Source: Candidatus Hodarchaeota archaeon
GTDB lineage: Archaea; Asgardarchaeota; Lokiarchaeia; Sigyniarchaeales; SOKP01
Assembly (NCBI GenBank): GCA_048886685.1
Contig: JBHLKM010000010.1
Coordinates: forward strand, 130,298-154,297
Length of the DNA stretch: 24,000 nt
Direction of reading: 5' to 3'
Part shown: piece by piece, positions 1-24,000 of the stretch
Numbering within the stretch: the first letter of the stretch is position 1
Layout of the letters: each line of letters begins with the position of its first letter
The notes under the pieces: model-generated
The model's database searches: none
Told to the model about the DNA's origin: nothing
Seen by the model: only the letters and a program-made list of their open reading frames with translations
Program-made: the position numbers and the translations under genes

Positions 1-731
1 TCGTCAGCAAGTTTCCTAATTTCAGGAGGCATTCGTTTTTCAAAGACTTTGTCCACTAAGCCTTGCGTGAAACGATCGTGCCCCGCAGGAACAGGAGTGT
101 GAGTTGTAAATACTACCTTTTCCTTTACTTGTTCAATATCTTCTTTTAACATGTCATATAATTCAACAATAGCAAAAGAACCATGACCCTCATTAAGATG
201 ATATGTTTGAATGTTATTGTAGCCTAAAGATTTTAAAAGTTTAACTCCACCTATTCCTAATATCATTTCTTGCACAATTCTATTCCATCTTGAGGTAGAA
301 TCATAAAGAGAACCCGTCATGTTCTTCATCCAATCTTCATTTCCCTCTACATCCGTAGTTAATAAATAAATAGGTAACACATGACCTGATTGACCAATGA
401 CATTATATTTCCATGCTGAAACTTTCACATCTTTATTCTCTATTTTCATTGTAATTGGTTGTGGGACTTTCTCGAATTCATAGAAGAAATTCCATTCAAT
501 TTCTCTTTCTTTTTGATCTCCAAACTCATTAAAAAATTGATAAAAATAGCCAGAACTATAACATAAACAGATACCGACCATAGGGAGTTCTAGGTCTGCA
601 GAGGATCTAACTGTATCCCCAGATAACACTCCCAGGCCACCACTATATGTAGGTATATTACTATCGACACCTATCTCCATGGAGATATACGCTACAGTAG
701 TATTATTTTTCAGATCTTCGTCAACTTCCAT
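1..731 (-). CDS. glgP: alpha-glucan (glycogen/maltodextrin) phosphorylase, N-terminal part; the 3' end runs off the window
   Basis: This ORF is not in the supplied track because it is partial. My own minus-strand translation from the ATG at 731-729 reads MEVDEDLKNNTTVAYISMEIGVDSNIPTYSGGLGVLSGDTVRSSADLELPMVGICLCYSSGYFYQFFNEFGDQKEREIEW...QTYHLNEGHG...VFTTHTPVPAGHDRFTQG. The frame stays open to base 1. The motifs IPTYSGGLGVL(A/S)GD, HLNEGH and THTPVPAGHD are hallmarks of the alpha-glucan phosphorylase family (GT35). Confidence 0.9.
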   Translation of the reverse strand, partial: MEVDEDLKNNTTVAYISMEIGVDSNIPTYSGGLGVLSGDTVRSSADLELPMVGICLCYSSGYFYQFFNEFGDQKEREIEWNFFYEFEKVPQPITMKIENKDVKVSAWKYNVIGQSGHVLPIYLLTTDVEGNEDWMKNMTGSLYDSTSRWNRIVQEMILGIGGVKLLKSLGYNNIQTYHLNEGHGSFAIVELYDMLKEDIEQVKEKVVFTTHTPVPAGHDRFTQGLVDKVFEKRMPPEIRKLAD

Positions 732-859
732 TTTGTTTCACTAATCTGAAGTTATGAATTTGATTTCTTAATAACAATTAAGAATTTTATATATTATGTT
801 TAAAAACCATGGTTTAAAATATTATCTTTATAAAAAATTAAAAGTGTTAAAAAAAGATT

Positions 860-1744
860 TCACTTCATTCTAGCGATTTCCTCATTAATCCTTCTCCTAT
901 TTTCTTCGAGATCCTCAATTCCTAATTTTTTTGCCATTTCTTCAAACTGTTCTGTATTTTGTCCCCACATTCTCCCCCCAATCAATCCACCATCAACAAC
1001 TAGAGGATGTCCGCTGACAAAGGTGGAGTCATCACTCGCTAACCACAGAGCAGCTTTAGCTATATCTTCTGGAAGCCCTCCTCTTTTTATTGGTTGAAAA
1101 TTAGAAAGAAAGATCTTCACAAGTTCTTTGAATCTTTCGGCTTTATCTTGATCAAATCCAAGACCTTTTCCAAAAATAGCAGTTGCAATTCCGCCAGGAC
1201 ATATGCAATTTACACGGATATTAAATTCTCCTAATTCCATAGCAACTGTACGAGTTAAGTGGATAATCGCTGCTTTAGCTGCACTATAAACATGTCCTCC
1301 CATTCCAGTTCGAAGACCTGCTACACTTGCCGTGCTGATTATACTTCCCGAACCTTGCTGCTTCATTATTGGAGTAGCATGTTTCATACCAAGAAAAACA
1401 CTACGAAATTGGATTTCCACACTCACATCAAACCCATCTGTGGGGATTTCATCAATTGGGCCCCCAACACATGGAAAGCCTGCGTTATTGAACATACAAT
1501 CAAGTCGTCCAAATTTATCAACTGCAAGATCAATAAGCGCTTTTATTTCAGATTCATTTCGAACGTCTGCATGAAGATATATGGCATTAGGACCAAGTTC
1601 TTCAGCAAGTGCCTCTCCTAATTCATCTTGGATATCCCCAAATACCACTTGGGCACCTTCATGTACAAATAACCTTACAGAGGCATTTCCGATACCACTG
1701 GATCCCCCTGTAATAACAGCAACTTTTCCGTCAAGTCTACCCAT
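860..1744 (-). CDS. short-chain dehydrogenase/reductase (classical SDR) with a ~35-aa charged C-terminal extension
   Basis: 294-aa ORF. It carries the TGGSSGIG cofactor loop (TGxxxGxG), NNAG, a catalytic Ser in STASVAG, and YSAAK (YxxxK). Confidence 0.9.
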   Translation of the reverse strand: MGRLDGKVAVITGGSSGIGNASVRLFVHEGAQVVFGDIQDELGEALAEELGPNAIYLHADVRNESEIKALIDLAVDKFGRLDCMFNNAGFPCVGGPIDEIPTDGFDVSVEIQFRSVFLGMKHATPIMKQQGSGSIISTASVAGLRTGMGGHVYSAAKAAIIHLTRTVAMELGEFNIRVNCICPGGIATAIFGKGLGFDQDKAERFKELVKIFLSNFQPIKRGGLPEDIAKAALWLASDDSTFVSGHPLVVDGGLIGGRMWGQNTEQFEEMAKKLGIEDLEENRRRINEEIARMK

Positions 1745-1800
1745 TTTTCATCATCTCACTTTATTTATTTTATTTTTAAATTAATTTTTTTCAAATATTC

Positions 1801-2733
1801 TCATCTATTCGCTCTTCCAGTTTGTTCAACGGTTTCAAGGAAGTCAAGAATTTCAGCTAAAGTACGTTTAGGATCTTCGATTGCAGTCATGTGGCCAAGA
1901 CCAGGCATAACCACATGTCGAACGTCAGGAATCTCTTTTGCCATTATTTCACTTGGCTTAAAAAAGACTACGTCAAATTCACCAAGTAAGACAAGCGTAG
2001 GACACTTGATCTGTCTGAGTTCTTCAATCCTAGGATTAGGATCTGAATAAAAACTTGTCATAAAGTATATTATTGCCCGACGATCTTGTCGCCTTAAAAA
2101 TCCTTCGTAAATTTTCATCATTTTATCGCTTTCCGGATGTTCAGCCATTTTGAACAAAAATGGTCCGGGTTCTTGCTTAATACCAGCCATCCTATCCTCA
2201 ATTGAGATCTTCAAATCCATTTCTATCCATGCTTCTATCATTTTTTCTCTTTGTTCCTCACTTGCTTTCTGACGTAATTCAGCCAATTGTGCTTGTTGTG
2301 CTCTTGCTTTTTTTTCCTCTTCCGTAAATTCTCTGTAATCAGGAATATCAACGAGAGTATTTGAACTTGTATCCGTCAACATAGCACTTAATAAACGATT
2401 TGATCTTTTCATTGCGTAACGAGCACCCACCATCCCTCCAGTAGCATGAGTTAATAAATGGAACTTATCAATGCCTAAGAAGTCAGCAAGGTCATCAAAA
2501 TCTTGAGCCATGGTGTCAGCATCATAACCGTAAGGCTTTTCTTTTACGACCGTACGACCATGTGCCCTCATATCAATTGAAATCACCCTATATTTTTTAG
2601 CTAATGCAGCAGTAACCCCTGTCTCGCTCCAATAAGTTCCATCTTCCATTAGACCATGATTCGCGATGATAGGATCTCCTTTTCCAACATCTTCATAATA
2701 CATTCGTAAACTTCCTTTTTCAAAATATGGCAT
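1801..2733 (-). CDS. alpha/beta-fold hydrolase family protein with an atypical nucleophile elbow
   Basis: 310-aa ORF. It has an HG oxyanion motif (ANHGL), an elbow LLTHATGGM in place of GHSxGG, LVLLGEFD (acid residue) and GLGHMTAIEDP (catalytic His). A charged helical lid insert (EEEKKARAQQAQLAELRQKASEEQREK) is present. It sits 56 bp downstream of the SDR on the same strand. Confidence 0.8.
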   Translation of the reverse strand: MPYFEKGSLRMYYEDVGKGDPIIANHGLMEDGTYWSETGVTAALAKKYRVISIDMRAHGRTVVKEKPYGYDADTMAQDFDDLADFLGIDKFHLLTHATGGMVGARYAMKRSNRLLSAMLTDTSSNTLVDIPDYREFTEEEKKARAQQAQLAELRQKASEEQREKMIEAWIEMDLKISIEDRMAGIKQEPGPFLFKMAEHPESDKMMKIYEGFLRRQDRRAIIYFMTSFYSDPNPRIEELRQIKCPTLVLLGEFDVVFFKPSEIMAKEIPDVRHVVMPGLGHMTAIEDPKRTLAEILDFLETVEQTGRANR

Positions 2734-2910
2734 AATTAAATCATTAAATTTATTTCTATATGATTAAATTATAAAGTAAGTATTCCAGTTTTATAGATTT
2801 CTATTGCTTTAAAGTCAAAAGATTAAAAAACTAGAGATCTGGATATGAAAAAATTAACAAATTAAGGAAATATGAATTTTGCTTAAAAAAGAAAAAAATA
2901 GATTTAGAAA

Positions 2911-3573
2911 TTATACTCTTAGCACTTTATCAGTTAATATTTCAACTTTTATGTTAGGATCTTTTTTATTCAGAAGTTCTTTAAATTTATTTAAATCCTT
3001 GTCCCAATTATGCATCGGTACTGCTATTTCAGGTTGAATATCTACTGCAGAATCGGTGGCTTCATCGAAATCCATGGTGTATGTACCTCCACATGGAATT
3101 AATGCAACTGTTATGTTTTTATCAGCTAATTCTTTCATTTCAGGAATTCTTTCGGTATCACCTGCATGGTAAACACTTTTACCCCCTGACCTTATGATTG
3201 TGCCTGCCCATCCACTTGATTTTGGATGATTTGGCTTTTTTATATTATAGGAGGGTATAAGCTGAATTGAAAGATCTTTATAATCAAAAGTATCACCTAA
3301 TTTAATTGCTTGACCATTAAATTCCTTTAGATTACTTGCTATGCTTTCTGGACCAAGTAAAATAGTATCATCCTTCATCAATTTTTTTATTGAATCACCA
3401 TGAAAATGATCAAAATGACTATGACTACTGACAATTATATCTGCTTTTTCTTCCCCTTTTTTTAACTGATAAGGATCTAAATAAATCACCATTCCACTAC
3501 CTGTTTTCACTCTAAATGCTGCGTGTCCTAACCATTCAATTTGAAATTGAAAATCTTCTCCCATTTGATTCAC
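2911..3573 (-). CDS. metallo-beta-lactamase-fold metal-dependent hydrolase (UPF0173-like)
   Basis: 220-aa ORF with SSHSHFDH (HxHxDH motif), YHAGDT and VPMH metal ligands. The size and layout are typical of small archaeal MBL-fold hydrolases. Confidence 0.8.
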   Translation of the reverse strand: MNQMGEDFQFQIEWLGHAAFRVKTGSGMVIYLDPYQLKKGEEKADIIVSSHSHFDHFHGDSIKKLMKDDTILLGPESIASNLKEFNGQAIKLGDTFDYKDLSIQLIPSYNIKKPNHPKSSGWAGTIIRSGGKSVYHAGDTERIPEMKELADKNITVALIPCGGTYTMDFDEATDSAVDIQPEIAVPMHNWDKDLNKFKELLNKKDPNIKVEILTDKVLRV

Positions 3574-3689
3574 CTCTTAAATAATTTGAAGACTAGATTA
3601 TAATTTATTATTATGATTTAATCCTTTAAATTAATAACGTAAAAAGGATAAAATGAGATGAAACCTATTATGATCTTATTGAACACATT

Positions 3690-4076
3690 CTAGTCTTCTT
3701 CTTCGAATTGCCATTCGGCGCTTTCGAGAGGTATTTTTTTGGAAATTCCGAAATTATCTTCTTTAGATATATCTAACTCTTGAAATTTGTCTTTTAATAT
3801 TTTATTTTCAAAATTTGGGATTTCATTTATGAGAAAGGCTTTTGATATTGGACTTACAGGTGGAGAGAGAGTATTTGATTTTTTAGCTATGATTTCTTTA
3901 GTTATTTTTTGATTTAATCGTTCATTTTTGTTAAAAAAGGGATTTCCAATCATAATATTAGGCTTTTTCATTCTACTAAGAGTATTTTTTGGAAAAGTAG
4001 ATTTTGCAGTTCGACACATTGGACAATTTATTTCATCTAAACCATGTATGCAAGGCATTTTTTCTGTATCTCTCAT
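3690..4076 (-). CDS. hypothetical protein with an N-terminal CxxxxxxxxCxxC knuckle and an acidic Trp-containing tail
   Basis: 128-aa ORF that does not overlap any other call. The N-terminus reads MPCIHGLDEINCPMC and the C-terminus ends ESAEWQFEEED. I recognise no family. Confidence 0.5.
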   Translation of the reverse strand: MRDTEKMPCIHGLDEINCPMCRTAKSTFPKNTLSRMKKPNIMIGNPFFNKNERLNQKITKEIIAKKSNTLSPPVSPISKAFLINEIPNFENKILKDKFQELDISKEDNFGISKKIPLESAEWQFEEED

Positions 4077-4300
4077 TTATTCAATTTCTAAGTATTTCGA
4101 ATTATTTGTATCTTTTATTTTTTTTTATTATAATTTCTTAGTAAAAATATATTTTAAAATCAGAGAATTAAATATAGAATAATTCTATTTTTATGGTTAT
4201 TATTTATAAACTTTATAAATTTAAACCAATTTTACTTAATGTTTAAAGTACATTAATAATAAGTACTCTAATAAAAAAAGAAAGCTAAAGTGTAATCAGA

Positions 4301-6067
4301 ATGGCAGATTGGCAAGTAAATGAAGAAAAGGCTTGGTTCAAGAAATGGTGGCCTAAAGATACACCTAAAAATTATGATTTTGAAAAAATTTCTTTAGGAG
4401 ATTTCTTTGAAAGACAGAGAAAGAAATACGCGAACGAAAGAATGATGTGGTTTATAGATTCATGGATGACGTATGAGGAAGCTGGTCAGGCAATAGATTC
4501 TTTAGCAACAGCACTTCATAATTTAGGTATAAAGAAAGGAGATGTGGTTGCATATTTAATGCCAAATAGTTTTCAATATGTTATATGCTTCTATGCAACT
4601 ATAAAATTAGGAGCAATTGCGACAGGTATAAATCCAACTTATAAACCTTTAGAAGTATTACATCATCTTAAAATAACTGGTGCTACTGTATTAATAACTC
4701 TAGATGCGCTATACGAGGAATTAGCTCGTCCTGTTATTAAACAGTCAAAAATTGAGATGGTAATCTATACGAATATAGTAGATTTAGCCTCAGGTTTATC
4801 AAGCTTAAAAAAAGGCTTAGGAAAATTTTTAGGAAAAATACCAAAAGGGAAGGTAGATTTTCCTGGAGCGATTAAATTTTTGGATCTTCTTGAAACAGAA
4901 CCAGATCTCCCAAAGGTAGATTTTGATCCTTTTGAGCATACAGCTACTTACATTATGACTGGAGGAACAACTGGAGTACCAAAAGCGACTGTATTGTCCC
5001 ACTTTAATTTAGTTTCGAATGCAATTCAAGCAGTTTTATGGGTAGGTGGAGAAGATCCTGGCGTAGGAGATATTGGTGCTATACCCCTTTTCCATTCGTT
5101 TGCGATGACGGCGGTTATGAATGTTTCTATTGGTTTGGGAGGGTGGATGATGTTATTTGTGAGACCCCCACAAACCGAAGAATTTCTGAAAGAAATTACA
5201 CATATAGATGCTCCAAGAGGTCTTTTTTATGCAGGAGCAGAAATACTGTTCAAAAGAATCGCAGATTTTCCGAATCTTAAGAAATTTCCTAACTTAACTG
5301 GCAGATTAAGACTCTGTATCTCAGGAGCAGGACCTTTACATGCTCCAGTACAAAAATCATTTCAAGAAAATACTGGCGGAAGAATAGTAGAGGGATACGG
5401 ACTTTCAGAAGCAAGTCCAATTGTAAGTGGTGGAAATTTATTTGGTGAAAGCCCTATTGGTGTAATTGGTATGCCGTTTCCTGGTACCGATTGGGGAATC
5501 TTTGATGTAGATGACTTTGAGAAAGGACCAATAGCAGATGGGTTACCAGGATCTAAATATGGGGAGAAAAATACAGGAGAATTGTGTGTTTGTGGTCCTC
5601 AAGTTATGAAGGGATATCTAAACCAACCTGACGAAACCGCAGAAACCTTAAAAATTTGGGATGGGAGAACTTGGCTACTTACAGGTGATATAGGGTTTAT
5701 GAATGAGGATGGGACAGTAGCTCTTAGAGACAGAAAGAAACAATTGATTAAAGTAGCAGGTCATTCGGTATTCCCAGCTGAAGTTGAAACTATGCTAATG
5801 AGTAATGAAGCCGTTTCGGAAGCTGCTGTAGCTGGGCTTCCTGATCCAAAAGGAAAAGTTGGTGAAATCACAAAAGCATGGGTTACTTTAAAACCTGAAT
5901 ATAAGGGCAAAATTACCGAAGAAGAATTAATTGCTTGGACTGAAAAGAACATGACAAAGTGGAAATGCCCTGCTATCATTGAATTTATCGATGAGATTCC
6001 TAAAAATATAATGGGAAAAGTTCAGAGACGTGTTTTACAAGAAGCAGATCCGTTATACAAGAAATAA
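4301..6067 (+). CDS. AMP-forming acyl-CoA synthetase (fatty-acid--CoA ligase, ANL superfamily)
   Basis: 588-aa ORF with the ANL core motifs YIMTGGTTGVPKATVLSH (A3), GYGLSEAS (A5), TGDIG (A7), RDRKKQLIKVAGHSVFPAEVE (A8) and PKNIMGKVQRR (A10 Lys). Confidence 0.9.
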   Translation: MADWQVNEEKAWFKKWWPKDTPKNYDFEKISLGDFFERQRKKYANERMMWFIDSWMTYEEAGQAIDSLATALHNLGIKKGDVVAYLMPNSFQYVICFYATIKLGAIATGINPTYKPLEVLHHLKITGATVLITLDALYEELARPVIKQSKIEMVIYTNIVDLASGLSSLKKGLGKFLGKIPKGKVDFPGAIKFLDLLETEPDLPKVDFDPFEHTATYIMTGGTTGVPKATVLSHFNLVSNAIQAVLWVGGEDPGVGDIGAIPLFHSFAMTAVMNVSIGLGGWMMLFVRPPQTEEFLKEITHIDAPRGLFYAGAEILFKRIADFPNLKKFPNLTGRLRLCISGAGPLHAPVQKSFQENTGGRIVEGYGLSEASPIVSGGNLFGESPIGVIGMPFPGTDWGIFDVDDFEKGPIADGLPGSKYGEKNTGELCVCGPQVMKGYLNQPDETAETLKIWDGRTWLLTGDIGFMNEDGTVALRDRKKQLIKVAGHSVFPAEVETMLMSNEAVSEAAVAGLPDPKGKVGEITKAWVTLKPEYKGKITEEELIAWTEKNMTKWKCPAIIEFIDEIPKNIMGKVQRRVLQEADPLYKK

Positions 6068-6212
6068 AATCATTTTTTTTTATCTTTTTTAGAAAATTTT
6101 AAATTTCCAGAATCTTGAATTAAAGTTATTAATTAAATTTTAATTTCTGTTTTAATTAAATTTCAATATCCTAAAGTAATAAATATCTTTATTGAATAAT
6201 CAAAGTCTGGCT

Positions 6213-7355
6213 ATGACAAAAGGAATAATAATCTCTGGTGGTTGGGGAACCCGTTTACGCCCATTAACGTGTACCATTCCTAAATCTCTAATTCCAGTAG
6301 TTAATAAACCAGTTATAGAGCGTCAAATACTTTTATTAAAAGCTGCTGGGGTGACTGATATTTTCTTAGCTGTAAGTGTAATGGCTGATATTTTACAAAA
6401 CTACTTCGAGGATGGTCAAAAATTTGGAGTAAACATTCAATACACAGATGAGAGAGTACCAATGGGAACCGCGGGTGCTATTAAGTTAGCTGAGGATTAT
6501 TTAAAAGGTGAAAATTTTTTTATGTTAAATGGAGATGTCATATTGAATTTTAATATGAGCCAGATGATTAATTTGCATGAAAAGAATAAAGGAATTGGAG
6601 TTATTGCTAGTAAAGTGGTAGAAGATCCATCGAGGTACGGGGTTTTAATAGTAGATAATGATACGGGTAAAATTAATAAATTCCTTGAAAAAGATGAGTA
6701 TCAACCTCCAGAAGGAAAGTATGTTCCGATGCCTATCAATGCTGGAGTTTATTTACTAGAACCTGATGTCTTCGAGTATATCGAACCTACTAAAAAGGTA
6801 TCTATTGAGAGAGAGATTTTCCCTAAACTCGCAAAAGAAGGTAATTTGTATTTTTATCCAATATCTGGCATTTGGAAGGATATTGGAAAACCAGAAGAAT
6901 TATTAGATGCGAATATACTACTGATGAAAGATATCTTACAGAATTCAAATGATCAACAGAAGAACATTATAGATGGCAGCCTTGATATTGACGGAAAAGC
7001 TCTAATCTATCCTCCTGTAGTTATAGGAAAAAATGTAACAATACGAAAAAATTGTGAAATAGGGCCAAACGTTATAGTGGGCGATAATGTCTATATTGGA
7101 GTTAATACAAAAATTAAAGAATCATTAATTTACAACAAAGCCTATATATCTAGGCAGGTAACAATTGAAAAGGCGATTGTATCTGATAATTGTGTAATCA
7201 ATGATAAGGTTAACCTAAAAGGTAATAACCAAAATTTAGTGATATTAGCTTCTTATACTGAAGTTTTAGAAAAAGTTAACTTAATTGCACCTTCAAATGG
7301 TTCTATTACAGTTTGTCATCATGAAACCGTAAAAGATGATATTCGATTAAATTAG
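6213..7355 (+). CDS. sugar-1-phosphate nucleotidyltransferase (NDP-sugar pyrophosphorylase) with a C-terminal left-handed beta-helix domain
   Basis: The GGWGTRLRPLT signature (GGxGTRLxPLT) lies near the N-terminus. EKP-type and GxWxDxG (SGIWKDIGKP) motifs are present. C-terminal hexapeptide repeats read IGKNVTIRKNCEIGPNVIVGDNVYIGVNTKI. The track starts at a TTG (6192). The in-frame ATG at 6213 (MTKGIIISGG) is the more likely start. Confidence 0.85.
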   Translation: MTKGIIISGGWGTRLRPLTCTIPKSLIPVVNKPVIERQILLLKAAGVTDIFLAVSVMADILQNYFEDGQKFGVNIQYTDERVPMGTAGAIKLAEDYLKGENFFMLNGDVILNFNMSQMINLHEKNKGIGVIASKVVEDPSRYGVLIVDNDTGKINKFLEKDEYQPPEGKYVPMPINAGVYLLEPDVFEYIEPTKKVSIEREIFPKLAKEGNLYFYPISGIWKDIGKPEELLDANILLMKDILQNSNDQQKNIIDGSLDIDGKALIYPPVVIGKNVTIRKNCEIGPNVIVGDNVYIGVNTKIKESLIYNKAYISRQVTIEKAIVSDNCVINDKVNLKGNNQNLVILASYTEVLEKVNLIAPSNGSITVCHHETVKDDIRLN

Positions 7356-8725
7356 ATTTCTTCGCGAAGTCTCATTATTTTTTTCTTAAGCTTTTTTATT
7401 CTGGAATCTGAGACATTGAAAATTAAGAAACTTTCTAAGATCTTTAGGGCCTTTTGATAAAAATTAATACTATTCAGATAATCTCCATTCTTTTCAGCAT
7501 TTTCTCCAGCTTCTAAAGCAAAATCTAATTCTAACTGCTTCTCTTTTTTTTCGAGATCTAATACTGATTGCGAAATTCTATTAATATCTTCTTTAATATT
7601 GAATTCTCTTGCTATATAAAGAGCCTTTTTATATTCTTTTTCTGCGACCTGATATGCTAAAGTTTTTTCAGCATTTTTAGCTTTCTTTACAAATTCTTTT
7701 ATCATCTTACTTGCCGATAAAATATCCATTTCATCTAAGTTGAGTTCGATAGCATCAATTCCAGTATTACTTGAAAGAATGGATGATATTGGTTTAAATT
7801 TAGCTACTTTTTCAGAAATAGTCTCCTCGAGCATTTCAATATTACTAGCAACGGTTTCAAGATTTGTAGAAATAAAAATATTGTTTTTTACTAGCTGATA
7901 AATCTCATAAAGAATAATATTTGCATCCAAATTTACAATTTTTTTTACTCGATTAAGCAGATTATTTATGAAGAAAAATTGTTTAGAAGCAAGAAGTTCT
8001 TTAGCTAAGGTTAGTATGGCTTTTTGGATTTGATTTTGATTTATTTTCTCTAAATCGTTTGGTGCAATACTATGTGCTAAAGACATAGGAAATACTAATT
8101 TAACATTAAAAGAATCTACCAAATATTCAATCATGTTTTCAACATTAAAAATCCCAGAATCTTTAAAATTACTGATTTCATTTTGAAAAATATCCTCGTA
8201 TTCTAACAAAAATTGTCTTACATCAGTCCGCAGGTTATCTGAAGCTGTATGGTCGAGTATTAGGCAAATCCTTATAAATTCTCCATTTTTGAGTAAGATA
8301 TTAAAATTCTGATATTGAAATTCATAGAATTGATCATTTCTGAGATAACTTGAACCATTAGATGAAACTGTGTCTGATTCAGAGAAGGTTATATTTGCTT
8401 GAATAAAACCACTTAATAAATCTGCATCAATTTCCGCACCTGAAACAGAATAGTTTAATAATTTCAAGCCTGATTCTTTATCCATTAATATAATGTGCCG
8501 AATATTCAAAACATCCAAAAATTTCCGCCAAATAATTTCCCGCTCCACTTGAAGATGCCTTTCATATGAATCCAATTCAAAAACTTCCAAGCTTGAATCA
8601 ACTTCAAATCCTAACTCCTTTAGTTTCTTTTTAAGACATGACATACAATATTTAGGATATTTTGCACACTTAGATTTACTAACTCCGCAATTAAATCCTA
8701 ATTGATTAATTTCAAAATAAACCAT
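7352..8725 (-). CDS. hypothetical protein: N-terminal Cys cluster, longin/roadblock-like segment, C-terminal MIT/TPR-like helical repeats
   Basis: 457-aa ORF. It has a Cys cluster (NCGVSKSKCAKYPKYCMSC). A beta-beta-alpha-beta-beta-alpha pattern reads IRHIILMDKESGLKLLNYSV...DADLLSGFIQANITFSES...FYEFQYQNFNILLKNGEFIRICLILDH...LRTDVRQFLLEYEDIF. The C-terminal helices read EKEYKKALYIAREF and AEKNGDYLNSINFYQKALKILE. The domain assignments are inference only. Confidence 0.6.
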   Translation of the reverse strand: MVYFEINQLGFNCGVSKSKCAKYPKYCMSCLKKKLKELGFEVDSSLEVFELDSYERHLQVEREIIWRKFLDVLNIRHIILMDKESGLKLLNYSVSGAEIDADLLSGFIQANITFSESDTVSSNGSSYLRNDQFYEFQYQNFNILLKNGEFIRICLILDHTASDNLRTDVRQFLLEYEDIFQNEISNFKDSGIFNVENMIEYLVDSFNVKLVFPMSLAHSIAPNDLEKINQNQIQKAILTLAKELLASKQFFFINNLLNRVKKIVNLDANIILYEIYQLVKNNIFISTNLETVASNIEMLEETISEKVAKFKPISSILSSNTGIDAIELNLDEMDILSASKMIKEFVKKAKNAEKTLAYQVAEKEYKKALYIAREFNIKEDINRISQSVLDLEKKEKQLELDFALEAGENAEKNGDYLNSINFYQKALKILESFLIFNVSDSRIKKLKKKIMRLREEI

Positions 8726-8901
8726 AAAAACCCTATAGAACTTAAATAGTATTCAATTTCTACTTATTTCTATTATAATGAAATAAGAATGTTTTATGCA
8801 TTTAAAATTGAGTATTTAAAACTTTAATTTTTTATAATAATGCGAAATATTTATTATTCAAATTCAGAAATTATAAAATGACAATAACTTGTGAGGATTA
8901 A

Positions 8902-9180
8902 ATGGAAGACCTTAAGGAAAAAGGGCTTAAAATATATAATGCTATTTTTGAAGGAAAAAAAACTGTTGAGATTGAAGAAATCGAATATCCAATAAAGAAA
9001 TTTTCAAGCGGTATAAAATATGTTGACCTATTCGGATATCGTTATATAGAGCAAAATCGCAATAAAAAGTCAGAATGGGGCAAAAAAGCAAGAGAAGGAC
9101 ATAAGATCATGTGGATTATCAAAGGTAGAAGGTATATTGCCCAAATTATAGATGGAGATTATAACGATCTAAAGAAGTAA
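8902..9180 (+). CDS. hypothetical small protein
   Basis: 92-aa ORF preceded by an SD-like GTGAGGAT a few nt upstream of the ATG. I recognise no family. Confidence 0.45.
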   Translation: MEDLKEKGLKIYNAIFEGKKTVEIEEIEYPIKKFSSGIKYVDLFGYRYIEQNRNKKSEWGKKAREGHKIMWIIKGRRYIAQIIDGDYNDLKK

Positions 9181-9458
9181 ATGTGTTTAGATTTATTAAG
9201 AAAATTCTATATAATTTTACAGAATAAAAATACATGTTTATTTATTAAACAACATAGCAGCTTCATTGAAAAGTATATGAAGAAAGTGTAAAAGGTTCTT
9301 GGAAGGAGAAACCTTTCTTCTTTTTTGCAACCTTCCTCCCCTTGAAGCAGATCTATGAGAAAACTAGGTTAAAAGAATAATAACTTTTAGATTTCATTTT
9401 AAAAGAATTAAAGATTCTCAATTTTTTGAGTAGAGAGAGCAAGTTTAATTATAAATTT

Positions 9459-10058
9459 CTATGACGATTCAAAATGTTCAAGAATTAATTCTAAGTAAGA
9501 CTTAGTTATAAAATTTTCTTTTTGAATTCCAAATGAGCTTAAGAAATTAAATAATAATTCTTTAGATTCACTGATTTTTACTTTAGAATTTGATAGGTAT
9601 TCTACCTCAATGAAATATTGCTCTAGAATCGGTATATAATCAATCAGAGCTTCAATATGGTAATTTCCAAAATCGAATTCATACAACTCCCTTTCTTTCT
9701 TCACAGTAAAGACTTCTTGGAATCCAAGTGTTTCAAGTATTTTTTTCATTTTTTTTATATCTTCAATCTTAATATCAATTTCTTTACGAGTTTTAGTTAG
9801 ATTATCAATTTTTTTTCCTTTATAAGTAATATAATATTCCAGATCTTGATTTTTCTCACGATTAGTTTTATCAAATCGACTTGATTTCCTGAGTCTTAAA
9901 GCTTCATCAGTCTGTTTAAAATCTCTTAACCCTTTAGGCATATTATAGTATGTATCTTCGTGGAGCAAGGAAAATTTATAAGAACCTTTATTTTCTTCAA
10001 ATTTTCTTCTCATTAATGCTGGATCTGGAATCCGAACTTTGATTTCTACCTCAATCAT
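9459..10058 (-). CDS. CYTH-domain protein (triphosphate tunnel metalloenzyme; class IV adenylate cyclase / triphosphatase family)
   Basis: 199-aa ORF that starts MIEVEIKVRI, matching the N-terminal ExExK signature of CYTH/CyaB-ThTPase proteins. The later alternating charged beta-strand pattern (LRLRK, YITYKGKK, EIDIKIED, IEVEY) is typical of the tunnel fold. Confidence 0.8.
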   Translation of the reverse strand: MIEVEIKVRIPDPALMRRKFEENKGSYKFSLLHEDTYYNMPKGLRDFKQTDEALRLRKSSRFDKTNREKNQDLEYYITYKGKKIDNLTKTRKEIDIKIEDIKKMKKILETLGFQEVFTVKKERELYEFDFGNYHIEALIDYIPILEQYFIEVEYLSNSKVKISESKELLFNFLSSFGIQKENFITKSYLELILEHFESS

Positions 10059-10141
10059 ATAAGGTTTCTACTTTCATCTGATAACAAATATAATTTATTA
10101 ATTTTTATTAAGTATTAAGAGTTGCTTGAAGAGTTGACTTC

Positions 10142-11110
10142 ATGTCACAGAATCAAAAATTAATCCTAAAACTTGCGCAAGAATATGGATATTTTCCGTA
10201 TATGATTGAAAGGTATGTTCAATTCTTAGGGATAGATGGGACTATTGAATTATTAAAGGCAAATGAAAAACCGTTAAATCCATCCATTAGGGTTAACTCG
10301 CTTAAAATTAGTAGCTCTGATCTGAAAAAAAAATTAACTCAGAAAGGATTTGAGCTTGAACAGGTTAAATGGATTCCTTATGCTTTTAAAGTCATTCAAG
10401 AATCCCAAAATTTAGGTTCTACCCATGAATTCCTCCAAGGATATTATTATCTTCAAAATGTTGCCTCAATGCTCCCTGCTGTAATTCTTGACCCAAAACC
10501 TAGTGACATTGTAATTGATATGTGTGCGGCGCCTGGGAGTAAAGCAACACATATGGCACAGTTAATGGAAAATGAAGGAATGCTCATTTTAATAGATAGA
10601 AATAGAAAAAGAATTCCTGCATTAGAAATGAATCTACGTAGAATGGGAATCATAAATTCTATTGTCATAAATATGGATGCAATTAACTTATCACAGTTAA
10701 ATATTAAAGCAACTAAAATACTTCTCGACGCACCATGTACAGGAGAAGGACTAATAAGACAAGAACATGATAGGAAAAAAAGTCGAAAAATGAAGGATAT
10801 TGAGAAAATGGCATCAATTCAGAAAAAATTACTTAAAGCTGGATTGCATGTATTAAAACTTAACGGAGAAATGCTGTATAGCACTTGTTCTATTGCTCCT
10901 GAAGAAAATGAATTAGTAGTTCATGAAATTCTAGAAGAAAACAATAATTTTGAGATATCTAAAATCTCGAATATTTATGGGGTGAGTGGTTTAACAAAAG
11001 TGTATGGAAAAAATCTTAGAGAAGATTTAAAGTATTGTCAGAGACTATATCCTCATCTCCATGATACAATTGGATTTTTTGTATGTCTAATCAAAAGAAA
11101 AAGCCAATAA
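10142..11110 (+). CDS. NOL1/NOP2/Sun-family RNA (cytosine-C5)-methyltransferase
   Basis: 322-aa ORF with the SAM-binding motif DMCAAPGSKATH, motif IV DAPCTGEG (PC Cys) and motif VI MLYSTCS (TC Cys). Confidence 0.9.
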   Translation: MSQNQKLILKLAQEYGYFPYMIERYVQFLGIDGTIELLKANEKPLNPSIRVNSLKISSSDLKKKLTQKGFELEQVKWIPYAFKVIQESQNLGSTHEFLQGYYYLQNVASMLPAVILDPKPSDIVIDMCAAPGSKATHMAQLMENEGMLILIDRNRKRIPALEMNLRRMGIINSIVINMDAINLSQLNIKATKILLDAPCTGEGLIRQEHDRKKSRKMKDIEKMASIQKKLLKAGLHVLKLNGEMLYSTCSIAPEENELVVHEILEENNNFEISKISNIYGVSGLTKVYGKNLREDLKYCQRLYPHLHDTIGFFVCLIKRKSQ

Positions 11111-11192
11111 CAATTTTAGCAATTATTACAATTATGTATATTTAATATAAAAAAGATAAGACTTAAGAAATAATATTTTTAAATTCTTTTTT

Positions 11193-11774
11193 TTATTGTT
11201 TTTTTCTGAGATAATATCCCTTATCACTTAAATTCATAGCGATAATTTCTTTTTGCATGAGTTTCTGTACGTTTTGATTTTTAACTCGTGATTGGGCTAT
11301 AGCTATAATTTCATTAAGTATATTAAAAATCAATAGAAAATCCCTTTCTTTTAAATTGATTGGAATCTCAACGATCATACTTTTTAAAATATTATTACCA
11401 TAAAGAATTGATTTTTCTCCTTTTTCATTGACTCGAATTGTTTGAAATTCAGAAAATAGATTGAGTTTATTTAGAAATTCAGCGCCTTCTAAACTTAAAT
11501 AGAAAATTCCTTTTTTAATAAAGCCAAAGTATAGTCCAGCTGAACAGATTCTAGGTTTGTTGTCGAAATCTTTGATTAATTTGTGTTGTTCATTAGAAAT
11601 TAAATAGATTGATGGAAAGTTATCATCAATGGATAATTCATATGTAGAAATAAATAGATCCTTTTCAAGATTGTCAATTAAGGTTAAAATTTTTGGGGAA
11701 ATATTAGAAAGTGTAGTAAAAATTATTTTTTTCTCTATTTCATTTATCTCTCTAAAAGTTATTGAATCATTCAT
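11193..11774 (-). CDS. nip7: NIP7 homologue (UPF0113 pre-PUA + PUA domain; 60S biogenesis factor-like RNA-binding protein)
   Basis: 193-aa ORF that aligns by eye along its length with human NIP7. SLGTCFGKFTK..FRLHVTALDYL aligns with [45 protein letters not shown] aligns with [36 protein letters not shown] aligns with [16 protein letters not shown]. Confidence 0.8.
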   Translation of the reverse strand: [193 protein letters not shown]

Positions 11775-11854
11775 ATTACAATAGAATAAAAAGAATTAAG
11801 AAGTTTTATTATTATTAATCAATAAAGGTATTAAAAAATAGTGTAAATGAAAAA

Positions 11855-12568
11855 ATGGGTATTCGAAAGATAGAAGATGAGATTGATTTAAAAGAAGCGA
11901 TGAAGAAAAAGGCAGCAGAATTAAAGATGAAAGATATGGAAGCAAGAGCATCTGTCGAAAAATTTACTAAAGATCGGTTACGTGAACTTGCTAAAAGACA
12001 TGGCGTTTTATTAGCTCTAACTCCTGAATTAAGAAATGAAGTTAAGGAATTACAGAAAAAATACAATATCCCTTCATCTAAAATCATAACTGAACAAATA
12101 ACAGAACATGATGTTTTAAAAAAATTTTCTAAAATAGATCATGAAAAATTAGGAATGCTTGCATACCAACGGGTTTTAATGGCAAAAGAAGAAACAGGGG
12201 GGATAATCCCATTGTCAGAAGTATTCGAATTGATTAATACCGGAATATTAAAAGGTAATGTTGAGGTTAAGGATATTGATAAAGCTTTAAGTCTCCTGAA
12301 AAAAAAGAAGGTAATTGAAGATATTACACAATTAGAATCTGGAGCTATTATAGTAAGATTCTTTCCTATTCAATATACAGGGGATGAGTCTAAGGTTGTT
12401 GAATTAGCAAAAGAAAAAGGTATTCTCACTTTAGAAGATGTGTGTGTTAAACTAGATTGGTCTCAAGATCGTGCTCTTCATGCATTAGAATCACTTGAAA
12501 AGAGTGGAATCGCAAAGTATAGAGAAAATATTTTAACTGGGAAACAATGGTTTTTCCCATCAATATAA
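11855..12568 (+). CDS. vps22: ESCRT-II subunit, Vps22/Vps36-like (EAP30 domain, tandem winged helix)
   Basis: 237-aa ORF that aligns by eye with human VPS22/EAP30. It has a basic N-terminal helix. NGGLITLEEL aligns with TGGIIPLSEVF. DDLIRAIKKLKALG aligns with KDIDKALSLLKKKK. VVLQLAEKNGYVTVSEIKASLKWETERARQVLEHLLKEGLAW...YWLPALF aligns with KVVELAKEKGILTLEDVCVKLDWSQDRALHALESLEKSGIAK...QWFFPSI. Confidence 0.85.
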   Translation: MGIRKIEDEIDLKEAMKKKAAELKMKDMEARASVEKFTKDRLRELAKRHGVLLALTPELRNEVKELQKKYNIPSSKIITEQITEHDVLKKFSKIDHEKLGMLAYQRVLMAKEETGGIIPLSEVFELINTGILKGNVEVKDIDKALSLLKKKKVIEDITQLESGAIIVRFFPIQYTGDESKVVELAKEKGILTLEDVCVKLDWSQDRALHALESLEKSGIAKYRENILTGKQWFFPSI

Positions 12569-12581
12569 AGAGAAAATTTAG

Positions 12582-13484
12582 TTATTCCAATTTTATTTTA
12601 AATGCTAATTGTCCGTTCTCTAATTTGAGGACTTTAGCTCTACGATTTTTCGCTAAGATTTTAAAAATCTCTTCCAAATCTTCTAAAGGAAGATTACTAA
12701 AATCTTCTTGTTTTGCTTCCCGGAGTTCATATATCATAATAGGTTCAAGCTTTCCATTATCATAAGCCCATTTATATATCTCATCTGACCAGACTTCAAG
12801 TGTTTTCCAATAAATTCTTAGTTTTTCTTTCTTTTTGGATAGCCATACCGCTTGTTTTTGACTAATTAATTGCTCTGCAATTTCTAATATATATTTTTCT
12901 CTTTTAGTAAAATTCGAAAAAGGTTTTTGAGAATTTAATTCTCTTATATAAATTATATGGAGAACAGCAAAACGAGCATAATCAAAAAGAACTTTTGCCC
13001 ATTCTGTTTTCCAAGAAATATAATCATTTTTCTGATTATCTTTATTAGGCATAGTATACATGAATTTTTTACGCTCTTCTTCTAACCAAGGATAAGCTTT
13101 TAACAATTTTTCATAAGCAGTTAATTTCTTTTCAATAAGCCCTTTTTCTCCTATGATTTCTTCTTCTAATTCTTGAAGTTCAGCTTCAATTTGGTCAGCA
13201 TGTCGTTGGTATACTTTATTATCAATTTCTCCTGCTTTCGAGCTTAAAATATTCTCAAGTTTATCAAATTCCTTTTCGATATAGCTTAAATCTGCAATTT
13301 TAAAATCTGATTCGTTAATTATTTGTCTTTCTAATGCTTCCTTCTCTAGTTCTTCTTTTTCTTTTTTTAATGTCCTTAAACGGGCTAGTTCTTTCCTTAA
13401 TTCTTCTAATTCTTTTTCTGCTTTTTCTTTTTCTTCTTTAGGGACTTCCGCTGTTTTCTCTCGTTGTCTTTCCATGTTATTCAA
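12582..13484 (-). CDS. vps25: ESCRT-II subunit Vps25-like, with a ~125-aa N-terminal charged coiled-coil extension
   Basis: 300-aa ORF. Residues ~130-300 align by eye with human VPS25. PWQYRFPPFFTLQPN..TR.KQL..W aligns with YPWLEEERKKFMYTMPNKDNQKNDYISWKTEW. FLIMWRRPEEWGKLIYQWVSRSG...FTLYEL aligns with LRIYWKTLEVWSDEIYKWAYDNGKLEPIMIYEL. The C-terminal EEFHGLDEATLLRALQALQ...GVKF aligns with EDFSNLPLEDLEEIFKILAK...LAFKI. Its start lies 9 bp after the vps4 stop on the same strand. Confidence 0.85.
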   Translation of the reverse strand: MNNMERQREKTAEVPKEEKEKAEKELEELRKELARLRTLKKEKEELEKEALERQIINESDFKIADLSYIEKEFDKLENILSSKAGEIDNKVYQRHADQIEAELQELEEEIIGEKGLIEKKLTAYEKLLKAYPWLEEERKKFMYTMPNKDNQKNDYISWKTEWAKVLFDYARFAVLHIIYIRELNSQKPFSNFTKREKYILEIAEQLISQKQAVWLSKKKEKLRIYWKTLEVWSDEIYKWAYDNGKLEPIMIYELREAKQEDFSNLPLEDLEEIFKILAKNRRAKVLKLENGQLAFKIKLE

Positions 13485-13493
13485 TCTCGTTTC

Positions 13494-14714
13494 TTATACT
13501 TCTCCAAATTCTTCTGCCCAATCATTATATTGTTTTATAAGAGTTTTATTAGTCATCGGTTTTACTTTTTTTAAAGTCTTCTTAAAATCTTTTAAATTTA
13601 TATCTCTAACTTTTACCTCTTTATCTGAACTTTCCAAAAGGCCACCCATATCCAATTCTCGAATTGGTAACATGATAACCTCACGACAAACATTCGCAAT
13701 ATCTCTACCAGAATATCCTTCAGTTCTAACAGCTAATTCAATATAATCTTCATCTGTTAATGCTGAGTTTACACCCTCAGTATGGATTTTAAAGATTCCT
13801 GATCTCGCTTTCATATCTGGAAGAGGAACATGAACTCTTTTCTCAAATCTACTCAGCATTGCATTGTCAATATCCCATGGACGATTTGTCGCTCCCAACA
13901 CCAACAAAGGTTTATCATGAGTAGATTTTAATCCTTGTATTTCACTCAATAACTGTGTTTTGACTCTCCTTTCACCACCGCTTTCAGTTCCTTCTCCCCG
14001 CTTTGTAGCTACAGAATCGATTTCATCCATAAATATTAGACTTGGTGCTCTCAATCTCGCAACTTTGAATAGAGAACTAATTAATTTCTCACTTTCACCT
14101 AACCATTTACTTAATAGATCAGCTGAAGAAGCGCTAAAAAAGGTTGCATTACATTCTGTGGCTGCCGCTTTAGCTAATAAAGTCTTACCACATCCTGGTG
14201 GACCAAAAAGTAAAATTCCTGACCAAGGTCTCCTAGCACCCGTAAATAATTCAGGTTTAGCTATTGGAAGAACTATTGCTTCTCTCAGAGCTTGTTTAAC
14301 GTTTTGTAGCCCCGCAATATCCTCCCATTTTACATTAGGTGATTCGGTAACTATTGTACCAGAGATCATATCAATCAATTCTTGCTCTTCCGAAGAAACC
14401 GCTCCAGCTTCGGAATCCGTCAGACTAGAATCTCCAGTAATACTTGGTGCTTCAGAAGGTCTTGTTCTCCTAGGACTCACTCCACTGAGATGAGATTTTA
14501 GTATTTTAGCTCTCTCGACGTATTCTTCAATGTTCTTTTGGCACAACATTCTCATTTGCGGATTCTTATTATATTTCATAAATTGCATTAAGATCTCTGC
14601 TGCACGTTGGTATTTATTTATAGCCTGCCTTTTTTTTCCTTGATTGTCCAATGCTACTGCTTCTTTTGCCGTTTTCACAGCATATTGATAAAGTTTTGAA
14701 TCTACAGATGACAT
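13494..14714 (-). CDS. vps4: Vps4-type AAA+ ATPase (N-terminal MIT domain, single AAA+ cassette, Vps4 C-terminal helix)
   Basis: 406-aa ORF. MIT-like helices read AVKTAKEAVALDNQGKKRQAINKYQRAAEILMQF and YVERAKILKSHL. The motifs are Walker A GPPGCGKT, Walker B LIFMDEIDS and SRH ATNRPWDIDNAMLSRFEKR. The C-terminal LIKQYNDWAEEFG is typical of Vps4. Confidence 0.95.
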   Translation of the reverse strand: MSSVDSKLYQYAVKTAKEAVALDNQGKKRQAINKYQRAAEILMQFMKYNKNPQMRMLCQKNIEEYVERAKILKSHLSGVSPRRTRPSEAPSITGDSSLTDSEAGAVSSEEQELIDMISGTIVTESPNVKWEDIAGLQNVKQALREAIVLPIAKPELFTGARRPWSGILLFGPPGCGKTLLAKAAATECNATFFSASSADLLSKWLGESEKLISSLFKVARLRAPSLIFMDEIDSVATKRGEGTESGGERRVKTQLLSEIQGLKSTHDKPLLVLGATNRPWDIDNAMLSRFEKRVHVPLPDMKARSGIFKIHTEGVNSALTDEDYIELAVRTEGYSGRDIANVCREVIMLPIRELDMGGLLESSDKEVKVRDINLKDFKKTLKKVKPMTNKTLIKQYNDWAEEFGEV

Positions 14715-14896
14715 ATTAAATATATTACAAAATTCTTAGTATTTATAGCTAATGTAATTTAGCAATCTGTATGATTAATAATTGAATCAGAATATATCAA
14801 ATTTACTCTTTAAGCAAAAGATAATAAATATTGGTCTACAAATAATTATATAATACCGAATTTTTTTATATCATATATAATATATAAGAAATTTTG
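14715..14896. promoter_or_regulatory. divergent promoter region between vps4 and the ESCRT-III gene
   Basis: A 180-bp, very AT-rich spacer lies between divergently transcribed genes. TATA-like TTTTTATA at 14863-14870 sits ~27 bp before the first in-frame start codons, which suggests a leaderless or near-leaderless ESCRT-III mRNA. Several other TATA-like strings are present, so the exact elements are uncertain. Confidence 0.3.
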
Positions 14897-15532
14897 ATGA
14901 TTATGGGTTTTCTAAAAGATATCTCTAAATGGTTAAGCGGTGGTAAGAGGGAAAAAGACACTGTTCGCTCTGCAGCAGTAAAATTGAAAGTATTTAATAA
15001 AAGACTGATGCGACAAACTAAAAAATTAGAGATGAGCGCAAAATTAGCAAGAGATAAAGCAGTAAATCTACGGAGACAAGGTGATATGGATGGATCTAAA
15101 TTTCATGCGCGTAATTATCTTCAGGTTAAGAAGCAATCAAGAGTGGTGGAAATGTTTCGCACCAATCTGGAAGGTTTATTGTTCAAATTGGAGCAAGCAA
15201 CTGCAGTTAAAGATGTATCCGAAATTATGACTGGAATTGCTCAATCTCTTGCCACTTTAAAAAGTCAACTTTCCGTTCCTCAGATGACAGAATTAATGAG
15301 CCAAATCGATATTGATATGGAAGAATTTGCTGTAACTGCTGATATTGCTACAGAAGGTATGGATAATATCTCAATTGATACTGCTGTTACCGATTCAGAT
15401 GTTAACGAAGTTTTAGGAGAAATAGATGCAGAGATTCAAGTGGAAATGGGTGCGGCATTACCAAGTGCAGCATCTGACGAAAAGATAGCCGAGTTAGAGA
15501 AAGAGTTAAACCGTTTGAAATCTGATGAATAA
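14897..15532 (+). CDS. ESCRT-III subunit (Snf7 family), Vps2/24/46 (CHMP1-3)-like, with a C-terminal MIM1-like helix
   Basis: About 210-aa ORF with a basic N-terminal helical hairpin and an acidic C-terminal half, the typical ESCRT-III charge asymmetry. By-eye similarity to Vps2: LPQLQRISMEFEKQ aligns with VPQMTELMSQIDID, and DEIVNKVLDEIGVDL aligns with SDVNEVLGEIDAEIQ. The C-terminal AELEKELNRLK fits the MIM1 pattern LxxRLxxLK. The track starts at TTG 14894; in-frame ATGs at 14897 and 14903 are more plausible starts. Confidence 0.9.
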   Translation: MIMGFLKDISKWLSGGKREKDTVRSAAVKLKVFNKRLMRQTKKLEMSAKLARDKAVNLRRQGDMDGSKFHARNYLQVKKQSRVVEMFRTNLEGLLFKLEQATAVKDVSEIMTGIAQSLATLKSQLSVPQMTELMSQIDIDMEEFAVTADIATEGMDNISIDTAVTDSDVNEVLGEIDAEIQVEMGAALPSAASDEKIAELEKELNRLKSDE

Positions 15533-15648
15533 AGTTAGTTTTTTTCTCTAATCTTCTTAATACACCACCTACCAAAATTATTAAAAGATTTCTTTCTATT
15601 TTAACAATATTCGATAACTCAAAATTTAATAATATATAAGTGATCTTT

Positions 15649-16662
15649 ATGGATTTTCCAGAATTAATTACGATTGGAAGTAATACTTTAGATATATTAA
15701 TTCAGATTGATGACATATTACGATTTGAATTGTTTGATAAAGATATCATAAAAAAATATACTGCGATCGAATATTCTCGTAAATTGAATGTGAAGAATGT
15801 AAGATTTGTACCAGGAGGGTCAGGTGCCAATATCGCAGCAAATTGTTCCATGTTAGGACTAAAATGTGCATTTGTTGGTGTAATGGGTAATGATTTTTCT
15901 GCAGAAATTTGTTTGACTGATCTAAAGAAACGCGGGGTTGATTTATCTCAAGTTATTCAGACGGATAAGGATTGTACAGCATTATCAATAATATTAAGAA
16001 CGCAATGGGGTAAAGATCGTAGCATCTTAGCCTATAAAGGAGCAAATAATTTGCTAAAGCCTTCTGATGTTAAGGAAGAGTTATTTAATAATATCAAAGC
16101 ATTCGCCTGGACATCCTTGACCACAGATGAGAGCTGTAAAGCAATAGAAAAAGCAATAACACTGACAAAAAATAAAGGGGGAATGGTTTTCGCTGCTCCC
16201 AGTATGTCAATTATAAAGAACGCACCAGAGTGGGCAAAAATTCTAATTTCTAATTCTGATGTAGTATCTATGAATCTAGAAGAAGCTCAAGAATTTACAG
16301 GAGAAGCTAAAAAGTCATTAATGATAAAGAATTTCTTAGACCTAGGAATAAAACTGATTTCTATAACAGATGGACCTAATGGCTCAATCATATCGGATGG
16401 CAAGACTATGATAAATAGTGGTGTTTATAGTGTTGGAAAAGTTGAGGATACAACAGGGGCAGGTGATGCATTCTTAGCTGGAATATTAATCTCTCGTTTA
16501 AACAATTTTACCCTTGAAAAAACATCAAAAATGGCAACAGCAATGAGTTTCTTGGAATGTAAAGAAGTAGGAGTTCGCGAGGGATTACCAAATAGTCTAC
16601 AAGAATTAGAAGATTTCATAAATAATAATACAATTAAACAGGTTATCTCTGAAATCGTTTGA
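15649..16662 (+). CDS. PfkB-family carbohydrate/nucleoside kinase (ribokinase-like fold)
   Basis: It has an N-terminal GGSGANIA motif and a C-terminal DTTGAGDAFLAG anion-hole/catalytic-base motif. The track starts at GTG 15640; the ATG at 15649 (MDFPELITIGS) is the likely start. The substrate cannot be called from sequence. Confidence 0.85.
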   Translation: MDFPELITIGSNTLDILIQIDDILRFELFDKDIIKKYTAIEYSRKLNVKNVRFVPGGSGANIAANCSMLGLKCAFVGVMGNDFSAEICLTDLKKRGVDLSQVIQTDKDCTALSIILRTQWGKDRSILAYKGANNLLKPSDVKEELFNNIKAFAWTSLTTDESCKAIEKAITLTKNKGGMVFAAPSMSIIKNAPEWAKILISNSDVVSMNLEEAQEFTGEAKKSLMIKNFLDLGIKLISITDGPNGSIISDGKTMINSGVYSVGKVEDTTGAGDAFLAGILISRLNNFTLEKTSKMATAMSFLECKEVGVREGLPNSLQELEDFINNNTIKQVISEIV

Positions 16663-16700
16663 AGTTTTAATTTCTTATTTAAATCATTAAATTTTAATTT

Positions 16701-16709
16701 TTTAATATA
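16701..16709 (+). promoter_or_regulatory. archaeal TATA box for the tRNA-Gly gene
   Basis: TTTAATATA matches the TTTAWATA consensus and ends ~21 bp upstream of the tRNA 5' end at 16730. Confidence 0.4.
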
Positions 16710-16729
16710 TTCCTAGTATTAACGTTTTT

Positions 16730-16832
16730 GCGCTCTTAGTATAGTGGTAAGTATGCTAGGTTGCCAAATCTCTGTCTGTTTGAAGCCAGAGAGGTGATCC
16801 TAGCGACCCGGGTTCAATTCCCGGAGGGCGCA
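16730..16832 (+). tRNA. tRNA-Gly(GCC): tRNA-Gly (anticodon GCC) with a ~31-nt intron at or next to the canonical 37/38 position
   Basis: Hand-folded cloverleaf:
- Acceptor stem GCGCTCT/AGGGCGC, with one G-U pair.
- D arm GTAT-AGTGGTAA-GTAT, closed by two Watson-Crick and two G-U pairs.
- Anticodon stem CTAGG (16756-16760) / CCTAG (16799-16803).
- Loop TTGCCA, giving anticodon GCC.
- T arm CCGGG-TTCAATT-CCCGG.
- Discriminator A; no encoded CCA.
About 31 nt (approx 16767-16797) interrupt the anticodon loop. They contain their own helix, TCTCTG/CAGAGA. A T-run follows at 16834-16839. Confidence 0.85.
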
Positions 16833-17158
16833 TATTTTTAACTTTATTTTTAAAGAGGATATTGTTCTTGGAAGAAATTAAGAATTTATCTAAGAAATTA
16901 GAAGATAACTCTGAAGAAGAAAGGAAAAAGATCTGGAAAATTATTATTAAGAAAAATAGAGCCTAATTTAATAAGAAAAATAAAGAACTAAACAAAATTT
17001 TAAAAAAAGATTAAATTCTGACTAACAAATTAATCAATCTTCAGAAGATAATATTGGCATATATATAAAGAATCGTGAAAGAGGGATTTCACGAACTTTT
17101 TCTATGTTATTTCTGAAATATTTTAAATAACTTCTAGTACTTAATACTAAGAACTCAC

Positions 17159-17575
17159 ATGAAAAATGTCTCATTGGTTGAAAGAATACCAAGCGTACAA
17201 GAATATCTTGCTTTAAGAAGAGCAATCAATTGGAAAATTATTGATGAAGTGACATGTAAGAAAGGATTGCAAGGATCTCTTTATTGTGTCTGTGCAGAAC
17301 TAAATGATGATATAATCGGAATGGCTAGAGTTATCGGAGATTCTGGGATATATTTTTACATTCAAGACGTTATAGTTTTACCTCAATATCAAAAAATGGG
17401 AATTGGTACATTAATGATGAAAAATGTAATGAATTTTCTAGGCAATACTATATCACCTCTAACTGTAGTTGGATTAATGGCATCAAAAGGTAAAGAACCA
17501 TTCTATGAAAAATTTGGTTTTAACAAGAGACCCTCCGAAAGACGGGGACATGGAATGTTTAGAATTTGGAAGTGA
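17159..17575 (+). CDS. GNAT-family N-acetyltransferase
   Basis: 138-aa ORF with the acetyl-CoA-binding motif A VLPQYQKMGIGTLMM (Q/RxxGxG) and a C-terminal FYEKFGF motif. Confidence 0.85.
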   Translation: MKNVSLVERIPSVQEYLALRRAINWKIIDEVTCKKGLQGSLYCVCAELNDDIIGMARVIGDSGIYFYIQDVIVLPQYQKMGIGTLMMKNVMNFLGNTISPLTVVGLMASKGKEPFYEKFGFNKRPSERRGHGMFRIWK

Positions 17576-17740
17576 AACTTGCGATTAGACACGTTGAAAT
17601 CATTAAAACTTTAAAAAACTTTGATATAACAAAATTTATCATTAAAATTTTAGATAGTGATTGAGGTAATTCACAAAAAATTTAATGAAACCTTTTAAGT
17701 TATTTTTTCCATAACTTTCTTTAATAATATGAAGAATAAA

Positions 17741-17760
17741 TTTATATAAATTCAATTGAA
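17741..17760 (+). promoter_or_regulatory. candidate flavodoxin promoter: TATA box plus an adjacent perfect palindrome
   Basis: TTTATATA (17741-17748) matches the archaeal TATA consensus. It is followed directly by the perfect 10-bp palindrome TTCAATTGAA (17751-17760). The SD-like AGGAGTGA at 17776-17783 lies 6 nt before the ATG at 17790. Confidence 0.4.
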
Positions 17761-17789
17761 ATTCAATTAATAAAAAGGAGTGAATTATA

Positions 17790-18236
17790 ATGAAAGTACT
17801 TATAGTTTACGACACAAAATACGGAAACACTCGAAAAGTGGCTGAATTAATTGGCGAGGGCCTCAAAACCATTGAAGAAAATGAGGTCACAATTGCAAAT
17901 GTGAAAGAGATTGATCTGAATAAAGATCAGATTTATGATTTAATACTTGTTGGTTCTCCAAATCATATGGGGACTCATACGGAATCTGTTAGGAAATTCA
18001 TAAAGGGTCTTCGCGACGCTTTATTAAAGGGAAAATCTTTTGCAGTATTTGATACGTATATGTCAAAGGATTATGAAAAAGCAGTAAAGAGAATGGAAAA
18101 GCAAATTAATATGGTTATACCAAATATGGCTAGAGCAAGTTCTGGATTGTCTATTAAAGTTGGAGGGAAGAAAGGACCAATTGTGGAAGAAGATCTCCCT
18201 AAATGTAAAGAATTTGGAATTAGCCTTGCTAAATGA
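17790..18236 (+). CDS. flavodoxin (short-chain type)
   Basis: 148-aa ORF that starts MKVLIVYDTKYGNTRKVAE, an FMN phosphate-binding loop. LILVGSPNHMG and FAVFDTY match flavodoxin-fold strands. Confidence 0.85.
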   Translation: MKVLIVYDTKYGNTRKVAELIGEGLKTIEENEVTIANVKEIDLNKDQIYDLILVGSPNHMGTHTESVRKFIKGLRDALLKGKSFAVFDTYMSKDYEKAVKRMEKQINMVIPNMARASSGLSIKVGGKKGPIVEEDLPKCKEFGISLAK

Positions 18237-18332
18237 TTTTTTTCCAAACCAAGAAAAAATCAAAAACATTTATTTTTTTGTTACTATTATTAATTTTATA
18301 CCTTAAGCTTTAACTAATAAGAGGGGTAGAAT

Positions 18333-19208
18333 ATGCCTAAATGTAAATTTTATATTGTGGATGTTTTCGCTGAAAGAAGACTCGAAGGAAATCAACTAGC
18401 TGTCTTTATTTGTGAAAAGGGAATTCCAGATTCCGAAATGCAAAAAATTGCAAAAGAAATGAATTTCTCAGAGACCACGTTTATCACTTCAATTGAAAAT
18501 TATGATGTTCGTATTTTTACACCCGACATGGAGTTACCTTTTGCTGGACACCCAACTTTAGGTACTGCTTTAGTTTTTCAGAAAGAAATAATAAAATCTA
18601 ATATCAAAACTCTTCTACTAAATCTTAAGATTGGTCAAATCCCCGTTTTATTTAAGTACAAATCTGGTAATACCGAAGAAATTTGGATGGAACAAAACGT
18701 TCCTGCGTTTGGACAATTTTATGATCCAGAACTCATTGCTAATACATTATTTTTAAGAGAGGACGATATTGATATCAGATTTCCTATTCAAGAAGTATCT
18801 ACAGGATTACCTTTTATTATTGTTCCATTGAAATCTCTAGATGCTTTAAAAAGAGCTCGGGTAGAACGAGAGAAGTTTTTTGACTTAATAGAAAATACAA
18901 GTGCTAAGTCGATTTTGATTTTTTGTCCCGAAACTTATAGAAAAGGAAATCATTTGAGTGTTCGCGTTTTTACTGAAGTTCCCGGATTCGAGGATCCCGC
19001 AACTGGTTCTGGAAATGGATGTTTAGCTTCGTATTTAGTACAACATCAATATTTTGGCAAAAATAGTGTTGATATTAGAGTAGAACAAGGTTATGAAATT
19101 GGTAGGCAAAGCTTACTATTGTTAAGAGCAGAAGAAAAAGAAGGTCAGATTAATGTCTCTGTAGGGGGAAAAGCATTTATTATTGCTCGAGGAGAATTTA
19201 TAGATTAA
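18333..19208 (+). CDS. PhzF-family (phenazine biosynthesis-like) isomerase/epimerase-fold protein
   Basis: 291-aa ORF. Motifs are VDVFAE....GNQLAVF, EMNFSETTF, the PFAGHPTLG region and a C-terminal DPATGSGNGCLASYL. This is the typical PhzF/YddE two-domain pattern. Confidence 0.85.
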   Translation: MPKCKFYIVDVFAERRLEGNQLAVFICEKGIPDSEMQKIAKEMNFSETTFITSIENYDVRIFTPDMELPFAGHPTLGTALVFQKEIIKSNIKTLLLNLKIGQIPVLFKYKSGNTEEIWMEQNVPAFGQFYDPELIANTLFLREDDIDIRFPIQEVSTGLPFIIVPLKSLDALKRARVEREKFFDLIENTSAKSILIFCPETYRKGNHLSVRVFTEVPGFEDPATGSGNGCLASYLVQHQYFGKNSVDIRVEQGYEIGRQSLLLLRAEEKEGQINVSVGGKAFIIARGEFID

Positions 19209-19242
19209 AAAATTAAATAATTTAATTAATACTTATACTTTT

Positions 19243-20358
19243 TTAACTACTTGTTTTATAGGCCCCCACTTTTTTTGCCAATATCTCTACTTCCGTAGAG
19301 TTAGAGAATAAAGCACAAGGAGAACCATTGGTTTCTAATAAATGTTCACTTTCTCTAATAACCTTAAATAATTGACTATCGAGACCAGCTTTCAAGGAGG
19401 ATTTCGTCAGGTTATGTGTAGCAATATTCGAAACTGGACATGGGGTTAAGTCTCCTGAGGGTGTTACATGAGCGAATCCTCTACCAGCAGACACACATCC
19501 CCCCATATACTCTTCATCTCCAGGAGAGTGGACTAAGAAAATCTGTTTCGTTTCACGATAATTTAATACCTTTTTTCTAAACTCGATGCTTTCTTCTTCA
19601 GTTAGCATTAATTCATTATCATTATCTACTGGGATATATTCAAGTAGAAAAGCCAAACGTACTCCTTTTGATATCAAATCATCGAGGTTTTCTGATTTCA
19701 TCCAAAATTTAAAATTATTGCGATTAATAGTGACTGAAATTCCACTTATAACTCCAATTTCATCTAAGTTATTAATAGTACTTAACACTTTTTCATAAAC
19801 ACCATATCCTCTTCTTGAATTTGTTAATTCCTGATCTCCTTCAATACTTACTATAATTATTGTATTTTTTTGACGTTTTAATTTCTTATAGTCTTCTTCT
19901 CCTAAAATTGTTCCATTTGTAAATATCAAAAAGAGCCTATCTTTGAACTCCTTGCTGATTTGTAATAGATTTGGCATTAAAAAAGGTTCTCCACCTGCAA
20001 TTATGAATCCAAAAACTCCTAATTCAGAAGCTTCTTTAATAATTTCGATCCATTGCTCTAAATCGAGAGATTTATTTGTTTTATTATTACATAACGTTCC
20101 CGTTGCTGCAGCATAACAACCAGTACATTTAAGATTGCAGTTTGAAGTAATACTTAATATTAAAAAGGAAGGAACTTTTGTTCCCTGCAATAATTCTTCT
20201 ATCCTTATTCTACGACTCTTTTTATAAGCTCTTGCTAATCGCATCATCGCATACATGCTTTTTGGGTGTTTTAGAATCCAGGGCATGAAAATTTTGGCCA
20301 TTTTAGAATCTACTTTCATTAAGGTCTTATTAATAAATTTGGTCTCTTTATTTTCCAT
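19243..20358 (-). CDS. radical SAM enzyme with a short C-terminal Cys-containing (twitch/partial-SPASM-like) segment
   Basis: 371-aa ORF. It has the CNLKCTGCYA cluster motif (CxxxCxxC), the GGEPFL SAM-binding motif, and a C-terminal GGCVSAGRGFAHVTPSGDLTPCP resembling the first half of a SPASM/twitch domain. The substrate is unknown. Confidence 0.8.
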   Translation of the reverse strand: MENKETKFINKTLMKVDSKMAKIFMPWILKHPKSMYAMMRLARAYKKSRRIRIEELLQGTKVPSFLILSITSNCNLKCTGCYAAATGTLCNNKTNKSLDLEQWIEIIKEASELGVFGFIIAGGEPFLMPNLLQISKEFKDRLFLIFTNGTILGEEDYKKLKRQKNTIIIVSIEGDQELTNSRRGYGVYEKVLSTINNLDEIGVISGISVTINRNNFKFWMKSENLDDLISKGVRLAFLLEYIPVDNDNELMLTEEESIEFRKKVLNYRETKQIFLVHSPGDEEYMGGCVSAGRGFAHVTPSGDLTPCPVSNIATHNLTKSSLKAGLDSQLFKVIRESEHLLETNGSPCALFSNSTEVEILAKKVGAYKTSS

Positions 20359-20565
20359 AATTCTTTTCTATATAATCCATTTATTTTTAGTAAATAGTAA
20401 AATTAATCTTAAAATATAATTTCAGTAGTCCATTTTTTAAGAACTATAACTAAAAATACATAAATGTCAAATATACATCTTGATTTTATGTAATTGCAAA
20501 TTATCTTATGTATTTTAAAAGAATTCTTACTCTAATACAATAGTTTTAAAGCGATAACATTCATT

Positions 20566-22554
20566 TTATACATTCGGAATTACATATACTTTCTTTACAA
20601 TTTTATTGACGAAGTGTTTTATTTTTTCTTCAGTTTTAGTTCTTGGTACGAATAGAGTTCCATTATTGGTATAACCAAATAATTTATCCATTATAGATCT
20701 TGGTTTATGAACCATTGTTTTAATTGTTTTTATTAAATAATCTACATCAGATTTCTTATTTTCAATACCAATACTTATTCTTAATGTCCCCGGAAGACAC
20801 ATTGCTGTTCTTTTTGGAAATATCAACGATGTCATTCTTGCCCCAAGAATTCTGATTTTTTGGATTTTAAGGATTTTTTGAATTAATATATGAGCACAAA
20901 AACAACCATTTCGAACTCCAATCCCGCCGTATTCTGCAAGTTCCTTTGCTGCAACATTATGAGGAACTTTTGCTAAATTGAATGAGATAATACTACCTCG
21001 CTTACTAATATTATAAGAATTTAAAACATCTATTCCAAAGATTTTTACATCTTCTATTTTCCTTAAACCATCTATGGCAATTTCGATCAAATTATTCTCG
21101 TAATCTTCAATTTTTTCAATCCCAATCTTTTCCAGAAGCAATATTGCCTTCCCTAATGTAGCAATTCCAACAACATTTTCTTCACCAGATAATTTAATCT
21201 TCATTATCTCATTAGGATTATACCTTATTAATCTTTTTTTCACCACTAGTACTCCAGTACCGAATGGAGCATAGATTTTATGCCCCGAAAAGGTAAAATA
21301 ATCGATATCAATATCAGAAATATTAATCTTATGATGAGCTACTAATTGAGCTGCATCAATAAGCATTTTTGCACCATATTTATGCACAATTTCACTAATT
21401 GCTTTAAGATCATTACGTGTACCAAGAACATTAGAGGCTGCACTCACAGAGACTAGTTCTACCTTTCTAGTTTTAAGTTTAGCATTTTGATTATATTTAC
21501 GGAGCAAATCCTCTAGTTCATTCGAATTTATAAATCCATCGTCATCAACAGAAATCCTCATTAAGTTAGTGTTTGGAATGTAACGGAAGGGAAGTTCATT
21601 GGAGTGATGTTCCAGCTCTGTATTAATTATAACTGATTTTTTATTCTTTTTAGGCTTTATTGCCAAATTACGAGCTACTATATTTATTGCTTCGGTTGTA
21701 TTTAGTGAAAAGATTATATCATATTTATCCAATGGTGCGTTTAAAAATTTGGAGATGATCTCTTTTACATCATGTATAATGTCTTTATGAATTTCCTTTG
21801 ATTGCCTTAATGTTTTACAAAAGACTTTCCAAATTGGTGAAAACGTTGGAGTACTTGCAGCATTATCTAAATTAATAAAATGTTTTATTCCTTCTAATGT
21901 TGGAACCTTAATATTATGCCCTACTAATAATTTTTGAAGCTCATGTAATAATTCTATTCCAGAGAATTTATCTAATTCATCATGATATAAAATTTCATGT
22001 GAAGTTTCTTCCCAATTAGGTATTCGTATTTTGAACACTTTATCAGGATTTTTAATCAATTGAAGAATTACTGCAAATGCAATAATATTCAGTATATTAG
22101 GTGTACCTGCCTCAAATCTTTCGGGAGGATCTGCCCAAATAACATATTTAGAAGTAACATGCTTGATCATTCCACCACCAGTAAAGATTACAGAGCATTT
22201 ACGAAGAACTCTTTTTTTAACAGCAATAGCTCTTACTCCTAGTGGTAATTCAAAATCTCTACTAGATAAAATGAAATAATCTGTAGAATTAAGTTGAGTT
22301 TTAAATATTTCTAATCTAAGAGGGCTACAAAATACTACGGTATATTTCTTATTATTTAATTGTAAATAATCTAGAATGATCACTCTTGCTTGTTCATATA
22401 AAGCAGTAGTAGCCAATGAATTATGACCAGTGCCTCTATGAACATTAGAGTATGTCTTCAATGCTGTAAATAATGCTCTTTCCAACTCTTCAAAAGCATC
22501 ATTGGTGTTGGTAGCTGAATTTTCATTTTGTACTAGATAATTCATTCCATTCAT
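20566..22554 (-). CDS. class V aminotransferase-fold PLP enzyme, SufS/cysteine desulfurase-like, with a degenerate N-terminal partial copy of the same fold
   Basis: 662-aa ORF. Residues ~225-620 form a complete class V unit: NLDNAASTP, SLNTTEAINIVA, ELEHHSN, LIDAAQ, the FSGHKIYAPFGTGVLVV PLP-Lys motif, and VRNGCFCAH (SufS catalytic-Cys position). Residues ~30-170 repeat only the NVHRG...ALYEQAR and GGGMIKHV...PERFEAGTPNI segments and lack a PLP-Lys region. The start ATG overlaps the upstream stop (ATGA at 22551-22554). Confidence 0.85.
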   Translation of the reverse strand: MNGMNYLVQNENSATNTNDAFEELERALFTALKTYSNVHRGTGHNSLATTALYEQARVIILDYLQLNNKKYTVVFCSPLRLEIFKTQLNSTDYFILSSRDFELPLGVRAIAVKKRVLRKCSVIFTGGGMIKHVTSKYVIWADPPERFEAGTPNILNIIAFAVILQLIKNPDKVFKIRIPNWEETSHEILYHDELDKFSGIELLHELQKLLVGHNIKVPTLEGIKHFINLDNAASTPTFSPIWKVFCKTLRQSKEIHKDIIHDVKEIISKFLNAPLDKYDIIFSLNTTEAINIVARNLAIKPKKNKKSVIINTELEHHSNELPFRYIPNTNLMRISVDDDGFINSNELEDLLRKYNQNAKLKTRKVELVSVSAASNVLGTRNDLKAISEIVHKYGAKMLIDAAQLVAHHKINISDIDIDYFTFSGHKIYAPFGTGVLVVKKRLIRYNPNEIMKIKLSGEENVVGIATLGKAILLLEKIGIEKIEDYENNLIEIAIDGLRKIEDVKIFGIDVLNSYNISKRGSIISFNLAKVPHNVAAKELAEYGGIGVRNGCFCAHILIQKILKIQKIRILGARMTSLIFPKRTAMCLPGTLRISIGIENKKSDVDYLIKTIKTMVHKPRSIMDKLFGYTNNGTLFVPRTKTEEKIKHFVNKIVKKVYVIPNV

Positions 22555-24000
22555 TTTATGTTTTTTATTTCAAACAAGCAAGTTGGATCCGATGTTATAT
22601 TACTACCGGATGATATAAAAGCTTTTGCTCTACATCCACCACATATAGTTTTAAAATTACATTTTCCACATTGACCTTCATACTTTAAACCACGATATTG
22701 ATTTAAAATTGGTGAAGCTTGCCAAATTTTTTGAATGTGATGCTTTTTGACATTTCCAAGATACACAGGATTTAGAGGACAAGGTGTAACATCTCCATTT
22801 GACTTAATATGCATTGTAAAGACACCACATTCACAGCCTGTAATAAATGGAGAAAATGGGCTTTGTTTGCTAAAAACGCCATCACTAAGTCTCTCTGAAA
22901 AATTAAAGTATGATATTGCTTCACGTGAGAAGATACTTTTAAAAAAAGGAGCAATAATTACTTTTGGGAATCTTTGAGCTAAAATTCGTGCAAAAACAGG
23001 ATTCTTATATGAAAGAGTTAACGGATAGTCTTCATTCATTAGATTTTGCCAAATATCGCATAGAATAACACTAAATTTCTCGATCTGGAACGGAGTTAAA
23101 GTTATATGTACTTGCGAAGATGCCTTGCCAGAGGGAACAAAATCAATAATTTCAAATTTTTGAACCTTTAAAGATTTAGCTAAATCGACTAATTCATAGA
23201 TCTGATGGACATTCTGTTTGGTAATTGTAGTCCCTATACATGTATATAAGCCTTCATTTAGACAATGTTTTATTGCTGAAATTGCTTTTTCAAAGGTACC
23301 GATGCCACGTATTTGTTCGTGAACATCTTTTAACCCATCGATACTTACTTGAACATATCCAACACCAATCTCTTTTAATTGTTTAGCCTTTTTCTCATCG
23401 ATTAGGGTGCCATTAGAAGCAAGCGCAACATTAACATTTTTACCCGAAGCATATCTCATAAGTTTAAATATATCGTCTCTAAGTAGAGCTTCTCCACCAA
23501 AAAAAATTAAAATGAAATTTTTTGCTTCAGCTAATTGGTCAATGATGTTACATGCTTTATTATAGGATATCTCATCCAAATCCTGGTCAACATAACAATG
23601 AGTGCATTTTAAATTACACCGTTGAGTCACTGACCAGAATACTACAGGAGGTCCTATCGGGATGGTTGGCATTTTAAAACCATACATACCAATTCCTTCT
23701 ATATAGGATAGTGCTAGTCGTTTTAAAGCCTCATTTTCTTTTAAAATCTTCGGAAATCTCTTTTTAGGTATATTTAAACTTCGACTTACTGCATTCAGCA
23801 CGAAGGAAATTAAAGTCGTAGAGATAATAGTTTTATATCTACATTTCTTACATTTAATTTTTTTGGTTATGTAGTAATCTATAAAGATTTCGGAAAATTT
23901 ACGTTCACAAGATGGACAATGTTTATTAAATAGATGAAAAAATTTGGTTATATGAAATCTATTTATGATATTCCAAATTAAAAGGTCTAACTTTATAACC
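22551..24000 (-). CDS. radical SAM/SPASM-domain enzyme (AhbD/NirJ-like maturase family), probably 5'-truncated by the window edge, with a Zn-ribbon N-terminus
   Basis: It has the CNLKCTHCY cluster motif, GGEALL, VQVSIDG, DFVPSGKAS, and a full C-terminal SPASM Cys pattern (GCECG...NGDVTPCP...CGKCNFKTICGGCRA...C). The track start at 23801 is a GTG. My translation shows the same frame stays open with no stop for all 66 codons up to base 24000 (...FNKHCPSCERKFSEIFIDYYITKKIKCKKCRYKTIISTTLISF...). That stretch contains a CxxC...CxxC ribbon and no ATG, GTG or TTG. Confidence 0.8.
   Translation of the reverse strand, partial: VIKLDLLIWNIINRFHITKFFHLFNKHCPSCERKFSEIFIDYYITKKIKCKKCRYKTIISTTLISFVLNAVSRSLNIPKKRFPKILKENEALKRLALSYIEGIGMYGFKMPTIPIGPPVVFWSVTQRCNLKCTHCYVDQDLDEISYNKACNIIDQLAEAKNFILIFFGGEALLRDDIFKLMRYASGKNVNVALASNGTLIDEKKAKQLKEIGVGYVQVSIDGLKDVHEQIRGIGTFEKAISAIKHCLNEGLYTCIGTTITKQNVHQIYELVDLAKSLKVQKFEIIDFVPSGKASSQVHITLTPFQIEKFSVILCDIWQNLMNEDYPLTLSYKNPVFARILAQRFPKVIIAPFFKSIFSREAISYFNFSERLSDGVFSKQSPFSPFITGCECGVFTMHIKSNGDVTPCPLNPVYLGNVKKHHIQKIWQASPILNQYRGLKYEGQCGKCNFKTICGGCRAKAFISSGSNITSDPTCLFEIKNIK

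Follow-up and report, generated by a model that had tools for sequence, protein, structure and literature searches.

In the present study, we analysed a stretch of 24,000 nucleotides of contig JBHLKM010000010.1 (the window), in which four adjacent genes in 11855-15532 are best read as a core ESCRT locus of the Lokiarchaeia (Promethearchaeota), made up of a Vps22-like and Vps25-like ESCRT-II pair, Vps4 and an A-type ESCRT-III; we give this reading a probability of about 0.88. The ORF coordinates are those of an earlier note on this DNA, and its four gene identities were borne out, all of the proteins (Vps22/EAP30, Vps25, Vps4 with MIT, AAA and Vps4_C, and one ESCRT-III of the Snf7 family) scoring above their Pfam gathering thresholds. 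Since genes of one pathway stand four side by side, with Pfam E-values of the order of 5.5e-14 and 6.5e-12, chance is excluded. The gene system is genuine but previously known. The genes and the flanks, NIP7 and PfkB as the note had named them, are as follows.

11193-11774, minus strand: NIP7/UPF0113 flank
11855-12568, plus strand: vps22-like gene (ESCRT-II, EAP30/Vps22-36 family; Pfam EAP30), 237 aa
12582-13475, minus strand: vps25-like gene (Pfam ESCRT-II), 297 aa, most likely start; mechanical ORF to TTG 13484
13494-14714, minus strand: vps4 gene (MIT-AAA+ ATPase; Pfam), 406 aa, with vps25 co-directed and immediately downstream
14903-15532, plus strand: gene for A-type ESCRT-III (Vps2/24/46- or CHMP1/2/3-like; 'ESCRT-IIIA'; Pfam Snf7), 209 aa, most likely start; mechanical ORF from TTG 14894
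15640-16662, plus strand: PfkB flank

The profile search recovered both ESCRT-II families. Vps22 matched Pfam EAP30 over residues 1-219 at 52.8 bits (gathering 26.8; E 5.5e-14), and its best solved relatives were human SNF8/Vps22 (E 1e-8) and yeast Vps22 (5e-8), with Vps36 reaching only 7e-3; the exact sequence is deposited as NCBI MFX0081920.1, labelled 'hypothetical protein'. Vps25, taken as the ORF 12582-13484, matched Pfam ESCRT-II over residues 159-260 at 46.3 bits (gathering 27; E 6.5e-12). Its most likely start is the ATG at 13475 (MERQR..., 297 aa), on which orthologues and the NCBI gene call agree. The C-terminal part, at about residues 120-297, is a tandem winged helix modelled by AF2 with pLDDT above 90, and the model was matched best in Foldseek by the Odinarchaeota Vps25 crystal structure 7pb9 (E 2e-12, TM 0.83), human 3cuq_C and yeast 1xb4. 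Among PDB sequences, the matches were 9uyv_A, an 'ESCRT-II complex subunit' (1e-45), 7pb9 (3e-21), human VPS25 (1e-7) and yeast Vps25 (1.6e-5). The N-terminal part of about 118 aa is a charged helical extension (55% E/K/R/D/Q), in which the model places two long helices, at 13-55 and 62-110, with pLDDT 42-82, and this extended architecture is kept in homologues down to about 35% identity.

Vps4 exceeded the gathering thresholds for MIT (50.4 bits), AAA (137.6), AAA_lid_3 (42.7) and Vps4_C (28.8), with MIT at residues 10-74, AAA at 167-298 and Vps4_C at 365-404. Its ATPase motifs are intact, namely Walker A GPPGCGKT at 171-178 and Walker B LIFMDEID at 226-233, and the pore loop KWLGE lies at 203-207 and the SRH TNRPWDIDNAMLSRF at 276-290. 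It aligned with yeast Vps4 over query residues 13-357 (333 bits) and with human VPS4B over 5-355 (320 bits). By eye, the beta-domain region is presumably much shorter than that of yeast Vps4, and because of this shortening relative to the eukaryotic proteins, Vta1-type regulation may be absent.

The ESCRT-III protein matched Pfam Snf7 at 47.3 bits (gathering 27.3), and its start is most likely the ATG at 14903 (MGFLKD..., 209 aa), again in agreement with orthologues and the NCBI call. The profile of its orthologues, searched against the PDB, matched CHMP1B (1.8e-11), CHMP2A (2.6e-11), Vps24 (1.4e-6) and CHMP1A (4e-6), but Snf7 only at 0.07-0.9; in bits, CHMP1B and CHMP2A gave about 47 and Snf7 13-16. 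The Vps2/24/46-like nature that had been proposed is upheld by these scores, and by sequence profile the protein is classed as A-type, the discrimination between A and B having been checked reciprocally. With the B-type paralogue of the same MAG it shares 28% identity. Its orthologues hardly vary in the N-terminus MGFLKDISKWL or in the C-terminal helix KIAELEKELNRLKSDE, and the helix carries a MIM1-like L-x3-L-x2-L-K pattern, an imperfect match in which the consensus R is replaced by E and position 1 is without an acidic residue.

Read from the PfkB side, ESCRT-IIIA points towards PfkB, vps4 and vps25 run away from it, and vps22 converges on vps25 ahead of NIP7. The convergent gap is exactly 13 bp, as noted before. 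The co-orientation of vps4 and vps25 and the divergence of ESCRT-III from vps4 also stood, while the 9-bp gap and 180-bp spacer given with them most likely become 18 bp and 188 bp when the ATG starts at 13475 and 14903, preferred by orthologues and NCBI, are used. The earlier note had called this layout unusual, and here it has to be corrected: the core order and orientations were found again in about 25 GTDB species-level genomes and 15 metagenome contigs, vps4 was followed by vps25 in all 29 loci having both genes, vps22 was convergent with vps25 in every locus carrying it, and the housekeeping flanks (PfkB, NIP7, RsmB and CYTH) are fixed within the clade. The arrangement is the conserved norm of the lineage and already published, and it fits Hatano et al. 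2022 (PMC9192718) and Makarova 2024 (PMC10936438). Probably, vps4 and vps25 form one transcript, with which ESCRT-IIIA is probably co-regulated through the common spacer.

Some novelty lies in this spacer, in which two non-coding blocks are strongly conserved.

14715-14902, no strand: vps4/ESCRT-IIIA divergent intergenic spacer
14740-14751: TATA-like box, about 25 nt upstream of the vps4 ATG
14792-14813, no strand: conserved block B
14830-14845, no strand: conserved block A
about 14862-14890: TATA-rich stretch, upstream of ESCRT-III

When 18 orthologous spacers are aligned, block B reads TTAAAGAG.AAATTTGA.ATAT, with at least 90% identity in 20 of its 22 columns, and block A reads TTtTtTG.AGaCCAAT, whereas control spacers held conserved runs of just 6-10 nt. 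Exact metagenome matches lay upstream of ESCRT-IIIA in 16 of 17 cases, and in Loki_b32 block B is duplicated, with one copy on each side of a 3-gene insertion. From these alignments we infer that the spacer is a conserved divergent promoter region common to vps4 and ESCRT-IIIA, in which the blocks may have promoter or regulator roles; the TATA assignments are weak taken alone, as the surrounding DNA is 75-80% A+T.

The same genes could also be regarded as a Cdv-like cytokinesis machine, equivalent to CdvABC of the TACK archaea and not devoted to sorting or budding, in which the division bridge would be severed by ESCRT-III and Vps4, with ESCRT-II in place of CdvA as the membrane adaptor. ESCRT-III and Vps4 act in division in Sulfolobales and in abscission in eukaryotes, and CdvABC shares with the window an ESCRT-III-family polymer and a MIT-AAA+ ATPase of the Vps4 family. 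The tightly conserved shared promoter blocks would suit cell-cycle-timed expression, and Souza 2025 (PMC11804906) regards what ESCRT does in Asgard cells as undetermined. The NCBIfam CdvC equivalog model was matched full-length by Vps4 and the CdvB model weakly by ESCRT-IIIA, but the scores (288 bits against a cutoff of 650, and 24 bits against 370) miss the equivalog cutoffs widely. Furthermore, CdvA was not found among the window ORFs by Pfam, ESCRT-IIIA is without the C-terminal winged helix of CdvB, and the presence of ESCRT-II, together with a steadiness-box-like protein encoded at another locus of the genome, points to a eukaryote-type cargo or adaptor pathway. In addition, FtsZ is encoded by Lokiarchaeia. 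We consider a Cdv-like machine unlikely and retain the core ESCRT locus as the preferred reading.

The B-type ESCRT-III is encoded by the same MAG at another locus. This paralogue (P0406; MFX0080802/0164613/1291567) was assigned to the MAG because it shares with the window proteins both the three accession blocks and the SRA samples from which the contigs derive. The ESCRT system of this genome is thus split between loci; of the earlier proposal of a 'reduced or split' version the second half holds, and the first found no demonstration. A truly reduced system, in which ESCRT-I and ubiquitin coupling were lost and ESCRT-II, ESCRT-III and Vps4 run alone, would agree with the surroundings of the genes: no ESCRT-I or ubiquitin-system Pfam family occurs in window ORFs of at least 80 aa, as the note had said, nor in the added flanks, about 9 kb of contig on the left and 6 kb on the right (15 kb in all, with no match to Vps28, UEV, Mod_r or ubiquitin), and in a close relative none of the latter four occurs less than 10 kb from the B-type gene, a weak steadiness-box match excepted. 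However, the inspection took in about 60 kb, and the genome is multi-megabase in size, and ubiquitin and ESCRT genes lie in two separate regions in Lokiarchaeota (Hatano 2022). Two genes from the B-type ESCRT-III, moreover, lies the gene of a 673-aa protein that combines three zinc ribbons with a coiled coil and matches Vps23_core (steadiness box) at 18.8-21.8 bits, below the Pfam gathering score; this protein is a putative ESCRT-I-like component. A reduction is quite improbable on these grounds, and an ESCRT-I/ubiquitin input to the core ESCRT module is assumed.

A Hodarchaeales (Heimdallarchaeia) origin of the locus, which would put an ESCRT-II cluster unexpectedly into one of the lineages listed by Makarova 2024 as having none of these ESCRT families, is very hard to credit. 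The exact proteins are indeed deposited as 'Candidatus Hodarchaeota archaeon', but 79-91% identical ones occur in Promethearchaeota/Lokiarchaeota-labelled MAGs from six or more independent submissions, Loki_b32 among them (Vps4 89% and PfkB 89% identical, same gene order), and the labels of the JBHL batch are uninformative because near-identical loci carry five different names (Hod-, Hermod-, Thor-, Heimdall- and Promethearchaeota). Judged by sequence likeness, the genome is a member of the Lokiarchaeia/Promethearchaeota close to Loki_b32, and the name 'Candidatus Hodarchaeota' given at NCBI cannot be relied on; a Lokiarchaeia-like genome had been anticipated, and Loki_b32 and every relative submitted independently bear Promethearchaeota/Lokiarchaeota labels.

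The Lokiarchaeota ESCRT region was reportedly first described by Spang et al. in 2015 in Lokiarchaeum GC14_75. Hatano et al. 2022 surveyed the region in 29 Loki genomes and found Vps25 to be the tightest linkage partner of ESCRT-III and Vps4. As in the window, EAP30/Vps22-like, Vps25-like, Vps4 and Vps2/24/46-like ESCRT-III genes are clustered there, with the second ESCRT-III paralogue and ubiquitin genes elsewhere; a free-standing steadiness-box protein of that neighbourhood (Hatano 2022) was absent from -9 to +6 kb of the window. The Asgard systems of Makarova 2024 likewise have vps25 co-directed with vps4 and beside an ESCRT-III gene, vps22 in separate transcription, extra N-terminal subdomains on Vps25 and a putative ESCRT-I protein of the Znr_PH_CC_SB family. 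They differ from the window, where ESCRT-IIIA is divergent from vps4 and not co-directed, vps22 is not followed by vps23/vps28-like genes, and Vps22 is the plain form of 237 aa, with no steadiness box fused to it. The contiguous ubiquitin-ESCRT clusters of Odinarchaeum LCB_4, Helarchaeota and Heimdallarchaeota (Hatano 2022) have homologous ESCRT-II, ESCRT-III and Vps4, but add ubiquitin, E1/E2/E3, Vps28, UEV-Vps23 and both ESCRT-III paralogues, of which the window holds the A-type only; the Odin Vps25 is without the long N-terminal extension. Each window component has sequence and fold homology to eukaryotic ESCRT-II (Vps22/Vps36/2xVps25), ESCRT-III and Vps4; Vps4 agrees in architecture and catalytic motifs, and the ESCRT-III carries the MIM1-like C-terminal helix. 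In contrast to eukaryotes, there is one Vps22/36-like gene instead of two, without a GLUE/PH domain, Vps25 carries the 118-aa extension, and two ESCRT-III paralogues stand against eight subfamilies. For the sequence families, the claim that only eukaryotes and Asgard archaea possess ESCRT-II is upheld, with the caveat of distant winged-helix ESCRT-II-like proteins in other archaea (Makarova 2024).

How the module might work can be proposed from its homologues, that is from the yeast two-hybrid and biochemical results of Hatano 2022 (Vps22 homodimer; Vps25-ESCRT-IIIB interaction), the reconstitution of Souza 2025, who defined the A and B classes of ESCRT-III and showed that B recruits A, and eukaryotic ESCRT biochemistry. 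A Vps22 dimer with Vps25 arms would form an ESCRT-II-like adaptor at the membrane, Vps25 would recruit the B-type ESCRT-III encoded elsewhere, and the B-type polymer would in turn recruit the A-type subunit encoded at the cluster. The composite polymer would deform and constrict the membrane; the MIT domain of Vps4 would then dock on the ESCRT-III C-terminal helix, and Vps4 would thread the polymer through its hexamer pore, the disassembly driving remodelling or scission. Vesicle budding, protrusion remodelling, division and membrane repair are candidate cellular processes.

Another partly novel observation is a conserved Zn-ribbon/Roadblock/MIT-or-TPR-like protein encoded 3 kb off, which is a candidate only for membership of the module.

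7352-8725, minus strand: possible accessory gene, conserved protein of 457 aa

The protein begins with a 4-Cys zinc ribbon and ends with a helical domain that is MIT- or TPR-like, and between them lie a Roadblock/MglB-like domain and a helical middle part; C13, C20, C27 and C30 are invariant in 38 homologues (52-92% identity). The AF2 model (pLDDT 74) was matched best in Foldseek by MglB, the Rag C-terminal domain, LAMTOR and Prometheoarchaeum Roadblock2/3 (E about 4e-4 to 3e-3, TM about 0.6). Pfam MIT scored 22.5 bits, below the gathering score of 30; MIT was matched in 19 of the 38 homologues and TPR_2 in five, and the C-terminal profile matched TPR designs through a single helix motif only. 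The gene lies near the cluster in loci L007, L019, L020 and L060, and another ORF takes its place in L012, L013 and L026.

The stretch from 11855 to 15532 is a real and correctly identified Asgard ESCRT locus, and the interpretation put forward in the earlier note is supported except for its claim that the layout is unusual. The four open reading frames were found at the coordinates claimed for them, in agreement with the ORF list, and a Pfam match above the curated threshold was obtained for the family proposed for each of the four.

Genes of the ESCRT locus (window coordinates)
11855-12568, plus strand: Vps22 ORF; Pfam EAP30, 52.8 bits
12582-13484, minus strand: Vps25 ORF; Pfam ESCRT-II/Vps25, 46.3 bits; preferred start ATG 13475
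13494-14714, minus strand: Vps4 ORF; Pfam MIT, AAA, AAA_lid_3 and Vps4_C
14894-15532, plus strand: ESCRT-III ORF; Pfam Snf7, 47.3 bits; preferred start 14903

The flanking genes are NIP7/UPF0113 and PfkB, as had been proposed, and the convergence of vps22 and vps25 across a 13-bp gap was exact. The co-orientation of vps4 with vps25 and the divergence of the ESCRT-III gene from vps4 also stood, but the distances first given for them (9 bp and 180 bp, respectively) have to be revised. The start of Vps25 at 13475 (MERQR..., 297 aa) and that of ESCRT-III at 14903 (MGFLKD..., 209 aa) are the starts used in every orthologue and in the NCBI gene call for the source contig. With these internal ATG starts, vps4 and vps25 are 18 bp apart and the divergent spacer measures 188 bp.

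The EAP30 profile (PF04157) exceeded its threshold of 26.8 bits on Vps22, residues 1-219 covering profile positions 1-214 of 219. The closest solved relatives were human SNF8 (1e-8) and yeast Vps22 (5e-8), human Vps36 being much weaker (7e-3), and the protein is the plain 237-aa form without an extra domain. Vps22 homologues of Loki and Heimdall are known to self-interact (Hatano 2022, PMC9192718). For Vps25, the ESCRT-II profile (PF05871) has a threshold of 27 bits, and the sequence matches in the PDB were 9uyv_A, annotated as 'ESCRT-II complex subunit' (1e-45), the Odinarchaeota Vps25 7pb9 (3e-21), human VPS25 (1e-7) and yeast Vps25 (1.6e-5). In the AlphaFold AF2 model made with 35 sequences, residues 120-297 reached pLDDT >90, and the tandem winged-helix fold superposes on solved Vps25, with 7pb9 as the best Foldseek match (E 2.3e-12, TM 0.83) and further fold matches to human 3cuq_C and yeast 1xb4/1w7p. 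Charged residues make up 55% of the first ~118 positions, which were modelled as two long helices with lower confidence. A search of 1.8 billion representatives recovered 205 clusters related to Vps25, many of them with N-terminal extensions of variable length; the full-length extended architecture can be aligned down to ~35% identity, and the relatives also include short forms of eukaryotic type that end in 'GVKFF'. In eukaryotic Vps25, an N-terminal proline/aromatic motif contacts Vps22/Vps36. Its eukaryotic form 'FPWQY.FPPFFT.QP' lines up with 'PW..(x)FMY..P' in the Asgard proteins, a candidate counterpart in which W130 and P143 are invariant among the extended forms. The extension itself is not new, because Asgard Vps25 proteins have already been noted to 'contain additional N-terminal subdomains' (Makarova 2024, PMC10936438). 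In addition, a basic motif was observed at residues 1-8 (M-E-R-Q-R / R-E-R-E-R / (I/V)-R-E-K-x-R; from window position 13475 downward), which is present in most extended Asgard Vps25 proteins even when the remaining extension is unalignable (alignment A2).

All four domains of Vps4 were above the gathering threshold (MIT 50.4, AAA 137.6, AAA_lid_3 42.7 and Vps4_C 28.8 bits), and the protein aligns to yeast Vps4 over query residues 13-357 (333 bits) and to human VPS4B over residues 5-355 (320 bits). Its Walker A (GPPGCGKT, 171-178), Walker B (LIFMDEID, 226-233), pore loop 1 (KWLGE, 203-207) and second region of homology (TNRPWDIDNAMLSRF, 276-290) are intact. The Snf7 match of ESCRT-III (threshold 27.3 bits) spans residues 29-196. 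A-type ESCRT-III comprises CHMP1/2/3/IST1 and B-type CHMP4-7 (Souza 2025, PMC11804906). When a profile built from 11 orthologues was scored against the PDB, it gave 47.6 bits for CHMP1B, 47.1 for CHMP2A, 31.6 for Vps24, 30.0 for CHMP1A and 23.6 for CHMP3, against 12.6-16.3 for Snf7. By these profile scores, the window protein is classed as A-type (hereafter ESCRT-IIIA), and its earlier description as Vps2/24/46-like is borne out. Orthologues hardly vary in the N-terminus MGFLKDISKWL and the C-terminal helix KIAELEKELNRLKSDE, and the C-terminus I-A-E-L-E-K-E-L-N-R-L-K is near-invariant in 23 of them. Four of the six positions of the MIM1 consensus (D/E)xxLxxRLxxL(K/R) are kept in this tail (L4, L8, L11 and K12), with E replacing R7.

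Judging from homologues (Hatano 2022, PMC9192718; Souza 2025, PMC11804906), a Vps22 dimer together with Vps25 would form an ESCRT-II-like adaptor, in which Vps25 would recruit B-type ESCRT-III. The B-type polymer would in turn recruit the A-type subunit encoded at the window locus, and binding of the Vps4 MIT domain to the C-terminal helix of ESCRT-III would lead to disassembly of the polymer. The main functional rival is a Cdv-like role of the module in division. The TACK CdvABC system has CdvA, whereas no CdvA match was found in the window; TACK CdvB ends in a winged helix, whereas the 209-aa ESCRT-III of the window ends in a MIM-like helix. The scores on the NCBIfam equivalog models also differ, Vps4 reaching 288 bits on CdvC against a cutoff of 650 and ESCRT-III reaching 24 on CdvB against a cutoff of 370.

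The window Vps22 and Vps4 match exactly MAG proteins labelled 'Candidatus Hodarchaeota archaeon' at NCBI. Proteins 79-91% identical are present in MAGs labelled Promethearchaeota/Lokiarchaeota from several independent submitters, including Loki_b32 and a 3.3-Mb contig. In Loki_b32, the gene order is the same and the identity is 89% for Vps4, 89% for PfkB and 90% for ESCRT-III. In the JBHL* batch, to which the window itself belongs under GCA_048938465.1, near-identical syntenic loci (e.g. L012, L017 and L026) carry the labels Hod-, Hermod-, Thor-, Heimdall-, Odin- and Promethearchaeota. Relatives of Vps25 were found in 34 loci of the GTDB species-representative collection, and outside the JBHL* batch the lineage labels among them are Promethearchaeota/Promethearchaeia, with the exception of one 'Bathyarchaeota' bin; 8 are labelled 'uncultured archaeon'. 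The Hodarchaeota label was rejected, since the labels are mixed within one batch and the independent submissions are consistently Promethearchaeota. It is most likely wrong, and the lineage is Lokiarchaeia, close to Loki_b32. The independent labels, the mixed batch labels and the identity and synteny with Loki_b32 therefore indicate that the earlier inference of a Lokiarchaeia-like genome was right. This correction matters because Hodarchaeia are listed as one of the lineages in which these ESCRT families are lacking (Makarova 2024, PMC10936438). The misleading label is documented here, and the presence or absence of ESCRT in Hodarchaeales enters arguments on eukaryogenesis.

For the comparison of layouts, ORFs were called in the 34 loci from GTDB species representatives and matched to the window proteins. 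The underlying Vps25 genome search used 13 closer sequences and a single peptide pattern; its reach is Lokiarchaeia-type Vps25 only, and the loci of Lokiarchaeum GC14_75, Prometheoarchaeum and Heimdall/Odin lie outside it. The order PfkB <- ESCRT-IIIA / vps4 -> vps25 -> <- vps22 / NIP7 -> <- RsmB / CYTH was found in ~25 loci, down to 46% Vps25 identity, and on 15 further metagenome contigs. Even the most distant loci, L038 and L039, keep the trio vps4 -> vps25 -> <- vps22; ESCRT-III is not adjacent there, and SecY lies upstream of the trio in L039. In the published picture, ESCRT-III and Vps4 are most tightly associated with Vps25 (Hatano 2022, PMC9192718). The observed layout matches this picture and is not unusual, contrary to the earlier claim. 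The vps4-vps25 pair is conserved and operon-like, and throughout a whole Lokiarchaeial clade the four core genes keep their orientation and their housekeeping neighbours. L038 (WJJB01000209.1) is labelled 'Candidatus Bathyarchaeota archaeon' and carries the trio with a Vps25 46% identical to that of the window; either the contig is from an Asgard archaeon and was mis-binned or mislabelled, or ESCRT-II occurs outside Asgard archaea.

Some variation was also seen within this order. Between PfkB and ESCRT-IIIA, L012 (7118-7690, minus strand) and L013, the Loki_b32 locus (3084-3644, minus strand), carry a gene for a small GTPase of the Ras family (Pfam Ras, 160 bits). The window has no such gene at that place, its PfkB/ESCRT-IIIA gap being 107 bp, and the corresponding gaps in the metagenome loci L048, L055 and L059 measure 1-1.5 kb, which suggests that insertion of the GTPase gene is common. 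Loki_b32 carries an insertion of three genes that separates ESCRT-IIIA from vps4 (L013 5052-8470); their products are an unknown protein of 342 aa, a radical-SAM/DUF5131 protein and a leucine-rich-repeat protein. The insertion has the same form on the metagenome contig L053. Another relative, L035, has two tandem A-type ESCRT-III genes (5974-8062; 49% and 47% identical to that of the window), separated by a 139-aa ORF without a Pfam match.

In the contiguous ubiquitin-ESCRT cluster of Asgard archaea (Odin/Hel/Heimdall type), ESCRT-I and ubiquitin/E1/E2 genes adjoin those of ESCRT-II, ESCRT-III and Vps4; this arrangement was not found at the window locus. The reported lack of ESCRT-I and ubiquitin-system genes in the window was confirmed, no such Pfam family being found there; Pfam families of Vps28, UEV-Vps23/steadiness box and ubiquitin/E1/E2 were likewise absent from the window together with its flanks from -9 kb to +6 kb. 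A second ESCRT-III paralogue was sought beyond the window, using as B-type query residues 12-183 of an Asgard B-type ESCRT-III taken from the PDB alignment of 9fn1_U. This family is abundant in the same clade, and a B-type member, P0406, was found elsewhere in the same MAG.

Second ESCRT locus of the same MAG
L040, 58-705 (plus strand) and 1848-3869 (minus strand), with the relative L042, 10001-13810: B-type ESCRT-III and a 673-aa protein

P0406 is a B-type (Vps20/32/60-like) ESCRT-III of 215 aa, 28% identical to the window paralogue, and its PDB matches are Asgard B-type structures and Snf7 only, with no CHMP1/2/3. It belongs to the same MAG, as shown by its accessions, which fall in the three blocks of the window proteins, and by its occurrence in the same SRA samples. 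The gene stands solitary among housekeeping genes in the MAG, where it was seen on 3-4 kb Logan contigs, and in one close relative. Two genes away from it, the 673-aa protein carries three CxxC...CxxC zinc ribbons in its N-terminal part, and a globular region in the middle is followed by a Q/N-rich linker and a C-terminal coiled coil, which scores 18.8-21.8 bits on Vps23_core (steadiness box), below the gathering threshold of 26.8; the protein is also weakly similar to the N-terminus of yeast Vps28. Its predicted architecture matches that of the putative ESCRT-I family Znr_PH_CC_SB, which has been proposed as an Asgard ESCRT-I component (Makarova 2024, PMC10936438). With the B-type ESCRT-III at another locus, the ESCRT system is split, and of the two versions of the Asgard cluster suggested earlier, reduced or split, it is the split one that is upheld.

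Asgard ESCRT loci bear on when the eukaryotic machinery for membrane remodelling and ubiquitin sorting arose. Clusters of this type have reportedly been described from 2015 onward. The literature already covers this kind of system with its gene content, its Vps25 extension and its split organisation, and the window locus, an orthologue of the cluster catalogued in 2022-2024, adds no new component or principle. The conserved promoter blocks in the vps4/ESCRT-IIIA spacer and a Roadblock-containing protein are minor leads.

Elements of the vps4/ESCRT-IIIA spacer (window coordinates)
14740-14751: TATA-like box, TAGCTATAAATA, 25 nt upstream of the vps4 ATG
14792-14813: block B, TTAAAGAGTAAATTTGATATAT, from 18 aligned spacers
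14830-14845: block A, TTtTtTG.AGaCCAAT, from 18 aligned spacers

Across the 18 spacers, conservation is 90% or higher in 20 of the 22 columns of block B, and a scan for exact copies of the whole 22-mer located it in 12 distinct genome loci; control spacers from the same genomes had conserved runs of only 6-10 nt. Loki_b32 carries block B on both sides of the insertion that parts vps4 from ESCRT-IIIA. In the JGI metagenomes, 16 of 17 exact matches were upstream of ESCRT-IIIA, and the remaining one, within the Mur-ligase gene of a bacterium, was put down to chance. Block B was also sought elsewhere in ~600 kb, including the region upstream of the B-type ESCRT-III gene, and gave only chance-level matches with 2 mismatches. 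The position of the blocks between two core promoters suggests a site for a shared regulator, and this is probably what they are. No cis-regulatory element for Asgard ESCRT genes was reported in the literature searched, and the blocks could serve as bait for such a regulator in cultured Lokiarchaeia.

The other lead is encoded 3 kb away from the ESCRT genes.

Roadblock-containing protein (window coordinates)
7352-8725, minus strand: 457-aa protein; no Pfam assignment above threshold

The length of this family is constant down to 52% identity. Its members have four invariant N-terminal cysteines (4-Cys zinc ribbon), followed by a Roadblock/MglB-like domain with fold matches to MglB, the Rag C-terminal domain, LAMTOR and Prometheoarchaeum Roadblock2/3, a helical middle part and a C-terminal helical domain that is ambiguous between MIT-like and TPR-like, its Pfam MIT score being below threshold. 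In several MAGs, the gene and vps25 are 6-10 genes apart; its position varies between genomes, and the linkage to the ESCRT genes is therefore weak. In the literature searched, there was no paper combining Asgard, Roadblock and MIT domain, and no Roadblock-MIT adaptor for Asgard ESCRT. The MIM-like tail of ESCRT-IIIA could be a docking site for the C-terminal helical domain, the Roadblock domain could be a platform for a Ras/Arf-family GTPase, and the near-invariant 22-nt and 16-nt blocks could bind a regulator that times the expression of vps4 and ESCRT-IIIA. That, taken together, the ESCRT core of this clade is coupled to signalling by small GTPases and controlled by a transcriptional switch of its own seems to us quite improbable.

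Two further features of the window were observed. A tRNA was found by Rfam at 16730-16832 on the plus strand (54 bits, 103 nt), and the 103-nt span suggests an intron-containing archaeal tRNA; ARAGORN gave no tRNA in the window. At 8902-9180 on the plus strand, a 92-aa ORF without family assignment is 78-91% identical across relatives, and is thus better conserved than its neighbours CYTH (~65-70%) and NIP7 (~50%).

Follow-up and report, generated by a model that had tools for sequence, protein, structure and literature searches.

A SufS-type PLP enzyme of rearranged architecture, two radical SAM enzymes, and a linked membrane methyltransferase in Loki-type Asgard archaea: a possible sulfur module

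Three neighbouring ORFs lie on the minus strand of the 24,000-nucleotide stretch of DNA analysed here (the window) and encode a radical SAM/SPASM enzyme (gene 1), a SufS-type PLP enzyme, and a second radical SAM enzyme (rSAM2, gene 3). Which reaction do these enzymes serve, and do they serve it together? The original prediction had described three genes on one strand, and all of them were recovered when the ORFs of the window were read (Table 1). Its domain calls were correct by Pfam for all three proteins. It had matched the gene combination to no named pathway, and here none of the proteins reached a curated family cut-off. Absent from it were a membrane methyltransferase gene outside the window, the AhbD/Gms-like appearance of gene 1, and the rearrangement seen in the PLP enzyme. 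ESCRT genes were also found within the window and support its Asgard origin.

Table 1 Features of the locus (positions in the window).
Feature	Position	Strand	Description
Short-chain flavodoxin gene	17790..18236	+	PF12724, 50.9 bits
rSAM2 gene (gene 3)	19243..20358	-	Twitch-type radical SAM enzyme, 371 aa
Promoter-like element TAAAAAATGGACTACTGAAATTATATTTTAAG	20405..20437 (core 20419-20432)	-	61 nt ahead of the ATG of rSAM2
SufS-type PLP enzyme gene	20566..22554	-	662 aa, or 659 aa from the second ATG
N-domain of the PLP enzyme	21985..22554	-	~190 aa; partial SufS duplicate with YSNVHRGTGH, Gly-rich loop, hairpin, and RFEAGTP
Radical SAM/SPASM gene (gene 1)	22551..24000	-	Runs off the window end; ORF and Pfam domains
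SPASM region of gene 1	22578..22835	-	Conserved C422, C440, C477, C480, C486, C489, and C507
CxxxCxxC radical SAM cluster motif of gene 1	23595..23618	-	C161, C165, and C168; invariant columns
CxxC-x18-CxxC Zn-ribbon of gene 1	23841..23918	-	Residues 61-86 of 515 aa, in the N-terminal extension

The 5' end of gene 1 and its neighbours were read from a 22-kb locus of an assembled contig (L003; GCA_048886345.1, JBHLKT010000004.1), in which the complete gene (8448-9995) encodes 515 aa from a TTG start corresponding to 98 nt past position 24000. The ATGA junction between gene 1 and the PLP gene (22551-22554) had been taken as an indication of co-translation. The overlap is present in the sequence, but an ATG 9 nt downstream is chosen by gene callers as the start of the PLP gene, so that the two genes are separated by 5 nt and do not overlap; in a relative (L087), the gap is 122 nt. 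Co-transcription of the two genes is likely, whereas their translational coupling is neither conserved nor proven. The 207-bp gap between the PLP and rSAM2 genes fully encloses no ORF with a length of at least 20 aa; a 54-aa plus-strand ORF (20255-20419) extends into it from within the rSAM2 gene.

The stretch appears to be composed of two transcription units, namely gene 1 with the PLP gene, and rSAM2 with a promoter-like element of its own. When ten rSAM2 upstream regions preceded by differing genes were aligned, the element TAAAAAATGGACTACTGAAATTATATTTTAAG was found to be conserved; it resembles a BRE/TATA pair to which an upstream TGGACTA is added. The exact 14-mer occurred in 12 of 176 loci. 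When up to two mismatches were allowed, about 30 loci had it ahead of rSAM2 and one (L091) ahead of the SPASM orthologue. No Rfam match was obtained for the region. The slot that both units occupy in Loki-type Asgard genomes, with the genes for a CDF transporter and PhzF on its two sides, is variable in gene content.

The three genes had been described as one cluster, for which lack of conservation of the linkage in related genomes was named as contrary evidence, and this is what we found. The trio is adjacent only in L003 and L085/L086. Elsewhere the slot contains rSAM2 alone (L092, L095-L112), the SPASM gene alone (L091), or the SPASM and PLP genes (L084, L087), and all three are present in L003 and L085; thus, rSAM2 is missing from the locus even in the close relatives L084 and L087. 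Among 80 metagenomic rSAM2 loci there was none in which rSAM2 adjoined the SPASM enzyme or the 650-aa PLP enzyme, a PLP enzyme of any kind was beside it in only two of these, and rSAM2 stands alone in Methanofastidiosia (L094). The SPASM-PLP pair is restricted to one Loki clade, where the two genes share a contig in at least 13 cases, going by contigs of matching length, and are kept together even when PLP identity falls to 53%; the more divergent Asgard orthologues of the SPASM enzyme lack a PLP gene next to them. Bacterial genes of the PLP family are flanked by orthologues of neither rSAM2 nor the rSAM/SPASM enzyme.

Subsequently, the PLP enzyme was compared with known desulfurases. It matched Aminotran_5 with 270.8 bits and the SufS model TIGR01979 with 262.6 bits, the latter in three separate stretches and under the cut-off of 475.1. 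An AF2 model (pLDDT 88.9, pTM 0.92) gave a single compact chain, for which Foldseek returned SufS as the best match with a TM-score on target of ~0.8-0.87 (e.g. E. coli SufS, PDB 6mr2 and 7rw3). In common with SufS/CsdB, it has the PLP fold, the PLP-lysine pair H425-K426, EHHxN, D..Q, a catalytic Cys loop, a carboxylate-binding Arg, and the Gly-rich loop and hairpin of type II enzymes, the last two being located in the N-domain. H425-K426, the loop residues R548/C551/C553, D400/Q403, and E315-H316 are invariant, and these include the type II cysteine desulfurase residues K426, C553, H316, and D400.

However, the enzyme, which belongs to a widespread ~650-aa family, differs from SufS/CsdB (~405 aa) in its arrangement. 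The catalytic unit has lost NVHRG and the segment of Gly-rich loop, hairpin, and RFEAGTP, which are found instead in a domain of their own at the N terminus: residues 113-161 align with SufS 246-294, and the catalytic unit aligns with SufS 76-251 and 293-378, skipping that segment. These motifs are invariant in the N-domain and lacking in the C-terminal catalytic unit; clustering at 50% identity gave at least 235 clusters with this N-domain. Both Cys of the active-site loop, GCFCAH, are invariant, and there are a ~38-aa insertion before the R-x-S motif and a ~50-aa C-terminal tail. In SufS, the Gly-rich loop and hairpin make up a portion of the active site in the neighbouring monomer (PMC10011822). 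As the N-domain carries this trans-acting loop and hairpin, the PLP enzyme is probably a single-chain pseudo-dimer. Cysteine desulfurase chemistry is a plausible prediction, supported by the invariance of all SufS catalytic residues in the family, by cysK immediately upstream of the PLP gene in L005, and by DsrE-like genes adjoining three unsplit GCFCAH relatives.

Beyond the window, 1.9-2.4 kb past its end, lies a gene for an ICMT/PEMT-like membrane methyltransferase. Its best PDB match is the integral-membrane ICMT of M. acetivorans (4A2N, E = 2.6e-8), and it also matches PF04191/PF04140 and NF040696, scoring 41-54 bits against a curated cut-off of 160. Although it resembles ICMT/Ste14, MddA, and LmtA in sequence, all under the cut-offs, it differs from ICMT/Ste14 in being linked to a desulfurase and a radical SAM enzyme instead of prenylation machinery. 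Methyl acceptors of the ICMT family are carboxylates, phosphates, amines, or thiols.

Of 18 independent lineages, 6 had such a methyltransferase gene at a distance of up to 8 kb from the split PLP gene, compared with none of about 62 loci of ordinary 400-500-aa SufS relatives (Fisher's exact p = 6e-5). The six are the Loki clade, a Thor lineage (L004, adjacent), Chloroflexia (L005), L015, Aminicenantes (L017, overlapping), and L177 (adjacent). It was also near rSAM2 in Loki loci (L092/L093, L099, L104, L108/L109) and in L124/L125 and L166. In L124/L125, rSAM2 is separated by a 15-nt gap from a 477-aa unsplit PLP relative, followed by a convergent ICMT-like gene, and the flanking genes differ from those of the Loki locus. 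This PLP relative has the same GCFCAH loop and ~38-aa insertion as the split enzyme. Hence, the predicted PLP-rSAM link recurs independently, but not as a trio with the SPASM enzyme. The link that recurs across phyla is that of the PLP enzyme with the ICMT/PEMT-like methyltransferase, and rSAM2 is also repeatedly linked to the methyltransferase. The methyltransferase is missing from 12 of the 18 split-PLP lineages, and none of the bacterial ones has an rSAM2 orthologue at the locus; about 70 of the 80 rSAM2 loci, many of them on short contigs, have neither a PLP enzyme nor a methyltransferase. Much of the linkage within the Loki clade could be synteny inherited among related genomes. A fused methyltransferase::rSAM2 ORF was also encountered (P0356); with a 28-32-aa deletion in the radical SAM core, it may reflect an error of assembly or be a pseudogene.

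Alternatively, these genes could lie side by side and yet share no pathway. Unrelated accessory genes would then gather in the slot flanked by the CDF transporter and PhzF genes: the SPASM enzyme would carry out Gms-like tailoring of lipid tails, rSAM2 would act on its own as a radical SAM enzyme of housekeeping type in archaea, and the PLP enzyme and methyltransferase would form a two-part system of their own, for example releasing sulfide or selenide from (seleno)cysteine for MddA-like methylation. The variable slot content, the promoter element in front of rSAM2, its solitary occurrence in Methanofastidiosia, the bacterial PLP-methyltransferase pairs lacking either radical SAM orthologue beside them, and the weak MddA matches of the methyltransferases (29-32 bits) are all consistent with this explanation. 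We nevertheless regard it as doubtful, if far from negligible, considering the tight packing of rSAM2, PLP enzyme, and methyltransferase among other flanking genes in L124/L125, the renewed proximity of rSAM2 and methyltransferase in L166 and in the P0356 fusion, and the repeated retention of the SPASM-PLP pair.

As a further possibility, the desulfurase might serve only to build or repair [4Fe-4S] clusters, both in the adjoining radical SAM enzymes and in an adjacent VhuG-like Fe-S protein, with no sulfur entering the product. In favour of this, three clusters are required in the SPASM enzyme and two in rSAM2, the VhuG/MvhG-like neighbour (454 aa, divergent) is cysteine-rich, and the catalytic residues of the desulfurase are all conserved. 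However, no SufE, SufU, SufBCD, IscU, or NifU was found in the genes called for the 22-kb locus, nor SufE, SufU, or SufBCD among those of its relatives; across the many bacterial loci of the PLP family, no Fe-S enzyme partner recurs; and the recurrent membrane methyltransferase is left unexplained. Dedicated Fe-S supply is accordingly improbable.

We then turned to the radical SAM enzymes, in both of which the Cys residues of the CxxxCxxC motif are invariant. In rSAM2, Radical_SAM scored 66.6 bits (cut-off 29.5), whereas SPASM scored 17.6 bits, under its cut-off of 21.5, and only C288, C307, and C348 are conserved as auxiliary Cys. Therefore, rSAM2 is no SPASM member but twitch-like, in agreement with the half-SPASM motif ascribed to it originally. 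It has three N-terminal helices and this three-Cys auxiliary site, and shares 55-89% identity across Asgard groups and Methanofastidiosia. The best Foldseek matches of its AF2 model (pLDDT 82.8) were SuiB, SkfB, PqqE, anSME, and viperin, representing the generic SPASM/twitch clade; Tes was not among the top 50. With SkfB, PqqE, MftC, anSME, and HpnH, rSAM2 has its fold and auxiliary-cluster position in common, and its helical lead-in before CxxxCxxC is like that of HpnH (TIGR03470, 51 bits, far under the cut-off). However, all rSAM2 scores against these enzymes are far under the cut-offs, its genes have no peptide, sulfatase, or hopanoid context, and it has invariant motifs of its own, HSPGDEE, GGCxSAGRGFAH, and THNL. 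The nearby flavodoxin had been pointed out as the usual type of reductant, and Pfam confirmed it. It is the probable reductant of rSAM2; a flavodoxin gene also adjoins rSAM2 in L096, L098, L121, L163, and L168.

Sequence and structure matches of the two enzymes include the maturases SkfB, PqqE, SuiB, CteB, and MftC, and SPASM and twitch enzymes might therefore cross-link or modify a peptide or protein precursor encoded elsewhere. This is very unlikely. The maturase matches are only of superfamily level (45-63 bits), Pfam detected no domain, and hence no RRE domain, in the N-terminal extension of either enzyme, and the identity of rSAM2 across phyla is unusually high for a RiPP maturase. Furthermore, neither the 207-bp gap nor the sequence upstream of gene 1 was found to contain a small conserved ORF; the lack of a convincing precursor peptide in the gap had been noted originally.

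Gene 1 is a radical SAM superfamily member by PF04055 (85 bits, cut-off 29.5), and PF13186 (41.6 bits, cut-off 21.5) together with seven conserved Cys indicates a full SPASM domain; judging from the alignment, these Cys would be enough for two auxiliary clusters. Its best NCBIfam matches were TIGR04053 (222.7 bits, cut-off 395), NirJ2 (213.5, cut-off 500), and AhbD (212.8, cut-off 500), and TIGR04545 (212.8), TIGR04051 (191.6), TIGR04054 (183.2), and TIGR04055 (213.5) all remained below the AhbD/NirJ cut-offs of 500-650 bits. A tetrapyrrole role, with gene 1 acting as AhbD or NirJ on heme or heme d1 intermediates, is suggested by the rank of NirJ2 and AhbD among these matches but is scarcely credible, given the scores far under 500 bits, the ~155-aa N-terminal extension missing in AhbD (PMC11214058), and the absence of ahbA, ahbB, ahbC, or any other tetrapyrrole gene from the 22-kb locus and from L084-L091.

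Gene 1 is collinear over its full length with a ~474-aa Zn-ribbon family (P0195; 33% identity, E = 2e-84), including the extension, and P0195 is encoded 3.6 kb from Tes and UbiA. In an alignment of the Asgard and ~474-aa families, C61 and C64 of the Zn-ribbon are invariant and C83 and C86 almost so, and an Asgard-specific insertion was observed in the bridging region. The GMGT synthases Gms/Hbs have been described as an AhbD-like rSAM/SPASM core with an N-terminal extension that AhbD lacks; in Gms, this extension is ~100 aa, of COG4001 type, and forms a hydrophobic pocket (PMC11214058). Compared by description (PMC11214058, PMC11186832), gene 1 matches the AhbD-like core by which Gms/Hbs are defined, and shares with them the full SPASM domain, an N-terminal extension of at least 100 aa, obligate anaerobe hosts, and, through P0195, the vicinity of Tes and UbiA. 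It differs from Gms in that its extension has a CxxC...CxxC Zn-ribbon, whereas the first Cys of the published M. okinawensis Gms model is C123, and from both Gms and Hbs in the Asgard-specific insertion. The identity to the ~474-aa family is about the Gms-AhbD distance. On these sequence features the SPASM enzyme is AhbD/NirJ/Gms-like, and lipids may be among its substrates. Tes/GDGT-MAS (MJ0619; PDB 7TOL/7TOM) was rejected as an identity: it was absent from the PDB sequence matches at E <= 1e-5, and Pfam detected no PF23545 Zn-ribbon.

Identification with known sulfur-inserting enzymes was likewise rejected. For MiaB/RimO/MtaB methylthiotransferases, no UPF0004 or TRAM was found, Pfam giving only Radical_SAM, Fer4_12, and SPASM. 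Neither enzyme showed motifs of BioB/LipA type or such family matches among those listed. LipS1/LipS2 are annotated as biotin synthases, i.e. BioB-like (PMC9585515), whereas both radical SAM enzymes here fall in the SPASM/twitch clade. A role in anti-phage defence was also discarded, PADLOC yielding only generic pVip (radical SAM) and DndA/SspA (class V) matches with the expected partner genes absent.

Taken together, these findings tentatively suggest a module for sulfur mobilisation, radical thiolation, and methylation of a hydrophobic substrate, to which we assign a probability of about 35%. Its functional core is most likely the desulfurase, the ICMT/PEMT-like methyltransferase, and rSAM2. 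As a working model, MiaB, RimO, LipA, BioB, and LipS1/LipS2 have an auxiliary cluster with an open site and depend on a cysteine desulfurase. In MiaB and RimO methylation follows sulfur insertion, whereas here a separate membrane enzyme would methylate. The three auxiliary Cys of rSAM2 were counted in favour of the module, although such clusters also occur in radical SAM enzymes that do not insert sulfur, e.g. MoaA. The occurrence of the promoter-like 14-mer ahead of both rSAM2 and the SPASM orthologue of L091 was likewise counted in its favour. A hydrophobic substrate is suggested by the best match of the methyltransferase to 4A2N, the gene 1 relative near Tes/UbiA, the GMGT synthase-like architecture, and a CrtI-like FAD enzyme and reductase beside either radical SAM gene in other genomes.

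According to this sulfur module, the desulfurase would convert cysteine to a persulfide on C553, and the sulfur would be handed to the open iron site of the radical SAM auxiliary cluster. The radical SAM enzyme, reduced by flavodoxin, would then take a hydrogen atom from the hydrophobic substrate, probably an isoprenoid or another membrane-bound molecule, with formation of a C-S bond, and the product would be methylated by the membrane methyltransferase. In the Loki clade, the SPASM enzyme would add to this core or take the place of rSAM2.

Three minus-strand genes were read in the window, encoding an AhbD/NirJ/Gms-like radical SAM/SPASM enzyme (gene 1), a PLP enzyme (gene 2) and a twitch-type radical SAM enzyme (gene 3, rSAM2). 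No protein of the three reached a curated NCBIfam cut-off in the profile search; therefore, the original observation of two radical SAM enzymes and a cysteine desulfurase-like enzyme holds, except that gene 1 extends further than could be read within the window. Gene 1 runs open to the window edge, starts with TTG 98 nt past position 24000, and encodes 515 aa at full length on the contig. The ATGA overlap described for genes 1 and 2 (22551-22554) is present in the sequence, but the gene callers take an ATG 9 nt downstream, giving a 5-nt gap; the corresponding gap in the relative locus L087 is 122 nt.

A riboswitch or other known RNA was rejected, because no Rfam match at E ≤ 1 was obtained in 19000-24000, including the 207-bp gap. 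A defence system was also rejected, since the PADLOC matches were at the superfamily level only. The output of a sigma-70 promoter/terminator scan was uninformative, the model being inapplicable to archaea. The Asgard origin of the DNA was confirmed by an ESCRT gene cluster at 11855-15532.

Coordinates of the features in the window and in the loci of relatives (positions are those of the window unless an L number is given; L003 is the PLP gene with 10 kb on either side)
Feature	Location	Strand	Remarks
Gene 1 (radical SAM/SPASM enzyme)		minus	Radical_SAM 85 bits, SPASM 41.6 bits
CxxC-x18-CxxC Zn-ribbon of gene 1	23841-23918		
Gene 2 (PLP enzyme)	20566-22554	minus	Aminotran_5 270.8 bits
N-terminal domain of PLP enzyme	21985-22554	minus	~190 residues
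Gene 3 (rSAM2)	19243-20358	minus	Radical_SAM 66.6 bits, SPASM 17.6 bits (sub-threshold)
Promoter-like element TAAAAAWTGGACTACTGAAATTATAAGTTA	20405-20437	minus	61 nt before rSAM2 ATG
EAP30/Vps25-like	11855-12568	plus	ESCRT cluster
ESCRT-II	12582-13484	minus	ESCRT cluster
Vps4	13494-14714	minus	ESCRT cluster
Snf7/ESCRT-III	14894-15532	plus	ESCRT cluster
ICMT/PEMT-like gene	L003 6143-6649	minus	1.9-2.4 kb past window end
ICMT/PEMT-like genes	L004 3003-3599; L017 7384-8001; L124 3023-3451; L166 3361-4167; L177 7651-7962		
VhuG/MvhG-like gene	L003 6882-8246	minus	300-1664 nt past window end
CrtI/CrtD-like and FNR-like pair	L090 4053-6814; L097 9152-11970		also in L130, L132, L141
DUF1847 protein gene	L089 8491-9153		
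Exact 14-mer	L091 6942-6955		upstream of SPASM orthologue
ICMT-like, GMC-like, CysK and PLP genes	L005 4998-9938		same strand
P0195, Tes-type and UbiA genes	L175 2895-9425		

The PLP enzyme belongs to a ~650-aa family found in Asgard groups, one genome labelled Thermoplasmatales, Chloroflexota, Acidobacteriota, Bacteroidota, Aminicenantes, and others. In the family alignment, every residue required for cysteine desulfurase chemistry (E315-H316, D400/Q403, H425-K426, R548, and C553) was invariant, and a second invariant Cys was located at C551. The catalytic unit (~228-610) matched SufS 76-251 and 293-378, and contained neither the NVHRG motif nor the SufS 251-293 segment. The N-terminal domain holds YSNVHRGTGH, and residues 113-161, in which the Gly-rich loop lies along with the beta-hairpin and RFEAGTP, matched SufS 246-294; this domain is a partial SufS duplicate with exactly those elements missing from the catalytic unit. 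The Gly-rich loop and hairpin of SufS belong to the neighbouring monomer's active site (PMC10011822). An AlphaFold2 model gave a single compact, confident chain (pLDDT 88.9, pTM 0.92) with a core matching SufS structures. The distribution of these elements suggests that a partial tandem duplication gave rise to a single-chain pseudo-dimer.

A search with the N-terminal domain alone retrieved 235 or more clusters at 50% identity. The full-length members mostly had 620-700 aa; a few copies sit inside giant proteins of 1,100-6,900 aa. Unsplit relatives of ~470 aa that share the GCFCAH loop of the PLP enzyme were common in bacteria, and three of them were adjoined by DsrE-like genes. The loop was discarded as a marker of the module described below, because it also occurs in ~30 ordinary bacterial SufS-like genes without a methyltransferase or rSAM2 neighbour.

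The neighbourhoods of relatives indicated that the three genes are a clade-specific juxtaposition rather than the functional unit that had been proposed. The earlier observation holds, its interpretation in part. Among the close relatives, the order CDF(-), ICMT/PEMT-like(-), VhuG-like Oxidored_q6(-), divergent rSAM/SPASM(+), and PLP(+) was kept in L084, L085/L086, and L087, and rSAM2 lay downstream of the PLP gene only in L003 and L085/L086. Contigs of equal length in the two homologue tables indicated that the SPASM and PLP genes lie together on one contig at least 13 times, in part on contigs of just 3.2-5.8 kb, and the pairing was kept down to 53% PLP identity. The PLP gene was not found near the distant Asgard SPASM orthologues in L089, L090, and L091 (51-58% identity). 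A scan of metagenomes for the rSAM2 family yielded 80 loci, none with a true SPASM orthologue and none with the 650-aa PLP enzyme adjoining rSAM2. The common Loki order was Ldh2, CDF(-), sometimes ICMT-like(-), rSAM2(+), PhzF(-), and sometimes flavodoxin(-). The position between CDF and PhzF is therefore a variable slot: depending on the genome, it was occupied by rSAM2 or the SPASM enzyme alone, by the two together, or by these plus a CrtI-like FAD enzyme with its FNR-like reductase.

The CrtI/CrtD-like FAD oxidoreductase and FNR-like 2Fe-2S reductase genes adjoin the rSAM/SPASM gene in L090 and rSAM2 in other Loki-type loci, and the two versions of the pair share 35% identity. In L089, from a more distant Asgard genome, a DUF1847 protein gene lies 15 nt downstream of the rSAM/SPASM orthologue and a flavodoxin-like gene ~2.3 kb upstream. 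The VhuG/MvhG-like gene of L003 encodes a 454-aa homologue of hydrogenase small subunits (203 bits; cut-off 450) with an apparent second copy of the Cys-rich C-terminal module behind the first; its neighbourhood contains no gene for a large subunit. The VhuG/MvhG-like and rSAM/SPASM genes are divergent in L003, L084, L085, and L087.

Neighbour-gene clustering gave one recurrent partner of the split PLP gene, a small ICMT/PEMT-like membrane protein. Among solved structures, the M. acetivorans ICMT (PDB 4A2N) was its best match. An HMM built from these proteins had matches close to the split PLP gene of the Loki clade and in L004 (Thor, adjacent), L005 (Chloroflexia), L015, L017 (Aminicenantes), and L177; the methyltransferase gene overlaps the PLP start in L017, and in L177 it is adjacent and broken by an assembly gap (run of N). 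The methyltransferase was thus present in 6 of 18 independent lineages with the split PLP gene and in none of about 62 loci with ordinary SufS relatives (6 of 18 versus 0 of 62, Fisher p = 6e-5). The same methyltransferase type recurs in several unrelated lineages, next to the split PLP gene and also next to rSAM2, the latter in several Loki loci and L166.

The most telling case of linkage is L124/L125, where rSAM2 (58% identity to that of the window; flanking genes different) is followed after 15 nt by a 477-aa unsplit PLP enzyme, with a convergent ICMT-like gene abutting its end. Both the GCFCAH loop and the ~38-aa insertion of the window enzyme recur in this PLP enzyme. At least three other layouts (L121, L163, L168) have flavodoxin next to rSAM2. 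In L005, a Chloroflexia MAG, genes for an ICMT-like protein, a GMC-like FAD enzyme (motif CxxCGxCxxGC), a CysK whose 381 bits exceed the cut-off, and the split PLP enzyme follow one another, with a MalT-like regulator upstream. A related GMC-like gene lies directly 5' of the PLP gene in L009. A single 538-aa ORF on a 2861-nt JGI contig (P0356) fuses an ICMT/PEMT-like domain (48-195) to rSAM2 (217-538), but its rSAM core has a 28-32-aa deletion, so that the fusion counts for little; the ORF is possibly a pseudogene or the result of misassembly. These linkages give a repeatable network of the PLP enzyme, the ICMT-like methyltransferase, and rSAM2, accompanied by flavodoxin. Only in one Loki clade does the SPASM enzyme join it. 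That the genes are neighbours without a common pathway has to be weighed with both the variable slot and these linkages, and we regard it as somewhat unlikely.

Ten rSAM2 upstream regions, in which the upstream neighbour was the PLP gene, CDF, or an ICMT-like gene, were aligned, and a nearly invariant ~30-nt element was common to all of them. Its 14-nt core was found 42-89 nt upstream of rSAM2 in ~30 loci (≤2 mismatches). The GAAAT-TATAA part is similar to an archaeal BRE/TATA pair, and the element had no Rfam match. It is kept across differing upstream genes, and rSAM2 is predicted to have its own promoter. An exact copy of the 14-mer stands upstream of the SPASM orthologue in L091 too, and a degenerate one upstream of that in L090, a hint of shared regulation; the two rSAM genes may be under a common regulator.

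The rSAM2 proteins were 55-89% identical across Asgard groups and Methanofastidiosia. They have three helices at the N-terminus and the canonical cluster motif, and conserve just three auxiliary Cys; the motifs HSPGDEE, GGCxSAGRGFAH, and THNL are family-specific. A Foldseek search returned generic SPASM/twitch neighbours only. The archaeal lipoyl synthase LipS1/LipS2, which would fit two rSAMs with a sulfur donor, was rejected since those proteins are BioB-like.

We propose, at a probability of roughly 0.35, that the network may be a module for sulfur mobilization, radical thiolation, and then methylation; the gene content, conserved residues, and linkage were observed, and its whole chemistry is inferred by analogy with MiaB, RimO, and LipA. 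The desulfurase would generate a persulfide from cysteine, and the sulfur would pass to the rSAM, onto the open iron site of its auxiliary cluster. The flavodoxin-reduced rSAM would then form a C-S bond in a hydrophobic, probably isoprenoid, substrate, and the membrane methyltransferase would methylate the product. MiaB and RimO each combine the three tasks in one protein. The alternative that the desulfurase serves a dedicated Fe-S supply, also considered originally, seems to us quite improbable. Peptide maturation is very unlikely, because no precursor peptide was found in the 207-bp gap or upstream of gene 1, in agreement with the original prediction for the gap.

Tetrapyrrole chemistry is the least credible explanation: the best family matches of gene 1 (TIGR04053, NirJ2, and AhbD) each scored less than half the respective cut-off and there was no pathway context, and AhbD/NirJ membership was rejected accordingly. 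The gene 1 family is Asgard-restricted down to 47% identity, where the scores drop steeply. The next relatives form a widespread ~474-aa family (33% identity), collinear over the full length including the Zn-ribbon. The gene for one ~474-aa Zn-ribbon AhbD-like protein, P0195 in L175, has a Tes-type gene (PF23545 Zn_ribbon_HMPTM with Radical_SAM) and a UbiA prenyltransferase gene at a distance of 3.6 kb, which suggests a lipid context for this family. Tes/GDGT-MAS, considered because of the Zn-ribbon and three clusters, was rejected for gene 1, as there was neither similarity at E ≤ 1e-5 to the sequence of the solved structure nor PF23545.

GMGT synthase (Gms/Hbs) is described as an AhbD homologue with an N-terminal extension of ~100 aa forming a lipid pocket, and 23 Asgard homologues have been published (PMC11214058, PMC11186832). 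By that description, gene 1 is similar in having an AhbD-like core and an N-terminal extension. However, the first Cys in the M. okinawensis Gms model is C123, whereas gene 1 has an N-terminal Zn-ribbon, and the 33% identity between gene 1 and the ~474-aa family is about the Gms-AhbD distance. With the architecture common to both, gene 1 is no more than a candidate Gms member.

A more specific form of the proposed module, which we consider unlikely, would be spread over several phyla. Its target in Asgard archaea and other anaerobes would be an isoprenoid membrane lipid or another hydrophobic molecule, on which a group containing sulfur would be installed and then methylated. The module would consist of the single-chain pseudo-dimeric SufS-type desulfurase, the ICMT-like membrane methyltransferase, and the twitch rSAM, whose auxiliary cluster would have an open site. 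The Gms-like Zn-ribbon SPASM enzyme would be a second, co-regulated or interchangeable radical partner in Loki archaea.

Taken together, behind the juxtaposition lie a recurrent association of three protein families, undescribed in that no relevant description of the gene combination was found in the literature searched, and a structurally unusual desulfurase. If the genes are mere neighbours, the result still corrects the one-operon reading and names a recurring partner gene. The rearranged SufS would be a clear case of dimer-interface elements shifted into one chain, and a testable handle on persulfide protection and handover in type II desulfurases. The Zn-ribbon AhbD-like enzyme may widen the set of rSAM enzymes tailoring archaeal lipids. 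If the desulfurase, the methyltransferase, and rSAM2 cooperate, they would constitute a new route adding sulfur and methyl to an unactivated carbon, with the three tasks of MiaB/RimO divided among three proteins, and this route would operate in Asgard archaea, a group in which the chemistry of membranes and cofactors is relevant to models of eukaryote origin.
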